Positions 1 to 64,000 of a DNA stretch of 64,000 nucleotides are shown in pieces. Position numbers and translations under genes: made by a program. Within the stretch, counting starts at the first letter, position 1. Each line of letters opens with the position of its first letter. Source of the DNA: an uncultured Clostridia bacterium. Lineage in GTDB: Bacteria; Bacillota; Clostridia; Christensenellales; CAG-314. The stretch is from the NCBI GenBank assembly GCA_947625115.1, contig CANQND010000006.1, positions 72 through 64,071 on the forward strand, in the 5' to 3' direction. Below the pieces are notes generated by a model, which had not been told where the DNA came from, searched no databases, and worked only from the letters and a program-made list of their open reading frames with translations.

Positions 1-39
1 CCGCCACGGCGCGGCTGCGTTTAGTGGTCGCAACAGAAA

Positions 40-66
40 AGAGTACGCACAAGGCGCACTCTTTTT
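40..66. terminator. Hairpin with flanking A-run and T-run; possible bidirectional intrinsic terminator
   Basis: Stem agagtacgc (40-48), loop acaag, stem gcgcactct (54-62). The central pair is A.C on the + strand and G.U on the - strand. tttt follows on +, and tttct follows on the - strand. Confidence 0.4.
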
Positions 67-233
67 CTATTGCTTCTTTTTACTTGCCGCGCAATAGCTC
101 CGAATTCGGGAAGTTGAAATACGTAGCATTCCGCAACACTCTGCGTTGCTTCGCTCACCCTCGACTTGCTTGGGACGAATCCCATCTCTTCCGCCAAACT
201 AACCCAACCCGAACACACGGATTGGGTTACACT

Positions 234-461
234 TTACCAATTCCACACCAAATTATTTATGGTTAGATATTCTTGCATATCCGCAAGCATATCTAATCCG
301 TTTTTTGCGTTTTGAATTATTACATACAAATTGTATTCGTGATAGAATGAATAGTTTTGAAGTTTCACATACTGTTTCATCATCTCTTTCGCTTTTGTTT
401 CTAACGTTGCGTGCGGATCTGCAATTTTTAATATGGATATTAGATCGTCAATCGTAATCAT
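234..461 (-). CDS. Hypothetical small protein (75 aa), AT-rich, at the left edge of island 1
   Basis: ATG at 461 is preceded by AGGAGG (reverse complement of 466-471) with a 4-nt spacer. No motif recognised. Confidence 0.5.
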   Translation of the reverse strand: MITIDDLISILKIADPHATLETKAKEMMKQYVKLQNYSFYHEYNLYVIIQNAKNGLDMLADMQEYLTINNLVWNW

Positions 462-834
462 TTTTCCTCCTGTTGTGTTTATTATATCATAAGTTCAATG
501 CTCTGTTTTATTATTAAAATACGTTGCCATAGGGTTGAAATTCTGTGGAAACATTATAAATGTAGAAATTACTTAAAAATTTGCCGATTAGAACATGCAC
601 AGAAATACTAATTCCCAAATATAACAAGCAGTTCGCGGGCGTCCTCCATTCTCCGCCGTCTGCAATGATTGCAGTCAAGCCGTTGCTTTGATTTTTTGTA
701 TAGTGGGCGCTTTACTCGATATGCGCATAGCGACTGCCGACTTGTTCAAGTTAAACACCCGCCATTGGGACCGTTTTTTTGAAATATAAAATTTACAAAA
801 CTAAACATAATGTTTTCATATGCGAATAAAAGGG

Positions 835-863
835 TTGATTATTTTAATGCAAACTGCTATAAT
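835..863 (+). promoter_or_regulatory. Sigma-A-type promoter of the restriction-modification operon
   Basis: TTGATT (835-840), 17-nt spacer, TATAAT (858-863), 30 nt upstream of the HTH gene start. Confidence 0.6.
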
Positions 864-892
864 GTATTAAAATACTTCTTAAAGGTTTGTTT

Positions 893-1108
893 ATGGCGGT
901 AAGTTATAGTAAGTTATGGAAACTTCTGATAGACAAAAACATGTCGAAAACGGATTTGCGCATAAAAGCAGATATCGGGACGGCGACATTGGCAAAATTG
1001 GGCAAGAACCAACTTGTAAGTATGGATGTGCTTATGAGGATTTGCGGCGTTTTATCTTGTAATATTTCAGAAGTAATGGATATTTTGCCTGCGGAGGTAG
1101 AGAAATGA
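893..1108 (+). CDS. XRE/Cro-type helix-turn-helix regulator; likely restriction-modification controller (C) protein
   Basis: 71 aa. ATG at 893 after aaagg (the track start 887 is a TTG). HTH segment SKTDLRIKADIGTATLAKLGKNQ. The stop overlaps the next start (ATGA at 1105-1108). Confidence 0.75.
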   Translation: MAVSYSKLWKLLIDKNMSKTDLRIKADIGTATLAKLGKNQLVSMDVLMRICGVLSCNISEVMDILPAEVEK

Positions 1109-2265
1109 ATCGCTTAACTTACATCTCGTTATTCAGTAGTGCCGGTGTCGGTTGTTACGGATTTAAAATGGAAGGGTTTGAGTGCGTTGCGACAAACGAA
1201 CTCTTGTCCAAAAGGTTGACTGTTCAAAAATGTAACAATAAGTGTAAATATGAAACAGGATATATTCTTGGCGATATTTTATTGGACGAAACAAAGCAAA
1301 AAATACTTGATCAACTACAATTATGGAAAGAACAAGAACAACTAACCGACTTGACGGTTTTAATTGCCACCCCTCCATGTCAAGGCATGTCGGTTGCTAA
1401 TCATAAGAAAAAAGACGAGCACAAACGCAATTCTCTGGTTGTTGCCTCTTTATCTTTGATTAAAGAGATTGGCCCCAAATATTTTGTTTTAGAAAACGTC
1501 AAAGCTTTCTTAAACACTATTTGTACTGATATAGACGGCACCGACAAAAGAATCCAACAGGCTATCAATGACAACTTGTCAATGAATTACAATATAGAAT
1601 TTAAGGTTCTGAATTTTAAGAATTATGGCGCCAATTCGAGCAGAACCCGAACGCTTGTAATAGGCGTTAGAAAAGATATACTGTGTAAACCAAGTAACTT
1701 ATATCCTGAATATCGAGAAGAGTCGACCATTCGTCAAATTATTGGAGACTTGCCGTCGTTGAAAACTATGGGCGAAATATATTCAAAGGACATATTTCAC
1801 TATTTCAGGCCCTATTCGCCGGAAATGCGCCGCTGGATAGAGGATTTGAAAGAAGGGGAGTGTGCTTTTAATAATACTGACAAAAGCAAATTGCCCCATT
1901 ATTATAAGAACGGGAAAAAAATATACACGAAAAACGGCAATGCCGATAAATATACGCGTCAATATTGGGATAAAGTTGCGCCGTGCATTCACACACGCAA
2001 CGATATTTTGGCTAGTCAAAATACCATTCATCCAACAGATGACAGAGTGTTCAGTATTCGTGAGTTAATGAGATTTATGTCTATTCCACAATCATTTAGA
2101 TGGACAAACCATTCTTTGGAAGAGTTGAATGAATTGTCTTTTACGGATAAAACGAAATATTTGGCTACAAATGATATAAATATACGCCAATCTATAGGGG
2201 AAGCTGTCCCAACTGAAATTTTTAGACAAGTGGCAGAAGCGATAAAAAAGGTTGAATGCAAATGA
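1105..2265 (+). CDS. DNA (cytosine-5)-methyltransferase
   Basis: m5C motifs: FSSAGVGCYG (I), TPPCQGMS (IV, PCQ), LENV (VI), SSRTRTLVIG (VIII-like), GEAVP (X). GGAGG lies 7 nt upstream of the ATG. Confidence 0.9.
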   Translation: MNRLTYISLFSSAGVGCYGFKMEGFECVATNELLSKRLTVQKCNNKCKYETGYILGDILLDETKQKILDQLQLWKEQEQLTDLTVLIATPPCQGMSVANHKKKDEHKRNSLVVASLSLIKEIGPKYFVLENVKAFLNTICTDIDGTDKRIQQAINDNLSMNYNIEFKVLNFKNYGANSSRTRTLVIGVRKDILCKPSNLYPEYREESTIRQIIGDLPSLKTMGEIYSKDIFHYFRPYSPEMRRWIEDLKEGECAFNNTDKSKLPHYYKNGKKIYTKNGNADKYTRQYWDKVAPCIHTRNDILASQNTIHPTDDRVFSIRELMRFMSIPQSFRWTNHSLEELNELSFTDKTKYLATNDINIRQSIGEAVPTEIFRQVAEAIKKVECK

Positions 2266-3596
2266 CATTGCAAGAGTTTACATATAAATACAACATTTCA
2301 AATTTAGATGATTTGGTAAATTGTATAAAAAAATACGGGAAACGACTTCCCGTAGATTGTGTATATCAAACAGCAGAATATTTGAACCCAAACCGCGATT
2401 CAACTGCCGCTTTTTATACTTGTACACAGATTTGCAAAAGAATTATGGATGAATTGCCTGACTTTGACGACAAGGAGCATGTAACAGTATTAGAACCGTC
2501 TGCGGGGGCAGGTAATTTTATCCCGTTTGTTGCGGAGAAATATAAAAATAAGAAATTACTTGAATTGTATTTGGTAGATATTGATGCCAATGAACTTGAA
2601 ATAGCAAAATTAATTTTTGAAACCTTTTTCAGAGAAAAGTATCCTAACATTTCAATAATATACATTCATGCTGACTACTTGAAGTTCAGTATTTCCGTAA
2701 AAAAATTTGATTTGGTGATAGGAAATCCGCCATACGCTAAAATCAAAGATTATAAACTACAGAGTGAATATAAAAAGAATAGTAAGATATCAAAAAGCGT
2801 CAACTTGTTCGTTTGGTTTTTGGAAAAAGCGTATAAAGAGGGAGAATGGGTATCCCTTATCGTACCCAAAAGTGTTTTGAACGCTCCGGAATATGATGAA
2901 ATTCGCAACCTTCTCAAACAAACAAAAGTTTCTTCTATCATTGACTTTGGCGAGAGTGGTTTTAAAGGTGTCAAAATAGAAACAATAAATTTAATTTTTA
3001 GTACAAATGCAACACCAAGCACAACTCATGTATTATCGATAACGCAAAAATTTGACATAATTCAACCACAAGATTATATTACGGATAGTAAATATCCATC
3101 TTGGCTTATATATAGAAGCGACACATTTGACAAAACCGCCGACAGCCTGCTTTTAGGAGTTTTTGAAGTATTCCGAGATCGACAAATTGTCAATTCAATG
3201 CTTTTCAATAGCGGAAAATATAGAGTGTTAAAATCCAGAAACATAGGAATCAATCAAATTATTGATATCAAAGGATATGATTCCTATATATCTGATATTA
3301 ACGAACTTGCCGTTGCGCGTTTTTTAAATCAACCAAATATAATTCTTGTGCCCAATTTAAGTTATACCCCGCGTTCTTGTTTTTTACCGCAGAACACCAT
3401 TGCCAATGGATCCGTTGCATTACTAACGACAAAAAATAAAAATATCGTAATAACAAGTGAGGATTTGGCATTCTTCGCAACAGAAGAGTTCCGTATTTAC
3501 TATAGAATTGCTCGTAATTTTGGCACGCGCTCACTTAATATAGATAGCAATTCCGTTTTTTATTTCGGAATAAGGAGAAAAGCCTATGACAGATAG
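2256..3596 (+). CDS. N6-adenine DNA methyltransferase (NPPY type, motif I before motif IV)
   Basis: LEPSAGAGNF (AdoMet motif I) and DLVIGNPPYAK (motif IV). Overlaps the upstream gene by 10 nt; an alternative ATG at 2262 forms an ATGA overlap. Confidence 0.85.
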   Translation: MQMTLQEFTYKYNISNLDDLVNCIKKYGKRLPVDCVYQTAEYLNPNRDSTAAFYTCTQICKRIMDELPDFDDKEHVTVLEPSAGAGNFIPFVAEKYKNKKLLELYLVDIDANELEIAKLIFETFFREKYPNISIIYIHADYLKFSISVKKFDLVIGNPPYAKIKDYKLQSEYKKNSKISKSVNLFVWFLEKAYKEGEWVSLIVPKSVLNAPEYDEIRNLLKQTKVSSIIDFGESGFKGVKIETINLIFSTNATPSTTHVLSITQKFDIIQPQDYITDSKYPSWLIYRSDTFDKTADSLLLGVFEVFRDRQIVNSMLFNSGKYRVLKSRNIGINQIIDIKGYDSYISDINELAVARFLNQPNIILVPNLSYTPRSCFLPQNTIANGSVALLTTKNKNIVITSEDLAFFATEEFRIYYRIARNFGTRSLNIDSNSVFYFGIRRKAYDR

Positions 3597-4812
3597 TCAA
3601 GTAATAGAATTCTTAGACTCAAATAACTATGATTTGCGCATTTCTCATAATGCACGTTGGATAGATCAAAAATGCACGCCCGATGTATTGTGTGTCGTTG
3701 CCGATTGTATTGTTAATTATATTGGCAATAATGAAACTGATATAACATTTACATCTAAAGATATTTGGTTTTCCGATTATGCCATAGAAAATGTACATGC
3801 TATTTTTAGAAAGGTTGATGTTGATAGCTATTCCGCATCTAATGAATATGACAAATTTTTTGGACAACCAATTAAACTTTTTGCCTATTCGGGCATATTA
3901 CAAGAAACTAAAATCGGCAAATGTAATTTCTATAAAGTGGACCGCCGCGATGTCTTGGAATTTATTTCTTTGCGTGAGCGAAATGCTTTGCGCTTTTTAA
4001 CAAACTATATAAATAAAGTCCTTGTAGATTCCGGATTAAATACTGTCTTTTCAAAATTTTTTGAAATACAAACAGCTGACGCCTATGAATATTTAAAAGA
4101 AGCCTTTTGTACTTTTACTGTTGGCAATACCAATATAGGTAGTCGCGGTTCATCGGGAAGACTCGAATGTGGAAGAATTTTCACCAAAGTAGTGAACATT
4201 TTAGCCTTTGCTCTTAACAAAAGAGGCACCGAACGAGGACGCATTTCTCAGCACGCAATCACTTATGATATGTTGATGTATAATCGGGACAATTTTAGAG
4301 ACATTTATGCAGAAAAACCAAAGTCTATTTCTCGTAAAGACTATCAGGCTCAGCGGCATATCGTTGTAAACGAAGCATATTTTCGTTATATGTCATTTAA
4401 AGCAAAACGCAGATTAAAAGAATATAATGATGAATACAGAAGTGGATTAAGTGAAATGCCCGGTGATATGGAGAAAGCCACGCATATTCACCATATTTTT
4501 CCTATGAGCGAATTCCCCGAAATATCTTATTTTATGGAAAACTTAATTGCATTGACCCCAAATCAACATTTGAACTATGCTCATCCGAATGGCAAAACAA
4601 CAACAATCAACAAATCTTATCAGTATGACTGTTTGTTAGTTAAAATTGACATTATCAAGAACAATCTGGAAAAAGATAATGCGTCAATTTACTCATTTGA
4701 AGATTTGTTGCATGTCCTATACGTTGGCTTTGATGACTTATCATTCCTTGAAATAGAGCGAAATGATTACTGTGGAATAAAGGCCAAAGTGCAATTAAAA
4801 TATATCATTTAA
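3586..4812 (+). CDS. Putative restriction endonuclease with a C-terminal H-N-H nuclease motif
   Basis: THIHHIFPMSEFPEISYFMENLIALTPNQHLNYAH near the C-terminus. AAGGAG lies 8 nt upstream. 11-nt overlap with the preceding methyltransferase. It is the last gene of the coupled operon. Confidence 0.7.
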   Translation: MTDSQVIEFLDSNNYDLRISHNARWIDQKCTPDVLCVVADCIVNYIGNNETDITFTSKDIWFSDYAIENVHAIFRKVDVDSYSASNEYDKFFGQPIKLFAYSGILQETKIGKCNFYKVDRRDVLEFISLRERNALRFLTNYINKVLVDSGLNTVFSKFFEIQTADAYEYLKEAFCTFTVGNTNIGSRGSSGRLECGRIFTKVVNILAFALNKRGTERGRISQHAITYDMLMYNRDNFRDIYAEKPKSISRKDYQAQRHIVVNEAYFRYMSFKAKRRLKEYNDEYRSGLSEMPGDMEKATHIHHIFPMSEFPEISYFMENLIALTPNQHLNYAHPNGKTTTINKSYQYDCLLVKIDIIKNNLEKDNASIYSFEDLLHVLYVGFDDLSFLEIERNDYCGIKAKVQLKYII

Positions 4813-5018
4813 TAAAAAGTCATATTAAATTTTTTGTATAAAATATTAATGATATTCGATTCAACCTCTCGGTTTATCGTCGTGTATGGTATTAAACATA
4901 AAGGGACAATCGGCAAATACCCTTATTGGATAATAAGTGTTGCCCTGCTTTTAATACCTGTTTTAACTTTACTATTGGTGTTTGGAAGTTTAGAAGATTG
5001 TCAAAAGATAATATCGCG

Positions 5019-5498
5019 TCAAGCGGCGTTAATAAATTGTTGCAACTCCTCTACGGTCATTTTCCCTTCCGCTATCGCTTGAAATTTGTCGTTGAATTTG
5101 TCTACCATATTGCAGGAGAGCATTACCATATAGCGGCACACTTCGGCACTTAAAAGGCTTTCCATATACGGTATAACGAGCTTAAACGCAACAAAACCGT
5201 CGGAGTGGTCCATCTCGAAACTGCCGTTTAGCATAGACCAATTTGCGCGGATAAGCGCGAGAGCCATTGTGTCGCGCAGCTGTTCGGGGACGGCAAACGG
5301 CATAGGAGATTTGAGATACATAAGTTGCCTCTCCACGTCTATACATATTGCCAAGCGCATTGCCAGATCTTTCCCGACGGCAGACGTGTACACGCAAAAT
5401 TGGTTTTCCTGTTCTTCGCCGTTGTACTTCCACTCCATTTTGTCAAGCGTGCCGCAGAGGGTGTTGTACAGGTTTTTTGCTTCGCTGAATTTCGACAT
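5019..5498 (-). CDS. YbjN-like (type III chaperone-like fold) protein, paralogue 3
   Basis: 159 aa from the ATG at 5498, with AAGGGGTG upstream. Alignable by eye along its length with the ORFs at 44478 and 44960 (shared pattern NWKYD/EWKY, VD..RQL, N....G.F..D, F.L...Y, DKFN/NDKF). Confidence 0.65.
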   Translation of the reverse strand: MSKFSEAKNLYNTLCGTLDKMEWKYNGEEQENQFCVYTSAVGKDLAMRLAICIDVERQLMYLKSPMPFAVPEQLRDTMALALIRANWSMLNGSFEMDHSDGFVAFKLVIPYMESLLSAEVCRYMVMLSCNMVDKFNDKFQAIAEGKMTVEELQQFINAA

Positions 5499-5622
5499 TG
5501 TTTCACCCCTTTTTTGTGATAAGAAAATTATAACACTTTTGGAAACAAAACGCAATACCTCAAACGGCACAAAAACACCGCAGATACATATAATCCGCAA
5601 AATTTTGGGCAATAATCTCAAT

Positions 5623-5769
5623 ATGAAATGCAGTGAATGTAACAACGAAATAAACGCCAACGACTACTGCGTCTGCACAAAATGCCGTCAGAAAGTCTGC
5701 CCCGACTGCGCGCAGAAAAACTCCTTTGTGTGCGCAAAATGCGGAGGAGATATAGCCTACCTTTCCTGA
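5623..5769 (+). CDS. Small double zinc-ribbon protein (48 aa)
   Basis: MKCSEC..CVCTKC..CPDC..CAKC gives four CxxC pairs in 48 aa. No clear ribosome-binding site, so coding status is uncertain. Confidence 0.4.
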   Translation: MKCSECNNEINANDYCVCTKCRQKVCPDCAQKNSFVCAKCGGDIAYLS

Positions 5770-5785
5770 AAACTTGTAGCGCGCA

Positions 5786-7105
5786 TTACAAAATGTCCGC
5801 CAATTTGTCCACGTCGCCCGCGCCCAAAATCAGCAAGGTGTCGTCTGCCCCGCAATTGCCGAATATCCATTGACGGACTGAGGCGAAATCGGGTTGAAAG
5901 CAGGCGTTTAGCCCTCTTTCCGCCGCCGATTGAGCAAGCAGATATGAGTTTACCCCCGCAATGGGTTTTTCTCGCGCAGAATATACGGGCAAATACGCCA
6001 CCGCGTCGGCTTGGCGAAAACACTCGGCAAACTCCGTCCAGAACGCCCGCGTGCGCGAATAAGTGTGCGGTTGAAACACGCACAATACGCGTCCCTTTGT
6101 CATACTCCGCGCCGTCGCTACGGAACAGGCTATTTCCGTCGGGTGATGAGCGTAGTCCAAAACCGTTTTGCCAATCCCGTCTACGATACGTTCGGTCCAA
6201 CGCCGATCTACGCCGTTAAAATCTTTTAGCGCGGAAACTGCCGTTTGCGGCGGAATGTTCAGTAAATCCGCCACCGCAAGCACCGCGAGAGCATTGCGTA
6301 CGTTGTGTTCGCCCGGTACGCTCAACTGCACCTGTTGCGCGCCTTGCGGCGTTGATACGTTAAATTTGCAACAGCCGTCGATCGCGCGTATGTTTTCTGC
6401 CGAAAACGCCTTGTCGAAAAGGATTTTGTTGCGATGAGGAAACAACCCCTTTAATTCGCTCGGCAACACAACATAGCCGCTTTTGCCTACGCTGTTGCAA
6501 AACCGAGCAAAAGCTCTTTTTACGTCGTCAAAATCTTTGTAACAATCGGGGTGATCGAGTTCTGCGTTAAGACAAACGCATACCGTCGGGCGCAAACATA
6601 AAAAGCTGCGATTAAATTCGCAAGCCTCAGCCACCACCACTTTGTTTCCGAAAAAATAGTTGTTGCCGCGGTACACGCCCCCGATAAAAGCCGTATGATC
6701 GACTTTTGCTTCCGTCAACAGTTGGTGCAACATTGCGGTAACCGTGGTTTTGCCGTGGGTGCCGCACACCGCTATGCGCGTTTCAAAGCTGTTGAATATC
6801 CCTCCCAGAACTTCTTCTCTCAACGCCACGGGTATGCCGCAAGACAAAGCGCGTTCGACTTCTGGATTATCCAAGGGAACCGCGCTTGTTCGCACAACAA
6901 GTTCTGCGCCGTCTACGTTATCCGCATTGTGACCTATATGTACCCTTATTCCCAAATTGCGCAATGCGTCTGTTCGTTCCGATTGCACGCGGTCGCTACC
7001 GCTCACTTCGTAACCCAACTTTTGCAGATGTTGCATAAGTCCGCTCATACCGATACCGCCGCACCCCACAAAATGCACGCGGTGCGGAATTTCTTCCAAT
7101 TTCAT
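5786..7105 (-). CDS. murC: UDP-N-acetylmuramate--L-alanine ligase
   Basis: N-terminus VHFVGCGGIGMSGLMQHL, Mur ligase P-loop CGTHGKTTVT, typical length of 439 aa. Confidence 0.95.
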   Translation of the reverse strand: MKLEEIPHRVHFVGCGGIGMSGLMQHLQKLGYEVSGSDRVQSERTDALRNLGIRVHIGHNADNVDGAELVVRTSAVPLDNPEVERALSCGIPVALREEVLGGIFNSFETRIAVCGTHGKTTVTAMLHQLLTEAKVDHTAFIGGVYRGNNYFFGNKVVVAEACEFNRSFLCLRPTVCVCLNAELDHPDCYKDFDDVKRAFARFCNSVGKSGYVVLPSELKGLFPHRNKILFDKAFSAENIRAIDGCCKFNVSTPQGAQQVQLSVPGEHNVRNALAVLAVADLLNIPPQTAVSALKDFNGVDRRWTERIVDGIGKTVLDYAHHPTEIACSVATARSMTKGRVLCVFQPHTYSRTRAFWTEFAECFRQADAVAYLPVYSAREKPIAGVNSYLLAQSAAERGLNACFQPDFASVRQWIFGNCGADDTLLILGAGDVDKLADIL

Positions 7106-7192
7106 ACTGTACTATATGTTTTTGCAGATAATTTTGTGTACCGAATTGGATCGGCGAACAAACGAACTTGCGGGCAGGTATCTAAAAAACGC

Positions 7193-7221
7193 TTGACTAA
7201 TACTTGATAACATCGTATAAT
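7193..7221 (+). promoter_or_regulatory. Sigma-A-type promoter of rpmE
   Basis: TTGACT (7193-7198), 17-nt spacer, TATAAT (7216-7221). Confidence 0.6.
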
Positions 7222-7254
7222 GATAACGCAAAAATTTGAAGAGAGGTGCGAACA

Positions 7255-7461
7255 ATGAAACAAGGTATACATCCGAATTATCATCAAGCGACTGTTGTAT
7301 GTGCTTGCGGCGCAACTTTCCAAACGGGTACAACCAAGGATACGGATATTATCAAGGTTGAAATCTGCAACAAATGCCACCCGTATTTTACGGGAAAGCA
7401 AAAGTTGGTAGACGCCGGCGGAAGAGTAGACAAGTTCAAAAAGAAATACGGTCTGCAATAA
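7255..7461 (+). CDS. rpmE: 50S ribosomal protein L31 (Cys-containing type A)
   Basis: [19 protein letters not shown]...[30 protein letters not shown] at 7255 after GAGAGG (the track start 7246 is a GTG). Confidence 0.95.
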
Positions 7462-7469
7462 TGAGAACA

Positions 7470-7500
7470 AGAGAACGACTTCGGTTGTTCTCTTTTATTT
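7470..7500 (+). terminator. Intrinsic terminator of rpmE (repeat copy 1)
   Basis: Stem agagaacgac, loop ttcg, stem gttgttctct, followed by ttttattt. Confidence 0.8.
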
Positions 7501-7535
7501 TGCTTTTTGCTACTCTGCCGTCGCTTGCTGTGGGT

Positions 7536-7715
7536 CATCAAGCGACTGTTGTATGTACTTGCGGCGCAACTTTCCAAACGGGTACAACCAAGGATACGGA
7601 TATTATCAAGGTTGAAATCTGCAACAAATGCCACCCGTACTTTACGGGAAAGCAAAAGTTGGTAGACGCGGGCGGAAGAGTGGACAAGTTCAAAAAGAAA
7701 TACGGTCTGCAATAA
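7536..7715 (+). pseudogene. 5'-truncated rpmE copy (codons 10-68 plus stop), repeat unit 2
   Basis: L31 reading frame is intact from H10 to TAA. It lacks the MKQGIHPNY start. Only an in-frame GTG (7530) without a ribosome-binding site precedes it. Confidence 0.6.
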
Positions 7716-7723
7716 TGAGAACA

Positions 7724-7754
7724 AGAGAACGACTTCGGTTGTTCTCTTTTATTT
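7724..7754 (+). terminator. Intrinsic terminator (repeat copy 2)
   Basis: Same hairpin as 7470-7500, 254 nt downstream, followed by ttttatttt. Confidence 0.75.
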
Positions 7755-7789
7755 TACTCACTTCACCTCTGCCGTCGCTTGCTGTGGGT

Positions 7790-7969
7790 CATCAAGCGAC
7801 TGTTGTATGTGCTTGCGGCGCAACTTTCCAAACGGGTACAACCAAGGATACGGATATCATCAAGGTTGAAATCTGCAACAAATGCCACCCGTACTTTACG
7901 GGAAAGCAAAAGTTGGTAGACGCCGGCGGAAGAGTGGACAAGTTCAAGAAAAAATACGGTCTGCAATAG
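7790..7969 (+). pseudogene. 5'-truncated rpmE copy (codons 10-68 plus stop), repeat unit 3
   Basis: L31 frame is intact from H10 to TAG. It lacks the first 9 codons. An in-frame GTG at 7784 has no ribosome-binding site. Confidence 0.6.
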
Positions 7970-7977
7970 TAAAAGCA

Positions 7978-8009
7978 AGAGGACGACTTCGGTTGTTCTC
8001 TTTTATTTT
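7978..8009 (+). terminator. Intrinsic terminator (repeat copy 3)
   Basis: Stem agaggacgac, loop ttcg, stem gttgttctct, followed by ttttatttt. Confidence 0.75.
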
Positions 8010-8080
8010 GCTTTTGCTACTCTGCCGTCGCTTGCTGTGGGTCATCAAGCGACTGTTGTATGTGCTTGCGGCGCAAACGG

Positions 8081-8108
8081 TTGCAAAATTTTGCAAAAGA
8101 AGTATAAT
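8081..8108 (+). promoter_or_regulatory. Sigma-A-type promoter of the ABC transporter operon
   Basis: TTGCAA (8081-8086), 16-nt spacer, TATAAT (8103-8108), immediately after the last partial repeat. Confidence 0.5.
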
Positions 8109-8138
8109 AGAATCAAATACTGACGTGCGGAGGCGTAT

Positions 8139-9044
8139 ATGTCGGAAACAGTAATTGTCGCCAACGGTCTTACAAAGGTTTACAACGGAGTAAAGGTTGT
8201 GGACGGCGCAAGTTTCAATGTGGATAGCGGCGCGATCGTCGGCTTGGTGGGCAAAAACGGCGCGGGAAAAACAACGCTGTTGAGAATGTTGACGGGGTTG
8301 GTGAAACCCACGGAGGGCGACTTTGCCCTACTGCCCAACCGACAACGCGAAAGTTCGGACGTTGCCGCCATTGTGGAAAAGCCGTCGCTGTACAACAATC
8401 TGTCGGCGATGGACAACCTGAAAATTCAATGCGATTTGCTCGGAATAAAAGCCGACGGTCAATATCTTGCACAGACATTGTGCGTTGTGGGCTTGGACCC
8501 AAACGCGACAAAAAAGGTAAAAAACTATTCGTTGGGTATGCGCCAACGCTTGGCTATGGCAACGTGTCTTGTGGGCAAACCGCGCTTGCTGTTGTTGGAC
8601 GAACCGACTAACGGACTCGACCCCGAGGGTATACAGCAGATACGGGAAATTTTGTTGAAGCTGAACAGCGAAAACGGCACCACGATAATGATTTCCAGCC
8701 ATATTCTGTCCGAATTGAGCAAATTGGCAACGGAATTTATCATTATGGACAAGGGTAAAATTCTGAAACGCGTTGCCGCCTCGGAATTGGAGAGTTTTTC
8801 TTGCAAGAAGTATCGCATAACGGTAGACAAAACGGGCGTTGCAAAAGAAGTTCTTTGCTCTCTCGGTAAAGCGGAAATTGTCGGCATAACGCAGGTAGAA
8901 TTGACGGCGGAAGTTTCGGCGGCGGAAATTTTGCAAAAGCTCGGCGCGGCGGAAGTTTCGGTCAGAGCCATTGTTCAAGCGGGCGATTCCTTAGAAGAAT
9001 TTTACTTGCAGACGATAGAAGAAAAAAGCGGAGGCGAACAATGA
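8139..9044 (+). CDS. ABC transporter ATP-binding protein
   Basis: Walker [10 protein letters not shown], signature YSLGMRQRL, Walker [18 protein letters not shown] ribosome-binding site. Confidence 0.9.
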
Positions 9045-9868
9045 CCGAAATATTGAAAGTTGAGTTTTTTCGACTGAAAAAGAGCAAACTGTTTTGGATT
9101 ATGTTCGGCGTGGCGGCACTATTGCCGTTGCTGTCCGTGTTGCTGTTCACGCTGTTGGCAAACGTGTTGACGGCATTGCCGCAAGAAACGAGCGTAGACG
9201 GTTGGAGTTTTATCCGTTCGCTCAATATGACGGCGTTGTTGCTGTCCTCGTTCGGCAGTCCGTCGGACGACTCCGCTCTGCTTGCCGTGATCTGCTCGGG
9301 AATATTTTTGAGCAGAGAATTTTCCTACGGCACGCTGGGCAAAATGTTGGTTGCCCGCCGTAGTCGCGGGGAGATATACGCTTCTTACCTGTTGATTGCG
9401 CTGACCGTAGGCGCAAGCTATATGGGCGTAGCTATGCTATCCACGTTGATATTCAGCGGAAGCGTGTTCGGCTTTGGACAAATGAACGCGGCGCAATCGG
9501 TCGTTTCCGTCGTTACCGCATTTGCAATGGGGCTTGTTGCGGTAGCGTTTGTGCAGACAATGACGTGTATGTTTTTGTTCGGTACGCGCAGTCTTGCCGC
9601 GGCTATCGCGTTGCCGATAGTGATATGCAACATCGTCCCGTCCGTGATAAGCGGAATTGTAAGTTTTTGGGAAACGATAGTGACCGTAACCACCAACAAC
9701 GTTCCCAATGCCAATCTCAGTTGGATACCGCTCTACAACGCGTCGCTGTTGGATTTGTCCCAAATCGACGGGGCGTTGATAGGTAAAATCTTGCTGTATT
9801 TTGTACCTCTGTCGGTGTTTTTCGGCTGTATGGGGTGGGTATTTTTCCGCAAAGCCGATTTGAAATAG
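9041..9868 (+). CDS. ABC-2-type transporter permease
   Basis: ATGA overlap with the ATPase gene. Multiple hydrophobic spans (about 6 transmembrane segments). No specific motif recognised. Confidence 0.6.
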
Positions 9869-9887
9869 AGATTTTTGACAAACGCAT

Positions 9888-9921
9888 AAAACCCCGTTCG
9901 GCATTTGCCGAGCGGGGTTTT
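9888..9921. terminator. Bidirectional intrinsic terminator between convergent genes
   Basis: aaaaccccg ... cggggtttt, flanked by an A-run and a T-run. Confidence 0.7.
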
Positions 9922-9938
9922 AGATGTTCGTAAACAAG

Positions 9939-12900
9939 TTATTCGGTACGCAAAGCCACAACGGGGTCTTTCTTGGCGGCGGAACGCGACGGGATAAATC
10001 CCGAAAACATTGTAAGCAACACGCTGATTGCAACAAGTATCAACGCGGCTCCGAAAGGAAGCACCGCGTTGAGCGCGGAAATACCCGTGAGCGCGTGCAA
10101 AATCAGGTTTATGGGTATGCACAGCACATAGGTGGCAACCACACCGATAACGCCCGCGATAAAGCCGATTATTATCGTTTCGGCGTTGAACATTCCCGAT
10201 ACATCTCGCTTGGACGCGCCGATAGCGCGCAAGATACCGATTTCTTTGGTGCGTTCCTGCACGGAAATGAGGGTTATCACGCCTATCATAATGGAACTGA
10301 CTATCAACGAAATTGCGACAAAGGCAATCAACACATAGGTAACCGCGTCCACGATTTGCGTGACGGCGTTCATCATTATCGCCACAAAATCGGTTGAATC
10401 TATTTTTTCCTCTTCTTTGGTGCGTTCGGAATTGTAACGTTCGATCTCCGCAGAAATTACCTCTTTTGCGTCGAAACTGCTTGCGTAAATATCTATCGCA
10501 GTGGGTTCGTCGAGGTCAATATTGTTGAGTTTCTTCATATTGTCCTCGTAGGTGGAGGAGGAAAATTGCTCGTTGTCGTAGTACAGGGCAAGCGTTTCGT
10601 TCGATTTGCCCTCGATGGCGTCAGCCATTTGCGCTTCCTTCATTTCCTCCGACAATTGTTCAAACGCCGCTTTCTGCGGGGCGATAACGCTATCCAACAT
10701 AGTAACGTACTGCTTGCGGACGTAATTGCACAGCACGTCATCAGACAAACCTTGCAGGCGCGATAACGTTTCCTCTTTGTCGGAACCGAATTGTTCAAGC
10801 ATTTCCGCAAAGTACTCCGCCAAAGAAATTTCCCGCTCCACTGCGGCGTCTTTGGCGTTTTGAATTTGTTGCTCCGCCATATCCAATTTTACGATGTTCC
10901 AATAAGCGTTCTTTTTCATCTCGGGCGAAAGAGCGTTGTAGTACTCGCGGTAGGCTATCGCCTTTTCCTCGTCGGTCATTCTGTTGTTGCCCTGCGGGAA
11001 CGCCTTGCCCGTGAATATATCCACTTCGGGGTTGTCGATTTGCGCTTGCACCGCGGGGGTATTTGCAGAGTTGCTTATCATATATTCGGTAAGTGCGTGA
11101 GTGTAGGCTATGGAACCCGACAACAGCGTCGTTGTGGAATCTTCTTTGGGCCACACGATGCCGCTTACTTTCAAGGGTACGCTGTTTTTTTCGTAAAGTT
11201 CGTTCAACGCCGCGTCGTCCTTGCCGTCACCTTCGGTTATGTCGTACCACTTTCTGTCCAGCTCGTTTTCTTTGTACAGATAGCCGTTGAGTATCAACCG
11301 ACAATTTTGGTTGGTTTGACTCAAAATGTCGTCGAACGACCAACTTTTGACATTTGTGGCAGAGGGCGTTTTGTTGCCGCTATCAATGTCGTCATACAGC
11401 GTGTCCAAGTAGTCGTCGCCCAAAATGCCCAGCGTAACAAGAGCCATATCGCTCATTTCCATATTTTTGTTCAACACCAACACCACTTGATCGTACGCGG
11501 CGGGCCAATTGCCGTAAATATTGTATTGGTCGGTTATCAGCTTGTTCACAAATCCGCCGTTTTTGTTCGGCAACATTTCCTGCCAGATGTTCATAGAGAA
11601 ATTCATCATTGACTGCATATACTGCCCCATTGCCGACTGCATATTGCCGCCCAGCAATCTCGGAACAATATCGTTCATCTTTTTGGCGACGCTCGTTTCC
11701 TCTATCACGCCGTCGATAGTTTTGGAAAACACGCGCATATCGGCGTCATAGCGGTACTGTACCCCCGAAACGGCACCGTACAACGCGCTGTTTTCGTCGG
11801 CAAGTTCTTTGTCCAAAAATTCCTTTTTGAATGTTTTCAGGTCGTTGGAAATGCCCTGCGAACTTTTGATTACGTTCGCCACATTGTAGATAAGAGTGCT
11901 GTTGTAAAGCGTGTTGGCTTCGCGATCCTTGGAGGACTGTTCGTTAATGTTGTCCATCATCGTACCCACCAATGCGCCCAAGTCCATTGCCGTGGACTCT
12001 ATCGTCAGAGGATAGCTGGATAACGTTTGCTCTTCAACGTAGGCAATGTACTGCGTCATTCCCTGACTGACGGACAAAATAAGCGCGATACCGATAATGC
12101 CGATACTGCCCGCAAAAGACGTCAAAATGGTACGTCCCTTTTTTGTGAACAAATTGTTGAGGGACAGCTTAAACGCCGTCCAAAACGACATTGAGGAACG
12201 TTTCTTTTTGTTTTTCTTTTTCTTGGCAACGCGCCCCTCGTTCTGCTCGGGGTTTTCCACCATTTCTTGCAACGATTTCGACGTTGCTTCTTTTTGCTTT
12301 TCCGCGTCGTATTCTTCCACGGTGAGCGGCTTGCTGTCGTCAACGATAACGCCGTCCAAAACGCGAATTATTCTCGATGAATACCTCTCGGCAAGTTCGG
12401 GGTTGTGCGTTACCATTATCACAAGACGGTCTTGCGACATTTCTTTGAGCAGTTCCATTATCTGAATACCCGTTTCGGTATCCAGCGCGCCCGTGGGTTC
12501 GTCGGCGAGGATTATCTTTGGGTCGTTGACGAGTGCGCGCGCAATAGCTACGCGTTGCATTTGTCCGCCGCTCAATTGGTTGGGGCGTTTGTTTATCTGT
12601 TCGCCCAAACCGACTTTTTTGAGAGCCTCTTCGGCGCGGGATTTGCGGTCTTTCTTGGGAACGCCCGCAAGAGTAAGTGCCAACTCTACGTTTTTCAGCA
12701 CCGATTGGTGGGGAATGAGGTTGTAGGTTTGAAACACAAAACCTATCGTGTGATTGCGATACGTGTCCCAATCCCTGTCCTTGTAGTTCTTGGTGGAAAC
12801 GCCGTCTATCACCAAATCGCCCGTTGTGTACTTGTCCAAACCTCCGATTATGTTGAGCAGCGTGGTTTTTCCGCAACCGCTCGGTCCCAACACGGACACA

Positions 12901-12998
12901 AATTCGCTTGTTCTGAATTGCAAATCTATGCCTTTCAACGCATGCACAACGCTGTCTGCCACGGGATAGTCTTTTACTATTTGTTTTAATTCGAGCAT
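9939..12998 (-). CDS. MacB/FtsX-type fused ABC transporter (ATPase plus permease with a large extracytoplasmic domain)
   Basis: Walker [37 protein letters not shown]-terminal FtsX-like transmembrane segments with [22 protein letters not shown] at 12998 after AGGA (the track start 13022 lies upstream). Confidence 0.85.
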
Positions 12999-13125
12999 TG
13001 CTGTTCCTCGTCTTATCGTCAAATTAGTTCAAAATTGAACTTTTTTTATAATATAGCACGCCGACGGACGCTTGTCAAACGTTTGTCGGCGGTACTAAAT
13101 ATATATATGGGTTTTATTTGTCCAA

Positions 13126-13758
13126 TCAGTCGTTGTCGGTGACGTCTGCGTCCTTGTCGGTTTTGCGAGGTTTGGTTGCGGGCGCGTCCGAAAGATATTT
13201 GGCGAGAACGCCTCCGCGTTGCAAAGCGAAAAGTATCGCGGGGATAAGCACCAATTGCAGGACGATCCCCGCCCACGTAGAAGTAAAATTACCCAACAAT
13301 TTTGTCCCCAATGCGGCAAAATAGGTGGTTGCGTCACTCATCATAAAAAACGCCCCTACAAACGCGTTGAGCAAACGCCCCGCGATCATTGCCGTCACAA
13401 GTGCCAAAACGGAGGCAAATCGATTTGTTTTGGGGTTTTTGAGAAAGACCCAACGCATAAGTCCCGTAACGAAACCGTACGTTGCCAATTCGATGATCAT
13501 AGGTATCAATCCCGCGGGAAAAGGCGGGCGCGCTCCGCCCGTGGACAAAAAGGACATAAGGGGAGTTACCACTCCGCATATAAGTCCCAAGTACGGACCG
13601 CAAAGTATGCCGCAAAGCAACACGGGGAAGTGCATAGGGCTGAACAGCGACGACAGCGCGACGTCACCGAAAGCGTGGAAAACGCTTGCCGCAATGACCG
13701 CGACGGCGGCAAGCATAGCCGTTGTAACGACATTCAACGTTGTAAATTTGATTTTCAC
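13126..13758 (-). CDS. ECF-transporter S-component-like membrane protein
   Basis: Pattern PMHFPVLLCGILCGPYLG...MIIELATYGFVTGL is typical of ECF substrate-capture subunits. GTG start preceded by GAGG. Confidence 0.55.
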   Translation of the reverse strand: MKIKFTTLNVVTTAMLAAVAVIAASVFHAFGDVALSSLFSPMHFPVLLCGILCGPYLGLICGVVTPLMSFLSTGGARPPFPAGLIPMIIELATYGFVTGLMRWVFLKNPKTNRFASVLALVTAMIAGRLLNAFVGAFFMMSDATTYFAALGTKLLGNFTSTWAGIVLQLVLIPAILFALQRGGVLAKYLSDAPATKPRKTDKDADVTDND

Positions 13759-13793
13759 GGTTTACCTCTCTTTCGCTGTGCGTACACAAAAAT

Positions 13794-15446
13794 TTATTTG
13801 AAAAAGTCGTCCGTCTGCGACTTTATCGCTTCAAAACGCGCTCTGTTGCCGCTTTCGTCGCCTTTGACGGTTACGTAACACTTAACAAGCGGTTCCGTTC
13901 CGCTGGGACGAACTATCAACTGACTGCCGTCCGCGCTACGCAAGCGCAACACGTCCGATTTGGGCAGATCGTATTCCGTTTGAGTAAGAAAATCGCATAC
14001 GTCGGTGACGGGGCTTGCGCCGAGAGCTGTAAAGGGACGTTTTCGCAACAATTCGAGCAAACGCTCCTTGTTTTCCGCTCCGCTCAGTCCGTCGAAGCGG
14101 TAACTGACGGTACTTTGGAAATAATGACCGTATTCGCCGTACAGTTCGTTCAGGCGCGAAACAAGCGTTTTTCCCTGCGATTTGAGTACCGTCGCACACT
14201 CGGCAACGAGCAACGCGGCGACCACGCCGTCCTTATCGCGGACGTAACTGCCCTTTAAGTAGCCGCAACTCTCTTCAAAACCGAACAAATATCTGTCTAA
14301 ACGCCCCTCCGCTTCCAACTTGGCGATAACGTTGCCTATGTACTTGAACCCCGTCAAAACATCGCGAACTTCCGCCCCGAAACGGCGCGCAACCGCGTCC
14401 AACATAGGAGTAGTCACTATCGTCTTTACCAACACAGGATCGCGAGGCAAATCGCCGTTTTTGCTCAACTCGGTCAGGATAAAGTCGGCGAGAAGCACGC
14501 CCACTTCGTTACCGCTCAACTGACGGAAACCGTCGCCGTCCGCCGCCGCAACGCCGAGTCGATCGCAATCGGGGTCGTTGGCAATGATAACGTCCGCGTG
14601 CAACTTGGCGGCTACTTTCTTTGCAAGAGAAAGCGTTTCGGGCTTTTCGGGGTTGGGATAGGGACAGGTGGGGAAGTTGCCGTCGGGATACGCTTGTTCC
14701 GACACGGTTGCAACTTCCAAACCCGCGCGACGAAGCGTTTCGGGCGTGACGCGATAACCCGCGCCGTTCAGCGGAGTGTACACCGCTTTCAGCCCCTCCA
14801 ACGGAGCATAAGTAAGCCGTTCGCTCAAAACGCGGTCTATGTACATTTCTTCCAACAGCTTGTCGGTGTACTGTACCAGATTGCCCTCGTACAGAGCAAA
14901 GTCGGGCAGGGGCTTTTCAAACAAACGCACTCCGTCGATGTAGCCCGTAACTTCGGCGGCGGCTTCGTCCAAAAGCTGACAGCCGCTTGCGTCGTACACC
15001 TTGTAGCCGTTGTACTCGGCGGGATTGTGACTTGCCGTTACGTTTACGCCGACGCTGCAATGCAACTCCCTAACCATAAAGGACAAATACGGCGTGGGCA
15101 TACACTCCGACGTAAGGTAAACCCTTATCCCGTGACTTGCCAACGTGGCGGAAGCCAATTCGCAAAACTTTTTGCTGTTGTTGCGCGAATCGTAGGTGAT
15201 GGCGCAACTGCGCATACCGTGCGCCTCCATATATCGCGCCAAACCCTCCGTTGCGCGGTAGACGGTGTAAACGTTCATACGCGCCGTTCCCGCAGACATA
15301 ACGCCCCTAAGACCCGCCGTGCCGAAAGAAAGTTCTCCGCCGAAAGCCTCTTTGCGCTCCTCCTCGCTCATAGCTTGCAATTCCGCAAGCAGTTGCGGAT
15401 CGGTAACTTTGTTGCACCACTCGTTGTAGCTGTCGATATAACTCAT
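13794..15446 (-). CDS. Phosphoglucomutase/phosphomannomutase-family phosphosugar mutase
   Basis: Active-site loop VTASHNPAEYNGYKVY. Mg loop ANDPDCDRLG. 550 aa. Confidence 0.85.
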   Translation of the reverse strand: MSYIDSYNEWCNKVTDPQLLAELQAMSEEERKEAFGGELSFGTAGLRGVMSAGTARMNVYTVYRATEGLARYMEAHGMRSCAITYDSRNNSKKFCELASATLASHGIRVYLTSECMPTPYLSFMVRELHCSVGVNVTASHNPAEYNGYKVYDASGCQLLDEAAAEVTGYIDGVRLFEKPLPDFALYEGNLVQYTDKLLEEMYIDRVLSERLTYAPLEGLKAVYTPLNGAGYRVTPETLRRAGLEVATVSEQAYPDGNFPTCPYPNPEKPETLSLAKKVAAKLHADVIIANDPDCDRLGVAAADGDGFRQLSGNEVGVLLADFILTELSKNGDLPRDPVLVKTIVTTPMLDAVARRFGAEVRDVLTGFKYIGNVIAKLEAEGRLDRYLFGFEESCGYLKGSYVRDKDGVVAALLVAECATVLKSQGKTLVSRLNELYGEYGHYFQSTVSYRFDGLSGAENKERLLELLRKRPFTALGASPVTDVCDFLTQTEYDLPKSDVLRLRSADGSQLIVRPSGTEPLVKCYVTVKGDESGNRARFEAIKSQTDDFFK

Positions 15447-15458
15447 TTTTTAGCCTCG

Positions 15459-16697
15459 CTATCTTACCGTTATGTTTTCCGTACCCGCAAGAGTACAGGA
15501 GAGAAATGCCGAAACGGCTTTCCTCATTGTTTCGATATCCTCGATACCGCACGTTTCGCAAGCGGAATGCATTGCAAGTTGCGCAATGCCTATGTCGCAA
15601 ACTTTCATTCCCAATTCCCGCGCGGTAACCAAACCGAGAGTACTGCCGCCCGACAGTTCGCTGTTGTTGTACAGATCCTGATAGGGCAGATTGACGTCCT
15701 GCAATATCCGCTTGAATACCGCCGCGCTCAATCCGTCGGTGGCGTAGTTTACGTGATGTTTAACAACGACGCCGCCGTTTAGCCTGCAACGGTACATAGG
15801 GTCGTGTTTTTCGGGGTGAGCGGGGTGCGCCGCATGCCCGTTGTCCACCGAAAGCACCATACCGTTTTCCGCGGCGTACATCTGCTCGGTGGGAGTGATC
15901 TCCAACGCGGCGCAAATGCAATTCAAAACCTGTTTCAAAAAGCTCGGCGCGCCCTGACGCGTACCGCTGCCTATTTCTTCGTTATCAAGACAGGCAACGA
16001 CGGCTATCCCCTGCGGTTCGGCTTCCGTCAAGGCGTAGAGAGAAGCGTACACGCTTGTGAGATTGTCTATCCTTGCCGAACACAGAAATTCGTTATGCAA
16101 ACCGCACTCGAACGCTTCCGACGCGGGGACGACGTACAAGTCGGCGTCGAGAACTTTTCCGTTAGTCAAACTTGCGTACAGATCCGCCTCTCCCTGCGAA
16201 AAAAGCGGCAACAGATCCGTTTGCAATTTAAGCGGGGGTTTTTCGTTGGACTCGCGATTGAGGTGAATAGCCAAGCTCGGCACAACGACGTTGTAATCGC
16301 TGACTGCCAATTGCTGTTCCACGCCGTCGGGAGTTTCCACCAAAAGCCGCCCCGCAACTTTCAACTGACGGTCGAAATAGCTGTACAGCAAGCCGCCGCC
16401 ATACTTTTCGGTGTTGAGCCGTTTGAGTCCCTCGCTTTCGATGAGCCTATCGCCCTTTATTTTGAGCGACGGGCTGTCGGTGTGACTGACCGCAATGTTA
16501 AAAACATTGCTTTGCCCCAAGCAAAACGCCACCACCGAACTGCCGTTGCGCGTAACGTAGTAGCCTCTTCCGCGCTCCAATTGCCAACTGTCGCCGAGCG
16601 TAAGTTGTACAAAGCCGTTTTCTTTGAGAATTTCGCAGGCGTTTGACGTTGTGTGATACGCAGTGTAACTGCCGTCCAAAAACTGTTTCAGTTCCAT
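15459..16697 (-). CDS. M18-family (aspartyl) aminopeptidase
   Basis: SHTDSPSLKIKG, CLDNEEIGSGTRQGA, and SGGSTLG near the C-terminus. AAGGAG ribosome-binding site. Confidence 0.8.
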   Translation of the reverse strand: MELKQFLDGSYTAYHTTSNACEILKENGFVQLTLGDSWQLERGRGYYVTRNGSSVVAFCLGQSNVFNIAVSHTDSPSLKIKGDRLIESEGLKRLNTEKYGGGLLYSYFDRQLKVAGRLLVETPDGVEQQLAVSDYNVVVPSLAIHLNRESNEKPPLKLQTDLLPLFSQGEADLYASLTNGKVLDADLYVVPASEAFECGLHNEFLCSARIDNLTSVYASLYALTEAEPQGIAVVACLDNEEIGSGTRQGAPSFLKQVLNCICAALEITPTEQMYAAENGMVLSVDNGHAAHPAHPEKHDPMYRCRLNGGVVVKHHVNYATDGLSAAVFKRILQDVNLPYQDLYNNSELSGGSTLGLVTARELGMKVCDIGIAQLAMHSACETCGIEDIETMRKAVSAFLSCTLAGTENITVR

Positions 16698-16715
16698 ATT
16701 CTCTTCTCCTTTTCC

Positions 16716-17594
16716 TTATCTGTGCGACAAAACGCATTTGACTATGTGTTGAGCGTACGCCCGAGCGACGTTTACGCCCGTAACTTTTTCTGCCATTTCA
16801 AACATTGCGTTGCTGTTTACCTCGCACAACTTTGGCTCGTCGGTAAGCAGTACGTCCGCCCCGCAAAAATCCAATCCGATGATATTTGCGGCTTTTTCGC
16901 ACAAATCGGCTATTTCGCGTGGAACGTCCGCTCCCTTGCATTTGCCTCCGAGAGCCGCGTTGGAGCGGAAATCGACGTCGTTTTCGCGCAACATACCGCA
17001 CACAACTTTGCCGCCTATGACGATAACGCGCATATCTTTGCCGCCGCTTTGCGCTTCGTACCGTTGCAACAGACAGGGTTTTGTTTTGACCCTTTCCAAA
17101 ACGGTTTTCAACTCGGACTCATCTTTGCAAAGATACACTTGTTCGCCGAAACTGCCGTGGCACTCCTTTACGACAACGGGCATACCCAACGTTTGCGCCG
17201 CCTTGCGCAGATATTCGTCGTTGGCGACAACGGCTTCGGGGTTGTAGCAAAGCGGACCCGCAACGCTATCGGGCATTGGTATCCCGCAATCGGCAAGCGT
17301 AACGTGCGTGAGCATTTTGTCGTCGCAAATTTCAGTGGCGGCGGCGCGATTGAACAGGCGCATACCCGCCTTTTCCAACAACCGAGCCGCAATGCGTTCC
17401 TTGTCGAAATACAAAACAAAATCGGCGGAGATATTGCAGACGGTTTCGCCGTTTTTTACATATACGGCAAACCCGTCGTTAGCTACCGTTTCCGTTTTTA
17501 CGCCCAAGCGCGCAAATTCCTCGCGCATACGCAAAACTTTGCGTTTTTGCACGGGATAGCCGTCGTACGGATTTACCAAAATAACGCCTTTCAT
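16716..17594 (-). CDS. ATP-grasp (RimK-like) ligase
   Basis: ATP-grasp-like pattern (PVVVKECHGSFGEQVYL, DMRVIVIGGKVV, FCGADVLL..EPKLCEVNSN). No obvious ribosome-binding site. Confidence 0.55.
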   Translation of the reverse strand: MKGVILVNPYDGYPVQKRKVLRMREEFARLGVKTETVANDGFAVYVKNGETVCNISADFVLYFDKERIAARLLEKAGMRLFNRAAATEICDDKMLTHVTLADCGIPMPDSVAGPLCYNPEAVVANDEYLRKAAQTLGMPVVVKECHGSFGEQVYLCKDESELKTVLERVKTKPCLLQRYEAQSGGKDMRVIVIGGKVVCGMLRENDVDFRSNAALGGKCKGADVPREIADLCEKAANIIGLDFCGADVLLTDEPKLCEVNSNAMFEMAEKVTGVNVARAYAQHIVKCVLSHR

Positions 17595-17691
17595 AACATA
17601 ACAGTATACAATAAATATAAATTACAGTCAAGATTTGGAAATAAATTGAGCGCATTGCTACGCAAATATCGGCTGTCTTTTGCCCATTACG

Positions 17692-17722
17692 ACAAAATAC
17701 GCTCCCTTTGCGCGAGCGTATT
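17692..17722 (-). terminator. Intrinsic terminator after the ger operon
   Basis: aatacgctc / gagcgtatt 9-bp stem, followed by tttt on the minus strand. Confidence 0.5.
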
Positions 17723-17736
17723 TGTTCGAGGAAAAA

Positions 17737-18861
17737 TCAACTTTCCGTTACCTGTACAGATAGTTTGACGGGAAATTCGCTCATCGGCTTTTGCGAAAGC
17801 GCGTCGCTCGAACCCTGTTTGCGGCGGTATGCCTCGTGAAATTTGAGCAAATCGAAATTGTACTTTACCTGCGCGGCGAGATAGTTTTCGGCAATGCGGC
17901 GCGCCTGTTCGGCAACATCGTCCAAAATTTTTTGACTTATCTCCTTGTCGTTTTTCGCAGTGACGGGACCGCTTACCTCTTCGCTGTCCGTTCTGCCGTA
18001 GCGCACCGTCAAATTTATCTGCGCGTCAAAACCGCCCTTGCCGTCGGGGTTTAGCTTTACGTCCTTGTTGGTCACCTGAACGGTACGGGTCACTTCGTCT
18101 TTGTAGGAAACGAACGTTTCGCCGTACACCTCGGGCAGAAACAACGACATTCCCGCGGTTAGCTCTGCGTCAAGGGTCGTTACGTAATTGCTATCTCTGA
18201 ACACGCACAACTCGCGATAGGCAATGTAGCCGAGTTCTTTGTCGGGCAAGTTTCCGTCGGTGTTTTGCGACGGCACAAACTTTACTCGATTGAGAAAACC
18301 CGTGCGGCTGAGTTCGTTTTGACTGCGGGCGTATTGCAACATACTGTTGTTGGTAACGGCTATTTTTTCCGCCTGATCGAGCAACGCCGTGGAAATGGCA
18401 ATGGACATACTCTGCGCCAGCGCGTTACCCTTGTTGAACAGACTTTCCGCTTTTCCCTCGCAACAACAAACCACCGCGCTCTCTTTGAAACTGTGGTGAT
18501 TTATGAAGTAGTCTGTCAAATCGCTAAAATCGACGTTTTCGTAGTAGTCCTGACCCAACACAAGCACAACGCACTGCCCGAGGGAAGCCTCTTTACCCGT
18601 TACCTGCGCTATGTTCTGAATGGCGATGTTTATCGTTCTGCCCGTTACGGTAACTATTTTGCTGAAAGTTCCCACCTGTTCGGTCCCGTTGCCCGGAGAA
18701 ACGATTTCGCACGTCAAGGTTATGCCCTCTTCCGCTCGATCCACGCCCATACCCAAAATTATGGCGCGATCCATAACGTCGCTACCCTTAAAACTGACAG
18801 CCACCGCCGCCGCAACGGCGACGACAAGCAGCACTACGCCCAAACGTTTGAGATTACTCAC
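17737..18861 (-). CDS. Ger(x)C-family spore germination protein
   Basis: Third gene of a gerA-type operon. N-terminal signal anchor then AIILGMGVD. GTG start with a GGAGG ribosome-binding site. Overlaps the gerAB-like stop. Confidence 0.7.
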   Translation of the reverse strand: MSNLKRLGVVLLVVAVAAAVAVSFKGSDVMDRAIILGMGVDRAEEGITLTCEIVSPGNGTEQVGTFSKIVTVTGRTINIAIQNIAQVTGKEASLGQCVVLVLGQDYYENVDFSDLTDYFINHHSFKESAVVCCCEGKAESLFNKGNALAQSMSIAISTALLDQAEKIAVTNNSMLQYARSQNELSRTGFLNRVKFVPSQNTDGNLPDKELGYIAYRELCVFRDSNYVTTLDAELTAGMSLFLPEVYGETFVSYKDEVTRTVQVTNKDVKLNPDGKGGFDAQINLTVRYGRTDSEEVSGPVTAKNDKEISQKILDDVAEQARRIAENYLAAQVKYNFDLLKFHEAYRRKQGSSDALSQKPMSEFPVKLSVQVTES

Positions 18862-19954
18862 TTTTTACCTCCGTTTTTCTTTGAGCCGTTTTTGTTAGCA
18901 AAGGCATTAACAGCGGCAACAGATACTGCACCAAAGTAAAGGGGATAACGCCCCATTTTATCACCGTGTCGAGCAACGTCCGCGTGGAAACGAACATCGG
19001 CAACGACAACGTAAGCAGTACCACTCCTGCGGCTATCCAATTGAATTTTACGAAATGCGCGCCCACAATCTTTTCCACGCATTTGTAGGCGCAGAAAATG
19101 AACACTATCACCTTGACGAACACGCTGATAAGCCAAACGGACAACGTGAGCCAATCCCACCTGCCGTTTGCCGTGCTTGCCGCCGAAAAAACGCCTATTT
19201 TGCTCATTGCCAAATCGAAATCGGGCGCAAGGTACCCGAACAGAGCGACAAATACGCCGTTCAACAAAATACACAACGCCGCGCCCACCCCGAACGATAC
19301 AAGCATCGGGGCAAAAACGTGCTTTTTTATTTTTATGCCGTCCAAAACAAAATACATGAAAATGTAGTCGCTGAACCAAAAACTGCGCGTGTAACTGTTC
19401 AAAAGAATTTTGCCCCAACCCGCTTCGCCTATCGGCAACAACTCGCCGAAATCCACCTCGGCAAGGGGAGAAACGAACAACGCTATCACCGCAAGCACGA
19501 TCAAGCCGAACACGATCTGACTTGCTCGTGCAATGGAATTGAACCCTCGCGACACGGCGAAAAATGCCAACGCCGCAATGGGCAGTACGTAAACCAACCA
19601 ATTTGTCGACACGTCGAAAGTGACGGAAAACATCTTGTAACAGCCCGAAAGCAATATGTTGATACGCAAAACGAATATCACAAAAAACAACGCCATTAAC
19701 GCTTTGGAAACGGGTTTGGACAGACTTTTGTCCAAAATGGCGGCTATATCCAGCTTGGACTTGTCGTTTATCTTTATCGCCCACAGCAAAAAACACAGAC
19801 AAACGCCGTCCCACACAAAGCTGAACAGCACGCTGAGCCAGCTGTCGTGACCCACGTCCCCCGCAAGCAAAGAGGGCAACGTTAAAAATTTGCCGCCCGT
19901 AACAAGCAACAAATACATTAACGCCAATTGATCTATGCTAACCCTGTTTTTCAT
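18854..19954 (-). CDS. GerAB-type spore germination permease
   Basis: About 10 hydrophobic spans. ATG at 19954 forms an ATGA overlap with the gerAA-like stop. GGAGG upstream. Confidence 0.7.
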   Translation of the reverse strand: MKNRVSIDQLALMYLLLVTGGKFLTLPSLLAGDVGHDSWLSVLFSFVWDGVCLCFLLWAIKINDKSKLDIAAILDKSLSKPVSKALMALFFVIFVLRINILLSGCYKMFSVTFDVSTNWLVYVLPIAALAFFAVSRGFNSIARASQIVFGLIVLAVIALFVSPLAEVDFGELLPIGEAGWGKILLNSYTRSFWFSDYIFMYFVLDGIKIKKHVFAPMLVSFGVGAALCILLNGVFVALFGYLAPDFDLAMSKIGVFSAASTANGRWDWLTLSVWLISVFVKVIVFIFCAYKCVEKIVGAHFVKFNWIAAGVVLLTLSLPMFVSTRTLLDTVIKWGVIPFTLVQYLLPLLMPLLTKTAQRKTEVKSE

Positions 19955-21369
19955 CAACCCCTCCTGCTTTTGTTTTCGTTGGGTATGGATTTGGGACGTT
20001 GAGTCATCTGAGGCACGGGTATTTGCGCCAGCGCGTCCTGTCGATCCTCGGGAATATCGGGCGAAAAAGGCGCGAGGAAAGGCGTTTTGAAATCTTGCAT
20101 AGACGCAAGATACACAAGTATTGCCAACGAGGATATGATAACGCCGAGCAGACCCATAACTCCGCCCACAAAAGTAACGGCAAGCCGCAACAACGACAAA
20201 ATCAACGTGTTATCGGGCATTGTGAATAGCCCTATCCCCGAAAGTGCGCCTATCATTACGGCGGGCGCGCCCAACAAGCCCGCCTGCACCGCCGCGTCGC
20301 CCAAAACGATTGCGCCCACCAAGGACAGAGAAATGCCGACAGCCGACGGCATACGCAAATTTGCCTCTCGCAAAATGTCGAAAACTATCAACACAAGCAA
20401 CATTTCCGTAAGAGGACTGAACGGAATGGCTTCGCTGGCGTTGAGGACCGTTATCAAAAAGCGCAACGGAATGATTTGGTAGTTGTACACTTGCAAACAG
20501 ACGTAAAGCGCGGGCAACAACACCGAGGCGATAACGCTCACAAAGCGCAAAAAACGGCTCAACGTCGTCATCGTGGAGTTTTCGTAGTAGTCGCCCGGCG
20601 ACTGCATATCTTCCACAAACAGGTAGGGCAACGTCAACACCATAGGGCTGCCGTCCACGATTATGGCGAGCCGCCCCTCCAACATTTTGCCCACGGCAAT
20701 ATCGGGCTTTTCCGTACTGCCTATTCGGCGAAAAAGAAACGTTTTGTTTCCGTCGAGATAGCGCGCAAGGTAACTGCTATCCAAAACGCCGTCCGTTTTG
20801 ACATTTTGTATTCTCTGCACGGCGTCGTCCACGACGCGCTTGTCGGCAATGCCCTCTATATAGCAAACGGCTATCGCCGTGTTGGTGTACTTGCCGACGG
20901 CGAGATTGATTATTTTGAAATTGGGCGTTTTCAGACGTTTGCGCAACAGCGTTACGTTTACCTTTACGTCCTCGACAAAACCCTCGCGCGGACCGCGCAT
21001 AACCATTGACGTGGGCGGTTCGGCTATGGAACGCCCGATAACGGTACGCGTATCGACGGAAATGCAATTGTCCTCGCCGTCGAAAATGAGGGTGTAGCCG
21101 TTGGTGAAATCCTCCACTGCGGCAAAAAAGTTGGGCGGTTTGCGCACGCCCGTACCCGCGGCGAGTTTCCGCTCGATCTCGTCGAGGCTTTGAGCGTTTT
21201 CCACATAGGCAAGCGGTTGCAGAACAAACGCCGACACCTTTGCGTCGTCGCACATTGTGTCGAGGCACACCGCCTTGAAGTTCGCGCCGCAGTTGAGTTC
21301 TCTCACGCGAAAATCGTCCTGACCGAGCCACAAACGGCTGATTTTGTCAAAAGATATTTTCATAGTCAC
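19954..21369 (-). CDS. GerAA-type spore germination receptor subunit
   Basis: Conserved GPREGFVEDVKVNVTLLRKRL and a C-terminal membrane domain. The start is ambiguous: GTG at 21369 or ATG at 21363. Confidence 0.8.
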   Translation of the reverse strand: MTMKISFDKISRLWLGQDDFRVRELNCGANFKAVCLDTMCDDAKVSAFVLQPLAYVENAQSLDEIERKLAAGTGVRKPPNFFAAVEDFTNGYTLIFDGEDNCISVDTRTVIGRSIAEPPTSMVMRGPREGFVEDVKVNVTLLRKRLKTPNFKIINLAVGKYTNTAIAVCYIEGIADKRVVDDAVQRIQNVKTDGVLDSSYLARYLDGNKTFLFRRIGSTEKPDIAVGKMLEGRLAIIVDGSPMVLTLPYLFVEDMQSPGDYYENSTMTTLSRFLRFVSVIASVLLPALYVCLQVYNYQIIPLRFLITVLNASEAIPFSPLTEMLLVLIVFDILREANLRMPSAVGISLSLVGAIVLGDAAVQAGLLGAPAVMIGALSGIGLFTMPDNTLILSLLRLAVTFVGGVMGLLGVIISSLAILVYLASMQDFKTPFLAPFSPDIPEDRQDALAQIPVPQMTQRPKSIPNENKSRRG

Positions 21370-21578
21370 AATTTTGCTACAAATACTTGCCTAAATATAC
21401 GCGCCCGTAAAAAATCGCCCCGCGCAATGGCGGCAAAAACGGCTTTTGAACGCCGACATAACAAATTTTACTTACAAGTTAAAAAACTTTTTTCAAAACA
21501 AATTTTTACAAAAAGCGTCTAAAAAAACGTGAGTTGCGACGTACATATATACGAACGGCAAAAAAAATGTTCTTAAAT

Positions 21579-21607
21579 CAAAAATCGGCAATCAAACCGA
21601 CTGCCGA
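21579..21607 (-). terminator. Intrinsic terminator of lepB
   Basis: tcggca ... tgccga stem, followed by ttttt on the minus strand. Confidence 0.55.
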
Positions 21608-21646
21608 CTTTGCTATGTTATTTGAAAAAGTGACAAATCTTGCAAA

Positions 21647-22468
21647 TCAAAATACCACGCCGTACATTCTGGAAAGAGGAACGTCGCCGAGGGAACCGCG
21701 ACTGTCCGCCGAATCGGCGCGGTTGTCACCCATAGCAAAGAAACAGCCCTCCGCCACCACATACGGGTTTGCCTGTGTGGCGTTGCGCAGACACCCGAGT
21801 CCCGACGCAGTGGAATCGGAAAGTAAAAATGCGTCCGCGCTCAATTTTTGTCCGTGCTTGACGTAGTAGTCCTCGTGCAACGTGACGCCCTCCGCGGTAA
21901 GTATCGCCAAACGGTACAATCCGTTGCCCTGCGGTTCCAACCACAGTTTGTCGCCGCCCAACGCGACGACTCTCTTTATCAATTTTTCGTATTTTCCGCC
22001 CGAAGCCGCGTCGTCGCCGCGTGCAAACATAGCCTTGAATTTGCTGTCTATATCGTGTTTGAAAAACACTGCCACATCGCCGCGAACGGGTTGGCGAACT
22101 TTGTTGATATTGACCGAATCGCCGTCGAAAAACGTCAAAGCGGCGTTGTAGCTGGGCAAAGACTCGTCGGAATAGTACGCGGCGGTCATTGATTTGCCGC
22201 TGACGACAATTTTTCCGAAAACGAATATCCGCAACACGACCGCGACTATCAACAGAGCTATCAACGCCCACAGCGCGATATCCAGAGCCTTGCTCCACTT
22301 TTTGCGGGAGCCGCTTGCGAGGGGTTGTTCCTTATCTGCCGCGCCGTCCGACTCGGTTTGCCGAACGTCGGGCTGTTCGGTTCCGTCGGATACGGAAAAA
22401 GCCTCCCCCGTTGCGGGGTTAGCCTCGCCCTCGACATTGTTAAGTTGAGTTTCGTCACCGTTTTGCAA
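21647..22468 (-). CDS. lepB: Signal peptidase I (S26) with a long acidic N-terminal extension
   Basis: SGKSMTAAY (catalytic Ser box) and MGDNRADSADSRG (box E). Only a TTG start (22468) is available upstream of the transmembrane segment. Confidence 0.85.
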   Translation of the reverse strand: MQNGDETQLNNVEGEANPATGEAFSVSDGTEQPDVRQTESDGAADKEQPLASGSRKKWSKALDIALWALIALLIVAVVLRIFVFGKIVVSGKSMTAAYYSDESLPSYNAALTFFDGDSVNINKVRQPVRGDVAVFFKHDIDSKFKAMFARGDDAASGGKYEKLIKRVVALGGDKLWLEPQGNGLYRLAILTAEGVTLHEDYYVKHGQKLSADAFLLSDSTASGLGCLRNATQANPYVVAEGCFFAMGDNRADSADSRGSLGDVPLSRMYGVVF

Positions 22469-22634
22469 TTTGTACTACCTTGTGAAATTTTTCGCCCGAA
22501 AGCAAAACCGTCCGACCGCATTTGGCGCAGGTGATTTTGTAGTCCGCTCCCGTGCGCGTTACGGTCCAGACGTTACAGCCGCACGCATGCGGTTTGCGCG
22601 TCGTTACAGTGTCGCCAACATTAAACGCCGTCAT
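22455..22634 (-). CDS. DUF951-family small protein (59 aa; below the ORF-track cutoff)
   Basis: My translation is MTAFNVGDTVTTRKPHACGCNVWTVTRTGADYKITCAKCGRTVLLSGEKFHKVVQIAKR. It matches the DUF951 pattern (GD.V..KKPHPCG...W...R.G.D....C..C.R). ATGA overlap with the upstream gene. Confidence 0.6.
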   Translation of the reverse strand: MTAFNVGDTVTTRKPHACGCNVWTVTRTGADYKITCAKCGRTVLLSGEKFHKVVQIAKR

Positions 22635-24271
22635 ACCAAAAAGATGTTGTTTACCAAAAATTCGTTGTCGGCGTAGATGACGAGCATATCCACCTTTTCG
22701 GAATCGAGCAGCTGTTTGCCGTCCACGTCGCGGTGGAAATTTATCTTGTCAAACGTTACGTGTTCCCACTTGCCGTTGCCCACAAGTTGAGAACTTTGAC
22801 TGTACACGCAGTTTTTGTCGCCGAAATTGGTTATTGCGACGATCTTTATTTGCTGTTTTACGCTACTGCTCACATCGAACACTACCGTGAACGATTGGTT
22901 TATGCGTATACTCTTGTCGTTAATGGCAAAGGTTGCCAAAGCCCTGCCCTTTGCGCCGATAATGTTAAGAAAGCCCTTGTCTAATTGCGGTTCGAGGTCT
23001 ACGTTCCACCATTTACCGTTATCCACCAAGGGAACGAGTGTTTGTTTGCCCGTGCCGCTGAAAATTATGTTAAGTGCCTTGGTAATGTTGTTGGCGACAA
23101 CTTTTTCGGTAAGCAACAGCGTAGACGTGGACACGTCGCCGTCAAAGGTGGCAAACGCCGCGACGTTACACTCTTTTTCGTACAGGTTCAATTTTGCCAC
23201 GTAGCCGTTTTCTCCCTGCGTGAGGGTGGCTTTCGTCCAATACTTGGCGCGAGAATCGGCGTCGGTGCAATACCACAGCGATGTTTTGCCGAGAGGGTGC
23301 GCCGTTTTGACGGATACGCAGAAATCGCCGTCGTCGTTCACAAAAGACTTTATTTCCGACTTGGGCTGCGCTTTGCAACCGTTCAACCACTCCAAAACTC
23401 CGTCCACGTAACGGCGTGGCAAGTAGTCCATACTCGTAGGCAAAATGAGCAAACGACTGTCGGCGTTCAATCTCATCATTGTTTTGCTTGTTTGCACAAT
23501 ATCCGCAAAGGGACTGTTTGCGGAGTTAATGACGTAAACGGGAACTTTGATTTGCTGCGCGTAAGTTTGCGGAGCAAGCCCCAAAGTCCACTGCTGGCGG
23601 CGCGTGTCGTAGGCGATGTGCCGTTCCAACTCGTCCTTGCCTGCGTCCAACACGTTTTCGTCCCTGTCGATAACGGGGTAGTTGCAGTACAAATTTCCGA
23701 AAAGAACCGCTCCGTTGGCAACGCGGTTTTCCACGCCCAAAACGATTATGCCAACGTAGGCTCCTTTGCCCGAGGTAAGTACCGACACCTGCGCCACGCG
23801 TTCTTCTTTCAACAGATACGTAATGGCGCGGCGACAGCACACGGTGTACTCGTAGAGCTTTGTTTCGCGTGCCGTTTCGGATATCTCGAACATTGGCAAG
23901 GAATTTTCGTTGTTGCAGTACAGCATTTCTTCGGGATAGACGGTGTGCAAACCGCTTGCGCATTTACCCGCCAAATCCACCGACATTGCGACAAAGCCGC
24001 GAGAGGCAATGTCTTTCAACACCGATACGTCTATCGGCTGAGAGTAATCTCCCACAACAAGCACCGCGGGCTTGTCCTCCGCGCTTTTTTTGTAACACAT
24101 TGTTCCGAATACGCGCGTCTTTATCCCGTTGGGCATTGTCCTGCCCGTAAAATACATTGTCTTTACTATCAGTCCGCCCTGCTCCGATTGTTTTATCGGG
24201 TCGATGTCCAGATCTTCCGCCGCGGGATCGAACCCTTCCCACAGAGTTTGAGATGTCAATACACTTTCCAT
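22631..24271 (-). CDS. Hypothetical 546-aa protein (possible alpha/beta-fold N-terminal half plus beta-rich C-terminal half)
   Basis: Long ORF with ATG, first gene of a coupled trio with DUF951 and lepB. No catalytic motif recognised (no clear GxSxG). Confidence 0.5.
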   Translation of the reverse strand: MESVLTSQTLWEGFDPAAEDLDIDPIKQSEQGGLIVKTMYFTGRTMPNGIKTRVFGTMCYKKSAEDKPAVLVVGDYSQPIDVSVLKDIASRGFVAMSVDLAGKCASGLHTVYPEEMLYCNNENSLPMFEISETARETKLYEYTVCCRRAITYLLKEERVAQVSVLTSGKGAYVGIIVLGVENRVANGAVLFGNLYCNYPVIDRDENVLDAGKDELERHIAYDTRRQQWTLGLAPQTYAQQIKVPVYVINSANSPFADIVQTSKTMMRLNADSRLLILPTSMDYLPRRYVDGVLEWLNGCKAQPKSEIKSFVNDDGDFCVSVKTAHPLGKTSLWYCTDADSRAKYWTKATLTQGENGYVAKLNLYEKECNVAAFATFDGDVSTSTLLLTEKVVANNITKALNIIFSGTGKQTLVPLVDNGKWWNVDLEPQLDKGFLNIIGAKGRALATFAINDKSIRINQSFTVVFDVSSSVKQQIKIVAITNFGDKNCVYSQSSQLVGNGKWEHVTFDKINFHRDVDGKQLLDSEKVDMLVIYADNEFLVNNIFLV

Positions 24272-24319
24272 ATTTTCACCAAAAATAATTGTAGCACAAA
24301 TAATTATTTTGTCAAATAC

Positions 24320-24790
24320 TTACTTGTGGTAGGGAATATTGTTTTCAATACATTCCGCACGGTACAGTTGTTCGCACAGTACCAAACGAAAAAGTTGGTG
24401 CGGCAACGTTATTTTGCCGAAAGAAACGCGCATATCCGCGCGCTTTTTTACGGAATCGGACAAACCGTTACTGCCGCCTATCACAAAAGTAAACGTTGAG
24501 TAACGCTGTTTTTGCTTGGCTATTATCTCCGCCAAGCGTTCGCTCGAAACCATTTCGCCATCAATATCCATAGCGACGACATATCCCTCCAACTTGCTTT
24601 CGATAGCGCAACCCTCAACGTTTTTGACGCGCTCTATTTCGCCCGAAGTTTGATTTCCTTTGCTAAGACACTCGTCCGTTTCCGCAATTTCAACGGTACA
24701 AAAACGCCCAAGACGCTTGACGTACTCGGCTATCGCTTCGCGCAAGTAGGCTTCTTTTACTTTTCCGACAGCTACGATTTTTATTTTCAT
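24320..24790 (-). CDS. rlmH: 23S rRNA (pseudouridine1915-N3)-methyltransferase
   Basis: MKIKIVAVGKVKEAYLREAIAEYVKRL...GGSNGLS...LSFGKITLPHQL. ATG at 24790 forms an ATGA overlap with the upstream stop. Confidence 0.85.
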   Translation of the reverse strand: MKIKIVAVGKVKEAYLREAIAEYVKRLGRFCTVEIAETDECLSKGNQTSGEIERVKNVEGCAIESKLEGYVVAMDIDGEMVSSERLAEIIAKQKQRYSTFTFVIGGSNGLSDSVKKRADMRVSFGKITLPHQLFRLVLCEQLYRAECIENNIPYHK

Positions 24791-25680
24791 ACAAATAACC
24801 CCGCCACCCAAAGCACAAGACAAGCCGCCGCCGAAACGCACAGCACAAGCAGAGAAATTGTGTTTTTCTCTTCGCGCGCGTCCTTTTCGGTGTTTTTTTG
24901 CCAAACGCTATGAGTAGTTTTGAGATAGCCGAACACACACAAGCCGAACCCGATCAACCCCGCGAACATAAGTCCCAACACCACGCCCGTGTTTGTTTTG
25001 ACGTTCCAAAACTCTTCCGTGCCGAGTACGGTGTAGTTGAGCGCGACGACAAGCGCGTTGTTGAACAAATGCGCCAAAATGCTCGTCCACAAACTGCCGC
25101 TTCTGAACACCAACAACGTCAAAAACGCTCCCAAAACAAATTGGTGAAGCGTTTGCGCGGGATTGGCGTGGAACAACGCGAACAACGCGCCGCTGATAGC
25201 CAACGCGGCGTACCTGTTGGACATACGCTCCGCCGACTGCGCAACCGTTCCGCGAAAGACAAGCTCCTCGCAAAAGGCGGGCAAAATTGTCGCGACGACG
25301 ATCAACCCCGCCACGTCGTTGGGAAGTTCCACCGCGGGACGTTTGAGTCCCATTGCCTCGATAGCTTCCATCAACATCGTGTTGAGGGGCATCATTCCGA
25401 AAATAAGGCAGACTATCGCCAAAAATCCCCACCCCAGATGTGCCAAACGCGGTTTTTTGTTGAGTTTGGCGGCTGTAACGGGATTGGTTTTTGTCAAGGC
25501 GGCGTACACAAACGCCGAGCCGCCCACAAGCAAAGTGTAGATGGCTTGCATTAGCCAAAATTTCCAACCTTGCGTTTCCCCGAAAATCAACGTCAGAACA
25601 ACGCTTGCCACCATCATAACGGCGACGGCAAACCCGAAAGAAAATCCCAAATCCTTTTTTTCGTAGTTCAGTCTAAGCAA
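24787..25680 (-). CDS. CPBP-family intramembrane glutamic endopeptidase (CAAX protease-like)
   Basis: Motifs EELVFRG, FALFH and HLFNN. TTG start preceded by GAGGTG. Confidence 0.8.
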   Translation of the reverse strand: MLRLNYEKKDLGFSFGFAVAVMMVASVVLTLIFGETQGWKFWLMQAIYTLLVGGSAFVYAALTKTNPVTAAKLNKKPRLAHLGWGFLAIVCLIFGMMPLNTMLMEAIEAMGLKRPAVELPNDVAGLIVVATILPAFCEELVFRGTVAQSAERMSNRYAALAISGALFALFHANPAQTLHQFVLGAFLTLLVFRSGSLWTSILAHLFNNALVVALNYTVLGTEEFWNVKTNTGVVLGLMFAGLIGFGLCVFGYLKTTHSVWQKNTEKDAREEKNTISLLVLCVSAAACLVLWVAGLFV

Positions 25681-26447
25681 AGGGACACCTCGTTTTTGTA
25701 TTGATCCGCAACGTATATCACAATGTCGCGACCCTCCACAACGCCGCAGGAAAGACAGGCGTTTACCGCGCTGTTGAAAGCAATCTCCTTTGTGTTATTG
25801 TTCTCGGACAGGTGCGCCAACACAACAGTTTTGACGCAAGAACCTTTTAATTTCTTCAAAACTTCCGCCGTTTGGGCATTGGACAGATGACCGCACGGGG
25901 AAAGTATGCGCCGTTTGAGTCGGTAACTGTACTCGCCGCGTTTGAGCATATCCTCGTCGTGATTGCTTTCCAACATAACGGCTTGACAATCGCGAAGAAA
26001 ATCCGCCAACGCGTCCGTAACGCAACCCGTATCCGTAACGCAGGCAAATTTGCTTGCGCCGCAGGTAAACTTGTAACCGAAACAGCACGTTGCGTCGTGA
26101 GAACACTCAAATGTTTCCACCCCTATATCCCCTATTCTGAAACTGCCGTCAATTGCGCTTACCTGAGAAGAATACACTCGTTGACGAACAACGTCCTCTA
26201 TCGGAGCGGGAGCGTAAACGTGCGTCGGCGTGTGCTTTGTCCACATAGGCAATGCGCCGATGTGATCGGCGTGTTCGTGCGAGATGACAATTGCGTTTAC
26301 GTCCTTGGGCGCAACGCCTCGCTCGGACAAAGCGTTTGTCAAAGCGTGATAAGTGAACCCCGCGTCCAGCAGAATAACGGTTTGCTCGGAGCGTATCAAC
26401 GTGCTGTTGCCCTTGCTCCCGCTGAATAAGGGAAATATTTTCAACAT
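25668..26447 (-). CDS. MBL-fold metallo-hydrolase (YycJ/WalJ-like)
   Basis: ISHEHADHIG metal-binding motif. Lies near rlmH, as in other Firmicutes. Confidence 0.8.
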   Translation of the reverse strand: MLKIFPLFSGSKGNSTLIRSEQTVILLDAGFTYHALTNALSERGVAPKDVNAIVISHEHADHIGALPMWTKHTPTHVYAPAPIEDVVRQRVYSSQVSAIDGSFRIGDIGVETFECSHDATCCFGYKFTCGASKFACVTDTGCVTDALADFLRDCQAVMLESNHDEDMLKRGEYSYRLKRRILSPCGHLSNAQTAEVLKKLKGSCVKTVVLAHLSENNNTKEIAFNSAVNACLSCGVVEGRDIVIYVADQYKNEVSLCLD

Positions 26448-26548
26448 TCGTCAGTAAATTCCTTTTTCTGAAAGTATATGTTTGCGCCTGTTGCGCAACT
26501 CGTAACAAAGACGCAATTCTCATTGAAAATTGCGCCTTGTTGCCCCTG

Positions 26549-28387
26549 TTATTTGTTTTCCTCGTCGTCGGCGGCTTCTTCGCTCGGCTGTTCGGCGGAG
26601 AATTCTTTGCTTTCCGTTTGCCCTTGCGCGACGGGCTGTTCGTCCGAAACGATTTCGCCAACGGTTATCTGCGGAAGTTTGGCGACGTTTTCACCGAGAG
26701 CGGCAAGCAGTTCGACGCGCTCGGTTTGCCAATCTTCGCTGTCCTTGTCGTCGCGGCGGTTGAGCGCGACAATACGCGCTTGTAACTTTGCGGTGAGCTT
26801 GTATCGAGAGGAAATATAAATTCCCAAACCGACGATAACTATCGGTAGCAATATGAACGTCAATTTGATTGCAGTTTGCGCCGCCTCGGGCTGTTGCAAA
26901 GGCATAAGCTGTACCACGTTGTTGCCGACGGTGTACTTCCAATACAGGTTTTCTTGCGTCAATAAACCCGTGCTTTTCTCTGTCAAAGTCTGTATCGGCA
27001 AGCTAAATTGTTCGCTGAACTTGTCCAGCGCAAGGTAGTCCGTTTCAACGTAGCCTGCAAGTCCTATCACTAGCGGGGGAATTGCAAGTCCCACGGCTTG
27101 GGCTGTCGTGTTGAGGAAGTTGTTAAGCCCCGAGAAGTTGCCCTCCGTACGTTCGCCGAAGTACAGTTCGCCCACGTCGCACACATCTCCGAACGCGCTG
27201 TGCGGCACAAACACCGTTCCGCCGATACCGAGTCCCAGCAACAAGCCGAAAGCTATAAGCAGCCAATCGGGTGCGCCGCTCGCCGTAGAAACGCCGCCTT
27301 GCAAGCCCGCAACGTTTTCTTGCGTAGGCAACAACGTAACGCCGCCCACTTTCACGTCGCCCTCTACGGGCAGAAATACCATTAACGCCGCAATTACTAT
27401 CCACACTATCGCGCCCGTTATGTAGGCAAAACGTTTGGATCTCTTTTTGATTATCGTCAGGTAGATGGGCAACGCGATTATCTGCGCGGCGAACATTGCC
27501 GCGGCGGCAACCGTCGCAATGGGGAAGCGGCTCAAATCGCCGTTCATATTTACCGCCAGATAAGTGTTGCGCCTCAAAACAAAGTCGCACAGAGTAAAGA
27601 AGAAACTGCTCATTACCGCCATACCGAAGCTGGCGCACATCTGCATACCCAAGTGTCGGCGGTATGTTGCCATTTTGAGAGGACGGAAGAAAGCGGAAAA
27701 ATCGAATTTCGTCTTTATGGCGGGGGTGACTACTTGTTCGTGGCTGAACAGCGCGGCAACAAGTATCGACACCATAAATATTCCGCCGAAAGTTGCCGCC
27801 ATTATTATGTAGGAATAGGGACCTTTTTCGGGCGAGGCAATCATTCCCGGTACGGCGACGCATATCAGGCTGGACATAATGGAGAACGCCAAACGCACCG
27901 CGTTTGTGCGGTTACGCTCGGTAAAGTCGTCCGTCATTTCGCTTGCGTGAGAGTAGTAGGGTATCAAAACAAAACTTTGCGCGGTGGCGTAAAGCATATA
28001 GACCAACACGACGAGCAAACACTTTGCCCAAACGTCTACGTTTAGCAGGTTCCACGGGAAGAACAGCAGTACAAAGCCGAACAACACGGCGGGTGCGCAC
28101 AACAGCATAAAGAAACGCCGTTTGCCGAATTTACCCGGTTGCTTGGCGTCGGTTATCTTGCCGATAAACGGGTCGATGATACCGTCCCAAACCTTTGTGA
28201 GCAACAAGATCGGCGTCAAATACACCATCGGTATGCCCACGACCAACGTGAGAAACGGCGTAAACAAAAAGTTGATTATGTTAAAACTTCCGCCGCCGAA
28301 AATATCGCCGCAAGCAAACGCCAATTTGTTGCCTAAACTTACTTTACCCGGCGCAAGTTGCTTTTGCGTTTTTACTTTTGCACTCAT
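26549..28387 (-). CDS. GPH/MFS-family cation symporter with an acidic C-terminal tail
   Basis: GNKLAFACGDIFGGGSFNIINFLFTPFL is an N-terminus typical of MelB/GPH carriers, with about 12 transmembrane segments. ATG at 28387 after AGGAGGA (the track start 28405 is a TTG). Confidence 0.75.
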   Translation of the reverse strand: MSAKVKTQKQLAPGKVSLGNKLAFACGDIFGGGSFNIINFLFTPFLTLVVGIPMVYLTPILLLTKVWDGIIDPFIGKITDAKQPGKFGKRRFFMLLCAPAVLFGFVLLFFPWNLLNVDVWAKCLLVVLVYMLYATAQSFVLIPYYSHASEMTDDFTERNRTNAVRLAFSIMSSLICVAVPGMIASPEKGPYSYIIMAATFGGIFMVSILVAALFSHEQVVTPAIKTKFDFSAFFRPLKMATYRRHLGMQMCASFGMAVMSSFFFTLCDFVLRRNTYLAVNMNGDLSRFPIATVAAAAMFAAQIIALPIYLTIIKKRSKRFAYITGAIVWIVIAALMVFLPVEGDVKVGGVTLLPTQENVAGLQGGVSTASGAPDWLLIAFGLLLGLGIGGTVFVPHSAFGDVCDVGELYFGERTEGNFSGLNNFLNTTAQAVGLAIPPLVIGLAGYVETDYLALDKFSEQFSLPIQTLTEKSTGLLTQENLYWKYTVGNNVVQLMPLQQPEAAQTAIKLTFILLPIVIVGLGIYISSRYKLTAKLQARIVALNRRDDKDSEDWQTERVELLAALGENVAKLPQITVGEIVSDEQPVAQGQTESKEFSAEQPSEEAADDEENK

Positions 28388-28401
28388 ACTCTTCCTCCTT
28401 G

Positions 28402-29493
28402 TCAAACGTTAAACCTGAATAGCACAACGTCGCCGTCGCGAATTACGTAATCTTTGCCCTCGCTACGCACTTTGCCATGCTCTTTTGCCTGATTGTAACC
28501 GCCCATTTCCAACATAACTTCGTAGGGGACGATTTCCGCGCGGATAAATCCCTTTTCAAAATCGCTGTGTATTTTGCCTGCGGCTTGGGGTGCTTTGGTA
28601 CCCTCTGTCACCGTCCAAGCGCGAGTTTCCTTTTCTCCCGCGGTGAGAAAACTTATCAAATGCAACAACTTGTAGCACTTTTTCACAAGCCTGTTCAAAC
28701 CGCTTTCGCCAATCCCGTAACTCTCCAAAAACATCTGTTTTTCGTCGGGATCCAATTTGGACAGCTCCTCTTCCACTTTGGCGCAAATGACAAGCGTTTC
28801 GGAGTTCTCCTTTGCCGCCTGTTCCGTTACCGCCCGCACAAGGTCGTTGTCGTCGTTGCCGATGTCCTCTTCCGAAATGTTTGCGGCGTAAATAACGGGC
28901 TTGCTCGTAAGCAAAAACATTTCCTCCACCGCCGACTGTTCCTCTTCGTCGAAAGACATTGTACGCACGGGCTGTTCGTTTTCGAGGTGAGCCAAAATGC
29001 GTTGCAACAGTTCCGCTTCCGTCTTGTACTTTTTGTCCCCCGTCTTTTGCATAGATACGGCTTTGTTGAGTTTGCTTGTGACCGTTTCTATATCCGCAAA
29101 AATAAGTTCGAGATTGACGGTTTGCATATCCGCAACGGGGTCTACCCTGTCGCCGACGTGCGTAACGTTGCTGTCCTCGAAACAGCGCACCACGTGAACG
29201 ATCGCGTCCACTTCGCGAATGTGCGAAAGAAATTTGTTGCCAAGCCCCTCTCCGTGAGAAGCACCTTTCACCAAGCCCGCAATATCCACAAACCGCAGAT
29301 AAGTGGGAGTGATTTTTTTGCTGTTGTACAACGCCTCCAACTTGTCAAGCCGTTCGTCGGGCACCGCCACCACGCCCACGTTTGGTTCTATCGTGCAAAA
29401 AGGATAGTTTGCCATTTCGGCTCCCGCTTGCGTTATCGCGTTAAAAAGCGTGCTTTTACCCACGTTGGGAAGCCCCACAACTCCGAGTTTCAT
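28402..29493 (-). CDS. ychF: Redox-regulated ribosome-binding ATPase YchF
   Basis: MKLGVVGLPNVGKSTLFNAIT, DIAGLVKGAS, C-terminal TGS-like VVLFRFNV. Confidence 0.95.
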   Translation of the reverse strand: MKLGVVGLPNVGKSTLFNAITQAGAEMANYPFCTIEPNVGVVAVPDERLDKLEALYNSKKITPTYLRFVDIAGLVKGASHGEGLGNKFLSHIREVDAIVHVVRCFEDSNVTHVGDRVDPVADMQTVNLELIFADIETVTSKLNKAVSMQKTGDKKYKTEAELLQRILAHLENEQPVRTMSFDEEEQSAVEEMFLLTSKPVIYAANISEEDIGNDDNDLVRAVTEQAAKENSETLVICAKVEEELSKLDPDEKQMFLESYGIGESGLNRLVKKCYKLLHLISFLTAGEKETRAWTVTEGTKAPQAAGKIHSDFEKGFIRAEIVPYEVMLEMGGYNQAKEHGKVRSEGKDYVIRDGDVVLFRFNV

Positions 29494-29605
29494 AATTACC
29501 TCAGTCTAAAATTCGCAAATTTTGCGTAAGATTTACCGATATACGGTTAAAATCAAGAATAATTTTAACATAATATCTACTAAAAGTAAACAGAAAAGGA
29601 CTTAT

Positions 29606-30364
29606 ATGACAGTTTTGGAGAGTATATTTTTAGGCTTATTGCAAGGCTTTACGGAATTTTTGCCCGTTTCGAGCAGCGGACACTTACTGTTGGCGGAAAA
29701 GCTGTTCGACATAGAGGGCGGACTGTTTTTCGACGTGATGTTGCACGTCGGCACACTGTTTGCGGTGGTTATCGCAATGCGGCACACGCTGTGGCAAACG
29801 GTGAGGCACCCCGTTGCAAGCAAAAAATTGCTGTTTACCGTTGTGGCGAGCATACCGACTTTCGCGCTGGCGTTGTTGGTAAAACTTTTTGTCCCAGAAA
29901 AGATAATGCAAATTGTTTTGCCGATAGGCTTTGCCTTGACGATTGTGCTTATCGTACTGTCGGATAAACTTGCAAAGCCGCGTTTTCGTCTGGAAGAGGC
30001 AAGCTGGGCAAGCGTTGCGGTGACGGGTATCACGCAGGGCATTGCCGTTTTCCCCGGGTTGTCGCGAAGCGGCAGTACCATTTCGGTTATGAAATTGTTC
30101 GGAATGAACGGAAGCGACGCCGCCGAATTCAGTTTTTTGCTCTCCGTCCCCGTGATACTCGCGGGCGCGGCGGTAGAGGGTTGGGAAGCATTTCGTTCGG
30201 CAATAACAACTCCGTGGTATTGCGTGGTCATAGGCATTGCGACGGCGTTCCTTTCGGGCTTGGTTTCCATTCATATGGTTATGCGGGCGGTGAAAACAAA
30301 AAGTTGGATATGGTTTGCCCTGTATCTTGCCGTTCCGCTTGTTTTGTCGCTGATAATCTTGTGA
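29606..30364 (+). CDS. uppP: Undecaprenyl-diphosphate phosphatase
   Basis: LLQGFTEFLPVSSSGHLLL and FPGLSRSGSTI motifs. ATG at 29606 (the track start 29522 lies upstream). Confidence 0.9.
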   Translation: MTVLESIFLGLLQGFTEFLPVSSSGHLLLAEKLFDIEGGLFFDVMLHVGTLFAVVIAMRHTLWQTVRHPVASKKLLFTVVASIPTFALALLVKLFVPEKIMQIVLPIGFALTIVLIVLSDKLAKPRFRLEEASWASVAVTGITQGIAVFPGLSRSGSTISVMKLFGMNGSDAAEFSFLLSVPVILAGAAVEGWEAFRSAITTPWYCVVIGIATAFLSGLVSIHMVMRAVKTKSWIWFALYLAVPLVLSLIIL

Positions 30365-30414
30365 TTTTTTCCGTGCCGCAAAGGTTTTTACACCCAAAAT
30401 TGCCACCCCATCTA

Positions 30415-30446
30415 CAAAAAAGCGCGCCCGCTTTACACGGGTGCGC
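30415..30446 (-). terminator. Intrinsic terminator of the DegV gene
   Basis: gcgcacccg / cgggcgcgc stem (one mismatch), followed by tttttt on the minus strand. Confidence 0.45.
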
Positions 30447-30468
30447 AAATTTTCGGTCAACAAGCGAA

Positions 30469-31350
30469 CTATTCTTCGGCAAGCGGAATGGGACGTTGGT
30501 CCGCAACAAATATCACGCCGACCGTTCCCGGACCGCAGTGCGAACCGATGACGGGACCGACGGTTTGCCGAACTATTTTTGCCTCGTGACGAGCGTCGAG
30601 GATCATTTGCGCAAGAGCGTCGCCCTCTTCGGGACAATCGGCGTCCAACACATACACGCTGTGTTCAACACCCGTAAGCTCGTTGGCTACGCGATCCGCC
30701 ATTTTGCGCAGGGCTTTCTTTTTACCCGTGATCTTTTCAAACACTTTGAGGCTGCCCCTTTCGTCCAAGGTGAGTATCGGTTTGAGCGAAAGCAACGTTC
30801 CCGCAAAAGCCGCTATGCCCGAAAGGCGTCCGCCGCGTTTGAGGTGCATAAGGTCGTCCACCGCAAAATAAACCGTTACTCTGTCGCGGAACGCGCGAAG
30901 TTTTTCCAATATTTCCTCGTCCGACGCACCGTTCTTTTTCAGTTCTCCCGCGTACTCCATTTGTATGCCCGCGCCGAGGCTGATGGATTTGGTGTCGAAC
31001 ACGGTACATTTGCGTTGGGGATATTTTTGACGGAGTTGTTCCAACGCGAGGTCGAGATGTTCAAAGGTGCCGCTCATCGCGTGCGAAAAGCTGACGTACA
31101 GCACGTCCTCTCCCCGAGCGAAAACGGGTTCCAATATCTGCACGTACTCGTCGGGGTTGAGTGCCATTGTTTTGGGGATTTCTCCGCCGCGAACTGCGTC
31201 GTAAAATGCGCGAAAATCGGTGTTTTTGCCCAAATCGTAGTAGTAAACGTTGCCGCCGTAACTGTACGGCATTGCAATGGAATACAAGCCGAGTTCTTCC
31301 GCTCTGGTATACCACAATTCGCCGTCGGCGTCGCACATAAGCACGCTCAT
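30469..31350 (-). CDS. DegV-family fatty-acid-binding protein
   Basis: LYVSFSHAMSGTF, SISLGAG and YFAVDDLMHLKRGGRLS. ATG at 31350 after GGGAGGA. Confidence 0.8.
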   Translation of the reverse strand: MSVLMCDADGELWYTRAEELGLYSIAMPYSYGGNVYYYDLGKNTDFRAFYDAVRGGEIPKTMALNPDEYVQILEPVFARGEDVLYVSFSHAMSGTFEHLDLALEQLRQKYPQRKCTVFDTKSISLGAGIQMEYAGELKKNGASDEEILEKLRAFRDRVTVYFAVDDLMHLKRGGRLSGIAAFAGTLLSLKPILTLDERGSLKVFEKITGKKKALRKMADRVANELTGVEHSVYVLDADCPEEGDALAQMILDARHEAKIVRQTVGPVIGSHCGPGTVGVIFVADQRPIPLAEE

Positions 31351-31459
31351 AGTTGTTCCTCCCTGTTTGTTATAAGTAAATATAATATCCAATAGATTTT
31401 AGCAAATTTTTCTTGTCAAAACAATACCTTTGCGAAAATTGCCTACAACTTTTGTAAGT

Positions 31460-32014
31460 TTATTCGCTCTTGTCGGCGTTGCCGTCGTCCGCTTGGCTTG
31501 CCGCCGCTTCCGCTTTGAGCCGCTCCTGTTCCTTTTGCTTTTGCGCCAAGTCGTTTGTGTCCACCTTGCCGCGGAACACAACGAACTGTTGCCACAAAAA
31601 CTCCAAAACAAAGTTTATTATCATAACGGTGCCTTGCGCGATCACAAAGCCCCAAAATCCTATGGCGGAAAGTTTTGCCTCTACAAAAGCGATGTACCAA
31701 GTTTGAAAAGGATAAAAGGGTACGTAAAACAGAAACGCCAAAAACATCGCAAGCGGAACGTTGTTTGCCGCCTTGAAAGTAAATTTTCGGTTAAAGGTAA
31801 AATTCCAGATTATCGACAACGCCAGCGCAACCGTTTCCGCAATAAAGGTACTTGCGGGCATAACATTGATAAAGGTTACCGTCTGGCTGTCGTCCATACA
31901 AGTGTTCAAGATGGCTTTGAGTGCCAACGAGCTGACAATTTGTATCACGCCCGCGGATATAGCGAACAACGTGTACTTTACGGCGCGCCACACTTCCTTT
32001 TTGTTGATTTTCAT
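31460..32014 (-). CDS. GtrA-family membrane protein with a charged C-terminal tail
   Basis: Four hydrophobic spans, WNFTFNRKFTF motif, GAGGAG ribosome-binding site. Confidence 0.65.
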   Translation of the reverse strand: MKINKKEVWRAVKYTLFAISAGVIQIVSSLALKAILNTCMDDSQTVTFINVMPASTFIAETVALALSIIWNFTFNRKFTFKAANNVPLAMFLAFLFYVPFYPFQTWYIAFVEAKLSAIGFWGFVIAQGTVMIINFVLEFLWQQFVVFRGKVDTNDLAQKQKEQERLKAEAAASQADDGNADKSE

Positions 32015-32105
32015 TTTTCACTCCTCTCAACAAAAATCTTTACAACGCCATTCTACCATAATGAAATCGGTACGTCAAACATTTAACAAATATTTACTAT
32101 TCCAA

Positions 32106-32140
32106 ACAAAAAAACAGAGCTTTTTTTGCCCTGTTTTTTG
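32106..32140 (-). terminator. Intrinsic terminator of gltX
   Basis: aacagggc / gctctgtt stem, followed by tttttt on the minus strand. Confidence 0.6.
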
Positions 32141-32147
32141 CAATCGT

Positions 32148-33581
32148 TCAGTTCAGACGCGCGATGGATCTGTCCAACCGCGAAAGCGTTTCCTCTTTGC
32201 CCAACAGTTCGGCGATTTCGCTTGCGCCGCCGGGAGTTGCCGCCAAACCCGTGACGGCGATACGGGCGGGCCAAAGAACTTTGCCGTTTTTTACGCCCAA
32301 TTCCGCCGCCAGATCGACAAGAGTTTGGTACAGATGTTCGTTGTCCCAAACGGCTACGTCGGCAAACTTTTGCCGCACGAGGGGTAGCACTTCGCGAGCC
32401 GAATCGGCATTAGTTTTTTGCTTTTGATTGTCGTACAACGACAAATCGAAATCTTCAAATTGAACTAAGAAGCGCAATTTGTCCTCTATTTCCGCAAAAG
32501 TTTCTATTCTGCTTTGAATGAGCTTGCAAACAAGTTTTTTGTCGAAATTTTTCAGATAACACTTGTCTATCCAACGCGCGGCGTAGTCGGCGAAAGACTC
32601 GGGGGACATTTCCTTTATGTAAAGCGAGTTGAGCCACGCAAGTTTAAGCGGGTCGAATATGGACGGGCTTTTGTTTATCCCAGAAATGTCGAACTTGGCA
32701 AGCAATTCGTCAAAACTCATCTTTTCGCTGTCGTCCTTGGGGGACCAGCCCAGCAAAGCGATGTAGTTGATTATCGCTTCTTTCAAAAATCCCTTTGCGA
32801 TAAGGTCCTCGTAGCTTGCGTCGCCGTTGCGCTTGCTCAATTTGTGCTGAGCGTCTTTCATTATCGGCGGCATATGTATGTACATTGGGCGTTCCCAACC
32901 GAAAGCGTCGTACAGCAAGTTGTACTTGGGGGTACTGCTAAGGTACTCTATTCCGCGCATTACGCAATTGATACCCATCAAGTGATCGTCTATCACGTTT
33001 GCGAAGTTGTAGGTGGGCATACCGTCGGATTTTATGAGAATCTGATCTTCCAATTCGCTGTTGTCTATCGTTATATCGCCGTAAACGGCGTCGTGATACG
33101 TCGTGCTACCCTCTGTGGGCATATTTTGCCTGATAACGTACTTGTCGCCGCGGGCAAGGCGTTCGGCTACCTCTTGTTTGCTAAGAGAGAGGCAATGCTT
33201 GTCGTAGCGGCGCGCGCCGTTGACGGCAGGCAAACTTTCCAACCGCTCTTCACTGCAAAAACAGTAGTAAGCGTGACCGCTCTCCACCAACTGTTTGGCA
33301 TACTTGACGTATTCGTTGGCGCGCTGACTTTGTATATACGGACCGTAGTCGCCGCCTATATCGGGACCCTCGTCATAGTTCAGTCCCGTTTCGTGCAAGG
33401 TTCTGTAAATAATTTCCACCGCGCCCTCCACGTATCTGCCGCGGTCGGTATCTTCTATGCGCAAAATAAATTTGCCGTTGTTCTTTTTGGCGTAGAGATA
33501 GGAGTACAGCGCGGTCCTCAAACCGCCTATGTGCAGATAACCCGTCGGGCTGGGGGCAAATCTCGTTCTGAGTTGTGACAT
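32148..33581 (-). CDS. gltX: Glutamate--tRNA ligase
   Basis: RFAPSPTGYLHIGGLRTAL (HIGH motif) and KLSKRNG (KMSKS motif). Confidence 0.95.
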   Translation of the reverse strand: MSQLRTRFAPSPTGYLHIGGLRTALYSYLYAKKNNGKFILRIEDTDRGRYVEGAVEIIYRTLHETGLNYDEGPDIGGDYGPYIQSQRANEYVKYAKQLVESGHAYYCFCSEERLESLPAVNGARRYDKHCLSLSKQEVAERLARGDKYVIRQNMPTEGSTTYHDAVYGDITIDNSELEDQILIKSDGMPTYNFANVIDDHLMGINCVMRGIEYLSSTPKYNLLYDAFGWERPMYIHMPPIMKDAQHKLSKRNGDASYEDLIAKGFLKEAIINYIALLGWSPKDDSEKMSFDELLAKFDISGINKSPSIFDPLKLAWLNSLYIKEMSPESFADYAARWIDKCYLKNFDKKLVCKLIQSRIETFAEIEDKLRFLVQFEDFDLSLYDNQKQKTNADSAREVLPLVRQKFADVAVWDNEHLYQTLVDLAAELGVKNGKVLWPARIAVTGLAATPGGASEIAELLGKEETLSRLDRSIARLN

Positions 33582-33593
33582 AAAAAACCTCTT

Positions 33594-34301
33594 TTATCTT
33601 AACCTTTTGAATTTTTCGCGAATGGCGGCGATGTCGCCGTTGCGGTAAAAGCTGTAAAAATCGTCGGCGTTGTTGAAAATCAGGTGTTCCAACAAAACGA
33701 CGTGCAGATTTGCCAACGAAAACAGCAAGTCCTCCGTAAAACTTATATCCTCCGCGCTGGGCGCGCACACACCATGCGAATGACAGTGAAACAGTATCAC
33801 GCCCGCGGCGCGTATGCGCACAACGGTTTCCAAAATCTGCTTGACGTCTACGTTAACGAATTGATCGCTGTTGGAATCAAAAACGTCGCGGTACAAAAAT
33901 CTTGTGGCGTTATCCACATACACAACTACCAAACGCTCGATGTAACTCTCGGAAATGAGTAACTGCGCGTACTTAACGATACTGCTAAGCCCGTTAAGAG
34001 AAATACGCTCCGCTTCGTTGCGCTTGCACCGTTGCCAAACCTCTTTGAGCAATGCGATGTTGCAAGCGGTGGCTTCACTGACGCCTTTCACCATCATAAG
34101 ATTGTAGGGCGTGGCGTTGAGAACTCCCGCTATCCCGCCGAATTTGTTCAACAATTCGTGAGCGAGTTTGTTGGTATCTCTGCGAGGAAGATATTGAAAC
34201 AGCAACATTTCCAAAATTTCATGATCCTGAAAGGACGACAAGCCCTCTTTCATCATTCTTTCGCGAAGCCGTGCGCGATGTCCGTCGTTTTCGTGTGCCA
34301 T
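33594..34301 (-). CDS. radC: RadC-family JAB/MPN-domain protein
   Basis: GHRARLRERM...HEILEMLL N-terminal HhH region. JAMM motif HCHSHGVCAPSAED (HxH-x7-S-xx-D). ATG at 34301. Confidence 0.8.
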   Translation of the reverse strand: MAHENDGHRARLRERMMKEGLSSFQDHEILEMLLFQYLPRRDTNKLAHELLNKFGGIAGVLNATPYNLMMVKGVSEATACNIALLKEVWQRCKRNEAERISLNGLSSIVKYAQLLISESYIERLVVVYVDNATRFLYRDVFDSNSDQFVNVDVKQILETVVRIRAAGVILFHCHSHGVCAPSAEDISFTEDLLFSLANLHVVLLEHLIFNNADDFYSFYRNGDIAAIREKFKRLR

Positions 34302-34422
34302 ATTTTTCCGTACAAACGTGTATTTCGGCGAAAATTTTTGCCGAGTGCCTATATATGATAGCACATTATCGTAATTTTGTGTATAATGTAGATACAAAAA
34401 GTTGTAACTTACGGAGCGAACA

Positions 34423-35754
34423 ATGAAATCTGCAAAAAAAATACTTAACGACGAGTTTGACGAACTCGTAAAATCACTTCAAAACGTCATTCGTTTCAAC
34501 ACGGAAAAGTCCCAACCCGCGCCCAACGCGCCTTTCGGGACAAACGTGGCGAGTTGCTTGGAATACACGTTGAATTTGGCAAAATCTTTCGGTCTTGACG
34601 TTTACAATTGCGACGGCTACGCAGGTCACGCCGAGCTTACGGGGACGGGCGACGGCACGGTGGGAATACTCGGACACCTTGACGTTGTACCCGCCAAGGC
34701 GGAAGAATGGCTTTTTCCGCCCTACGCCGCGGAAATTCACGACGGCAAACTGTACGGCAGGGGGACGATGGACGACAAAGGTCCGATGATCGCCTGTCTT
34801 TACGCGGTAAAAGCCCTCAAAGAGGCGGGGTTTGTTCCGTCCAAAACCGTCAGACTTATTTTCGGTTGCGACGAGGAAAGCGGTATGCAATGCGTGGAAC
34901 ACTACTTTTCCAAAATGCCCTACCCCACGGTGAGTTTTTCGCCCGACGGCGACTTCCCCGTCATTAACAGAGAAAAGGGAATTTTTCAATTCGATGTGGT
35001 TTGCGGCAAACTGCCCCAAGGCATAACGGTAACCGCGGGCGAACGCGCCAACGTTGTGCCGTCGCTCTGCACCGTTACAAGCCCCGTTCCGCTTGAAGCC
35101 AACTCCTCTCGCGTTACGTGCGCGACGGGCGAAAACGGTTACGTCTGCACTTGCGCGGGGAAAGCGGCTCACGGCAGCACCCCCGACGAGGGCGTAAACG
35201 CCACGCACCCGTTGCTCACCGCGTTGGCAAAAGCGTTTCCCGACAACGCCACGCTTAAATTTTTGTCCGAAAAAGTTCTCGACACAACGGGCGACAAATG
35301 GGGAATCGCGCTATGCGACGAAGAAAGCGGTCGCCTCACGTGCAGTCTGGACGTCCTAAGGACTGCCGCCGACGGCGTTTTGACAGCCACGGTGGACATA
35401 CGTTTCCCCGTGACGTACACTTGCAAACAAATGCACGACCTGTTGCGCGCCAACACCCCAAGCGAATTTCAAATTGTGCCGCAACACACAAGCGAACCGC
35501 TGTTTGTTCCGTCAGACAGTTCGCTCGTAACAACTCTTATGGACGTGTACAACGGCGAAATGCGCACGCAATTGCAACCGCTTGCAATAGGCGGCGGCAC
35601 GTACAGCAGATGTTTGCCCAACTGCGTTGCATTCGGACCGCTTTTCCCCAAAGAAGAACAGACCATTCATATGCCGAACGAGTGCATTATCCTCGAAAAT
35701 TTGCGCACAATGGCGCAATTGTATCTCGAAGCCATCTACCGCTTGGCTAAATAG
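34423..35754 (+). CDS. pepV: M20-family dipeptidase (PepV/Sapep-like)
   Basis: GHLDVVPA, GRGTMDDKGP, CDEESG. Confidence 0.8.
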   Translation: MKSAKKILNDEFDELVKSLQNVIRFNTEKSQPAPNAPFGTNVASCLEYTLNLAKSFGLDVYNCDGYAGHAELTGTGDGTVGILGHLDVVPAKAEEWLFPPYAAEIHDGKLYGRGTMDDKGPMIACLYAVKALKEAGFVPSKTVRLIFGCDEESGMQCVEHYFSKMPYPTVSFSPDGDFPVINREKGIFQFDVVCGKLPQGITVTAGERANVVPSLCTVTSPVPLEANSSRVTCATGENGYVCTCAGKAAHGSTPDEGVNATHPLLTALAKAFPDNATLKFLSEKVLDTTGDKWGIALCDEESGRLTCSLDVLRTAADGVLTATVDIRFPVTYTCKQMHDLLRANTPSEFQIVPQHTSEPLFVPSDSSLVTTLMDVYNGEMRTQLQPLAIGGGTYSRCLPNCVAFGPLFPKEEQTIHMPNECIILENLRTMAQLYLEAIYRLAK

Positions 35755-35784
35755 CAAAACGCATTCGTCCGCCACATTGACAAA

Positions 35785-35811
35785 GAAAAACGCGACTTTC
35801 CGTCGCGTTTT
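35785..35811. terminator. Bidirectional intrinsic terminator (pepV / mscL)
   Basis: aacgcgac, loop tttcc, gtcgcgtt, flanked by an A-run and a T-run. Confidence 0.75.
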
Positions 35812-35813
35812 TA

Positions 35814-36386
35814 CTATTTCTTGTTTTCTTTTAGCAACTCCACTATTTCGCCCAGCAACTGCTGTTCGGTTTTGGGAGCGTTTGCCGCGGCTTCTTCGGC
35901 GGCAATACGGTCGGCTTCTTCTTGGGCGGCTTTCTTTGCGGCGGCGGCTGCAAGAATTTCGTCCTTGGTTTTGCCGTCGGCGCGCAACGCTTTAACTTCG
36001 TCGCTTGTGAGGGGAGCGTACTTGCCTTTTTGCTTCTTTACGCCCTCTTGCACGCTGTTAATGGCTTTGACAATGAGGAACAGCACAAACGCTATCAGCA
36101 AAAAGTTGATTATCGCCGTTATAAATGCGCCCCAATCGATGTAGATGGATTGAGTCATATCTACCACTCCGTCCACCTCTACGGGTTTTAGCATTGTAAC
36201 TACGTCGCCCATACCCTCTCCGTGAGTTACAACGGCAAGGAACCAATTGATTACGGGCATCAAAATTTGGTTGGTAAGCGCGGTTACGATCGCGCTGAAC
36301 GCGCCGCCGATGATAACGCCGACAGCCATATCGATGACGTTGCCGCGCATAATGAATTTTTTGAATTCGCCAAAAAATTTCTTCAT
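35814..36386 (-). CDS. mscL: Large-conductance mechanosensitive channel with an extended Ala/Glu/Lys-rich C-terminus
   Basis: MKKFFGEFKKFIMRGNVIDMAVGVIIGGAFSAIVTAL. ATG at 36386. Confidence 0.85.
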   Translation of the reverse strand: MKKFFGEFKKFIMRGNVIDMAVGVIIGGAFSAIVTALTNQILMPVINWFLAVVTHGEGMGDVVTMLKPVEVDGVVDMTQSIYIDWGAFITAIINFLLIAFVLFLIVKAINSVQEGVKKQKGKYAPLTSDEVKALRADGKTKDEILAAAAAKKAAQEEADRIAAEEAAANAPKTEQQLLGEIVELLKENKK

Positions 36387-36512
36387 AACTTCTCCTTTTT
36401 GTAAAAAATTTTGTTTACGCCCATAGTATAGCACCGCACAGCAGTTTTTTCAAGCGGTTTTTGCCAACAAAAGAATGTTGCGCGCACAAGTTGATAAAAT
36501 TTGCTCAATCGG

Positions 36513-36541
36513 TTGCAAAAACGTACGCAATCTTGTATAAT
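36513..36541 (+). promoter_or_regulatory. Sigma-A-type promoter of tRNA-Pro
   Basis: TTGCAA (36513-36518), 17-nt spacer, TATAAT (36536-36541). Confidence 0.6.
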
Positions 36542-36585
36542 AGTAGGGCAATCGAGGTGTAGCGAAAAGCTCGCAATCGATTTTA

Positions 36586-36661
36586 CGAGGTGTAGCGCAG
36601 TTGGTAGCGCGCTTGGTTCGGGACCAAGAGGCCGCTGGTTCGAGTCCAGTCACTTCGACCA
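36586..36661 (+). tRNA. tRNA-Pro (anticodon CGG), CCA encoded
   Basis: Manual cloverleaf. Acceptor CGAGGTG/CACTTCG (one G.U). D-arm GCGC-AGTTGGTA-GCGC. Anticodon arm CTTGG-TTCGGGA-CCAAG. T-arm GCTGG-TTCGAGT-CCAGT. Discriminator A plus CCA. Confidence 0.9.
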
Positions 36662-36696
36662 CAACGCAGGCGACGCCGTTTTAGTCGCAACGAAAA

Positions 36697-36724
36697 AGGA
36701 CACATTTGCTTGCGTCCTTTTTTT
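36697..36724 (+). terminator. Intrinsic terminator after tRNA-Pro
   Basis: aggac..gtcct hairpin, followed by ttttttt. Confidence 0.55.
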
Positions 36725-36849
36725 CGTCGCTTCTTTGGGGCGTGCCTGCCGGGGTCTACGTGACCAGACAGTTCGAAATATGTAACACTCCGCATTTGCT
36801 TCATTTAACTTATTTCTGCAATTAGATATTTGTTGCTTTTTAACCCTGC

Positions 36850-36882
36850 GAGTGCGCTCTGTTAGCAGGGCGGAGCGCACTC
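36850..36882. repeat. Perfect 10-bp inverted repeat with a 13-nt loop
   Basis: gagtgcgctc (36850-36859) and gagcgcactc (36873-36882). Confidence 0.9.
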
Positions 36883-37111
36883 TTGCGCATTCGGCTACCA
36901 ACTGCACACTTTGCAGATTGCTTTCACGCCGAATGTACTTACTTCGACTCCTCTTCGTTCAAACTTATTTCAAAAAAATTAGACTTTAAGGCTGTATTCC
37001 GTAGGGAATCAAAAAACAAAATTTTGGGCAGAATACACTTGGGCCGAGTCAATTGACGCTGACTTCGATTGAAGTCCTGCATTTTTTTCAAGAGCTCGGG
37101 TTTAGCCATAA

Positions 37112-38413
37112 TCAAACAAGTGTATATTTGTCTTTTCGGACATTAAATGCTTCTTTGCCGCCCTCAAGTATTTCACATATATGTCCTTGAATGCCTTTTT
37201 GATTTAATATTCCATTTCTTATTGATCCGTCATTATTTTTTATTATACTATTGTTTTCAATCGATCCAGACCGATACTCAAATCGATAAATTTCGTTAGG
37301 ACTGTTTGCGCCCCTTTGATTAGCTACTATAATTTCTTCAGAGTCCGATCCTAAAACGATATTGGCATTATGCGTGACAATTATGATTTGTCTATCATGT
37401 TTTTTTTGTCTTAGAAAGTCAACCAGTTCATAATAGATTGAACGATTGTCTAAGTCATCTTCCGGTTGATCAATTAGTATAGGACAATCAGAATTTGCTA
37501 AGTTAATAAGCAGTTTCAATAACACTAATGCTTTTTTACCAGGAGACATGGTTTGAATCTTAGGGTTAAAAACAATAGGTGCAGGAGAAAATCTTTCATC
37601 GCTAATCGTAATTTTATCTATTACGTTATAGTCTCTTTTTCTCTCAGGGTAATTATCACAAATTTTAACCCGCTCTTTAGGTTCATATACAATTTGTTTT
37701 AGCCCTTCAAAAGTACAGTCTGCCTTTATCCAACAATATTTATTATTGTTTGGTGCGAAAATGTCAGAGTTTTTATGCGCATCACAGCCATGAACACATG
37801 GTTTTAATCGACCATATTTATGGATTACCTGTTCTTTTGATAGGGGCCCTTCTCCAAGAAAGTATTTAATTGTACTTTCTGTAGCGGAAAAAATTATATC
37901 TGCAAAGTAATTCAAATCGTCTCTGATAACTGTCAGATCAGAATTTGCGTTAGGACGAGAGGGATTACCTATCCCCGAAGTGCCATCGTTTGAACTACTT
38001 GATACAGCAACAATGACATTATCTCTTAAGTCTTTATCATCATCTAATATTTGTTTAAGATTTGATAAGTCTACAACGAACTGGTCAATGCCTTTTTTAT
38101 ATGCCACATCACCTACTAACGATTTATCACATAGTTTCCCGAGCTTATGATCGTCAGCAGGAACTGCTGTTGAATATTCCACCATTAAGACGGGTATTTC
38201 TTCATTACCGCAAACTGAGGTAAGTAAGATGTCTACATCTTTGACTTTTCTAATGCGGTCAATTATAGAATCCGAGCCGACAATTTCACTTCGTAATTTT
38301 TTGGTATAAATGTTTTTGATAGAACATTCTGGAAGAATTTTAGTTATATACTTTTTAAAATCTAATCCCTGCTCCAAAACTTCGGCGTATATTCTCAATT
38401 CAGATATTTTCAT
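37112..38413 (-). CDS. Chimeric 433-aa protein: PD-(D/E)xK-like N-terminus, PHP-domain remnant, ABC/SMC-type ATPase C-lobe without Walker A
   Basis: ATG at 38413 with AAGGAG 8 nt upstream, inside the upstream methyltransferase gene. Motifs: VDILL..VLMVEYS; HGCDAHK plus CWIKADCTFEGLKQIVYEPKERV; SPGKKAL (signature-like); PILIDQPEDDLD (Walker B); IIVTHNANIV. No GxxxxGK[ST] anywhere. Confidence 0.6.
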   Translation of the reverse strand: MKISELRIYAEVLEQGLDFKKYITKILPECSIKNIYTKKLRSEIVGSDSIIDRIRKVKDVDILLTSVCGNEEIPVLMVEYSTAVPADDHKLGKLCDKSLVGDVAYKKGIDQFVVDLSNLKQILDDDKDLRDNVIVAVSSSSNDGTSGIGNPSRPNANSDLTVIRDDLNYFADIIFSATESTIKYFLGEGPLSKEQVIHKYGRLKPCVHGCDAHKNSDIFAPNNNKYCWIKADCTFEGLKQIVYEPKERVKICDNYPERKRDYNVIDKITISDERFSPAPIVFNPKIQTMSPGKKALVLLKLLINLANSDCPILIDQPEDDLDNRSIYYELVDFLRQKKHDRQIIIVTHNANIVLGSDSEEIIVANQRGANSPNEIYRFEYRSGSIENNSIIKNNDGSIRNGILNQKGIQGHICEILEGGKEAFNVRKDKYTLV

Positions 38414-39521
38414 TGTTGTTCTCCTTTTCAAAAACAAGCACATGCTCTCTTTTATCTTTAGTCCGATATGATTGCTGGAAAGAACGTGAAGTGTCATCTA
38501 GATTGGAAAACGAATAATCAACCACTTTCCATTTCAAAGGTGCCAAAATGTTTATTAAGTTTATTTTAGCGTCGTATTTTTCTCCTTGAATCTTGCCATC
38601 TCCCATTATAATAGCTACCCTCCCACGCGGTTTTAAAAGCCTATTGCAGACCTCAAATATCTGCAATAAATCACGGTTAAATTTCTCTTTTGGTAATTTT
38701 AGGCTTGAATATTCACGTCTGGAGCCTATTTCTAATCTCATAGTAGATTTCACATCATATCCAAGCCAAAACATACGATGTTTATGATATAAATAATAAT
38801 CATAGGTGTTAGGATATGGCGGCGATGTTAAGATAAAATCCACACATCCATATGGGGCAAGTCTATCACTCTCTTTTGCATCACATAAATAAGCTTCGTT
38901 TTTTTCTGTCGGACCTCGAAGTTTATTGAATTCAACATAGCACGAAAGTATCATTCTAAATTTTTTTACAAAGGTTTCAGCAACAAACGATGTTGATAAA
39001 TACTTTTTTTCAATTGCCGCATACCTCGTATCGCCCTCTTGATTCGATACGGTGTTTATGATGGAAGATAAAACTAGTTTACAAAATGTACGCTGGTTGT
39101 CGTTGGCCAAGAGAGAAATTCTGCTTTTAATACAACTTAAAACCAAAATAGACTCTTTACAGAACCAATGATCAATTGAAGCGTAAGAATAGGGAATTGT
39201 ATGCGATATGTAGTCTTGATAGTTTTCCGTAAAATCGACAACAAAATTATTTAAGGCGACGATATCGTCATCGTTCATAGACAAAAGTTTAAAGTTAGAT
39301 ATAAGAATCGCTATTGGATTAACGTCTGTTCCAAATCCTCTGCGATGCAATACGCTCGTAGCCAATAGCGTGGTGCCCGAACCAAGAAAAGGATCAAAAA
39401 CGAGATCATTTTCTTGGGTGTATTTTTCTATGTATTTAATTGCCGTACCCACGGGAAACTTTGCGGGATACGGATGAATTCTATCGATTTTTCGAAGTAA
39501 ATCCATATCAAAACAAGTCAT
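38400..39521 (-). CDS. SPPY-motif DNA amino-methyltransferase (N4-C or N6-A), motif I upstream of motif IV
   Basis: HPYPAKFP...VFDPFLGSGTTLLA...GTDVNPIA, then DFILTSPPYPNTYDYY. ATGA overlap with the upstream methyltransferase. Confidence 0.8.
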   Translation of the reverse strand: MTCFDMDLLRKIDRIHPYPAKFPVGTAIKYIEKYTQENDLVFDPFLGSGTTLLATSVLHRRGFGTDVNPIAILISNFKLLSMNDDDIVALNNFVVDFTENYQDYISHTIPYSYASIDHWFCKESILVLSCIKSRISLLANDNQRTFCKLVLSSIINTVSNQEGDTRYAAIEKKYLSTSFVAETFVKKFRMILSCYVEFNKLRGPTEKNEAYLCDAKESDRLAPYGCVDFILTSPPYPNTYDYYLYHKHRMFWLGYDVKSTMRLEIGSRREYSSLKLPKEKFNRDLLQIFEVCNRLLKPRGRVAIIMGDGKIQGEKYDAKINLINILAPLKWKVVDYSFSNLDDTSRSFQQSYRTKDKREHVLVFEKENNNENI

Positions 39522-40390
39522 TTGGCTCTCCGCATAATTACTAAATATGAATGGTTTTGATTAACATAAAAAACAGAGGGATAGCCTAAAAGGACAAGCG
39601 AGCGTTGCTCGTTCTGATCCCAAATAATTAAATCATGATAAACAAAACCCGCGTTTGACCCACATTCCGCAATCGCAGAATGCAAATCCACATAAGGAAT
39701 GTTGTTTTTTATATCACGAAAATCTTTCGCAACCCAAACGTTATATCCACCCGGTTTGGTTTTAGTATACAATTTTCTCATGATGCGTAAAACTTTTTCT
39801 TTATACTCTTCAAGTGGCATATTCCCTAAATCATTTTCATTGTTTGAATATATTTTGGTTGTCGCATTATTTTCAGTAACAAACGCCGAGTTTTTGTGCC
39901 GATTTGTTCTGTCATCTACAACCTTATGTATAAGGTCGGCATAAGGCGGCGATGTTAGCGTTAATTGTATAGAATCATTCGGCACTATATCTAATAACAT
40001 TTCACAGTCGCCATTATAAATTTGAAATGAAGTGGTACTCAAAAGGTTAAGTGAATTTTGAACTGCCGCCTGCGCAATTGTGAAGTATTCTTTTGATAAT
40101 TCTATTCCGATGCCAAATCTATTATTTTTTAAAGCAGAAATCAAGGTGGTACCTGTACCCAAAAAAGGGTCCAACACACAATCGCCTTGTTTTGAATACA
40201 TCGAAATTACTCGGTCACACAATTTTTCAGGATAAGTGGCACCGTGCAATAAATGTTGACTTTTCCTCGCAGATGAAACATCATTCCATACACTTCGGCT
40301 ATTTTGAGTCCATTCACGTGCCGTCATTCCATTAAAAGTTTTTGCTCGCTGTTCAATCTCTTTTTTAGTTGTTGTTTCTTTCTGTTCCAT
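39518..40390 (-). CDS. SPPY-motif DNA amino-methyltransferase (N4-C or N6-A), motif I upstream of motif IV
   Basis: HGATYPEKL...VLDPFLGTGTTLISA, then LTLTSPPYADL, and downstream KPGGYNVWV. Confidence 0.8.
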   Translation of the reverse strand: MEQKETTTKKEIEQRAKTFNGMTAREWTQNSRSVWNDVSSARKSQHLLHGATYPEKLCDRVISMYSKQGDCVLDPFLGTGTTLISALKNNRFGIGIELSKEYFTIAQAAVQNSLNLLSTTSFQIYNGDCEMLLDIVPNDSIQLTLTSPPYADLIHKVVDDRTNRHKNSAFVTENNATTKIYSNNENDLGNMPLEEYKEKVLRIMRKLYTKTKPGGYNVWVAKDFRDIKNNIPYVDLHSAIAECGSNAGFVYHDLIIWDQNEQRSLVLLGYPSVFYVNQNHSYLVIMRRAK

Positions 40391-40413
40391 CTAACAAATT
40401 CCTTAATGTAATT

Positions 40414-40442
40414 ATTATACCATATTTTCTTATTTTTTTCAA
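40414..40442 (-). promoter_or_regulatory. Sigma-A-type promoter of the island-2 operon
   Basis: Minus strand: TTGAAA (40442-40437), 17-nt spacer, TATAAT (40419-40414). Confidence 0.55.
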
Positions 40443-40654
40443 CGGTGTTTAAGTCAGTCCTCAAATTTTTTTATGTTTACTTCCAACGAGCGTGAAACTT
40501 GCTTATTGACAAACGAGAGCACGTTGTAGCACTTTCCTTATCCTGCTTCCTCACTGTGGCCGATTTGCCCAGGTCAAAAAATAATAAAACTTTCGATTTA
40601 GTGGATACGAGTTGGCCCAACAATCATCCACTTGTGTGAAATGATGTTGAACGG

Positions 40655-40681
40655 CGGCAAAAAGCATTGATTTTGTGCTAA
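40655..40681 (+). repeat. 27-bp direct repeat, copy 1
   Basis: cggcaaaaagcattgattttgtgctaa, identical to 41542-41568. Confidence 0.95.
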
Positions 40682-40788
40682 GAACACCTTTTCCTATTAC
40701 CGAAAAATATATTTAGAGATATAAAAACGGAGCTGTTGCTTTTGGTAAGAATATCTCTGAAATTTTTGAAAAATGTTGTTAAAAACAG

Positions 40789-40817
40789 TTGACTGCCATT
40801 AGGCACTATGATAGAAT
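40789..40817 (+). promoter_or_regulatory. Sigma-A-type promoter of the 40940 ORF
   Basis: TTGACT (40789-40794), 17-nt spacer, TAGAAT (40812-40817). Confidence 0.55.
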
Positions 40818-40939
40818 TGCGTTGCATTGAAAAACTATGTGCGATGGAGATACTATTGTATCTCTTTTTTTAATGCAAAAATGCAATCTCGGCATAAATG
40901 CGCCAAGAAATATTGTCCCAAAATCAGGAGGAAATAAAT

Positions 40940-41344
40940 ATGGAAGGACAAGGAAAAACAGACAGACACCGAAGTGCGGCGGCAATCAAAACACTAAAAA
41001 CTACCGCAATGATATTGTTCATTGCTTTTGTGGCGGTGGCGTTTATTTACGTCGTCAACGGGTTGTTTAAAGTACCGAGCGTAAACTTTACGTATACGGC
41101 AAGCAGATTGAGCAACGTAAACAACATAAGGCGACAAGCAGATAATACGTTCGCGTGGGATTCCGTCAAACACGCCACATACTACGTTGTGGAAGTAAAC
41201 GGAACGCAATTTACCGTGAATGAATGCCTTTGGCATTGCCCCGACAAAATGAATGTAGAATTCATTCGCGTAAAAGCGGTTGACTCTTCGGGTTGGTACG
41301 GCGAATCCGATTGGACTTACTACGACGGAAGTTCATACAATTGA
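40940..41344 (+). CDS. Single-pass membrane-anchored protein with a small beta-rich (FN3-like) ectodomain
   Basis: ATG at 40940 after AGGAGG. Transmembrane segment AMILFIAFVAVAFIYVV. FAWDSVKHATYYVVEVNG...IRVKAVD pattern. Confidence 0.6.
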   Translation: MEGQGKTDRHRSAAAIKTLKTTAMILFIAFVAVAFIYVVNGLFKVPSVNFTYTASRLSNVNNIRRQADNTFAWDSVKHATYYVVEVNGTQFTVNECLWHCPDKMNVEFIRVKAVDSSGWYGESDWTYYDGSSYN

Positions 41345-41353
41345 TATTTTCCT

Positions 41354-41381
41354 ACGGCTTTTGAAAAAGCCGTTTTTTTTG
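41354..41381 (+). terminator. Intrinsic terminator
   Basis: acggcttt, loop ttga, aaagccgt, followed by tttttttt. Confidence 0.8.
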
Positions 41382-41541
41382 TTTTGTAATCTTACTATGC
41401 AACAGACTGTTTTTCAAAATGCCGCTTAGATGGTAGTACAATATTGCACCCACGACCTGCTTGCCCCGCCGCGGTGCGGGCGACGAGTTTTTGCTTGAAA
41501 AGGCGTTCGACATATTGTTAAACGCAAGGCGCAAAACACGA

Positions 41542-41568
41542 CGGCAAAAAGCATTGATTTTGTGCTAA
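41542..41568 (+). repeat. 27-bp direct repeat, copy 2
   Basis: Identical to 40655-40681. Contains the -35 element of the next promoter. Confidence 0.95.
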
Positions 41569-41582
41569 AAAGGTGTTATACT
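41554..41582 (+). promoter_or_regulatory. Sigma-A-type promoter of the 41617 ORF
   Basis: TTGATT (41554-41559), 17-nt spacer, TATACT (41577-41582). Confidence 0.55.
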
Positions 41583-41616
41583 GTTGCCGAAATATTGGGC
41601 AAGGAGAACGGTAAAA

Positions 41617-42294
41617 ATGAAACTGCGAGTTGTTGGGTGGGTTTGTTACGACGACAACTTTCCCGAGGGGGACAACGGTTGGGCGGCGCGCAACGCGATA
41701 ATAGACGATATACGCAAAAATAAATACGATTTTACAGGGTGGCACCACCAAGAAGGGTATAACTGCACGCCGCTACTTAACGACGGCAAAAAATACTGCT
41801 ATTCGCAACGCGGTTGGGGCGACGTAATGGCGGAGGCACACGGCGATTTCGACGCAATGGGGTACGCAAAATACTTTGTTCTCGACGAGGTGGACGAAAT
41901 GGCGCGGCTGATGAGGCACGATACGTTCACCCGACCGAAACCTATGTGGGGGAAAGTGCCGCCTGTCGAAACGGACTTGAATGAAACTTTTGAATTGCAA
42001 GTTACGCAAGAACAATTTGACAACGCGGCAGACGCGTTGGAAATACGCTTTGGCGACTACAAAGACCTGCGCTATCTGTACAAGGGGGATACCCTCGTGT
42101 TGGTTTGCGGAGATAAACGCGCCGAATACACGGTGACCGACGCAGAACGCAAGCACTTTTCCAACAAGCGAAAACGCAAAGAACTGCTTCCCGAAATGCA
42201 AAGCGAGGATCGCGCGGTTGCAAAGCGCGCTTCCGCCGAGTACAACAAATCCACCTTGGTGTTGGTGGTAAAGTTGGCAAAACCCGAAAAATAG
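41617..42294 (+). CDS. Hypothetical 225-aa protein, no recognised family
   Basis: ATG at 41617 after AAGGAG. Cys/Trp-rich N-terminal half, Lys/Arg/Glu-rich C-terminal tail. Confidence 0.6.
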   Translation: MKLRVVGWVCYDDNFPEGDNGWAARNAIIDDIRKNKYDFTGWHHQEGYNCTPLLNDGKKYCYSQRGWGDVMAEAHGDFDAMGYAKYFVLDEVDEMARLMRHDTFTRPKPMWGKVPPVETDLNETFELQVTQEQFDNAADALEIRFGDYKDLRYLYKGDTLVLVCGDKRAEYTVTDAERKHFSNKRKRKELLPEMQSEDRAVAKRASAEYNKSTLVLVVKLAKPEK

Positions 42295-42368
42295 TTTTGT
42301 GCGGCGGCTTGCAAGCGCGTTGCAAGGGCGCGGACGAGGTAAAATTTACATCTTTTGCGCGTTGCGTC

Positions 42369-42397
42369 TTGACTAATGGTGCAAGAAATTGTATAAT
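42369..42397 (+). promoter_or_regulatory. Sigma-A-type promoter of the AAA+/YbjN operon
   Basis: TTGACT (42369-42374), 17-nt spacer, TATAAT (42392-42397). Confidence 0.6.
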
Positions 42398-42484
42398 TTA
42401 GAATATTTGTGTTGTATCTCCGCTCTAAAACCGCAACCGACGGCAGGAAATACCGCAACTAAACATACGATATAAAGAGGAATT

Positions 42485-44458
42485 ATGGCAAAAAAAATTA
42501 CTATCGAATTTGACGGAAAGTGGATACTCGAACACCGCGGAGATGAACGTCTGCCCGTGGACAGACTGCGCGACGAATTTGCCGCAAAAAACTTTACTGT
42601 GGAAAGCTACTCCTTTACCACGCTGTGTCTGGTAACGGCGGCAGGGCAGGCAGCCGAACAAGCCGAAGAGGTTGTGCGTTCGGTGATAGAAAGTTTGTAC
42701 CCCGACGAGAACCTTTCGGGCGTGTTTAGCGTTAGCACCGACGAAAATTCCGACGACTTGTTTTCCGAAAAAACGGCTACCGCAACCCAAACTGCGGAAG
42801 CCCCCAAGAAAGCTACGGCAACCGAAGCGGACGGCGTGTTGGCAAAGGTGCAAAAACTTACGGGCGCGGCGGAATTTAAGCAATTGATAGGCGAAATATT
42901 GGCGGTTGCCCCGCAAATTAACAAACAAAACGCACAACGGCTGTTTTACAACCGCAGTTATCTGTTTTCTATCGGGGACGGTTGCGGGCTTAGCACCTAC
43001 CTCGAACTGCTTGCGCAAGCCGTTGCGCAAACGGGTTTGCGCCGTATGCACCCGCGCCCCGTTATCGAAGAGCGACTTGGACCGTACAAAGAAAGTATGG
43101 AACCGTTTGAAGAAGTGTTGAAAACTTTGCAAAACGGCGACAGCGACCGCGTACGCGTGCTGTGCATAGACATAAACGAGTGGCTCAACAAAACGGGTAC
43201 GCAATATTTCAGACTGTTTTTGCGCGCGATAGAAAAATCTGCGGAAGAGTTTATCGTGGTGTTCCGCGTGGCGTTTTTGGATAAGGCGGTGCTGAGCGAC
43301 CTCGGATATTCTCTGAACGATCAGTTGAGCGTAAAAACCATATCTTTCCCGCCGTTCAGCAGCGAAGAACTGCGCGATTGCGCGCAACGGGATCTTGCCG
43401 AATACGGCTACGAGATGTCGCCGAAAGGGTGGGCGTTTTTCCAACAACGCCTGACGGAAGAAAAGAGCGACGGCAAGTTTTACGGTTTGAGTACCGTCAA
43501 AAAGGTGGTAAGAGAGCTTGTCTACAACAAAATGCTTTCCAACGTGCGCCGCAACAGCGACGACAAAGTTATTTCCGCAAGCGAGGCGAAATCTCTTTGC
43601 CGAGTGAAGCCCGACCAACTTTCCGGCGAGGAACAGCTCAACAAACTTGTGGGCAACGAAGAAGTAAAAAAGAAGATAAACGAAATTTTGGCGCAAATAG
43701 AGCTTGCAATGAGCAACGAATCGGAAGAACGCCCCTGTATCCATATGAGATTTGTGGGTAACCCGGGAACGGGCAAAACCACCGTGGCGCGGATATTGGG
43801 AAAAATTCTCAAAGAAAGGGGCGTACTGCGCGTAGGCAATTTCTACGAGTACGCGGGGCGCGACTTTTGCGGACGTTACATAGGCGAAACCGCTCCGAAA
43901 ACGGCAAGCATTTGCCGCGACGCCTACGGCTCGGTGCTGTTCATCGACGAGGCGTACTCGCTCTACCGCGGCGACGGCAACGACAGAGATTTCGGCAGGG
44001 AAGCCTTGGACACGTTGATCGCGGAAATGGAAAACCATCGCAACGATTTCGTTGTTATTATGGCGGGCTACACCGACGATATGGACAAGTTGATGAAAGG
44101 CAACCACGGCTTGGCAAGCAGAATGCCCTACACTATCGAGTTCCCCAACTTTACGCGCGATCAACTTTATATGATATTTGAATCGCTGGTAAAAACGCGC
44201 TTCAAGTACGACGACGACTTGTTGGAAAGAGCGAAAAACTTCTTTACCGCTTTGCCCAACGACGTGATAAACGCAAAAGAATTCAGCAATGCGCGCTTTG
44301 TGCGCAACTTGTTTGAACGCACTTGGGCTAAGGCGGCTATGCGCTGTCAGCTTGCCCGCGCAAAGGACGTGGTGTTGACTAAGGACGACTTCGAGCGCGC
44401 CTGCGGCGAAAAGGAGTTTGCCCTCAGCGTCCACCGCAAACCTCAAATAGGATTTTAA
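42485..44458 (+). CDS. SpoVK/CbbX-type AAA+ ATPase with a degenerate N-terminal AAA-like module
   Basis: Walker A VGNPGTGKTTVARILG, Walker B VLFIDEAYSL, VIMAGYTDDM. An upstream module shows GDGCGLST and VLCIDINEW at the equivalent positions. Confidence 0.85.
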   Translation: MAKKITIEFDGKWILEHRGDERLPVDRLRDEFAAKNFTVESYSFTTLCLVTAAGQAAEQAEEVVRSVIESLYPDENLSGVFSVSTDENSDDLFSEKTATATQTAEAPKKATATEADGVLAKVQKLTGAAEFKQLIGEILAVAPQINKQNAQRLFYNRSYLFSIGDGCGLSTYLELLAQAVAQTGLRRMHPRPVIEERLGPYKESMEPFEEVLKTLQNGDSDRVRVLCIDINEWLNKTGTQYFRLFLRAIEKSAEEFIVVFRVAFLDKAVLSDLGYSLNDQLSVKTISFPPFSSEELRDCAQRDLAEYGYEMSPKGWAFFQQRLTEEKSDGKFYGLSTVKKVVRELVYNKMLSNVRRNSDDKVISASEAKSLCRVKPDQLSGEEQLNKLVGNEEVKKKINEILAQIELAMSNESEERPCIHMRFVGNPGTGKTTVARILGKILKERGVLRVGNFYEYAGRDFCGRYIGETAPKTASICRDAYGSVLFIDEAYSLYRGDGNDRDFGREALDTLIAEMENHRNDFVVIMAGYTDDMDKLMKGNHGLASRMPYTIEFPNFTRDQLYMIFESLVKTRFKYDDDLLERAKNFFTALPNDVINAKEFSNARFVRNLFERTWAKAAMRCQLARAKDVVLTKDDFERACGEKEFALSVHRKPQIGF

Positions 44459-44477
44459 CAAAAAAGGAGATAACTCT

Positions 44478-44948
44478 ATGGCAAATGACTTGAAACAGGC
44501 AAAGACGGCGTTTGACACCCTTTGCCAAATGATGGACGAAAAGAATTGGAAGTACGACAAAGATGAAGAAAAGCTAACCATCGAAACCGTTGCGCAAGGC
44601 GACGACCTGCCCATTTCTCTCCGCGTAATAGTAGACGCGGACAGACAATTGGTGTTGCTCTTGTCCGAAATGCCGTACAACATCGCGGCGGACAAGCGCG
44701 ACGCTATCGCAATTGCGGTAAGCTCCGCCAACTACGGTATGGTAGACGGCAATTTCGACTTCGACTACACCACGGGTAAAATTTTGTTCAGGCTTACTTC
44801 GAGCTATATGAACAGCTTGGTGGGCAAAGAAATGTTTGAATATATGCTTTTCTGCGCGTGCTACACCATTGACGCCTACAACGACAAATTTCTTGTCGTT
44901 GCCAAACGCGATATGACTGTCGCGGAAATCTTGGAATACGTAAAATAA
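44478..44948 (+). CDS. YbjN-like protein, paralogue 1
   Basis: 156 aa, AAGGAG ribosome-binding site. Alignable with the ORFs at 44960 and 5019. Confidence 0.65.
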   Translation: MANDLKQAKTAFDTLCQMMDEKNWKYDKDEEKLTIETVAQGDDLPISLRVIVDADRQLVLLLSEMPYNIAADKRDAIAIAVSSANYGMVDGNFDFDYTTGKILFRLTSSYMNSLVGKEMFEYMLFCACYTIDAYNDKFLVVAKRDMTVAEILEYVK

Positions 44949-44959
44949 GGAGATAGGAA

Positions 44960-45433
44960 ATGAGCGACGAAAACAAAACCGAAAAAGCCGCGTCTATGTA
45001 CAAAACTCTATGCGACGCACTTGACGAAAAAGAAATGCACTACGACAAAAAACCCGACGACTTGGTGGTAACCTTTGTCCTTTCGGGCGAGGATATACCT
45101 ATGACCGTTGTCGCCGCGATCGACGCGGACAGGCAGTTGGTACGCGTTTTTTCCGCGTTGCCTTTCTGCTTTGCCGAGGACAAACGTCTGGAAGGCGCAA
45201 TTGCAACGTGTCAGGCGAACTACTGCTTGGCGGACGGCAATTTCGACTACAACTACAATGACGGGCGCGTCATCTTCCGACTGACTTCGAGTTACCGCGA
45301 CAGCTTGATTTCCAAAGAGCTGTTTTGGTATATGATAGCCTGCCTCGGTTACACGGTGGACAAGTACAACGACAAATTCCTGTTGATTTCCAAGGGATCC
45401 CTTTCCATCGATGAATTTGTAAAAAGCCTGTAA
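44960..45433 (+). CDS. YbjN-like protein, paralogue 2
   Basis: 157 aa, AAGGAG ribosome-binding site. Shares IDADRQLV, NY.L.DGNFDY.., IFRLTSSY and YNDKFL with 44478. Confidence 0.65.
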   Translation: MSDENKTEKAASMYKTLCDALDEKEMHYDKKPDDLVVTFVLSGEDIPMTVVAAIDADRQLVRVFSALPFCFAEDKRLEGAIATCQANYCLADGNFDYNYNDGRVIFRLTSSYRDSLISKELFWYMIACLGYTVDKYNDKFLLISKGSLSIDEFVKSL

Positions 45434-45458
45434 TCGTTTGAGGAAAAATTTCAAAGCA

Positions 45459-45488
45459 CAGCCGCTATGTTCAGCGGCTGTATTTTTT
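45459..45488 (+). terminator. Intrinsic terminator of the AAA+/YbjN operon
   Basis: cagccgct, loop atgttc, agcggctg, followed by tatttttt. Confidence 0.8.
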
Positions 45489-45548
45489 GACAAAAAACGG
45501 CAAATATCTCGAAAATTAGGCTTTTTGACTATTTATGCGCGTTTTGCC

Positions 45549-45577
45549 TTGATTTTGTACAAAAAGTTTTGTATAAT
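45549..45577 (+). promoter_or_regulatory. Sigma-A-type promoter
   Basis: TTGATT (45549-45554), 17-nt spacer, TATAAT (45572-45577). TTGATTTTGT is shared with the 27-bp repeat. Confidence 0.55.
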
Positions 45578-45627
45578 ATATTAGTTAAAATGGGCGATAT
45601 GCCTTGAAGATCACCAAGGAGTAAAAA

Positions 45628-47163
45628 ATGATTGTTGCATTGACAGGCGTAACGGGGAATATGGGTATTCAGGCTCTGAAAGAGTTGATAAAAATACCCG
45701 ATTTGGAATTCAAACTGTTGGTTTTTGCCAAGGAAAAAAGAATTGGCGAAATAAGAAGAATTTGCAAAGGACAAATGCACCGCGTACGCTTTGTGTACGG
45801 CAGTATAAGCCATCAGGAAGTGTGCGACGAGCTTGTTTCGGGCGCAGACTACGTTGTCAATATGGCTTCCGTTATCCCGCCGCACAGCGATCAGGTGCCG
45901 CAATACGCCATCGCCTGCAACGAAAGAGGCGCAAATTGCCTTTGCACTGCAATCGAACGCCAACGCAATCAACCCAAATTGATACATATCAGTACCGTCG
46001 CGCTGTACGGAAACCGCAACAGCAAGCATATGTGGGCGCGCGTGGGCGATCCGTTGCTTATTTCTCCTTTCGACATCTACTCCCTTACCAAAATGCGAGG
46101 CGAATTTCGCGTGTTGGAGAGCAATATCCGTTACAAAACCGTTTTGCGCCAAACGGCGATGTTGCACAGCCATATGCTGAGCGACAATATGAGCGACGGG
46201 CTTATGTTCCATACCTGCTTCAACGCGCCGTTGGAATGGGTAACCGCCGAGGACTCGGGCTTGTTGATAGCAAACATAATACGAGCGGACATAGAAAACG
46301 CCGACGCGCTCAAACGCCGTTTTTGGGGGAAAGTGTTCAACATCGGCGGCGGAAAAGTAAACTGCGTGACGGGTTACGACGTGCTTAACGACGGATTTGA
46401 AATTATCGGCGGTAGCGTTAAAAACTTTTTCGACCCCGATTTCAACGCGACGCGCAATTTTCACGGGGTGTGGTTTTGGGACAGCAACGTTTTGGAGGAA
46501 ATGTTCCACTACCAACGCCAAAGCACCCAAGACTTTTGGAAACAGTTCAAAAAAGAACACGCCATTTTGAAAGCGGGCAAAATCGTCCCCAAAAAACTGA
46601 TAAAAAAACTTGCGATAGAACGGCTGTTCAAAAACGCCAACAGCCCGCGCTATTGGAAAACTCACCGCGACACAGCAAAAATGCTGGCTTACTTCGGCGG
46701 CGACGCACAGTTTGACGCGCTCGGCAAAGATTGGAGCAAATTTCCGCTCCTGTTCGAGGGAAAAGACGAGCAGGGCAACACCATCGACTACCAACAATTG
46801 TTGGACAGGGACAACGCTCCGCTTGTAGATATAGGCTACGACCCCGCGCGCGAAATAGGCTACAAGGAGTTGCGCCGTATCGCGGCGTTGCACGGAGGCA
46901 AGCTGTTGAGCCAATCGGGCGGGTTGTACGACCGTCTGGAATGGGAAAACAGCGACGGAGAACGCTTCAAAATGCGCGGCTACACCGTAGTCGCGGGACA
47001 TTGGTGGAACCCCAGCTACACAAGCTACTGTTGGGACTTTGACCGCCTTGCGAAAAAGGACAAGATCTACGCGCAAGCATGGTACGACAGTCACGATCAA
47101 GACGAGGACAACTTCTACTACTTCAACGACAAATTTGAAGCAAAGTACGACAAGATAAAATGA
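45628..47163 (+). CDS. NAD(P)-binding Rossmann (extended SDR/epimerase-like) protein with an uncharacterised C-terminal half
   Basis: MIVALTGVTGNMGIQAL glycine-rich dinucleotide motif, Y..TK (YSLTK) catalytic-like pair. 511 aa. Confidence 0.65.
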   Translation: MIVALTGVTGNMGIQALKELIKIPDLEFKLLVFAKEKRIGEIRRICKGQMHRVRFVYGSISHQEVCDELVSGADYVVNMASVIPPHSDQVPQYAIACNERGANCLCTAIERQRNQPKLIHISTVALYGNRNSKHMWARVGDPLLISPFDIYSLTKMRGEFRVLESNIRYKTVLRQTAMLHSHMLSDNMSDGLMFHTCFNAPLEWVTAEDSGLLIANIIRADIENADALKRRFWGKVFNIGGGKVNCVTGYDVLNDGFEIIGGSVKNFFDPDFNATRNFHGVWFWDSNVLEEMFHYQRQSTQDFWKQFKKEHAILKAGKIVPKKLIKKLAIERLFKNANSPRYWKTHRDTAKMLAYFGGDAQFDALGKDWSKFPLLFEGKDEQGNTIDYQQLLDRDNAPLVDIGYDPAREIGYKELRRIAALHGGKLLSQSGGLYDRLEWENSDGERFKMRGYTVVAGHWWNPSYTSYCWDFDRLAKKDKIYAQAWYDSHDQDEDNFYYFNDKFEAKYDKIK

Positions 47164-48074
47164 AAATAGTAATTTGTTACTTTTCGGGTACGGGCAACAC
47201 GCACAAAATAGCCGATTGTTTTGCCCAAGCCTTTCGCGAACGTCAACACGACGTTGCGGTTTACTCTATGGACGAGTTCGCTTTCGCGAAAAAACTTCCG
47301 CAAGAGCTTACCGAACAAATTGAACAATGCGATCTTTTGGGAATGGGCTACCCCGTTTACGCATTCAATGCGCCGCCCGTTGCGTTGCAATTTGCCAAAA
47401 TATTGCCGCGTTTACCCAAAAACAAAAAGACGTTTATTTTCAACTGTTCGGGCGAACCGCTTAAACTGAACAACATCTCTTCGTTGAAACTGTGCGGTAT
47501 TCTCAAACGTCGCCGTTTTGAAGTGACAAACGAGTACCACTACTGTATGCCCTACAACATCATTTTCCGTCACTCCGAAGAAATGGCTGTCAGAATGTGG
47601 CAAACGGCGCAAAATTTGATACCCTTGGACGCAACCGAAATACTTTCGGGACAAAAACACCTGCTGGAAAAAGTACGGTGCGGCGGCACGATCGCGTGGG
47701 TAATGCGGTGCGAACAATGGGGCGGACGGCTCAACGGCAGAATGTACAGCGTAAACAAAAATTGCGTTCACTGCGGTAAATGCGTAAACGACTGTCCCAC
47801 GCACAATATCCGAATTACCGAAAAGGGCAAGTTCAAATTCGGCGGAAAATGCCTTATGTGTATGCGTTGCGCGCACCTCTGCCCCAAAAACGCCATTCGC
47901 ATAGGAATGTTCAACGGGTGGAAAGTGAACGGACCGTACGCTTTTTCCGCTAAAAACGAAGAGGAAAAACAGCGTTACAACAAAATGCTCACCAAGGCTT
48001 ACGACGCGTACTTTTCAGAGGCGGAGGAGCGTATCGCTTCGGCGTCAAGCAACGGAAACAAATCAAATACATAA
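47160..48074 (+). CDS. Flavodoxin-like plus 2x[4Fe-4S] ferredoxin-domain protein (EFR1-type)
   Basis: MKIVICYFSGTGNT. CVHCGKCVNDCP and CLMCMRCAHLCP clusters. ATGA overlap with the upstream gene. Confidence 0.75.
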   Translation: MKIVICYFSGTGNTHKIADCFAQAFRERQHDVAVYSMDEFAFAKKLPQELTEQIEQCDLLGMGYPVYAFNAPPVALQFAKILPRLPKNKKTFIFNCSGEPLKLNNISSLKLCGILKRRRFEVTNEYHYCMPYNIIFRHSEEMAVRMWQTAQNLIPLDATEILSGQKHLLEKVRCGGTIAWVMRCEQWGGRLNGRMYSVNKNCVHCGKCVNDCPTHNIRITEKGKFKFGGKCLMCMRCAHLCPKNAIRIGMFNGWKVNGPYAFSAKNEEEKQRYNKMLTKAYDAYFSEAEERIASASSNGNKSNT

Positions 48075-48082
48075 AAAAGACA

Positions 48083-48117
48083 AAAAAATTATCCCAACCG
48101 CAGTTGGGATATTTTTT
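48083..48117. terminator. Bidirectional intrinsic terminator
   Basis: tatcccaac, loop cgca, gttgggata, flanked by an A-run and tttttt. Confidence 0.8.
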
Positions 48118-48127
48118 GATTGTACTT

Positions 48128-48751
48128 TCAGCAAGCTCTCATTGCGGAAGCGATTTCCTGCGCCTGCAACTTACGCGAGGCTTCGGCGTGTTGCTCTACC
48201 GCGTTTTGCAATGCTTCGCGCAATTTTTTCGCATTGGATATTCCGCAAAAAGTGCGAACTGTTTTCTTATTTTTTTGTATAACGCCGTCGGTACCGCTTA
48301 CGCTGGCGATCTCCACGTCATAGTTGTGGACCCAACCGCCGAACAGCGTGTGACGGATCTCTATGTGATCCAACTTGTCTACGGGTATATCCAACGAGCG
48401 GATACTGAACAACCCCACTTTGCTTATCAACCGTTTGTTTGTAAGCACAAGTTGCAACGTCAAGAACGTGACCCAATGCCTGTAAAAGGGGATAAACGTA
48501 CACAGCCCCAAAACAAGACCGAGCAAAACGGGCAACACATACTTGAAAACATACGGCAACATTCTGTCGATTATGGGAACGTTGACGGTAACCGTATCGG
48601 CAAGAGCCGCTATCGGCGGAATGGCGAACACAAGCGCGACGACCGCGCCTATCAGGCATATCGTGGGCCAAGTTATGTACCACCAACTTTTTTTGGCTTT
48701 GATAATGACTTCTTCGCCCTCTGTCAGACTTTTTTTGATATATCTGCTCAT
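48128..48751 (-). CDS. Membrane protein with a bacterial PH (YdbS/DUF304-like) domain
   Basis: Two transmembrane segments followed by TNKRLISK.G....S.DIPVDKLDHIE. GGAGAA ribosome-binding site. Confidence 0.5.
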   Translation of the reverse strand: MSRYIKKSLTEGEEVIIKAKKSWWYITWPTICLIGAVVALVFAIPPIAALADTVTVNVPIIDRMLPYVFKYVLPVLLGLVLGLCTFIPFYRHWVTFLTLQLVLTNKRLISKVGLFSIRSLDIPVDKLDHIEIRHTLFGGWVHNYDVEIASVSGTDGVIQKNKKTVRTFCGISNAKKLREALQNAVEQHAEASRKLQAQEIASAMRAC

Positions 48752-48887
48752 TGTACTATTCTCCGCAGTGGTTTCTGCTTTATTTTATAATCAATAATTC
48801 TTTATGTCAAGTATTTGCACGCCGCCTGTTATAATTTTATTGTTCGGCGGCTCTCCGCGTTCTTTATCCCGCCCCCATTGGGCGTTT

Positions 48888-50249
48888 TTACCTGTTGTAG
48901 ATCTTGTCGCGAATATCTTTTACCTGCGAAGCGGTTACGTCGTTTACCTTTATTTCCTCGCTGATTTTGTCGCGCGCGTGCATTACCGTGGTGTGATCTC
49001 TGCCGCCAAAGTATTCTCCTATGCTGGCAAGAGGCATACTCTGCCCCAAGATGTCGCAAATGAGGTAAATACATATCTGGCGCGGCACAACGATTTCCTT
49101 GTTTTTCTTTTTGCCGATAAGGTCCTCGCGCTTGACTCCGAAGTATTCGCAAGCGGCTTTGACGATTTGATCTATCGTTATCATATCCCTGCCCGCGTCG
49201 GCGTAGTCGCGCAAAGCGTCCTGAACGATATTCATATCGTTGGGGTCGCCGCCCACAAGCGTGCTGTAACTGATAATGCGGTTGAGCATACCCTCCATTT
49301 CTCTTATGTTGTTGGTTATTTTTTCCGCAATAAGAGTAAGTATGCGAATGTTGAGCGCGTAGCCCTTGTTACTGCATTTCTTTTGCAAAATAGCTATCCG
49401 CGTTTCCAGATCGGGCGGCTGAATGTCCGCAATTACCCCCGTTGCAAAACGCGTTTTTAACCGCTCCTCTATTTTGATTTCCTTGGGGGGACGGTCGCTG
49501 GACAAAATTATCTGCTTGTCGGCAAGGTACAACTCGTTGAAAGTGTGAAACATTTCTTCCTGAGTTCCCTCCTTGTTGGCAAGGAATTGAACGTCGTCCA
49601 TCATCAACACGTCCAATTTGCGATATTTTGCACGGAAGTTTTTGGCGGCGTTGGGGTTGCTGTCGTGTATCGATTCGATAAATTCGTTTACAAACTGATC
49701 GCACGTAACGTACATTATGCGTTTGTCGGGGAAGTTGCGTTGCAAACTGTTGCCGATTGCGTGCATTAGGTGCGTTTTGCCAAGCCCTACGCCTCCCCAA
49801 ATAAACACGGGATTGTACTTTGTACCGGGGTTATCCGCTACCGCGCGCGCCACGGCGTGAGCGTATTCGTTGGACTTGCCCACGACAAAGTTTTCAAACG
49901 TGTACGCCGAAACAAAACTAACTTTGTCCTCGGTGTCGTTGACATAGTTGGGCGACACGGGGATATCTACCTCTTTTTCGACGTTGCCTACGTGTTCCAA
50001 CTCGTCCTCGGTGATTATTTCCACATCCACTATGGACGGAAAAACCAAATTGGTACACTTTTTGAGTACGTCTTTGTAGTTGTTGTCCACAATGTTCTTT
50101 ATCGCGCGCGTTTCGGCAAGCAAAATAAGCCTGTCGCGGTAAATACCGACGGGCGAAAGAGAATTTATGTACAAATCGTAGGCGAGGGTTGTTGTTTTAG
50201 CCTCTGCCTCCAACAAAATATTCTTCCATATCTGATCGATTTTCAACAT
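48888..50249 (-). CDS. dnaA: Chromosomal replication initiator protein DnaA
   Basis: FVVGKSNEYAH, Walker A GGVGLGKTHLMHAIGN, box VII region, domain IV GGRDHTTVMHA. ATG at 50249. Confidence 0.95.
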   Translation of the reverse strand: MLKIDQIWKNILLEAEAKTTTLAYDLYINSLSPVGIYRDRLILLAETRAIKNIVDNNYKDVLKKCTNLVFPSIVDVEIITEDELEHVGNVEKEVDIPVSPNYVNDTEDKVSFVSAYTFENFVVGKSNEYAHAVARAVADNPGTKYNPVFIWGGVGLGKTHLMHAIGNSLQRNFPDKRIMYVTCDQFVNEFIESIHDSNPNAAKNFRAKYRKLDVLMMDDVQFLANKEGTQEEMFHTFNELYLADKQIILSSDRPPKEIKIEERLKTRFATGVIADIQPPDLETRIAILQKKCSNKGYALNIRILTLIAEKITNNIREMEGMLNRIISYSTLVGGDPNDMNIVQDALRDYADAGRDMITIDQIVKAACEYFGVKREDLIGKKKNKEIVVPRQICIYLICDILGQSMPLASIGEYFGGRDHTTVMHARDKISEEIKVNDVTASQVKDIRDKIYNR

Positions 50250-50256
50250 ATTTTTT

Positions 50257-50285
50257 ATTATACAATAAAGAATAAATTTTTGCAA
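50257..50285 (-). promoter_or_regulatory. Sigma-A-type promoter abutting the dnaA start codon
   Basis: Minus strand: TTGCAA (50285-50280), 17-nt spacer, TATAAT (50262-50257). Only 7 nt lie between the -10 element and the ATG. No ribosome-binding site. Confidence 0.45.
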
Positions 50286-50339
50286 CAAAAAGGACAAGCC
50301 GTTACGCGATCGGTTTGTCCCTTTGTTCGCTTTTGTTAC

Positions 50340-51083
50340 TTAGTGTTTTACGTCCACGGTGTACGTGGCAACCAACACGCGCTTGCCCTCGTCCGACTCC
50401 GTTCCCAACACGCGAGAATACGTATAGCCCTCGCTTTCGAGAGCGATGTCGAGGTAACACAGGAAAATACCCATATCTACCTTGTTCCAACGCTTGAACA
50501 ACCTGTTGGACAAAATAGGCACGCCGCCGCGCTGTCTGTACACGTTGAACTTGTTGTCCACTTGATCCACGCGCCACGGCTGACTGTTTACCGCGCTGGG
50601 CGCAAGACGTACTATCGCTCCCAAACGGTCGTCGCTCATTCCCGACCAAAACGAATCGGCTTCGTCGCGGCTGAAATCGTAGTCGCCGTTGCGGAAAACG
50701 CTCGGGTCGCATTTGCCGAAACTCAACATAATGGCGTAAACAAGATCGCATTGACGTTCTTCTTCCACCTTGCCCATACCGAACCAACACACGCCGATGT
50801 TGAGAGAAGCCAAGTACAAATCCCACTGTTCCAACATATAGCCGACGTTTGTCAACCACAGGTTGCCCTCTTCGCTGTACACAAGCAGACAGTACTCCGC
50901 GTTGAATTTGCAGTTTGTTTCGCTGCACGGCACAATTTGGAACTCCACTTTCAACTCGGGAATGAGGGGTTTGAGATTGTGCAGGTACTCTTCTACCTTT
51001 GCCAATTCCTCTTCGGTCAATTTTTCGTCGCTGTAATGGCGGACGGATCTGCGTTTGTAAACGTTTTGCAAAAGTTCTTTCAT
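50340..51083 (-). CDS. Nitroreductase-family protein
   Basis: N-terminal RRSVRHYSDEKLTEEEL motif. AAGGAG ribosome-binding site. Confidence 0.7.
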   Translation of the reverse strand: MKELLQNVYKRRSVRHYSDEKLTEEELAKVEEYLHNLKPLIPELKVEFQIVPCSETNCKFNAEYCLLVYSEEGNLWLTNVGYMLEQWDLYLASLNIGVCWFGMGKVEEERQCDLVYAIMLSFGKCDPSVFRNGDYDFSRDEADSFWSGMSDDRLGAIVRLAPSAVNSQPWRVDQVDNKFNVYRQRGGVPILSNRLFKRWNKVDMGIFLCYLDIALESEGYTYSRVLGTESDEGKRVLVATYTVDVKH

Positions 51084-51146
51084 TTTTGCTCCTTTGCCGA
51101 TAGGCTTGTTATTTTACTATTTTTTGCGGATATGCCGACGTTCCAT

Positions 51147-52481
51147 TCAGGCAATCTGCGGTTGCCGCTCTTCTTTATCGCCGCCTTTGTGCCGCCTTAT
51201 GTACTGAGTCCATTTGATATATCCGTAGGTCGTGTTGGTGAGATAGCCCACTTTGAGTACCAACAGTATCCACTGACCCGCCATTATGTCTATGACCGTT
51301 TCCAATATGGCAACGATATACCAAGCTATCCACTGTTCGCGGTATCTGAACAATATCAACAGCCCGTTGGCAATGCCTACCGCACTTGCGGCGGCGTCAA
51401 GATAACACACGATATTTTCAAGACTCCTGTTGGTGGCGAATATTCCGCCGGGGATCTCGATGAGTGTAAGCAAATACCCCACGCCTACCGTCCACACCGC
51501 AATTGCGGCAATCAGAATTATATCCTGCCACCAAGTAAGTTTCTTTACGACCGTAAGCTCTTCCTGCTGTTTGTCGGGGTGACGGTGCCACATAACAAAG
51601 CTGATTATGTCGCACGGTATCCAGAACAGCAACGTAACCGCCATTGTGGCAAATCGGTAAAGGCACACTACGCAGGTGACAATTTCCACTATTTCCACGC
51701 CCAACGAAACGATGAAGTTCCATTTGCTCTGTTTGCTTATCAACAGTTCGCAAGCAATGTTCAGTATCACGTCCATTACGTACAAAAAGGTTATGAACGC
51801 CGCACTTACCAAAAATTTGTTGACGATGACGTTTGCCTGATCTTCGTCGAGAGTAAACTCCGCGCAGTCCACAAGTTTGTCGCCGCCGTCGCTTACCAAC
51901 GATATAACCAAAGGCGTCGGCTCGTCCTCTTCGCCGTTGTAGTAGCACTCAAAGGATATGTCGCAATCTTTGTTCAGTTCGTAGTCGAAAGGCTTTGTCG
52001 CTTTTGAGGCTTTGTCGTACAGCCCCAACGTAAAAGACATTGTGCTTTCGTCGCTCGGATCGACGTACCATTCGCCGACATTCATCAATTGAGCCATTTC
52101 GTATTTTACGGTTTTTTCGCCGTCGGCGTCAACGCGGGTAACGGTTACGCTCTGAATAACGTAACAATCCTCCGTGCCGTCAAAAGAAACGATATTGAAA
52201 TTGCCGCTTGCGGTAACGTCGTAACTGTTTTTGAGCTGTACCGTGTAGTTGGGTTCGTCCGTTTCGGGGACGACAAACGCAAGTACTATCGCCACTACGA
52301 GTATACTGAAAAACCAAATTTTCTCGTAGAGGGTAAAATAGTGCCACAGATCCTTGCAACGTTGTGCAAAACCCTTTTTCTCTTTGCGCTTGGCGTCGCG
52401 ACCGTCTGAAACGGCGGGTGATTCGCTTTGCCACGAGTTTTCTTCGCTTTGTTCGGTTACTTTCTTTTGTTCTTGCTCCAT
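51147..52481 (-). CDS. PnuC-like (nicotinamide riboside transporter family) membrane protein with N-terminal extension and a large loop insertion
   Basis: The C-terminal transmembrane bundle ends in LFRYREQWIAWYIVAILE...GYIKWTQY. ATG at 52481 after GAGG. Confidence 0.55.
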   Translation of the reverse strand: MEQEQKKVTEQSEENSWQSESPAVSDGRDAKRKEKKGFAQRCKDLWHYFTLYEKIWFFSILVVAIVLAFVVPETDEPNYTVQLKNSYDVTASGNFNIVSFDGTEDCYVIQSVTVTRVDADGEKTVKYEMAQLMNVGEWYVDPSDESTMSFTLGLYDKASKATKPFDYELNKDCDISFECYYNGEEDEPTPLVISLVSDGGDKLVDCAEFTLDEDQANVIVNKFLVSAAFITFLYVMDVILNIACELLISKQSKWNFIVSLGVEIVEIVTCVVCLYRFATMAVTLLFWIPCDIISFVMWHRHPDKQQEELTVVKKLTWWQDIILIAAIAVWTVGVGYLLTLIEIPGGIFATNRSLENIVCYLDAAASAVGIANGLLILFRYREQWIAWYIVAILETVIDIMAGQWILLVLKVGYLTNTTYGYIKWTQYIRRHKGGDKEERQPQIA

Positions 52482-52618
52482 CGGTTTAACCTCAAACTCT
52501 ACTGAAACACTATGAATTATATAACCGAATAAAAATTCTGTCAAATATATTATGCTTTGCGTTTGGCGTTTAAGATAGCGAGATATGGGCAAAAATTACA
52601 TCAAAAAAGGAGAATAAT

Positions 52619-53212
52619 ATGAAACTCAAAGACAGTCAAACTTATATCAACCTCGCAAAGTCTTTTTCCGCCGAAACGCAGGCGCGCACGCGGTACGAAT
52701 TTATGGAATACGGAATGCGCTACAACGGTTACAAGACCATGGCGGAAATTGTGGATTCCATTGCCTATCAGGAATTTAACCACGCCCGTATGTTCTACAC
52801 TTTTTTGCAAAAAGCAAGCGACCAACCGATAAAAAACATAGACATAAGCGGGGGCTTTCCTTTCAAAGAGAAATGGGACATATTGCAAAATCTTAAATTT
52901 GCCGCCGACGACGAACACGTGGAGGCATACGATATCTACTTGCCCGCAGCCAAAGTCGCGCGCGAAGAGGGGTTTGACGACATTGCGGATCTGTTTGAAC
53001 TAACCGCCAAAGTGGAAATGCAACACGAAGCTATATTTACGGAACTGTACAATCAAATGAAAAACGGAACGCTCTACAAAAAGGATCGCGAAGTTATGTG
53101 GATGTGTTCGGGTTGCGGTCATATGGCGATGGGTAAAGAAGCGTGGGACACCTGCCCTCTTTGCGGAGCTAAACAGGGTACCGTTTGCCTGAAATTGGAA
53201 AGCCTGCAATAA
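52619..53212 (+). CDS. Rubrerythrin
   Basis: Ferritin-like diiron helices (AETQARTRYEF, QEFNHARMF, EHVEAY, MQHEAIF) plus a C-terminal rubredoxin-like CSGCG...CPLCG. Confidence 0.85.
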   Translation: MKLKDSQTYINLAKSFSAETQARTRYEFMEYGMRYNGYKTMAEIVDSIAYQEFNHARMFYTFLQKASDQPIKNIDISGGFPFKEKWDILQNLKFAADDEHVEAYDIYLPAAKVAREEGFDDIADLFELTAKVEMQHEAIFTELYNQMKNGTLYKKDREVMWMCSGCGHMAMGKEAWDTCPLCGAKQGTVCLKLESLQ

Positions 53213-53290
53213 CTTTTCGCCTAAAAACGTTTTGAGCGAAACGGACGATAGTGCAATTCAAAATAATAAAAAATTTATTGTAAAAATACT

Positions 53291-53329
53291 AAAAATGCAC
53301 GGATATATTTATAACCGTGCATTTGTTTT
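53291..53329. terminator. Bidirectional intrinsic terminator (rubrerythrin / jag)
   Basis: atgcacgg ... ccgtgcat stem, with aaaaa upstream and ttgtttt downstream. Confidence 0.7.
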
Positions 53330-53430
53330 GTGCAATTTTATAAAATTATTTTTAAGCATAGTTGTAAATGCGACAGTTTGTGCTTGTCGCTTTTTTCACA
53401 GTCGAAACGCCTTTACCGCGCCGCAGAACG

Positions 53431-54027
53431 TTATCTTCTTCTCTTCTTTTCGCTACGGTAAACAAAATTGAGCGTTTTGCGCGGAGCGTTGGGGCTGTTG
53501 AGAATGTCGCTCTTGACAATAGGGCTGACAACCACGTGACGGTTTGCGCCCTCCCCCTCGCTCTGCGTGGTAACGTACTTGCTGTTTTGCAAAGCGGTGT
53601 GTATCACTCGGCGTTCGTAGGGGTTCATCGGTTCAAGCTCGGCGGCGCGACCCGTGCGCTTCACTTTCTGTTCGAGATTGCCCGCCAAACGTTGAAGAGC
53701 TTTTTCCCTCTTGGAGCGGTAGTTTTCCGCGTCCAACATCACTCTCTTGAAACCGCCGTTATGTCCGCTGTGCAACAAACTGCAAAGGTATTGCAACGCG
53801 TCGAGAGTTTCGCCGCGGTAGCCTATCACTGCGGGAGCGTCCTCTCCTACCACCGTCAACAGCAACGCACCGTCGCGTTCTGCCGTTTCCACGGTGCAAT
53901 TCAAACCCATTTTTTGCAATACGGTTTGCAAAAAATCTGCCACATATTGTTTTTCGTCCGTTTCGGGAACTTGTTCGACGGTCAACTCTTCCTCGGGTTG
54001 CGCGTCGCTTTCGTTATTTTTTTTCAT
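53431..54027 (-). CDS. jag: Jag/KhpB-type RNA-binding protein (KH plus R3H)
   Basis: VIGYRGETLDALQYL (KH-like) and NPYERRVIHTALQ (R3H). Lies downstream of yidC. Confidence 0.8.
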   Translation of the reverse strand: MKKNNESDAQPEEELTVEQVPETDEKQYVADFLQTVLQKMGLNCTVETAERDGALLLTVVGEDAPAVIGYRGETLDALQYLCSLLHSGHNGGFKRVMLDAENYRSKREKALQRLAGNLEQKVKRTGRAAELEPMNPYERRVIHTALQNSKYVTTQSEGEGANRHVVVSPIVKSDILNSPNAPRKTLNFVYRSEKKRRR

Positions 54028-54033
54028 TGTGTG

Positions 54034-55392
54034 CTACCTCATGTATTTCGCCTTGCCCGTCTTGTTCTTGCTTTCATCTTTGTTGATCCTTTTAAGTACC
54101 ATCTTTTCCACAGGGTAACGCAGTGCCACCGTAGAAATGATACTGAGAGTGTAGTTTACAACCATATAGATTGCAAACGCGCCCGTGTAGATGAAACCGA
54201 ACCAAGCCATCATCAAAGGCATAATTATCATCATTGTTCTGTTTGTCACTTTTTGTTGTTGATTTTGTTCCACTACCTCTCCTTGTCTGTTTTTACGTTC
54301 CATTCGTTGAGAGATAAACATCGACAAAAAGCTCAAACCTATGCTTGCAAAGGGCAGTATCATCAAGCCGTTCCAGCCGCCCTTGCCGTTGTAACCGTTG
54401 CCGTCCATAACGGCGTTGCGAAGTTTGTTGTAGTTTGCCTCGCCGTTGGGATAGTTTGCCATAGAAATCACGCTTGAAAAACCGCCGCCTTCGAACTGTC
54501 CGCCCGTGTAAGGCTGCATTATATCCGCCCAAGTATCGGGTTGCCAAACGTTTTGTATCCACAGCCAACTTTCGTGGTGACCGTCGTAGTACTCCTTGAC
54601 GGAATCGAGAGCGGAGTTTTCCATTTCGTCGCACAGGTTATTGTTGCCGTTTGCGGCAAGTTCGCCCATTCTCGCGGCGATTATTCCCGAGTTTTGGCTT
54701 TTCAGACGTTCCTCTTTGTTCAAAAGAATTCCGTTTTCGTCCGTTTCGCCTTTGCCGAGAGCTTTGTACTCGGTAACAAGTTCGTTGTAACCCTTTTGGT
54801 GTTGAGCTTCGCCGTTGTCGTCCGTGTAGTCAAAACCGTTCAAATAGTATTCTTCAAAGTCGCTGTCTACGATTTTTGCCGTGTAGGCGTCGTAATATTC
54901 GTCAGTAAGTGCCTGAAAGTTGGTGATACTGCTGTACGTAGAATAATTGCGCAAACCGGCAAACATAACAAAGAATATGACCATAGACACGATCATAGGC
55001 AAACAGGTGCTTAGCATACTGAACCCCTGTTTTTTGTACAGTTTTTGTTTTTCTTCGTTTGCGCGAGTTGTGTTTGCGCCGTACTTTTTGTCGATGCTTT
55101 CCATTATCGGTTGCATCTGTTGCATTTTTAGACTGCTCTTACGCGAAGCGTAGCGTTGCCATATATCCAACGGCAGCATCAAAATTTTCAGAAACACCGT
55201 AAAGACAACTACCGTCCAACCGTAGTTGCCCACCCAACCGTGCATCCACTTTACCAGCTTGCCCATAACGCCCAAGTCGTCTTCGCTGTATTTGAAGTAA
55301 TCGGGGCTTTCGCTTCTGCAAGCCGCAAAAATACCGAGGCAGAATATCGCCAACAGTATAAGTATAAGCGCGCTTTTTACCTTTTTATTCAT
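54034..55392 (-). CDS. yidC: YidC/Oxa1-family membrane insertase (lipoprotein-type signal) with an enlarged extracytoplasmic loop
   Basis: Signal LLAIFCLGIFAAC. Core PLDIWQRYASRKSSLKMQQMQP...KLYKKQGFS and C-terminal transmembrane segments. ATG at 55392 after GGGAG. Confidence 0.85.
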   Translation of the reverse strand: MNKKVKSALILILLAIFCLGIFAACRSESPDYFKYSEDDLGVMGKLVKWMHGWVGNYGWTVVVFTVFLKILMLPLDIWQRYASRKSSLKMQQMQPIMESIDKKYGANTTRANEEKQKLYKKQGFSMLSTCLPMIVSMVIFFVMFAGLRNYSTYSSITNFQALTDEYYDAYTAKIVDSDFEEYYLNGFDYTDDNGEAQHQKGYNELVTEYKALGKGETDENGILLNKEERLKSQNSGIIAARMGELAANGNNNLCDEMENSALDSVKEYYDGHHESWLWIQNVWQPDTWADIMQPYTGGQFEGGGFSSVISMANYPNGEANYNKLRNAVMDGNGYNGKGGWNGLMILPFASIGLSFLSMFISQRMERKNRQGEVVEQNQQQKVTNRTMMIIMPLMMAWFGFIYTGAFAIYMVVNYTLSIISTVALRYPVEKMVLKRINKDESKNKTGKAKYMR

Positions 55393-55417
55393 TGTTACTC
55401 CCAAATCGTCGTCGATA

Positions 55418-55663
55418 CTAAACGTGCCAACGCAAAGCACCTTTCGGGTTCATCGGAACGGGGTCGAACCCGCCTTTACCCCAAGGCGCACACTTGCAAA
55501 GTCTTTTCAACGTAAGCCAACTTCCCTTGAAAAATCCGAAACTTTTGTATGCTTCCATAGAATAAACGGAGCAGCTGGGGGTGTAAATACACCTTTTGCC
55601 GCCCTTCCACTTGGATAAAGTCGCTTTGTATAACTTCAAAAGCGCGATCGCAACATATTTCAT
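55418..55663 (-). CDS. yidD: Membrane protein insertion efficiency factor YidD
   Basis: CIYTPSCSVYSMEAYKSFG...KRLCKCAPWGKGGFDPVP. Confidence 0.9.
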   Translation of the reverse strand: MKYVAIALLKLYKATLSKWKGGKRCIYTPSCSVYSMEAYKSFGFFKGSWLTLKRLCKCAPWGKGGFDPVPMNPKGALRWHV

Positions 55664-55992
55664 TGCATTAGTCCGGATTTTGTAAAGAGTTTTACTACGC
55701 TTTGCCGCAAATCGTCAAAAACAAATTCTTCGCGGCAACGCGGAATAAACACCACGTTGTAACCGTTTGCAACCTGCGTTATGACGGAAGAAACCGCCGC
55801 TTTCAATTGCCTGCGAATACGGTTGCGCCTTACCGCCTTGCCGAATTTTTTACTGACGGAAAACCCCACTTTGGTAGGATTGCTGTGCGATTTGCAGTAC
55901 AACATCACAATGTTTTTGTCCGCAACGCTTTCGGCGTGCTTGTACACGTAGTTGTATTGACTGTTCTTTTTTAGTCTGTATATAGACTTCAA
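55660..55992 (-). CDS. rnpA: Ribonuclease P protein component
   Basis: Lies between rpmH and yidD. Basic 110-aa protein with KKFGKAVRRNRIRRQLK. TTG start after GGAGG. Confidence 0.8.
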   Translation of the reverse strand: MKSIYRLKKNSQYNYVYKHAESVADKNIVMLYCKSHSNPTKVGFSVSKKFGKAVRRNRIRRQLKAAVSSVITQVANGYNVVFIPRCREEFVFDDLRQSVVKLFTKSGLMQ

Positions 55993-56004
55993 AGTTTTCC
56001 TCCG

Positions 56005-56139
56005 TTAGGCGGAGATATGGTGACGACCTTTGTTTCTGCGTCTTGCAAGCGTTCTGCGTCCGCCCGTTGTTTTCATTCTGGCGCGGAATCCGTGTACTTT
56101 GCTTCTTTGTCTTTTCTTGGGTTGGTAAGTTCTTTTCAT
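56005..56139 (-). CDS. rpmH: 50S ribosomal protein L34 (44 aa; below the ORF-track cutoff)
   Basis: My translation is [50 protein letters not shown] ribosome-binding site. Confidence 0.95.
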
Positions 56140-56228
56140 ATTGCTTCTCCTTGTATCCGCGCCGAGAGCGCGGTTGATCTATCGATTGGGTATGCTTTGC
56201 CGAAAGGTTCGACAAGATATACGCTGAT

Positions 56229-56257
56229 ATTTTAACAAAGAATTATATATTAGTCAA
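56229..56257 (-). promoter_or_regulatory. Sigma-A-type promoter of the rpmH operon
   Basis: Minus strand: TTGACT (56257-56252), 17-nt spacer, TAAAAT (56234-56229). Confidence 0.5.
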
Positions 56258-56305
56258 GTGATTTGCCAATCAAAAGCGTTGCCTTGCGCAGTCGAAAGTT
56301 GACTA

Positions 56306-56334
56306 TTGACAGCGGCAAAATTTGCATTTATAAT
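56306..56334 (+). promoter_or_regulatory. Consensus sigma-A promoter of deoD
   Basis: TTGACA (56306-56311), 17-nt spacer, TATAAT (56329-56334). Confidence 0.65.
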
Positions 56335-56393
56335 GATTACCGACGGCGTTTGTCGCCGCAAAACAAAATTTTATTGCAAAAAGGAGAATTTTT

Positions 56394-57098
56394 ATGCCTG
56401 TACCTACCCCTCATATTGCCGCAAAAGAAGGAGATTTTGCCCAAACCGTACTTATGCCGGGAGATCCGCTGAGAGCCAAATATATTGCGGAACACTACCT
56501 TACCGACGCCGTTTTGGTAAACAACGTGCGCGGCGTTCAGGGCTACACGGGTTACTACAAAGGCAAACGCGTAAGCGTTATGGCAAGCGGAATGGGAATA
56601 CCGTCTATCGGAATTTACAGTTACGAACTGTTCAATTTTTACGGCGTGGAAAATATTATTCGCATAGGGTCCGCGGGAGCCATTCACCCTGATTTGAAAG
56701 TACGCAACCTTGTGTTCGGACAGGGTTCCTGCACAAACAGCAACTACGCGCGGCAGTTCGGTATGCCGGGAACTATCGCTCCCATTTGCAGTTACGAACT
56801 GTTGGAAAAAGCCGTCGCCAAGGCAAAGGAATTGGGCGTAACCTACAAAGTGGGCAATATCCTTGCCAGCGACACGTTCTACGACGACGGCGGAAGCAGT
56901 GCGATTTGGGGCAAAATGGGAGTACTCGCCGTGGAAATGGAGAGCGCGGCACTCTACCTTAATGCCGCTCGCGCGGGCAAAAAAGCTCTTTGTATCTGCA
57001 CCATTTCCGATCACCTTATCACGGGCGAATCGCTTTCCAGCGAGGAGCGGCAAAACTCTTTCAATGAAATGATGGTTCTCGCTCTGGAAATTGCCTGA
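56394..57098 (+). CDS. deoD: Purine-nucleoside phosphorylase (DeoD type)
   Basis: PTPHIAAKEGDFAQTVLMPGDPLRAKYIAE, SGMGIPS, AVEMESAALY. Confidence 0.9.
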   Translation: MPVPTPHIAAKEGDFAQTVLMPGDPLRAKYIAEHYLTDAVLVNNVRGVQGYTGYYKGKRVSVMASGMGIPSIGIYSYELFNFYGVENIIRIGSAGAIHPDLKVRNLVFGQGSCTNSNYARQFGMPGTIAPICSYELLEKAVAKAKELGVTYKVGNILASDTFYDDGGSSAIWGKMGVLAVEMESAALYLNAARAGKKALCICTISDHLITGESLSSEERQNSFNEMMVLALEIA

Positions 57099-57111
57099 CG
57101 CAACTCACCTA

Positions 57112-57146
57112 AAAAAAAACGGTTTCTCGACAAACCGTTTTTTTTG
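57112..57146. terminator. Bidirectional intrinsic terminator after deoD
   Basis: aaaaaaaa-acggttt-ctcgac-aaaccgt-tttttttt. Confidence 0.8.
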
Positions 57147-57183
57147 TTTGTAAAAATTGTTGTTTTTTGTGTCGGGTTATGTC

Positions 57184-57212
57184 TTGCAATTTTTAGGTAA
57201 ATACTGTATAAT
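57184..57212 (+). promoter_or_regulatory. Sigma-A-type promoter upstream of dnaN (with a second TATAAT 5 nt downstream)
   Basis: TTGCAA (57184-57189), 17-nt spacer, TATAAT (57207-57212), then tgttgTATAAT. Confidence 0.55.
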
Positions 57213-57260
57213 TGTTGTATAATGAAAAATTTCGGCGCGTCGGCGGTGTGAGAAGCGGGC

Positions 57261-57351
57261 TTGTCCACAATTCAACCACAACAAAACCGAACAAAACAGG
57301 GTGCTTGTCCACAAAAATTATTTGTGTCATACCACAAAATGTTGGGGATAA
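57261..57351. promoter_or_regulatory. Cluster of three DnaA-box-like 9-mers (candidate oriC / dnaN control region)
   Basis: TTGTCCACA at 57261-57269 and at 57305-57313. TGGGGATAA at 57343-57351 (reverse complement TTATCCCCA). Each has one mismatch to TTATCCACA. Confidence 0.5.
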
Positions 57352-57488
57352 GCGGTCAAAAGGCAACAAGATATTGATTTTTCGCCACCAAAAAGGCGAG
57401 AAATACACAATTTCACAACGCCTAACAAAACCACTACCCGAAGAAAGAATATACAAATGTAGGCTAACCGTCAAAGGAGAAGAACTTT

Positions 57489-58595
57489 ATGAAAATCATC
57501 GTAAACAGTATGGATTTGAACGACGCAGTAGGCAAGGTTATGAAAGCGTTATCCAACAAAGACGTTGCTCCCGTTCTGGAATGTATCAAGGTTACGGCGG
57601 AAAACGACCGTCTTACCCTGTACGCAACGGACAAAGATCTTGCGATCGAGCGTACGATAGACGCAAACGTCATTGTGGGCGGCACATTCTTGGTACCGGG
57701 AAGAATTTTCGGAGATTACATTCGCAACATAGCCGAAAATGGCAGCGATATTTCTTTGGAAATGATCGACGAAAACAGATTGCTTGTGAGTTCCGCCAAC
57801 AGCGAGTGCAACATCGGCACGTTGGACGCGGAGGACTACCCCGAAACGGAACAAGTGGGCGACAAAAATTACTTTGCGATAACGGAAGCCAATCTGCGCG
57901 AGATAATAAACAACGTAATTTTCTCCGTAGCCACCGACGACAGCCGTCCAATGTTGAAAGGCGTCTACTTTGAAGCGCGCGAGTACACCTTGACCGCAGT
58001 CGCTACCGACGGTTACCGTTTTGCTTTGAGCAAAAAGGCGTTGGAAGAACGCGTCGAATACATTTCCGCTACGATACCGTCAAGAAGTCTTTCGGAACTT
58101 TCCAAATTGCTTAGCGACAGCGACAACGTTTTGAAAGTGTTCATCGAAAACAACTACCTGCTAATTTGTATGCAGGATACCAAATTGCTTACCCGTTTGC
58201 TTGCGGGACAGTACATCAAGTACGACAACATAGTTCCGCGCGATTTCCTTTCGACATTGTACGTCAACAAAGAAACTTTCGAGCGCGCCCTGAACACCGC
58301 GTCGATAATGTCGCGCAGTGAAAAGAACAATTTGGTGGTGCTGGACATTGAAGAATATAAGATGAACATTTCCTCCACCAGCCAATACGGCACAGCCAAG
58401 GAAAACATAACTATTTCTTTGACGGGCAAAGACGTGAGGTGCGCTTACAACAGCAAGTACATCAACGACTGTTTGAAAGTAATAAACGCCGAAACGATAA
58501 AGATGGAATTTGCGCAACACAACAGTTGCGTCATCACCGTAAAGGACAGCGACGAAGTGCTTTACTTCATTTTGCCCGTAAAACAGATCGTATAG
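57489..58595 (+). CDS. dnaN: DNA polymerase III beta sliding clamp
   Basis: 368 aa with three-domain clamp length. Motifs ...ATDGYRFA... and LPVKQ at the C-terminus. AAGGAG ribosome-binding site. Confidence 0.9.
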   Translation: MKIIVNSMDLNDAVGKVMKALSNKDVAPVLECIKVTAENDRLTLYATDKDLAIERTIDANVIVGGTFLVPGRIFGDYIRNIAENGSDISLEMIDENRLLVSSANSECNIGTLDAEDYPETEQVGDKNYFAITEANLREIINNVIFSVATDDSRPMLKGVYFEAREYTLTAVATDGYRFALSKKALEERVEYISATIPSRSLSELSKLLSDSDNVLKVFIENNYLLICMQDTKLLTRLLAGQYIKYDNIVPRDFLSTLYVNKETFERALNTASIMSRSEKNNLVVLDIEEYKMNISSTSQYGTAKENITISLTGKDVRCAYNSKYINDCLKVINAETIKMEFAQHNSCVITVKDSDEVLYFILPVKQIV

Positions 58596-58638
58596 TTGAA
58601 AATCGATACCCGTTGTTTGCGGAAGTTTGCAAAATCAG

Positions 58639-58667
58639 GCGGTTTGACGTCAGTCGAACCGCTTTTC
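58639..58667 (+). terminator. Intrinsic terminator of dnaN
   Basis: gcggtttgac, loop gtca, gtcgaaccgc (one G.U), followed by tttt. Confidence 0.65.
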
Positions 58668-58740
58668 TGTTGCCGAAATTCAGCCCCTGCCAATCAATTT
58701 ACCCGTAAAGTTTGCCGAAATCGAAAATAATTTTGAACGG

Positions 58741-58770
58741 AAAAAGCCGAAAGCGCGAAAGCTCTCGGCT
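58741..58770 (-). terminator. Intrinsic terminator of rsmG
   Basis: agccga...tcggct hairpin, followed by ttttt on the minus strand. Confidence 0.6.
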
Positions 58771-58811
58771 GTTTAACTTTGCCAAAGGAAATTCATATAC
58801 CAATATTCCCG

Positions 58812-59474
58812 TTACAGCGGCTGTTTGCGCGGTTTGTTTTGTCCGCGCGGATAGCGTTTGGGCGTAGGCGACGTTTTGCGGAATACAAGTATGGAGCGGC
58901 GACTTCCGTCGTCGAGAACGTAGTCAAAATGAGTTTCAAATTGCAAACCCAGCAGTTTGCACGCGTTTGCCGTGCCGTCAACCTCTGATATATCCGTTTT
59001 GTAGGCAACGACTGCGCCGCCGATTTTTACGATTTGCGCGGTGTACTCCAACAAAATGTTCAGCGGAGCTACCGCCCTCGCAACGGCGACGTCAAATTCT
59101 TCCGAATGGGTTTGAGCGAAATCTTCTGCGCGAGCGTGAAAAAATTCTGCTGTTACGCCCAATTTACCGCAAAGCGTTTTGCAAAAATCGATACGTTTCT
59201 TTTGACTGTCCACAAGCGTGACGGCGATGTCCTTTCGCAGTAGTTTTAGCGGCACGGAGGGAAAACCCGCTCCGCAACCTATGTCGCAAACGGAAGCGGC
59301 GTAGGGGATAGCCGCCGCGCCGTACATACTGTCGGCAAAGTGTTTTACGCGAATTTCTTCTTCGTCCGTTATCGCCGTAAGGTTGTATTTGGCGTTTTCT
59401 TCAAGCAGAAAATCACGGTAGATTTTCAGCTTCTCGTTCAATTCGCCGTCGATGTGGATAACTATGTCTTTCAT
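58812..59474 (-). CDS. rsmG: 16S rRNA (guanine527-N7)-methyltransferase
   Basis: CDIGCGAGFPSVPLK AdoMet motif. Lies downstream of mnmG. Confidence 0.85.
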   Translation of the reverse strand: MKDIVIHIDGELNEKLKIYRDFLLEENAKYNLTAITDEEEIRVKHFADSMYGAAAIPYAASVCDIGCGAGFPSVPLKLLRKDIAVTLVDSQKKRIDFCKTLCGKLGVTAEFFHARAEDFAQTHSEEFDVAVARAVAPLNILLEYTAQIVKIGGAVVAYKTDISEVDGTANACKLLGLQFETHFDYVLDDGSRRSILVFRKTSPTPKRYPRGQNKPRKQPL

Positions 59475-59544
59475 ACTAATATTTTGTTGTATTTCTTTAT
59501 TTAATGTTCAAAATTGTACACTTAAACGGCTTTTCTTGTACAAA

Positions 59545-61410
59545 TCAATTGTGGATATTTTGTGCAAGGTACACTATCAATATCTGTATGTCGGCGGGAG
59601 AAACGCCGAGTATCCTGCTTGCCTGACCGAGATTGCGCGGACGTATTTTGTTCAGTTTTAACCGCGCTTCTATGCGCAAGCCCTCTATCTTGGAGTAGTC
59701 GATATTTTCGGGCAACAGCTTGTTTTCCAACTTACTTGCCTGCGCTATCGCCTCTTCTTCCTTTTCTATGTATCCCCTGTACTTACATTCCAATTCTATC
59801 TGGTACAGCGCGTCGGAGTCTATCCCTGCAAAAAAGCCCAACGTTTGGATATCTTTTGCCGTTATATTTGGACGGCGTAGCATTTCGTCTACGGTCAGCC
59901 CTGCGCCCGTTATCGGCTCGTTTTTTTCTTCAAACAGCGGTCCGTAAATCTTAGGCGAAACAACCTTGCTTAGTTCTCTTTCCGCAAGAGATATTTGCTC
60001 CTTTTTGCGCAAGTATTTCGCATAACGGCAGTCGTCCACCAAGCCTATCTGTCTGCCGAGTTCCGTCAGACGCAAATCGGCGTTGTCCTGCCTCAAAATA
60101 AGGCGGTATTCCGCGCGGCTTGTCATCATTCGGTAGGGTTCGGTGTTTTCTTTGGTGGTTATGTCGTCTATCAATACGCCTATGTAACTGTTATCTCTGC
60201 GTAGCGTAAAAGGAGATTTGCCGTGAACGTATCTTTCCGCGTTTATGCCTGCAACGATACCTTGTCCTGCGGCTTCTTCGTAACCGCTTGTGCCGTTGAT
60301 CTGTCCCGCGAAAAACAAGCCCGCTATGCGCTTGGACATAAGCGTGGCGTTAAGTTGCGTTGCGTCTATGCAATCGTATTCTATCGCGTAGGCGTCGCGC
60401 ATAATTTCTACGTTTTCCAACCCCTCGATACTGTGATAAATTTGTTCTTGAATATCCGCAGGCATAGAGCTGGACGCGCCCTGTACGTAAAATTCGCACG
60501 TGTATTCCGATTCCGGTTCGAGGAATATCTGGTGACGTTCCTTGTCCGCAAAGCGCACCACTTTGTCCTCTATGCTCGGGCAGTATCGGGGACCCACTCC
60601 GTTTATCGAGCCGTTGTAGATGGGCGCGAGATGTTTGTTTTCCAAAATTATTCGTTTGGTTTCTTCGGTGGAATAGGTCAGGTAGCAACTGCGCTTTGTT
60701 GCGGGGATAGAGTCGGTAACAAAAGAAAAGGGCGCGACGTCGCTTTCTCCGCGTTGCTCGATTGTCTTGTTGAGGTCGATCGAATCGAGTTTTACGCGCG
60801 CGGGCGTTCCCGTTTTGAAACGGCTTACGTTAAAACCAAGTTTTACGAGGCTTGCCGTGAGATACTTTGCGTTGGCAAATCCGTTGGGTCCGCTATCGCG
60901 TACGCACTGTCCAACAATTGTGCGTGAGTTGAGGTAAACTCCGCAACAAAATATTGCGGCTTTGCAAGTGTACTGCAAATCGACGGCGGTTTTTACCGTA
61001 AAAGTCCCGTCGGAGTTGCGCGTTACGTCTACCGCTTCACCCTGCCTTAAAAACAGGTTGGGAGTGTTTTCCACGGTGCGTTTCATATTGTAATGATAGG
61101 CGTTTTTGTCCACTTGCGCGCGAGGAGAGAACACGGCGGGACCCTTTCCCCTGTTGAGCATACGCATTTGCAACAGACTTTTGTCGGCGTTCTTTGCCAT
61201 TTCTCCGCCCAACGCGTCTATTTCTTTTACGATTTGTCCTTTCGCCGTACCGCCGACGCTGGGATTGCACGCCAAAAAAGCCACTGTGTCCAAGTTGGTG
61301 GCAAGTAAAAGCGTTTTGCACCCCAAACGCGCGGAGGCAAGAGCCGCCTCGCACCCGGCGTGTCCCGCGCCGATAACTACTACGTCAAAGTGTTTGTTTG
61401 TCATTTTCAT
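59545..61410 (-). CDS. mnmG: tRNA uridine-5-carboxymethylaminomethyl synthesis enzyme MnmG
   Basis: FDVVVIGAGHAGCEAA FAD motif, 620+ aa. ATG at 61410 forms an ATGA overlap with the mnmE stop (alternative ATG at 61404; the track start 61422 is a TTG). Confidence 0.95.
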   Translation of the reverse strand: MKMTNKHFDVVVIGAGHAGCEAALASARLGCKTLLLATNLDTVAFLACNPSVGGTAKGQIVKEIDALGGEMAKNADKSLLQMRMLNRGKGPAVFSPRAQVDKNAYHYNMKRTVENTPNLFLRQGEAVDVTRNSDGTFTVKTAVDLQYTCKAAIFCCGVYLNSRTIVGQCVRDSGPNGFANAKYLTASLVKLGFNVSRFKTGTPARVKLDSIDLNKTIEQRGESDVAPFSFVTDSIPATKRSCYLTYSTEETKRIILENKHLAPIYNGSINGVGPRYCPSIEDKVVRFADKERHQIFLEPESEYTCEFYVQGASSSMPADIQEQIYHSIEGLENVEIMRDAYAIEYDCIDATQLNATLMSKRIAGLFFAGQINGTSGYEEAAGQGIVAGINAERYVHGKSPFTLRRDNSYIGVLIDDITTKENTEPYRMMTSRAEYRLILRQDNADLRLTELGRQIGLVDDCRYAKYLRKKEQISLAERELSKVVSPKIYGPLFEEKNEPITGAGLTVDEMLRRPNITAKDIQTLGFFAGIDSDALYQIELECKYRGYIEKEEEAIAQASKLENKLLPENIDYSKIEGLRIEARLKLNKIRPRNLGQASRILGVSPADIQILIVYLAQNIHN

Positions 61411-62705
61411 TTTCCAAGACAAAATTTACTGTAAATTCTGTCAATAACGTCCTCGCGCGCGTTTGTTCCCGTTATTTCGCCCAAAGTTTCCCACGCTTGC
61501 CGTATTTGAGATGTAACGACGTCCAGCGTGGTTGTTTCGCAGGCGTTTCGGGCTTCGGTCAATTGCTGTTTTGCAAGTTTCAGGCAGGCGAGGTGCCGTT
61601 CGTTGGTTATCAGTAGATCGCTCGATTCGATTTCCTCCGCGCTGAACATCTGGTAAAGCGTTTCCTTGATTATCTCCACGTCGCCGTACTTGGCGGATAC
61701 TACCAAACTGTCCACACAGCAGGGTTCGTTGCCGAACAAATCGCTTTTGTTGTAGATACGTATTTGCGGACGTACCGTCGGATAGACGGAACGGTCGTTC
61801 GGGTCGTCGGTAACGTAAAGCACCGCGTCCGCGCTGTCCGCCGCTTTCTTGGCGCGTTTTACGCCCTCTATCTCTATTACGTCAGAGCTTTCCCGTATTC
61901 CCGCTGTATCCACAAAGTTAAATCTTATATCTTTGTAGTTGACGCTTTCCGTCAGAGTGTCGCGCGTGGTGCCTTGAATTTCCGACACGATGGCTCGATC
62001 CGTCCCGAGAAGCGCGTTGAGCAGGCTGGATTTGCCCACGTTCGGTCTGCCCACTATCGCAACGTCTATTCCATACTTTGCCACTTTTCCCAAAACGGAG
62101 GTGGAAATGAGCGCGTCAAGCTCTTTTATCGTTTCGCCGAGTTCTTTTTTTACCGTTTGCGCCGTGGGCAATTCCAAATCTTCTTCGGGATAGTCCAAAG
62201 ACACTTCGCAAGCAGATACGGTATCGAGCAATTTGTCTTGAAGTTCCGAAATACGCTTGCCCAATTTGTTTTCCAAAAGGTTTGCGCCCGCTTTTGCCGC
62301 CGACGCCGTTTCCGCGTCGATCATTTCGATCATACCCTCGGCATTAGTGAGATTTTGTTTGCCGTTTATAAACGCGCGTTTACTGAACTCTCCGTTTTGA
62401 GCGGGTATGGCTCCGTTTTCCAGACAGGCTTCTATCACCGCCTGCGCAACGGCAATGCCGCCGTGACAGTGAAATTCTACGGTGTTTTCGCCCGTGTAGG
62501 AGTGCGGCGCGACAAAGTAAACGCACATTGCGCGTTCGTTGAAATATCGCGTAGCCAAATTTCCCACTTTGAGCAGATTGGGCTGTTGGGGAAAGGGTTG
62601 AAAAATTTTTTCGGCGATTGCTATTGCGTCGTCGCCGCTCATACGAATGACGGATATTGCCGCGCGTCCGCGAGCGGTGGATAACGCTACGATGGTTTTG
62701 TTCAT
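61407..62705 (-). CDS. mnmE: tRNA modification GTPase MnmE
   Basis: G1 motif GRPNVGKSSLLNAL, DTAGIR, and C-terminal CLGK (the CxGK motif). Confidence 0.95.
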   Translation of the reverse strand: MNKTIVALSTARGRAAISVIRMSGDDAIAIAEKIFQPFPQQPNLLKVGNLATRYFNERAMCVYFVAPHSYTGENTVEFHCHGGIAVAQAVIEACLENGAIPAQNGEFSKRAFINGKQNLTNAEGMIEMIDAETASAAKAGANLLENKLGKRISELQDKLLDTVSACEVSLDYPEEDLELPTAQTVKKELGETIKELDALISTSVLGKVAKYGIDVAIVGRPNVGKSSLLNALLGTDRAIVSEIQGTTRDTLTESVNYKDIRFNFVDTAGIRESSDVIEIEGVKRAKKAADSADAVLYVTDDPNDRSVYPTVRPQIRIYNKSDLFGNEPCCVDSLVVSAKYGDVEIIKETLYQMFSAEEIESSDLLITNERHLACLKLAKQQLTEARNACETTTLDVVTSQIRQAWETLGEITGTNAREDVIDRIYSKFCLGK

Positions 62706-62963
62706 AGTTACCTCTCAATATATTGTACCACTTAACGCGCAAACCGACAACTTCTTTTTGCCGTTGCTCGGCATATCGAGGCGACAGCTTTATACGAAAA
62801 GAATTTGTTTCACAAGATGAAAATTTTGTTTCACAAAAACGCATTTATTGTTGAAATGAATTTGATTTTATGTTATACTGTTTGTGTATAAACTTGTCGT
62901 TTCGGCGCGGGCAATTTGTCGTTGCTCCGACAAGCCGAAAGTAAGTTCCTTTGGGGTGAGATA

Positions 62964-63731
62964 ATGGGAAAAATCATTGCGTTTTCAAATCAAAAGGGCG
63001 GCGTGGGAAAAACGACCACGGCGATAAACCTTGCCGCATACGTTGCAATTGCGGGCAGGAAAGTTATGCTTGTGGACTTCGATCCGCAAGGTAACGCCAC
63101 CAGCGGTTACGGAATAGAAAAAAATATGCTACAAAGCACCGTTTACGACGTCCTGATGGGGTACAACACAGTAAATGAAGTTGCATTGAAAGCCGTTATT
63201 CCCAATTTGTGGATATTGCCGAGCAACAGCGATTTGGCGGGAGCGGAAGTGGATTTGGTACGTATGCCCGCGCGCGAAAGCACGTTAAAACGCGCGCTTG
63301 CGCCCGTCAAAGAGGACTACGACTACATTTTCATAGACTGTCCGCCCAGCCTCGGTCTGCTCACGCTGAACGCAATGGTTGCTTGCGACAGCGTGATAAT
63401 TCCCATACAGAGCGAATTTTTTGCGTTGGAAGGCGTTACGCAGTTGTTGAATACTTTCAAAATTGTAAAACAGCGGCTCAATCCGCAAATACAGATAAAC
63501 GGCGTGGTACTTACAATGTACGACACAAGGACTACGTTATCCAAGCAGGTCACTGCGGAAATTTACAAATATTTCAGCAGTAAAATTTACACCGTTCCCG
63601 TACCTCGCAACATAAAGTTGGTGGAATCTCCGAGTTTTGGCGTTCCCGTTGTGTTGCACGCGCCCAAATCCAACGGCGCAATGGCGTATCAAGCGTTGGC
63701 AAAACAGTTTTTGGAAAGAGAGGAAGGTTAG
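62964..63731 (+). CDS. soj: ParA/Soj chromosome-partitioning ATPase
   Basis: Deviant Walker A NQKGGVGKTTT. IDCPPSLG. ATG at 62964. Confidence 0.9.
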   Translation: MGKIIAFSNQKGGVGKTTTAINLAAYVAIAGRKVMLVDFDPQGNATSGYGIEKNMLQSTVYDVLMGYNTVNEVALKAVIPNLWILPSNSDLAGAEVDLVRMPARESTLKRALAPVKEDYDYIFIDCPPSLGLLTLNAMVACDSVIIPIQSEFFALEGVTQLLNTFKIVKQRLNPQIQINGVVLTMYDTRTTLSKQVTAEIYKYFSSKIYTVPVPRNIKLVESPSFGVPVVLHAPKSNGAMAYQALAKQFLEREEG

Positions 63732-63737
63732 TTGAGT

Positions 63738-64000
63738 ATGGCAAACAAAGGATTAGGAAGAGGTTTGGCGTCTTTGATGGGGCTTAACAACATCGACGAT
63801 ATCGAAAACGTACAGCAAACCGCGCAAAATCACGAAGATGGGGGCGCGAATTCGGACGTTGTGGTGCGTATCGCGCTTTCGGAAATAGACCCCAACTACG
63901 AACAACCGCGCAAAAAATTTGACGAAGAGGCATTGCAGGAACTTGCCGAAAGCATAAAATTGCACGGCGTTATTCAACCCATCGTGGTAACCCCGATAGG
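63738..64000 (+). CDS. spo0J: ParB/Spo0J partition protein (5' part; runs off the window)
   Basis: [15 protein letters not shown], then [35 protein letters not shown]. Confidence 0.85.

Follow-up and report, generated by a model that had tools for sequence, protein, structure and literature searches.

Why the gene for ribosomal protein L31, rpmE, should be followed by repeated copies of its own 3′ part, and whether these copies are genes, control elements or neither, is the question raised by this locus of the window, the whole 64,000-nucleotide stretch of DNA analysed here, which belongs to a metagenome-assembled genome of 83 contigs from a gut bacterium. The first-pass annotation had described a tandem array of 254-bp units at positions 7282–8076, and Tandem Repeats Finder returned a single array at 7281–8076 with a period of 254, 3.1 copies, 94% matches and a score of 1452. 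The content and limits of the units were also as described: every full unit carries rpmE codons 10–68, a stop codon, a terminator and a spacer, and starts at the CAT of codon 10, and the third is followed by a 34-bp stub (Table 1). The terminator scan placed the 11-bp stem and T-run at 7469–7494, 7723–7748 and 7977–8002, and the spacer of the full units ends 3′ in GCTGTGGGT. Pairwise, the units differ at 11–17 positions, and the differences cluster in a 15-nt block of the spacer, in keeping with the remark that the spacers differ most. The array had been said to end exactly at the −35 element of the downstream promoter, which is nearly right: the stub stops 4 nt before the predicted −35 (TTGCAA, 8081–8086).

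Table 1. Features of the rpmE locus, in window coordinates
Feature	Position	Strand	Basis
murC (UDP-N-acetylmuramate-L-alanine ligase), divergent left neighbour	5786..7105	-	439-aa ORF; Pfam Mur_ligase domains on homologous genes
rpmE promoter, predicted (TTGACT-17-TATAAT)	7193..7221	+	consensus scan, 11/12 matches; -35 and -10 conserved in congeners
rpmE, full-length L31, 68 aa, Cys-x-Cys ... Cys-x-x-Cys zinc type	7255..7461	+	translation; PF01197 on identical protein
a repeat within working rpmE (codons 10-21), proposed left partner for unequal recombination	7282..7315	+	same 34 bp at 7790-7823 and 8043-8076; 1 mismatch at 7536-7569
Unit 1 (3′ part of working gene, terminator, spacer)	7282..7535	+	repeat comparison
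Unit 2: headless rpmE, codons 10-68, single A17T change, with terminator and spacer	7536..7789	+	repeat comparison, translation
Unit 3: headless rpmE, codons 10-68, TAG stop, with terminator and spacer; 253 bp	7790..8042	+	variants are those of the strain L058 working-gene allele
Terminal 34-bp stub (codons 10-21), proposed right partner for unequal recombination	8043..8076	+	equivalent stub beside single gene in L057
Intrinsic terminator 1, predicted; 11-bp stem, UUCG loop, T-run	7469..7504; copies 7723-7758, 7977-8011	+	prediction; fold of 7455-7575, z = -3.6
Hypervariable 15-nt spacer block	7502..7516; also 7756-7770, 8010-8023	+	6-8/15 positions differ between units/strains vs 1-5% elsewhere in unit
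Junction hairpin: a′ GTCGCTTGCTG, loop TGGGT, start of next copy CATCAAGCGAC	7520..7546; repeated 7774-7800, 8027-8053	+	inverted-repeat search; folds; covariation over 23 junctions
ABC-transporter operon promoter, predicted (TTGCAA-16-TATAAT)	8081..8108	+	conserved beside ABC gene in both cassette orientations
ABC-transporter ATPase, right neighbour	8139..9044	+	301-aa ORF; PF00005 on homologues

The 34-bp repeat, here called a, lies inside rpmE and again 3′ of its terminator, flanking a 220-bp segment. Unequal recombination between these two repeats had been put forward as the origin of the array, and the precursor that this proposal envisages was found: one assembly of the same species (L057) has a single rpmE gene followed by the 34-bp stub, or 1.13 copies. 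Another (L058) has 2.13 copies, its units being 100% identical to each other, and the window has 3.13, within flanks that are 98% identical; these are counts in assemblies, not in reads. A second species likewise shows 1.x copies (L053, L056) and 2.x copies (L051) in its assemblies. The existence of conspecific alleles with 1.1 and 2.1 copies fits unequal recombination between the 34-bp repeats. We read the array as structurally unstable non-coding DNA of variable copy number, not as a set of working genes. On balance we lean towards an old fold-back (inverted-duplication) event that left the 34-bp direct repeat, which has since expanded and contracted by unequal recombination.

It is possible, although we regard it as rather unlikely, that the array is real but that its copy number or unit order is wrong in the window's genome, which would then be a chimera of co-occurring strains with one or two units; this would be compatible with a fold-back scar subject to unequal recombination. 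The genome is split into many contigs, and about 90 bp around a are identical in the units, a length that short k-mers cannot resolve. Contigs of several congeners break at the array, and low-coverage assemblies yield 1.1 or 2.1 copies. Moreover, unit 3 carries the working-gene allele of another strain (L058) and units 1 and 2 a different allele, which makes a strain mixture in the order or number of units possible. The same observation bears on the earlier statement that the array is no assembly stutter: that conclusion stands, the layout recurring in 18 of 47 congeneric species with terminators and spacers of their own, but differences between units are by themselves no argument for it, since unit 3 matches the other strain. 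That the whole array is an artefact seems very improbable, because the spacer-to-codon-10 junction must be present in the reads, because the arrangement is seen again in those 18 species and in unrelated public assemblies, together with spacers peculiar to each species, copies in decay and hairpins that covary, and because arrays lie within long contigs (in G005, at 245 kb of a 288-kb contig).

This architecture downstream of rpmE, with at least two local copies of a, is found in 18 of 47 species of an uncultured Clostridia genus and in all three of its major MurC clades; MurC proteins of the genus are only about 50% identical and its genomes are streamlined (1.5 Mb). More than half of the 47 species lack it, including the near-complete genomes G326, G328 and G330. 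In 147 genomes that represent the order's other genera (94 genera), no rpmE array occurs; each gave exactly one L31 match, and the rpmE nucleotide motif is specific to the genus. Within a species the units share their terminators and are 94–100% identical; between species the terminators are wholly different. Among JGI/ENA metagenome contigs, an exact 36-mer spanning the junction gave no match, and a 20-mer from the core of a matched 18 contigs, of which three carry partial copies. A search of the DNA before the rpmE promoter for rpmE-derived remnants, a possible cause of cassette inversion, found none above shuffles except a borderline 11-mer in G009.

The indication of a fold-back comes from the junctions. 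In front of every partial copy stands an inverted, diverged version (a′) of codons 10–13 or, in many species, of codons 10–21. This a′ pairs with the first bases of the copy as a hairpin, and its changes follow the rpmE codons of the species concerned. In the window a′ is reduced to 11–13 nt matching codons 10–13, and the outer helix is absent. In nine loci (G005, G009, G006, G323, G325, G340, G012, L117 and L107), the terminator T-run is immediately followed by another arm, which is complementary to codons 17–20; its sequence is GCGCCGCAA, GCGCCACAA or GCACCACAA, depending on the synonymous choice that the species makes at rpmE codons 18 and 19. Over 23 junctions, 79.6% of cells were paired and four pairs had changed on both sides, values reached by none of 500 shuffles. 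Many species keep one C/T mismatch within the hairpin. An inverted copy that stands before each unit and changes together with rpmE points to a fold-back origin.

Under the reading we favour, replication would have folded back or switched template at the rpmE terminator in an ancestor of the genus, producing a direct–inverted–direct triplication of the 3′ part of rpmE, and most of the inverted middle copy would later have been deleted. The residue 3′ of the terminator would be a short a′, the reverse complement of codons 10–21 (10–13 here), and a direct copy beginning at codon 10. Unequal crossing-over or slipped mispairing between copies of a could then gain or lose 254-bp units, giving 1.1, 2.1 or 3.1 copies, and such exchanges, together with gene conversion, would let the extra copies differ very little from the working gene for as long as they escape decay. 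Complementarity in the hairpin would persist because rpmE sequence repeatedly overwrites a, while intramolecular template switching at the quasipalindrome matches a′ to it anew. Additional terminators in series would be a side effect, and no truncated protein would be made. Comparable mechanisms are on record: inverted triplications are described in which deletion of one arm subsequently remodels the palindromic junction (PMC4689423), and in Escherichia coli imperfect inverted repeats become more perfect through template switching at quasipalindromes (PMC7202029).

Several observations sit uneasily with this scenario. It is surprising that a functionless element should persist across so diverged a genus; selection would fit better. 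Efficient quasipalindrome repair should have erased the conserved C/T mismatch, and hairpin relics have outlasted the rest of the copy in G332 and in G023, where a T-run follows a perfect 15-bp palindrome. The tail-to-tail junction of a triplication left no significant trace, a comparison of the spacer with the reverse complement of codons 54–59 remaining at noise level; the idea that the spacer is an inverted copy of codons 54–64 was dropped, local alignment scores being no higher than those of shuffles in any species. One junction could plausibly have formed at the terminator hairpin, and a search at codon 10 for a native short inverted repeat that would explain the switch identified none. 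An RNA hairpin between rpmE codons 3–6 and 14–18 (H1), considered as a hotspot, was also discarded, the fold of 7228–7320 being no better than shuffles (z +0.62).

Selection is a rival reading that we think unlikely: the a′/a hairpin with the 5′ coding segment of rpmE that it carries would be a selected cis-acting RNA or DNA element, and the arrays a by-product or dosage variant. Compensatory changes in both helices, the deep-branching distribution confined to the genus and the relics that outlive the copy speak for it. In addition, rpmE codons 1–6 and 12–17 are nucleotide-invariant in 36 species, four-fold degenerate codons varying elsewhere, and in the long form of the hairpin the invariant block of codons 12–17 sits between the two covarying helices. 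The element might act as decoy or second operator towards a factor binding this block, pair as an antisense a′ with rpmE mRNA on read-through, or serve as an auxiliary terminator or processing site. Against selection, the element is missing from over half of the species, among them near-complete genomes, and the window's genome lacks the outer helix. The stability of the hairpin alone is not unusual (z −1.3 to −1.4) and the RNAalifold covariation term is not favourable (+0.41). A scan of 6900–8400 against the families of Rfam 15, ribosomal-protein leaders among them, gave best scores of 12–20 bits against gathering thresholds of 37–115, and hence no family. Finally, there are just four to five or so independent compensatory changes, and templated correction could yield them.

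A fuller version of this idea is more doubtful still: the hairpin of about 80 nt might be a genus-specific, selected regulatory element offering a second codons 12–17 block between co-evolving helices, either as decoy or second operator (for L31 itself, for example) or as antisense to the rpmE 5′ coding region on terminator read-through, and the variable array might tune L31 expression. An insulating role for the three terminators in series, which the first-pass annotation had pointed out between rpmE and the ABC-transporter operon, is not supported: there are 1.1-copy alleles in the same species and many single-copy congeners, and in some other species the array adjoins murC, not the ABC operon.

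Site-specific recombination is a further candidate, and an improbable one. The units would be mini cassettes or att-site scars of a tyrosine recombinase, with rpmE codons 10–21 as the core site and tandem integration or accretion building the array, a process on record for integrative elements that target ribosomal-protein and tRNA genes. Streptococcal integrative mobilizable elements are known to insert at the 3′ end of rpmE (PMC5704250), the unit has one fixed start position, and the junction resembles two 13-bp inverted arms around a short spacer; similar partial-gene tandem arrays occur at tRNA genes of the same genome, one of them beside an integrase gene (contig C28). However, the contig of the window (C6) carries no integrase, the six PF00589 matches lying on C20, C28, C30, C31, C36 and C38, and in more than 20 loci the repeats enclose no cargo, only rpmE 3′ sequence, terminator and a spacer of about 40–150 nt. 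Of the palindrome, the native rpmE site contains the right half alone, and the left arm follows each species' rpmE, which is unexpected for a transferable attP. The segment of identity would begin at codon 10 rather than at the 3′ end, and the tRNA arrays include tRNA 5′ halves, which integrases do not duplicate. An integron, defined by intI, attI and attC, is not a match either: no integrase lies nearby, and the 13-bp arms around a 5-nt loop lack the R″–L″/L′–R′ architecture. Two possible recombinase sites were also considered. The left-arm motif CGTCGCTT, shared with the tRNA-Thr array on contig C16, was rejected as a common site, this 8-mer occurring at chance frequency genome-wide; the palindrome TTGCGGCGCAA (codons 17–21), a potential inversion or recombinase site, occurs 14 times against 0.7 expected, the other occurrences not being at arrays.

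Translation of the copies as a truncated L31, from an in-frame GTG two codons before His10, is scarcely credible and was rejected: GTG-NNN-CAY is in frame at most junctions, intact copies keep their frame open (one non-synonymous against six synonymous sites in the window) and automatic annotation called one copy as a gene for a 76-aa PF01197 protein, but there is no Shine-Dalgarno sequence, a strong terminator lies 30–40 nt upstream, in G338 and G248 the GTG stands in another frame, copies have decayed, and the synonymous bias is explained by unit 3 being another strain's working-gene allele. Inspection of the sequence and a promoter scan of the window found neither a Shine-Dalgarno sequence nor a promoter before the partial copies, and a database look-up of the 76-aa product returned its own contig only. 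The bias among units matches allelic variation of the working gene. In seven species the copies are frameshifted (G019, G340), cut at codon 54 (G009, G248) or mosaic (G021, G339, G338), which indicates that they are not maintained as genes. Like the zinc-independent type B paralogues of L31 (rpmE2/ykgM), they add an L31-like coding sequence to the genome; unlike them, they are without the first nine codons, start signal and ribosome-binding site, retain the Cys motifs, hardly differ from rpmE and are decaying in several species. They are not complete open reading frames with start codon and ribosome-binding site, conserved as genes.

The first-pass annotation knew of no precedent for partial ribosomal-protein gene arrays of this kind. 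For rpmE this stands, a literature search having found no paper on partial arrays, but the kind of rearrangement is already known. Tandem inversion duplication of Salmonella was reportedly described by Kugelberg et al. in 2010. As in tandem duplications between short direct repeats, the head-to-tail units are bounded by a repeat that is present in the single-unit state (L057), their number is polymorphic among assemblies of close relatives (1.1, 2.1 and 3.1) and the copies are homogenized. The rpmE unit differs in being tiny (254 bp), in consisting of a 5′-truncated ribosomal-protein gene with its terminator, and in being maintained or regenerated across a genus rather than arising as a transient laboratory amplification. 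With the inverted triplications of Salmonella and the origin-dependent inverted-repeat amplification of yeast (PMC4689423), the locus shares a direct–inverted–direct order, junctions that probably lie at hairpin-prone sequence and a short inverted piece of the kind left by one-arm deletion; an inverted copy of codons 10–13 lies between direct copies at every junction, and one of codons 17–20 in at least nine loci. It differs from them in keeping an inverted remnant of just 13–34 nt, in having no demonstrated tail-to-tail junction and in presumably reflecting an ancient natural event, not a laboratory-selected one. Quasipalindrome template-switch mutation (PMC7202029) also acts on an imperfect inverted repeat, whose arms stay complementary as mismatches become matches without selection; at rpmE the process is deduced only from covariation, and a single mismatch has been stably retained. 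Elements that integrate into ribosomal-protein genes, such as the integrative mobilizable element IME_Sga2069_rpmE at the rpmE 3′ end (PMC5704250), and the accretion of att-flanked elements have in common with the array the target gene, direct repeats that contain part of it and the potential for tandem arrays, but the array has no integrase and no cargo, its repeat starts at codon 10 and not at the 3′ end, and its left arm evolves with the host gene.

On the practical side, gene callers label the headless copies as L31 genes, and the array breaks contigs in several metagenome-assembled genomes of the genus. Two facts stand out, namely the two invariant nucleotide blocks in the 5′ coding region of rpmE and a hairpin whose complementarity to the gene has persisted over deep divergence. 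Should it prove to have a function, the hairpin would represent a novel type of control element for a ribosomal protein. If the fold-back reading is true, the locus would be a rare natural record, across dozens of species and at an essential ribosomal gene, of a pathway known mainly from laboratory selections, leading from fold-back duplication through palindrome trimming to amplification by unequal exchange.

The rpmE locus of the window contains a single tandem array, and the first-pass annotation had described it accurately: the repeat search, unit starts, terminal stub, terminators and spacers all agree with that description (see table). Each full unit comprises rpmE codons 10-68, the stop codon, a terminator (11-bp stem, T-run) and a spacer whose last bases are GCTGTGGGT. 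Between the end of the stub and the predicted -35 element of the ABC promoter there are 4 nt. Directly after each T-run lies a hypervariable 15-nt block. Four versions of it are seen in the three window units plus two further strains; they differ at 5-8 of 15 positions, against 1-5% in the remainder of the unit, and certain versions resemble slipped CTCTGCC repeats. Upstream of murC, the sequence CATA(T/C/A)AGTACA(G/A)T-ATG is kept in all congeners examined, and the mRNA from which murC is translated may have no leader or almost none.

Features of the rpmE locus in the window and of repeats on other contigs (C) of the same genome
Feature	Position	Strand	Remark
murC, divergent neighbour of rpmE	5786-7105	-	
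Predicted murC -10 box (TATAGT)	within 7106-7140	-	ends 5 nt from ATG
rpmE cassette	7106-8138		promoter, gene, array
rpmE, ribosomal protein L31	7255-7461	+	68 aa; Cys-x-Cys ... Cys-x-x-Cys zinc motif
Invariant blocks, rpmE codons 1-6 and 12-17	7255-7272, 7288-7305		18 nt each
Single tandem array	7281-8076		period 254, 3.1 copies, 94% matches (Tandem Repeats Finder)
Unit starts	7282, 7536, 7790		each at CAT of rpmE codon 10
11-nt palindrome TTGCG(G/C)CGCAA	7305-7315, 7559-7569, 7813-7823, 8066-8076		closes the 34-bp repeat
Hypervariable block	7502-7516, 7756-7770, 8010-8023		
Junction hairpin, left arm	7520-7530		GTCGCTTGCTG
Junction hairpin, right arm	7536-7546		CATCAAGCGAC
34-bp stub	8043-8076		rpmE codons 10-21
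ABC-transporter operon, other neighbour of rpmE	from 8139		
Partial-gene arrays	C16:7350-7652, C16:28432-29067, C28:1798-2194, C2:77996-78297		outside the window
Tyrosine-recombinase gene	C28:1105-1665		adjoins the C28 array
Tandem pairs of ~271-bp element	C15:25394-25903, C14:22361-22897		outside the window

Copy number varies within species. An exact look-up of the L31 protein in public assemblies located two conspecific contigs whose flanks match the window at about 98% identity. One, L057, has one rpmE gene and a 34-bp stub (1.13 copies); the other, L058, has 2.13 copies, its two units being identical. A second species (MurC of 421 aa) has 1.x copies in contigs L053 and L056 and 2.x in L051; all these numbers are provisional because the assemblies are low-coverage and short-read. 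The state of L057 is exactly the precursor, a single unit plus stub, that had been postulated from the window. The window's three units differ from one another, and the third shares T69C, T105C, A147G, A159G, G162A, the TAG stop and terminator changes with the working gene of L058. This accounts for the fact that six of the seven variable coding sites are synonymous, since these alleles had passed through selection while in working genes; on this comparison the synonymous bias requires no selection on the extra copies. The window genome is metagenome-assembled (83 contigs, 1.57 Mb), and it is possible, if somewhat doubtful, that the order or number of its units is a strain-mixture chimera.

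A DNA search of relatives revealed that several congeners share the array layout, and in a pattern search of all 47 species representatives of the genus, 18 proved to have the repeat core two or more times at the rpmE locus (G000, the window's own genome, and G001, G005, G006, G008, G009, G011, G012, G019, G021, G022, G248, G323, G325, G333, G338, G339 and G340), with array relics in three further species (G015, G023, G332). The partial copy begins at codon 10 in every case, and the periods range from 242 to 388 bp, since each species has its own terminators and spacers. More arrays occur in unrelated public metagenome assemblies, human-gut ones included (L107, L109/L111, L117). Elsewhere in the order, each of 147 genomes, sampled across 94 further genera, has exactly one L31 match. 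Diverged spacers and decayed copies accompany the junction sequences, which cannot be assembler inventions; judged by these sequences, the architecture is real DNA. In a MurC tree of 41 species, species with arrays occur in each of the three major clades, mixed among single-copy species, and hairpin loops (TGGAT, TGGGT, TGAAT) and arm layout are similar from clade to clade. These points favour a single ancient origin with subsequent inheritance, expansion and repeated loss; alternatively, arrays may have formed repeatedly at a deterministic hotspot.

At the first junction of the window, the left arm is the reverse complement of the right arm with one mismatch and a 5-nt loop between them. In all the species, each partial copy has a hairpin of this kind in front of it, and the hairpin's left arm tracks each species' own rpmE sequence: for codons 10-11 it reads GCTTGCTG with CAT CAA, GCTTGGTG with CAC CAA, CGCTTCG or CGCATCGTG with CAC GAA, and GTCGTGTGG with CAC TCC. 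Across 23 junctions 79.6% of cells are paired, with changes on both sides in four pairs; none of 500 shuffles matched the observed values, and slid controls were 17-53% paired. A second arm, complementary to codons 17-20, lies immediately 3' of the terminator T-run in G005, G009, G006, G323, G325, G340, G012, L107 and L117; it reads GCGCCGCAA, GCGCCACAA or GCACCACAA, in agreement with the species' synonymous state at codons 18 and 19. RNAalifold recovered the two nested helices, and both contain compensatory pairs. The full element is therefore some 80 nt long, an imperfect palindrome made of an inverted copy of codons 10-21 (a'), a loop and the direct copy. Its outer arm has been lost in the window.

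The extra copies have no ribosome-binding site and lie 30-40 nt downstream of a strong terminator. A GTG two codons ahead of His10 is commonly in frame, yet not in G338 or G248. Frameshifts affect copies in G019 and G340, the copies of G009 and G248 are cut off at codon 54, and those of G021, G339 and G338 are mosaic; an intact copy shares 94-100% identity with its own genome's working gene. The extra copies are not genes, and the pattern is that of pseudo-copies recently made or homogenised, which decay once exchange stops. The partial copies of the distantly related G009 (L006) and G248 (L036) end at the same site, after codon 54 (...KLVDA), and the mosaic copies of G021 and G339 switch at codons 52-55, which suggests a second breakpoint-prone spot near GACGCCGGCGG.

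Other rearrangements were noticed in these genomes. Between murC and the ABC operon, the rpmE cassette is reversed among sister species: the order murC(-) rpmE(+) ABC(+) in G000 and G019 (L007+L039) contrasts with ABC(-) rpmE(+) murC(+) in G015 (L009/L052) and G022 (L005), which are their closest relatives. The flip is limited to the cassette of about 0.4-1.1 kb, retains all three promoters and occurred at least twice; a flanking inverted repeat was sought around the cassette and not found. The window genome has 25 tandem repeats of period at least 60 bp, several of which duplicate one end of a tRNA gene with adjoining intergenic DNA (the tRNA-Thr 3' end and terminator; 5' parts of tRNA-Arg and tRNA-Ser with upstream DNA), and this genome may be generally prone to arrays of partial gene and flank. 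A hairpin-rich non-coding element of about 271 bp (GGGGTGGGCGGTCGGGGACC...), with an additional partial copy adjoining the C14 pair, resembles a repeated structured element. The 11-nt palindrome occurs 14 times in the genome, 10 of them outside the rpmE locus, against about 0.7 expected by base composition.

The loci display direct-repeat geometry, an inverted remnant, several copy-number states, homogenisation within genomes and decay of copies, and we slightly favour a fold-back origin combined with unequal exchange and hairpin template switching. A fold-back or template switch at the terminator hairpin would have produced a direct-inverted-direct triplication, whose inverted middle copy deletion would have pared down to a'. 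Units would later have been gained and lost through unequal exchange between the 34-bp repeats, while template switching at the quasipalindrome and overwriting of the direct repeat from rpmE would preserve hairpin complementarity. Trimmed inverted-duplication junctions are described for the tandem inversion duplications of Salmonella. Inverted triplications with remodelled palindromic junctions have likewise been described (PMC4689423), and quasipalindrome template switching renders imperfect inverted repeats more perfect (PMC7202029).

A selected role of the hairpin, as decoy or operator, as antisense on read-through or as auxiliary terminator, is a serious rival because a functionless element is not expected to persist over such deep divergence in 1.5-Mb genomes, one stem mismatch is stably conserved, hairpin relics outlive the copies in two species (G023, where a T-run follows a perfect 15-bp palindrome, and G332), and a nucleotide-invariant block of rpmE falls between the two covarying helices of the long hairpin. 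However, more than half of the species have no hairpin element, the outer helix is gone in the window, the region has no Rfam match and the hairpin's folding energy is unremarkable; we consider such a role unlikely. In 36 species every synonymous site is identical in two rpmE blocks, four-fold degenerate Gly, Ala, Thr and Val codons included, while other invariant residues use 2-4 codons; the motif is confined to this genus, and 150 further genera of the order lack it. A simple hairpin joining the two blocks is unsupported by folding. Assembly of cassette-like arrays by a site-specific recombinase is very improbable. In its favour, integration into rpmE is known from streptococci (PMC5704250), the junction is palindromic in appearance and tRNA genes of the same genome bear similar arrays; against it, the window's contig has no integrase, no locus holds cargo and the left arm evolves in step with the host gene.

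The kinds of event invoked by the fold-back and exchange account, namely short-repeat tandem amplification, inverted-duplication junctions and quasipalindrome correction, are already known. What is new is that they are combined at a ribosomal-protein gene, that copies always start at codon 10, that a hairpin changes along with the gene, and that the arrays recur across the genus with polymorphic copy number.

Follow-up and report, generated by a model that had tools for sequence, protein, structure and literature searches.

Why would two methyltransferase genes lie in an AT-rich block beside a tRNA gene, followed by a third gene in which no restriction nuclease can be recognised? This question is raised by a locus in the 64-kb stretch of DNA analysed here (the window), which the initial annotation described as a Type II/IIS-like modification module of permuted architecture. 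Our analysis makes it very probable that the region from ~36.8 to 40.75 kb arrived by horizontal transfer as a Type IIS restriction-modification operon akin to those of BsmI and Mva1269I, and that its nuclease has since been lost.

The block had been placed shortly after tRNA-Pro(CGG) and called AT-rich, and both statements are borne out. The tRNA gene (36586..36661, plus strand; ARAGORN; Rfam RF00005, 67.8 bits) is the conserved left anchor of a variable slot, and the same tRNA-Pro follows MscL in the relatives L016, L018, L039, L028 and L053. In 500-bp steps the GC content is 0.33-0.39 from ~36750 to 41000, against 0.45-0.59 in both flanks. The backbone 3' of the tRNA (36662..36803) lies outside the insert and is kept in relatives: blastn matches to L039, L052, L019 and L017 have 75-88% identity and end at 36791-36803. 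Homology to related genomes ends at ~36803 and restarts at 40747 in L028, and the strain-specific low-GC segment, a restriction-modification remnant island, therefore extends over approximately 36804..40746, close to the 36725-40900 first proposed. Between these edges we find no homology to 45 related loci, and none of the three genes of the segment (M1, M2 and ORF3) occurs in these syntenic loci (0/45), so that the comparison of relatives suggested in the initial annotation shows the block not to be core. The genes that occupy the slot, which runs from tRNA-Pro to the epimerase gene, vary from relative to relative while the tRNA is retained, which supports horizontal acquisition. The ORF list contains no integrase or transposase within the block, as noted before, and there is neither a direct repeat of the tRNA 3' end nor any att-like repeat at the slot; the link to tRNA-Pro is thus that of a variable slot, not of a classical tRNA-integrating island, and only the acquisition part of the earlier tRNA-based proposal stands. 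The segment is foreign, as seen from the drop in GC, its absence from the 45 relatives, the variable cargo of the slot and the unrelated contexts in which the same genes are found elsewhere.

Three overlapping minus-strand ORFs, M1, M2 and ORF3, lie behind one promoter-like site (40414..40442, minus strand; TTGAAA-17-TGnTATAAT), with an ATGA overlap at 39518-39521 (M1/M2) and a 14-nt overlap at 38400-38413 (M2/ORF3), all as originally described. As a consensus match only, the promoter-like site has 11/12 matches and an upstream TG and is the top match in a scan of 36400-41500; the DNA common to other loci with the same operon reaches 40486.

M1 (290 aa; 39518..40390, minus strand) and M2 (373 aa; 38400..39521, minus strand) are amino-methyltransferases that match PF01555 (E=3.4e-27 and 6.6e-21). 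Each also gives a single, uninterrupted end-to-end alignment with a PADLOC Type II MTase model: M1 with MTase_II PDLC03363 (E=1.4e-38, co-linear over residues 16-275) and M2 with MTase_II PDLC03364 (E=1.9e-48, co-linear over residues 11-366), in agreement with the Type II/IIS assignment. In both proteins motif I (DPFLGxGTT) precedes motif IV (SPPY). In M1 these are DPFLGTGTT (residues 74-82) and SPPY (147-150), with ~65 aa between them, and M2 has YPAKFP (18-23, motif X), DPFLGSGTT (43-51, motif I) and SPPY (233-236, motif IV), with an insert of ~180 aa between the last two. The claim that motif X and then motif I come before SPPY in both proteins is accurate for motifs I and IV, but motif X of M1 is the variant HGATYPEKL and not a literal HPAxFP. 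The solved beta-class enzymes (2zie, PvuII, 8s9n) align with their C-terminus to the N-terminus of M1 and M2 and with their N-terminal SPPY region further downstream, and PF01555 matches each protein as two reversed pieces. The AlphaFold model of M1 (pLDDT 77.7) has an unpermuted Rossmann strand order, its linear order being that of unpermuted Rossmann methyltransferases such as Trm11, and M2 is a distant co-linear paralog with an insertion. Motif I before motif IV is the canonical order, and the beta class is the permutant.

The architecture described as permuted is not new: M2 has the long-known alpha-class or class D order (motif I before IV, an insert of >150 aa, detection by beta profiles in two pieces) and M1 the class E order (motif I before IV, <100 aa between them, no TRD), of which M1.BcnI and M4.BstF5I are experimentally confirmed members (bioRxiv 10.1101/2023.12.13.571470). 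M1 resembles these two, by class description and not by sequence alignment, in having its AdoMet motif before the catalytic motif at a spacing below 100 aa, beta-type motif sequences (DPFxGxGTT, SPPY) and no inserted target-recognition domain. M2 is like alpha-class enzymes (e.g. M.CbeI (m4C) and Dam-type enzymes) in its succession of motifs X and I, insert and motif IV, but it matches PF01555 (N6_N4_Mtase) and not the Dam-type Pfam family, which is the D12-class.

The nature of the third gene is best seen in other genomes. At least eight other loci carry the same M1-M2 pair (M1 ~290-308 aa, M2 ~345-373 aa) followed by a ~595-aa third protein; this gene order, usually with overlapping genes, is found in L005, L008-L010, L011-L015, L073, L074 and L075. 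The hosts are Clostridia-type gut contigs and a Helicobacter plasmid (L073, NZ_AP024817), and the surroundings are unrelated, some containing serine recombinase, relaxase or integrase genes. Complete copies of the third gene encode 586-596 aa, whereas those in L005-L007 encode 513 aa; its family gives 276 matches at E<=0.001, and among the 120 matches listed nearly all are 591-600 aa long. One member, P0242, matches PADLOC REase_II PDLC03439 over residues 4-547 (E=4.6e-66). When the AlphaFold model of P0242 (pLDDT 89.9, pTM 0.90) was searched with Foldseek, the only significant PDB matches were four BsmI structures (E=2e-14 to 1e-12, probability 1.00), a likeness that is structural only (12-13% identity, TM ~0.47) and that concerns this relative and not the gene in the window. 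The family-invariant residues D61, E79, Q92, R93 and D460, E477, K479 form an N-terminal D-X17-E-X12-QR and a C-terminal D-X16-E-x-K motif, and these fit the spacings published for the BsmI group, PD-X13-18-E-X12-QR and PD-X12-17-EXK (PMC1950550; PMC2831314). Judged by predicted fold and motifs, the third gene of the intact loci is a BsmI-like endonuclease gene. It would thus resemble BsmI, Mva1269I, BsrI and BtsCI, which are monomeric and contain two active sites that differ from each other; BsrDI and BtsI are split versions of such enzymes. It also has amino-methyltransferase genes alongside, and these are two separate genes, which is likewise the arrangement of BsrDI and BtsI. It differs from BsmI in length, with ~595 aa against 667-676 residues in the PDB chains.

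In the window this gene is broken. ORF3 (37112..38413, minus strand) is a 433-aa in-frame chimera, functionally a pseudogene, of an endonuclease N-terminal piece and two TrlF-family pieces. Codons 1 to ~90 (38146..38413, minus strand) are a BsmI-like endonuclease remnant by homology to the intact third genes, with 89% identity to residues 1-93 of P0242 and 78% and 58% to the N-termini in L005 and L008. ORF3 residues 4-113 match PADLOC REase_II PDLC03439 (E=4.2e-14), and at the DNA level the homology to the complete operons of L011 and L015 (92%) ends at 38145. Of the bottom-strand site the remnant retains D61 and E79 but not Q92-R93, and the top-strand site, D460...E477-x-K479, is missing altogether; with the break after codon 90, both active sites are incomplete. 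Fragment A (37568..38145, minus strand), the C-terminal part of a PHP domain and the start of an ATPase, corresponds to residues 144-347 of the 924-aa TrlF-family protein P0361, with 63% identity in tblastn and 62% in BLASTP; the latter aligns ORF3 residues 90-298 with P0361 144-356, homology being clear to about residue 347. Fragment B (37112..37567, minus strand), the C-terminal lobe with ABC-type signature, Walker B and H-loop, corresponds to P0361 residues 774-924 (ORF3 residues 283-433, 85% identity) and also matches PADLOC Ppl (E=1.6e-17). The junction between the fragments is ambiguous over 37538-37567. ORF3 matches ~920-aa representatives in two stretches, and the ~430 aa between them, Walker A included, are deleted. 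The 64-kb window contains no second copy of either the endonuclease gene or a TrlF-family gene. No nuclease was recognisable because the endonuclease gene was broken after codon 90 and fused to TrlF-family fragments: it is correct that ORF3 holds no complete nuclease, but its first part is what is left of a BsmI-like endonuclease and not an unusual nuclease.

Could ORF3 nevertheless be a working non-canonical effector, a nuclease of PHP / ABC-ATPase type that completes an unusual module with the two methyltransferases? Its uninterrupted frame, open through two in-frame junctions and translationally coupled to M2 by the 14-nt overlap, has a chance expectation of ~1 in 9 and is somewhat unexpected for junk; it matches TrlF- and Ppl-type defence ATPases, and it is identical in L002-L004 besides the window's own contig. 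However, the PHP domain lacks its first ~143 residues, and the coiled-coil region and the Walker A P-loop are missing as well, so that ~340 of ~924 residues are kept where the TrlF homologs found have ~900-990 aa. The score against NCBIfam NF045780 (TrlF_fam_ATP; 310.8 bits, E=3e-92) lies below the family cut-off of 350, the first 90 residues are the stub of another protein, and all other M1-M2 loci examined have the ~595-aa endonuclease homolog instead. Since neither nuclease site is complete, the PHP domain is only partial and the P-loop for ATP binding is missing, ORF3 is almost certainly non-functional, and a working effector is very unlikely. That the chimera is an assembly artefact would be conceivable for a metagenomic contig of ~6.7x coverage, but there is next to no chance of it: over 36900-38600, a range that includes both junctions, the contig has 100% identity to three independent Logan sample assemblies, L002-L004 (L001, equally identical over this range, is the ENA contig holding the window itself).

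The methyltransferases also allow other readings. M1, M2 or both might act on RNA or protein and not on DNA, since among solved structures M1, when folds are compared sequentially, matches best to Trm11, Trm14 and an rRNA m4,2C synthase, and there are weak sequence matches to UPF0020 and Trm14. The UPF0020 match (E=0.056) is, however, far behind the PF01555 'DNA methylase' matches, the PADLOC Type II models are co-linear with both proteins, and the linkage to the BsmI-like endonuclease is constant from gut contigs to the Helicobacter plasmid. Moreover, Foldseek could return only unpermuted RNA enzymes because no class E DNA methyltransferase is among the solved structures described (bioRxiv 10.1101/2023.12.13.571470). 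We consider an RNA or protein substrate extremely improbable. Alternatively the whole block may be dead, with methyltransferases that are no longer expressed or active in a decaying segment: with the nuclease lost there would be no pressure to keep them. The dN/dS values against L011 and L015 are low (0.07 for M1, 0.11-0.12 for M2), but that of the dead endonuclease stub is equally low (0.10), and the signal therefore reflects pre-deletion history rather than current selection and is not datable to after the deletion. On the other hand M1 and M2 are full length, retain all family-invariant residues, motifs I and IV included, are 97% and 91% identical to copies still beside an intact endonuclease gene, and have a promoter-like site near consensus. 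A wholly dead block is thus unlikely, and most likely M1 and M2 persist as a solitary ('orphan') pair that, judging from their sequences, would still methylate the old target. The SPPY motif in both suggests that the product is probably N4-methylcytosine.

We infer the following history for the decayed Type IIS operon. In its intact form a single promoter would have driven three genes, M1, M2 and the endonuclease. By analogy with the BsrDI and BtsI systems, which have two separate methyltransferases, M1 and M2 (PMC1950550), each methyltransferase may have protected one strand of an asymmetric site, whereas the third product would have been a monomeric ~595-aa endonuclease with two different active sites, each nicking one strand. 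A deletion would then have taken everything past codon 90 of the endonuclease gene and joined the stub in frame to a TrlF-family PHP-ATPase gene, which, already or simultaneously, would have been damaged by loss of its first ~143 codons and of ~430 more in its interior, those for Walker A among them. The outcome would be the 433-aa ORF3 beside M1 and M2 with intact frames, catalytic motifs and promoter.

The result resembles orphan methyltransferases known from restriction-modification decay in that intact methyltransferase genes adjoin a disrupted cognate endonuclease gene. It differs in that two are retained together and in that the stub is fused in frame to the remnant of another defence gene, parts of which are still 62-85% identical to a 924-aa PHP-ATPase (ORF3 residues 90-433). 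The locus is thus very probably an ordinary Type IIS operon that has decayed, of a kind already known, and not a novel architecture or a novel nuclease.

The AT-rich block beside tRNA-Pro(CGG) (36586-36661, plus strand; tRNA scan and Rfam) is a decayed Type IIS restriction-modification system of a known kind. Its GC content is 0.33-0.39 at approximately 36750-41000, compared with 0.45-0.59 on both flanks in 500-bp windows, and it carries three overlapping minus-strand genes: the amino-methyltransferases M1 (39518-40390, 290 aa) and M2 (38400-39521, 373 aa), and ORF3 (37112-38413, 433 aa). M1 and M2 share an ATGA at 39518-39521, while M2 and ORF3 share 14 nt at 38400-38413. The best promoter-like match of the region, at 40442-40414 on the minus strand, combines TTGAAA, a 17-nt spacer and TATAAT with a TG upstream; agreeing with the consensus at 11 of 12 positions, it is a candidate promoter. 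An ORF scan found no integrase or transposase in the block, and an Rfam scan of 30-46 kb returned the tRNA only. The coordinates, composition, ORF scan and consensus scan thus bear out the layout described in the initial annotation, from the three genes and their overlaps to the lack of an integrase or transposase.

The nature of the third gene becomes clear from its relatives. In each further locus that we fetched for its M1 homolog, M2 and a third gene follow M1 as in the window, mostly with overlaps between neighbours (L005-L007, L008-L010, L011-L015, L073, L074 and L075). The operon of L008-L010 is part of an element that also encodes a serine recombinase and a relaxase, that of L075 adjoins integrase, recombinase and AIPR genes, and that of L073 is on the Helicobacter plasmid NZ_AP024817. 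The third gene encodes 586-596 aa where complete, and the copy in L005-L007 is shortened to 513 aa. The family has 276 matches at E<=0.001, and among the 120 listed nearly all are 591-600 aa and none has an informative name. The intact gene has no Pfam match and a PDB sequence search with it was empty, so that its identification comes from a PADLOC profile and a fold search only. Specifically, the PADLOC Type II restriction enzyme model PDLC03439 spans residues 4-547 of P0242, the intact homolog from L011 (E=4.6e-66). An AlphaFold model of the endonuclease built from a 31-sequence alignment (pLDDT 89.9, pTM 0.90) retrieved with Foldseek four structures of BsmI, a monomeric Type IIS enzyme (9f38, 9ez7, 9ez5 and 9ezd; E=2.2e-14 to 1e-12, probability 1.00, TM 0.43-0.48). 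These are the sole significant matches, the next PDB fold match having an E of about 0.05, and the model predicts that the family has the three-domain BsmI fold.

Two sets of residues are invariant in the 31 intact relatives, D61-X17-E79-X12-Q92-R93 and D460-X16-E477-C-K479. The enzymes BsmI, Mva1269I, BsrI, BtsCI, BsrDI and BtsI have a bottom-strand motif PD-X13-18-E-X12-QR and a top-strand motif PD-X12-17-EXK, the two sites being responsible for one strand each of an asymmetric target (PMC1950550, PMC2831314, PMC11889245). The intact proteins therefore appear, from their motifs, to carry both sites of the BsmI/Mva1269I group on one polypeptide. BsrDI and BtsI are each accompanied by two methyltransferases (PMC1950550), as the third gene is by M1 and M2. 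A HpyC1I/BccI-like identity of the family was considered and dropped, as literature searches for these two names, like one for TrlF, gave unrelated papers only.

Some of these loci have further features. The shortened third gene at L005:9978-11519 encodes 513 aa compared with 591-600 aa and misses its C-terminal ~80 residues, and in L005-L007 the nuclease of the BsmI-like family may have been attenuated on another, independent occasion. A 67-aa HTH_26 gene resembling a controller (C) protein lies directly upstream of M1 in L008 (7792-7995), L009 and L010, and no ORF of this type was found upstream of M1 in the window, L011 or L015. Intact copies of the operon often have defence-type genes behind them: a 1407-aa NACHT/STAND-like ATPase in L008 (11851-16074), an AIPR protein in L075 (10000-11670) and a HATPase_c_3 protein in L011 (4111-6030). 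This suggests that the M1-M2-endonuclease module tends to move as part of defence islands, and the TrlF remnant in the window fits such a tendency.

In the window, the third gene has been reduced to a fragment, and ORF3 is an in-frame mosaic of an endonuclease stub and two pieces of a TrlF gene. At the DNA level the window matches the intact operons between approximately 40486 and 38145, with 92% identity to L011/L015 and 75% to L005; the match breaks off at 38145, at codon 90 of the endonuclease. Residues 1-93 of ORF3 match the third-gene N-termini at 78% (L005), 58% (L008) and 89% (P0242). From residue 90 the protein matches TrlF-family PHP-ATPases (NF045780, E=3.2e-92), with a score of 310.8 bits that is below the cut-off of 350. 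The TrlF homologs retrieved from 1.84 billion representative proteins are ~900-990 aa long and are matched in two separate stretches. Compared with P0361, the closest homolog (924 aa), ORF3 residues 90-298 align with 144-356 at 62% identity, with clear homology to ~347 (tblastn 144-347), and residues 283-433 align with 774-924 at 85%.

Neither parent protein survives intact. Of the bottom-strand nuclease site, D61 and E79 are kept and Q92-R93 are replaced by G-K; the endonuclease copy ends at K90, and residues 94-595 are gone together with the entire top-strand site, leaving neither catalytic site of the BsmI/Mva1269I group complete in the window. On the TrlF side, the PHP domain is missing its first ~143 residues and a further ~430 residues including the Walker A P-loop are gone, and ORF3 is thus not a TrlF-family AAA-like ATPase in the full sense of NF045780, with PHP domain, Walker A and a score above the cut-off. 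No second copy of either the endonuclease or the TrlF gene is present within the 64-kb window. What looked like a missing nuclease is the scar of a deletion: no canonical nuclease could be seen by the initial annotation because the gene is cut at codon 90 and fused to TrlF pieces, and its view of ORF3 as an unrecognisable partner has to be given up.

A mosaic gene in a metagenomic contig could have been an assembly chimera. However, across both ORF3 junctions three independent assemblies of Logan samples (L002-L004) show 100% identity to the contig that the window comes from, which rules out an artefact. ORF3 is identical in several samples and translationally coupled to M2, and with its stub, partial PHP domain and ABC-type C-terminal lobe it could, instead of a recent scar, be an expressed neo-protein retained for function. 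Such a protein might modulate M1 and M2 or interfere with incoming related TrlF or BsmI-like systems. We consider this very improbable, and treat ORF3 as the scar of a deletion.

In both methyltransferases motif I stands before motif IV, which would be the canonical order of such enzymes, with the beta-class enzymes as the permutants. Both M1 (96.3 bits, E=3.4e-27) and M2 (75.7 bits, E=6.6e-21) exceed the PF01555 (N6_N4_Mtase) cut-off of 26.7 and have the AdoMet and catalytic motifs of these N6/N4 DNA amino-methyltransferases, and each is matched by the profile in two pieces with the order reversed. In M1 a variant motif X (HGATYPEKL) and motif I (DPFLGTGTT, 74-82) are followed after a gap of ~65 aa by motif IV (SPPY, 147-150); in M2 the corresponding elements are YPAKFP (18-23), DPFLGSGTT (43-51) and, after ~181 aa, SPPY (233-236). 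Alignments to the beta-class enzymes TTHA0409 (2zie), the N4-cytosine enzyme 8s9n and M.PvuII are likewise reversed: the beta enzymes match the N-terminus of M1 and M2 with their C-terminal motif X/I region, and a part further downstream with their N-terminal SPPY region. The proteins therefore fall outside the beta class (class B), where motif IV comes first and a target-recognition domain lies between the motifs. The two proteins are distantly related paralogs that align co-linearly, M2 having an additional insert between the motif blocks.

The order noted in the initial annotation is thus real, but it is not the new permuted architecture proposed there, since both proteins fit topology classes already described by Samokhina and Alexeevski (bioRxiv 10.1101/2023.12.13.571470). 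Class D has motif I, a large insert (>150 aa) and motif IV, in the classical alpha order; class E, founded on the experimentally confirmed M1.BcnI and M4.BstF5I, has fewer than 100 aa between motifs I and IV and beta/D-type motifs without an inserted recognition domain (bioRxiv 10.1101/2023.12.13.571470). By its spacing of ~181 aa M2 would belong to alpha/class D, and M1, with a 65-aa gap and a model without an extra domain, matches the description of class E. The pairing recurs among the relatives: wherever the neighbourhood of a third gene was inspected, a class E enzyme and a class D enzyme accompany it. PADLOC Type II methyltransferase models align with both proteins in one piece and near end to end (M1, PDLC03363, E=1.4e-38; M2, PDLC03364, E=1.9e-48), so that their motif order is already part of the reference sets. 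The AlphaFold model of M1 (pLDDT 77.7, pTM 0.80) has a Rossmann strand order that continues unpermuted to the C-terminus, and its best sequential fold matches in Foldseek are unpermuted methyltransferases, e.g., Trm11. The identity as an RNA methyltransferase that such matches raise was rejected on the sequence profiles and the operon. For each of the two families >1,600 relatives were found at E<=0.001, among them many with 55-80% identity.

After the loss of the nuclease, M1 and M2 are still full length, with every family-invariant residue kept, including both motifs. They are 97% and 91% identical, respectively, to copies that still stand beside an intact endonuclease gene, and the promoter-like site is retained. 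From these features we infer that M1 and M2 probably persist as a solitary methyltransferase pair. The dN/dS values relative to L011/L015 are 0.07 for M1 and 0.11-0.12 for M2, but the dead stub of the endonuclease is equally low (0.10), so that this constraint dates from before the deletion and is uninformative on present selection; the values relative to L005 are unusable, the synonymous sites being saturated. The SPPY motif is linked to N4-cytosine methylation, and its presence in both proteins suggests N4-methylcytosine as a candidate product, which we regard as a lead only.

The block is foreign and sits in a variable slot, with neither an integrase nor an att signature. The nearest species-representative genomes are MAGs of uncultured Clostridia from the gut of rabbit ('Lapin'), ruminant and mouse (PepV identity 64-78%), which keep RadC and PepV, many of them also MscL, and tRNA-Pro(CGG) is nearby in most of the 12 loci scanned for tRNAs. 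M1, M2 and ORF3 are absent from all 45 related loci. Backbone homology stops at approximately 36803; it restarts at 40747 in L028, and for several relatives near 45.5 kb, at an epimerase gene. No clean empty site was found in the closest relatives of the species-representative set; instead, the interval between tRNA-Pro(CGG) and the epimerase gene (~36.66-45.5 kb) holds different cargo in every relative examined, ~0.6-7 kb and often of low GC, with no integrase noticed among the listed ORFs. Its right anchor is a conserved 511-aa epimerase-family gene (L018, L028, L039, L045 and L053 compared), and the interval appears to be a hot spot of accessory or defence genes. The presence/absence comparison at tRNA-Pro, together with the atypical GC, upholds the horizontal acquisition proposed in the initial annotation. 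The block does not qualify as an integrase-mediated, tRNA-targeting genomic island, which would have an integrase and flanking repeats of the tRNA 3' end: no direct repeats of that end occur within 36300-41600, and no convincing inverted repeats bound the island.

Within the slot, the ~140 nt directly 3' of the tRNA (36662-36803) are conserved in loci of several related Clostridia MAGs (75-88% identity), with the L017 copy in a different place and inverted (15854-15709). They include a terminator-like hairpin near 36691-36730, and their candidate roles are those of a conserved terminator or leader, of a small RNA, or of a recombination target delimiting the slot. A 58-nt direct repeat (81% identity; 40651-40708 and 41538-41595) lies upstream of the plus-strand genes 40898-41344 (148 aa) and 41584-42294 (236 aa), which suggests a promoter or operator region common to both. 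A SpoVK-like AAA ATPase (42485-44458, 657 aa) with weak PADLOC matches to DolB, IetA and PDC-M37B (E=3.5e-9 to 1e-3) is absent within 10 kb of PepV in 45 of 45 related loci and may be more accessory cargo.

For the window, the result chiefly clears up an apparent oddity: the methyltransferase classes had already been described, and the missing nuclease is a scar. The residual value lies in the intact relatives, which define a large family of BsmI-like two-site Type IIS endonucleases without Pfam annotation. Strand-specific nicking enzymes have been derived from the BsmI group by engineering (PMC2831314, PMC1950550), so that a new specificity in this family would be useful. The locus itself is a clean natural example of the passage from a restriction-modification system to a solitary methyltransferase pair, in a variable defence slot beside a tRNA.

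Follow-up and report, generated by a model that had tools for sequence, protein, structure and literature searches.

Type IIS restriction-modification systems of the BsmI and Mva1269I kind consist of a monomeric two-site endonuclease and two methyltransferases. The N-terminal active site of BsmI carries the motif PD-X17-E-X12-QR, and both active sites, together with the entire monomer, touch the DNA (PMC11889245). A different group of proteins, the TrlF family (NF045780), takes its name from trlF, which belongs to the temperature-restricting locus of Photorhabdus (bioRxiv 10.1101/2020.06.02.129163). Relatives of this family include Spaf_1101 and Ppl, an anti-phage protein encoded by a single gene. 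Methyltransferases may also be left as orphans after decay of their restriction gene. Here, we analyzed a 433-codon open reading frame (ORF) in 64,000 nucleotides of DNA from an uncultured Clostridia bacterium (contig CANQND010000006.1; this entire stretch is referred to as the window). The ORF joins the start of a BsmI-like endonuclease gene to two separate parts of a TrlF-family gene, directly downstream of two intact methyltransferase genes, and is very probably a nonfunctional fusion remnant that two microhomology-mediated deletions left in a defense island.

Results

The ORF occupies 38413..37112 on the minus strand and encodes 433 amino acids. A mechanical ORF list gave a longer, 461-amino-acid frame from 38497; this start was rejected on the basis of the family alignment, which places the true start at the ATG at 38413. 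As originally predicted, an AAGGAG ribosome-binding site, read from the sequence at 38421..38426 on the minus strand and 7 nt 5′ of the ATG, falls within the upstream methyltransferase gene M2 (38400..39521), which the ORF overlaps by 14 nt. The same site and the same 14-nt overlap are found in the intact cassette L012 (junction GAAAAGGAGA...ATGAAAATATCTGAATTGA), and both features appear to be inherited from the ancestral junction between M2 and the restriction gene (R). They had initially been taken as evidence of expression; although ancestral, the strong ribosome-binding site and the translational coupling have been retained, and for this reason the 433-codon ORF is probably still translated.

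Both upstream genes encode intact N6/N4 DNA methyltransferases and lie on the minus strand. M1 (39518..40390, 290 amino acids; Pfam PF01555, E = 3e-27) has FLGTGT at residue 76 and SPPY at residue 147, and M2 (373 amino acids; PF01555, E = 7e-21; PADLOC MTase_II, E = 2e-48) has FLGSGT at residue 45 and SPPY at residue 233. Each equals its L012 counterpart in length, with amino acid identities of 96.9% for M1 and 91.2% for M2. A consensus scan revealed a promoter-like site 5′ of M1 (TTGAAA-17-TATAAT with an extended TG, 11/12 matches; 40414..40442, minus strand), and from this match we consider it the likely operon promoter. Compared with a type II restriction-modification system, the locus is predicted to retain intact methyltransferases and to have no intact endonuclease. 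M1 and M2 would now be effectively orphan, without a working restriction partner, and probably still methylate both strands of an asymmetric site.

The composition profile shows a GC content of ~0.33 to 0.37 over an island from ~36900 to 40900, compared with ~0.5 in its flanks. As context, a tRNA-Pro (CGG) gene detected with ARAGORN (36586..36661, plus strand) adjoins this low-GC island, and a search for an att-type repeat of the tRNA-Pro end found none.

All of the motifs quoted in the original prediction are present in the 433-amino-acid protein: KDVDILLTSVCGNEEIPVLMVEYS (residues 58 to 81), DDHK (87 to 90), HGCDAHK (208 to 214), YCWIKADCTFEGLKQIVYEPKERV (226 to 249), PIVFNP (279 to 284), SPGKKAL (290 to 296), PILIDQPEDDLD (311 to 322), and IIVTHNANIV (344 to 353). 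These include an ABC signature (MSPGKK, 289 to 294), a Walker B/D-loop (ILIDQPEDDLD, 312 to 322), and an H-loop (THNAN, 347 to 351). The predicted absence of a P-loop was borne out by a motif scan, with zero matches to GxxxxGK[ST] or the relaxed [AG]xxxxGK across the whole protein. The NCBIfam model TrlF_fam_ATP (NF045780, 944 positions) matched the protein with an E value of 3e-92 and 310.8 bits, a score that lies below the curated cutoff of 350 bits only because segments are missing. PADLOC REase_II (PDLC03439) matched residues 4 to 113 (E = 4e-14), and both similarities far exceed chance. A PDB sequence search with the chimera and with the TrlF-family protein P0003 returned only weak SMC, AriA, and ABC C-lobe matches, with no PHP or nuclease match.

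DNA and protein identity show codons 1 to 90 (38144..38413, minus strand) to be the 5′ portion of a gene for a BsmI-like type II restriction endonuclease. Nucleotide identity to the intact M1-M2-R(594 amino acids) cassettes L012, L013, L015, and L016 is 92.4%, and the DNA similarity to these four cassettes begins 5′ of M1 and halts at window position 38145, that is, at codon 90. Residues 1 to 90 share 92% amino acid identity with the full-length endonucleases P0236 and P0246. Along the PADLOC REase_II profile, the chimera covers positions 5 to 109 of 602, compared with positions 5 to 566 for the intact homolog from L011. A full-length endonuclease query returned >110 clusters of 592 to 600 amino acids, and in a library of 1.84 billion proteins the N-terminal module begins proteins of mostly ~530 to 660 amino acids. 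Gene order M1-M2-R was found again in several unrelated settings (L011, L012, L016, L020, and L024).

A small stand-alone N-terminal gene was suggested by a 121-amino-acid query that returned only proteins of 68 to 174 amino acids. This candidate was ruled out by the L011 frame, which runs to ~594 codons past one stop, and by the >110 clusters of ~595 amino acids obtained with the full-length query. Some short ORFs that begin like the endonuclease are frameshift fragments of its gene.

The AlphaFold model of the intact endonuclease (pLDDT 90.3, pTM 0.90) has BsmI (9f38) as its best PDB match (E = 5e-14, probability 1.0). Residues D61, E79, Q92, and R93 are invariant in the family, with spacing identical to that of the BsmI motif, and the second site, D460..E477-x-K479, is likewise invariant. 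The chimera keeps D61 and E79; its positions 92 and 93 lie beyond the fusion junction, which comes right after K90, and are therefore G-K instead of the invariant Q-R, leaving the N-terminal active site D-X17-E-X12-QR incomplete. What remains is about half of the ~170-residue N-terminal (bottom-strand) domain, which lacks Q92-R93, K109, and later strands and is without half of the β-sheet and any DNA-recognition domain. The endonuclease central domain and the C-terminal (top-strand) D460..E477-x-K479 site are also absent. The N-terminus, originally read as a possible new nuclease domain of a compact effector, is instead a truncated BsmI-like N-domain that ends two residues short of Q92-R93.

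The rest of the ORF derives from a TrlF-family PHP-ATPase gene. Codons 91 to 284 (37562..38143, minus strand) correspond to PHP residues 145 to 338 (BLASTP to the L017 TrlF), and codons 285 to 433 plus the stop (37112..37561, minus strand) correspond to the C-terminal ABC/SMC-type lobe (alignment to L017). BLASTP aligned chimera residues 83 to 298 with residues 137 to 354 of the intact 921-amino-acid L017 TrlF at 76%; the PHP segment also gave 77% to P0004 and 78% nucleotide identity to L007, beginning at window position 38147. The C-lobe has 94.6% amino acid identity to L017 TrlF residues 773 to 921 and 97% to P0016. The NCBIfam TrlF match to the chimera falls into two stretches, the best of which spans only model positions 818 to 943, in the C-lobe, compared with an end-to-end match for the intact L017 TrlF (528.9 bits) and a score of 523.8 bits for P0003, also intact.

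TrlF residues 1 to 144 and 339 to 772 are absent from the chimera. As predicted, its PHP segment retains only the last His/Asp motif (HGCDAH, 208 to 213), followed by the linker to PIVFNP; the HxH and other early motifs of intact members (HIH at 15 to 17, ITDY, NIEMR, and NIHF) fall in the missing residues 1 to 144. Walker A (GGKSTGKS at 344 in the L017 TrlF) and IPQ (at 401) both lie inside the deleted residues 339 to 772, with which the coiled coil, the Q-loop, and the N-terminal ATPase lobe were lost. Among the features of TrlF membership, the chimera has the C-terminal signature, Walker B/D-loop, and H-loop, and it lacks a 350-bit score, a full PHP domain, and Walker A. Elsewhere in the window, we found no further endonuclease fragments, none of the missing endonuclease or TrlF parts, and no full-length TrlF gene. 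The Ppl model (NF042955; PADLOC PDLC02208) matched the C-lobe only, with 75.7 bits against a full-length cutoff of 1000 bits; the PADLOC match covers residues 285 to 364 (E = 1.6e-17).

Junction 1 was placed by three-way codon and nucleotide comparison at codon 90 (AAG; 38144..38150, minus strand). With the breakpoint marked by a slash, the sequence is ATCATAAA/ATG in the endonuclease gene, TTCATTAAA/CTT in the TrlF gene, and ATCATAAG/CTC in the window; the microhomology is imperfect, TCAT(T)AA. Junction 2 separates codon 284 from codon 285 (37560..37562, minus strand) and was placed by alignment to L006 and L017. Its 5′ side is CCTAA/TTTG and its 3′ side is GATAA/GATT, with a 3-nt TAA microhomology, such that microhomology at the two junctions amounts to 3 to 7 nt. 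Compared with L006, 1302 nt are missing, and compared with L017, 1305 nt, each an in-frame deletion: L006 positions 1 to 44 match window positions 37603 to 37560 (100%), and L006 positions 1347 to 1822 match window positions 37562 to 37087 (94%).

Identical sequence aside, no match among 5.8 billion clusters spans >64% of the query, and the 90% cluster of the chimera has a single member. It is the sole protein of this architecture among full-length homologs of ~595 and 921 amino acids, the outcome that had been named in advance as pointing to decay. The AlphaFold model of the chimera has a pTM of 0.36 and a mean pLDDT of 59.9; the alignment used for the model leaves residues 1 to 90 uncovered, and low pLDDT there is by itself uninformative.

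The TrlF genes of L007 to L010 carry an independent, out-of-frame middle deletion, and the TrlF gene of L006 and the endonuclease gene of L011 have one in-frame stop each. A second, independent in-frame TrlF derivative without the same Walker A region, P0079 (391 amino acids), consists of a complete PHP domain joined straight to the C-lobe and was found in two samples. Both families have been damaged repeatedly among few relatives, by nonsense mutations, frameshifts, and independent middle deletions, which fits rapid turnover of defense genes.

The order R then TrlF was absent from all retrieved loci. A genome scan for this order found two TrlF loci, neither with a restriction-modification cassette; a viral scan gave one distant match only; and in the endonuclease contexts searched, other genes were found downstream.

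Discussion

We propose that the ancestor would have carried a BsmI-like type IIS cassette of M1, M2, and a ~595-amino-acid single-chain two-site endonuclease, with a gene for a 921-amino-acid TrlF-family PHP-ABC ATPase downstream in the same orientation, an adjacency that we infer. A first deletion would have joined endonuclease codon 90 to TrlF codon 145, destroying the endonuclease as well as the PHP active site. A second would have removed TrlF codons 339 to 772, and with them Walker A, the Q-loop, and the coiled coil. Both would have happened in frame, for which the chance is ~1 in 9; because the frame was kept, the 433-codon ORF would have survived, open across two deletions and equipped with the ribosome-binding site and M2 overlap of the endonuclease gene. 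The product, if made, would be without any complete catalytic center and presumably without function. Several points count against decay: the frame is open throughout in spite of the ~1 in 9 odds, the ribosome-binding site and coupling are kept, P0079 is a second in-frame derivative, the retrieved loci do not contain R followed by TrlF, and substitutions on the window branch give no clear sign of relaxed selection. One of the two readings originally offered, decay of a PHP-ATPase gene through two internal deletions, holds as to decay, but only one deletion (~434 codons) is internal; the other fused two genes and put the first 90 codons of the neighboring restriction endonuclease gene in place of the first 144 PHP codons.

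A remnant of this kind could have gained a new, nonenzymatic role, in which the signature lobe binds and poisons or regulates full-length TrlF-, Ppl-, or SMC-like ATPases and Walker-A-less “mini-TrlF” proteins are a recurring functional form. P0079, as a second in-frame derivative seen in two samples, is consistent with such a role, as is the C-lobe of the window, which is still 95 to 97% identical to intact relatives. However, there are only two unrelated instances, each within one cluster; L007 loses the same region out of frame, as random decay predicts; and the window offers no full-length TrlF gene to regulate. Nor is there a signal of selection after the deletions: on the window branch, the stub and the C-lobe have dN/dS values of 0.20 and 0.15, compared with 0.18 and 0.06 for the methyltransferases, from tiny counts (4 nonsynonymous and 7 synonymous changes in the C-lobe) and on a branch that includes predeletion time. 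We consider this role quite improbable. It is very doubtful that Walker-A-less TrlF derivatives (the 433-amino-acid ORF and P0079) persist as regulators or dominant negatives of SMC/ABC-type defense ATPases; if they did, the start taken from the restriction gene would give methyltransferase-coupled expression.

A functional compact effector, with the nuclease-like N-terminus as the restriction partner of the methyltransferases and the ATPase lobe as a noncatalytic scaffold, seems very unlikely. The frame is open, with a strong ribosome-binding site and coupling to M2, the nuclease residues D61 and E79 are kept, and the window branch shows no obvious rise in dN/dS, on tiny counts and with predeletion time included. 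Yet the stub is roughly half of an N-domain, with Q92-R93, K109, and the later strands gone, and it has neither the central domain nor the C-terminal top-strand site, whereas BsmI contacts DNA with both sites and its whole monomer (PMC11889245). The proposal is not supported because the N-terminus derives from a known enzyme and is no new domain, the ribosome-binding site predates the fusion, and the architecture is unique and confined to one lineage; the pTM of 0.36 also argues against it.

An assembly artifact joining reads of separate genes is extremely improbable: although metagenome assemblies are the source of the window and the intact cassette L012 (ERZ27249383) belongs to the same accession series, the sequence is 100% identical across both junctions in at least five records (ERZ27249483 and ERR10663710 to ERR10663713) from two collections, ENA and Logan, on contigs of up to 72.7 kb, and both junctions lie within one uninterrupted frame.

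For the fusion remnant, the fitting annotation is a fusion pseudogene beside two predicted, probably active orphan methyltransferases of the BsmI-like type IIS family. An open, well-initiated 433-codon frame with defense-like motifs could otherwise be miscalled as a new restriction or defense effector, while both wrecked source genes are of already known kinds. The intact ~595-amino-acid endonucleases form a sizeable, uncharacterized, BsmI-like family with two active sites and no Pfam or NCBIfam model, and this family could interest enzyme hunters seeking nicking-enzyme scaffolds.

Compared with BsmI and Mva1269I, the locus has the same gene order, M1, M2, R, and the intact relatives of its endonuclease segment share the BsmI fold, the unusual N-terminal D-X17-E-X12-QR, and a canonical C-terminal D..ExK, although they are only 12 to 13% identical to BsmI in sequence; the window keeps endonuclease codons 1 to 90 only and is no longer a restriction-modification system. 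Chimera residues 91 to 433 are collinear with TrlF residues 145 to 338 and 773 to 921, the two stretches being 76% and 95% identical to those of an intact member, and the C-lobe also matches the Ppl and Spaf_1101 models. Unlike TrlF, the chimera is without the PHP HxH, D, E, and H motifs, Walker A, the Q-loop, and the coiled coil, and its N-terminus comes from another gene. As in other cases of orphan methyltransferases after restriction-gene decay, M1 and M2 remain intact, with their own promoter-like site, beside a destroyed endonuclease gene; here, however, the dead endonuclease gene is not just truncated or frameshifted but forms an in-frame fusion with another dead defense gene.

Results

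The chimeric ORF (433 aa) occupies window positions 38413..37112 on the minus strand, 7 bases behind an AAGGAG ribosome-binding site (38426..38421, minus strand). The original prediction had described a protein with a nuclease-like N terminus, the last PHP motif only, and an ABC/SMC ATPase C-lobe lacking Walker A, and this observation is confirmed and its details are accurate: all of its quoted peptide strings occur where it placed them, the AAGGAG site lies inside the upstream methyltransferase gene (with which the ORF shares 14 nt), and a motif scan of the full 433 aa found no Walker A under a strict or a relaxed pattern. Homology shows 38413 to be the true start; an ORF list made by mechanical calling prolongs the frame as far as the ATG of 38497 (461 aa, adding window 38414-38497), and automated callers may over-extend this gene. 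The ORF is the final gene of a low-GC stretch (GC about 0.33-0.37 vs about 0.5 in the flanks) adjoined by a tRNA-Pro(CGG). At the upstream edge of this island, a 58-nt direct repeat (81% identity; 40651-40708 and 41538-41595) may be a duplicated promoter/leader region or an insertion scar, and a 148-aa ORF between its copies (40898..41344) has no family match. Window 42485-45433 encodes a 657-aa AAA+ ATPase (for which the identical locus L001 shows AAA and AAA_lid_6) and, 3' of it, a tandem pair of paralogous ORFs, each about 156 aa (44478..44948 and 44960..45433), for which no family match is recorded.

Profile searches identified the two genes 5' of the chimera as N6/N4 methyltransferases. 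The chimera itself matched the NCBIfam model "TrlF family AAA-like ATPase" (944 positions, cut-off 350 bits) strongly yet under threshold (E 3e-92, 310.8 bits), the best stretch being the last 126 model positions only; Spaf_1101 and the anti-phage protein Ppl were weaker NCBIfam matches. Residues 4-113 matched the first 109 of 602 positions of the PADLOC type II restriction endonuclease (REase) profile PDLC03439 (E 4e-14). Recurrence of the 430-aa architecture had been proposed as the mark of a real system; among 5.8 billion protein clusters, no protein besides an identical one covered >64% of the chimera. BLASTP against the cluster-search matches split it into three parts: residues 1-82 had no counterpart in any of them, 83-298 corresponded to residues about 137-355 of longer proteins starting with a PHP HxH motif, and 283-433 corresponded to the C-terminal 150 residues of proteins measuring at least about 750 aa.

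A homologue of the N terminus was found at L011, 3' of two methyltransferases in the same order as in the window; this third gene spans about 594 codons, is interrupted by one in-frame stop, and aligns with PDLC03439 positions 5-566. A full-length REase query found >110 clusters of 592-600 aa, and a profile of the N-terminal module, run against 1.84 billion representatives, found it N-terminally placed in proteins whose lengths are mostly about 530-660 aa. Two full-length REases, P0236 and P0246, share 92% identity with the chimera's first 90 residues. Their loci encode methyltransferases M1 (290 aa) and M2 (373 aa) and endonuclease R (594 or 596 aa), with M2 and R overlapping by 14 nt as in the window, and are 92.4% identical to it in DNA from 5' of M1 to window 38145, codon 90 of the chimera, beyond which there is no similarity. 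Residues 1-90 are the start of the cassette's own restriction gene. The AAGGAG site and start context of the intact cassette are identical to the window's, so the ribosome-binding site and coupling, which the original prediction had noted correctly and read as favoring expression, are a restriction-gene legacy and no sign of selection on the chimera. In the intact cassette L012, the gene after the endonuclease (L012:4111-6030) encodes a 639-aa HATPase_c_3 protein, not TrlF, so the window's R-TrlF adjacency is not the common arrangement.

The ~595-aa endonuclease family (>110 clusters) has no Pfam or NCBIfam model and always lies 3' of two N6/N4 methyltransferases (P0236 and relatives; L012, L016, L020, and L024). 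AlphaFold models P0236 confidently (pLDDT 90.3, pTM 0.90), and the model's significant PDB matches are the four BsmI structures only (best 9f38_A, E 5e-14, probability 1.0, TM 0.53). The type IIS enzyme BsmI is monomeric and has two methyltransferases and two active sites: an N-terminal bottom-strand cutter with the unusual motif PD-X17-E-X12-QR and a C-terminal PD-X17-E-X-K (PMC11889245). Across a 53-sequence family alignment, D61, E79, Q92, and R93 never vary and are spaced exactly as in BsmI's N-terminal motif, and D460, E477, and K479 are likewise invariant; the family models confidently as BsmI-like, with two predicted active sites as in BsmI. The PD-(D/E)xK strand pattern predicted at residues 55-85 was therefore right, D61 and E79 belonging to a BsmI-type site. 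The chimera departs from the restriction gene after K90 and lacks Q92-R93, the invariant K109, the remaining helices and strands (residues 94 to about 170) by which the sheet of the N-domain is completed, and the entire central and C-terminal endonuclease domains.

An intact TrlF relative from a genome scan (L017:9593-12358, uncultured Clostridia MAG, 921 aa) aligns over the full length of the TrlF model (528.9 bits). By BLASTP, chimera residues 83-298 are 76% identical to its residues 137-354 (91-284 corresponding to 145-338) and 285-433 are 95% identical to 773-921; everything after residue 90 derives from a 921-aa TrlF gene. TrlF 1-144, absent from the chimera, carries HIH (15-17), ITDY, NIEMR, and NIHF, which we take to be early PHP-superfamily metal-ligand motifs; of the PHP motifs, only the last survives. 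Also absent is TrlF 339-772, with Walker A GGKSTGKS (344), a Q-loop-like IPQ (401), and a long helical insert. This second deletion is seen against L006, whose bases 1-44 match window 37603-37560 (100%) and bases 1347-1822 match window 37562-37087 (94%); since the flanks match and the middle is absent, the window lacks 1302 nt, or 434 codons. The remaining parts of the REase and TrlF genes were not found elsewhere in the window.

Read by eye (slashes mark junctions), the protein runs ...EYSTAVPADDHK/LGKL... at junction 1 and ...PIVFNP/KIQTMSPGKK... at junction 2, where intact relatives have PIVFNPNLTCFIGGKSTGKS (Walker A); PIVFNP does precede the P-loop in full-length relatives, as proposed. 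In DNA, junction 1 reads ATCATAAA/ATG in the restriction gene, TTCATTAAA/CTT in TrlF, and ATCATAAG/CTC in the window; at junction 2, the TrlF sides CCTAA/T and GATAA/G give CCTAAG. With microhomology of 3-7 nt, we take both to be simple deletions by illegitimate recombination.

The TrlF and REase families both show frequent decay. The closest relative of the PHP part (P0013, 318 aa; L007:10001-11189, also L008, L009, and L010) is itself a broken TrlF, in which an independent out-of-frame deletion joined the PHP end (L007 10934) to the last ~257 nt (10938). A resolvase and an AAA_21/RloB pair precede this broken gene, the context being the same for the intact version in L017. The L006 TrlF has an in-frame stop. 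P0079 (391 aa; L025:2506-3681 and L026:1685-2860, two samples) joins a complete PHP domain (HIH present) in frame to the TrlF C-lobe (..YEPEERVVNVMSPGKK..); like the chimera it has neither Walker A nor the coiled coil, and its TrlF-model score, 370 bits, is over the cut-off. An SbcC/Rad50-like gene lies upstream of it. P0007 (552 aa), whose TrlF PHP and Walker A part runs into a tyrosine-recombinase C terminus (Pfam PF00589, precomputed), looks like a further fusion or truncation. The BsmI-like REase gene, too, is often damaged: that of L011 (8001-9785) has its nonsense codon at codon 158, and many database ORFs matching the REase start (P0121-P0138) are 68-174-aa fragments, some clearly from frameshifts (e.g., P0130, P0136, and P0137). 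Helicobacter himalayensis has one short ORF of this kind, a "hypothetical protein" of 110 aa.

Discussion

The chimera is very probably an unremarkable fusion pseudogene, part of a defence island undergoing decay. The original prediction had offered decay of a PHP-ATPase gene as one of two readings, essentially correctly; what needs amending is the N terminus, which is the stump of the cognate restriction gene. Branch dN/dS against two close relatives was 0.20 for the stub, 0.15 for the C-lobe (only 4 nonsynonymous and 7 synonymous changes), and 0.18 and 0.06 for the methyltransferases, values that fit recent deletions in genes earlier under constraint; the same counts may reflect continued constraint on the chimera. 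All copies of the chimera are identical and hence offer no polymorphism for gauging post-fusion selection. Both deletions would be in frame by chance about 1 time in 9.

The other reading, a compact effector serving as a new restriction partner of both methyltransferases, is not supported: the nuclease part stops at K90, and the rest of the endonuclease is absent. The chimera's AlphaFold model (mean pLDDT 59.9, pTM 0.36; alignment of the TrlF-derived part only) reaches moderate confidence locally, within the PHP remnant and within the C-lobe, and has low confidence near both junctions. Residues 1-90 had no alignment rows, so their low score carries no information. An assembly artefact is very unlikely, given 100% identity over both junctions in at least 5 separate records from two collections (ENA and Logan).

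At present, the locus most likely serves for methylation only. The window's M1 and M2 equal those of the intact cassette in length, with 97% and 91% identity, retain SPPY and FxGxG, and have a near-consensus promoter-like site 5' of M1.

Among known systems, TrlF is named after the Photorhabdus temperature-restricting locus trlR-trlF-trlG (bioRxiv 10.1101/2020.06.02.129163), and Ppl, so named by its NCBIfam model, is a TrlF-related single-gene anti-phage protein. In membership tests, the chimera fell outside TrlF, Ppl, and the BsmI-like endonucleases, and the only features found to agree were its ABC C-lobe motifs and the window's methyltransferases.
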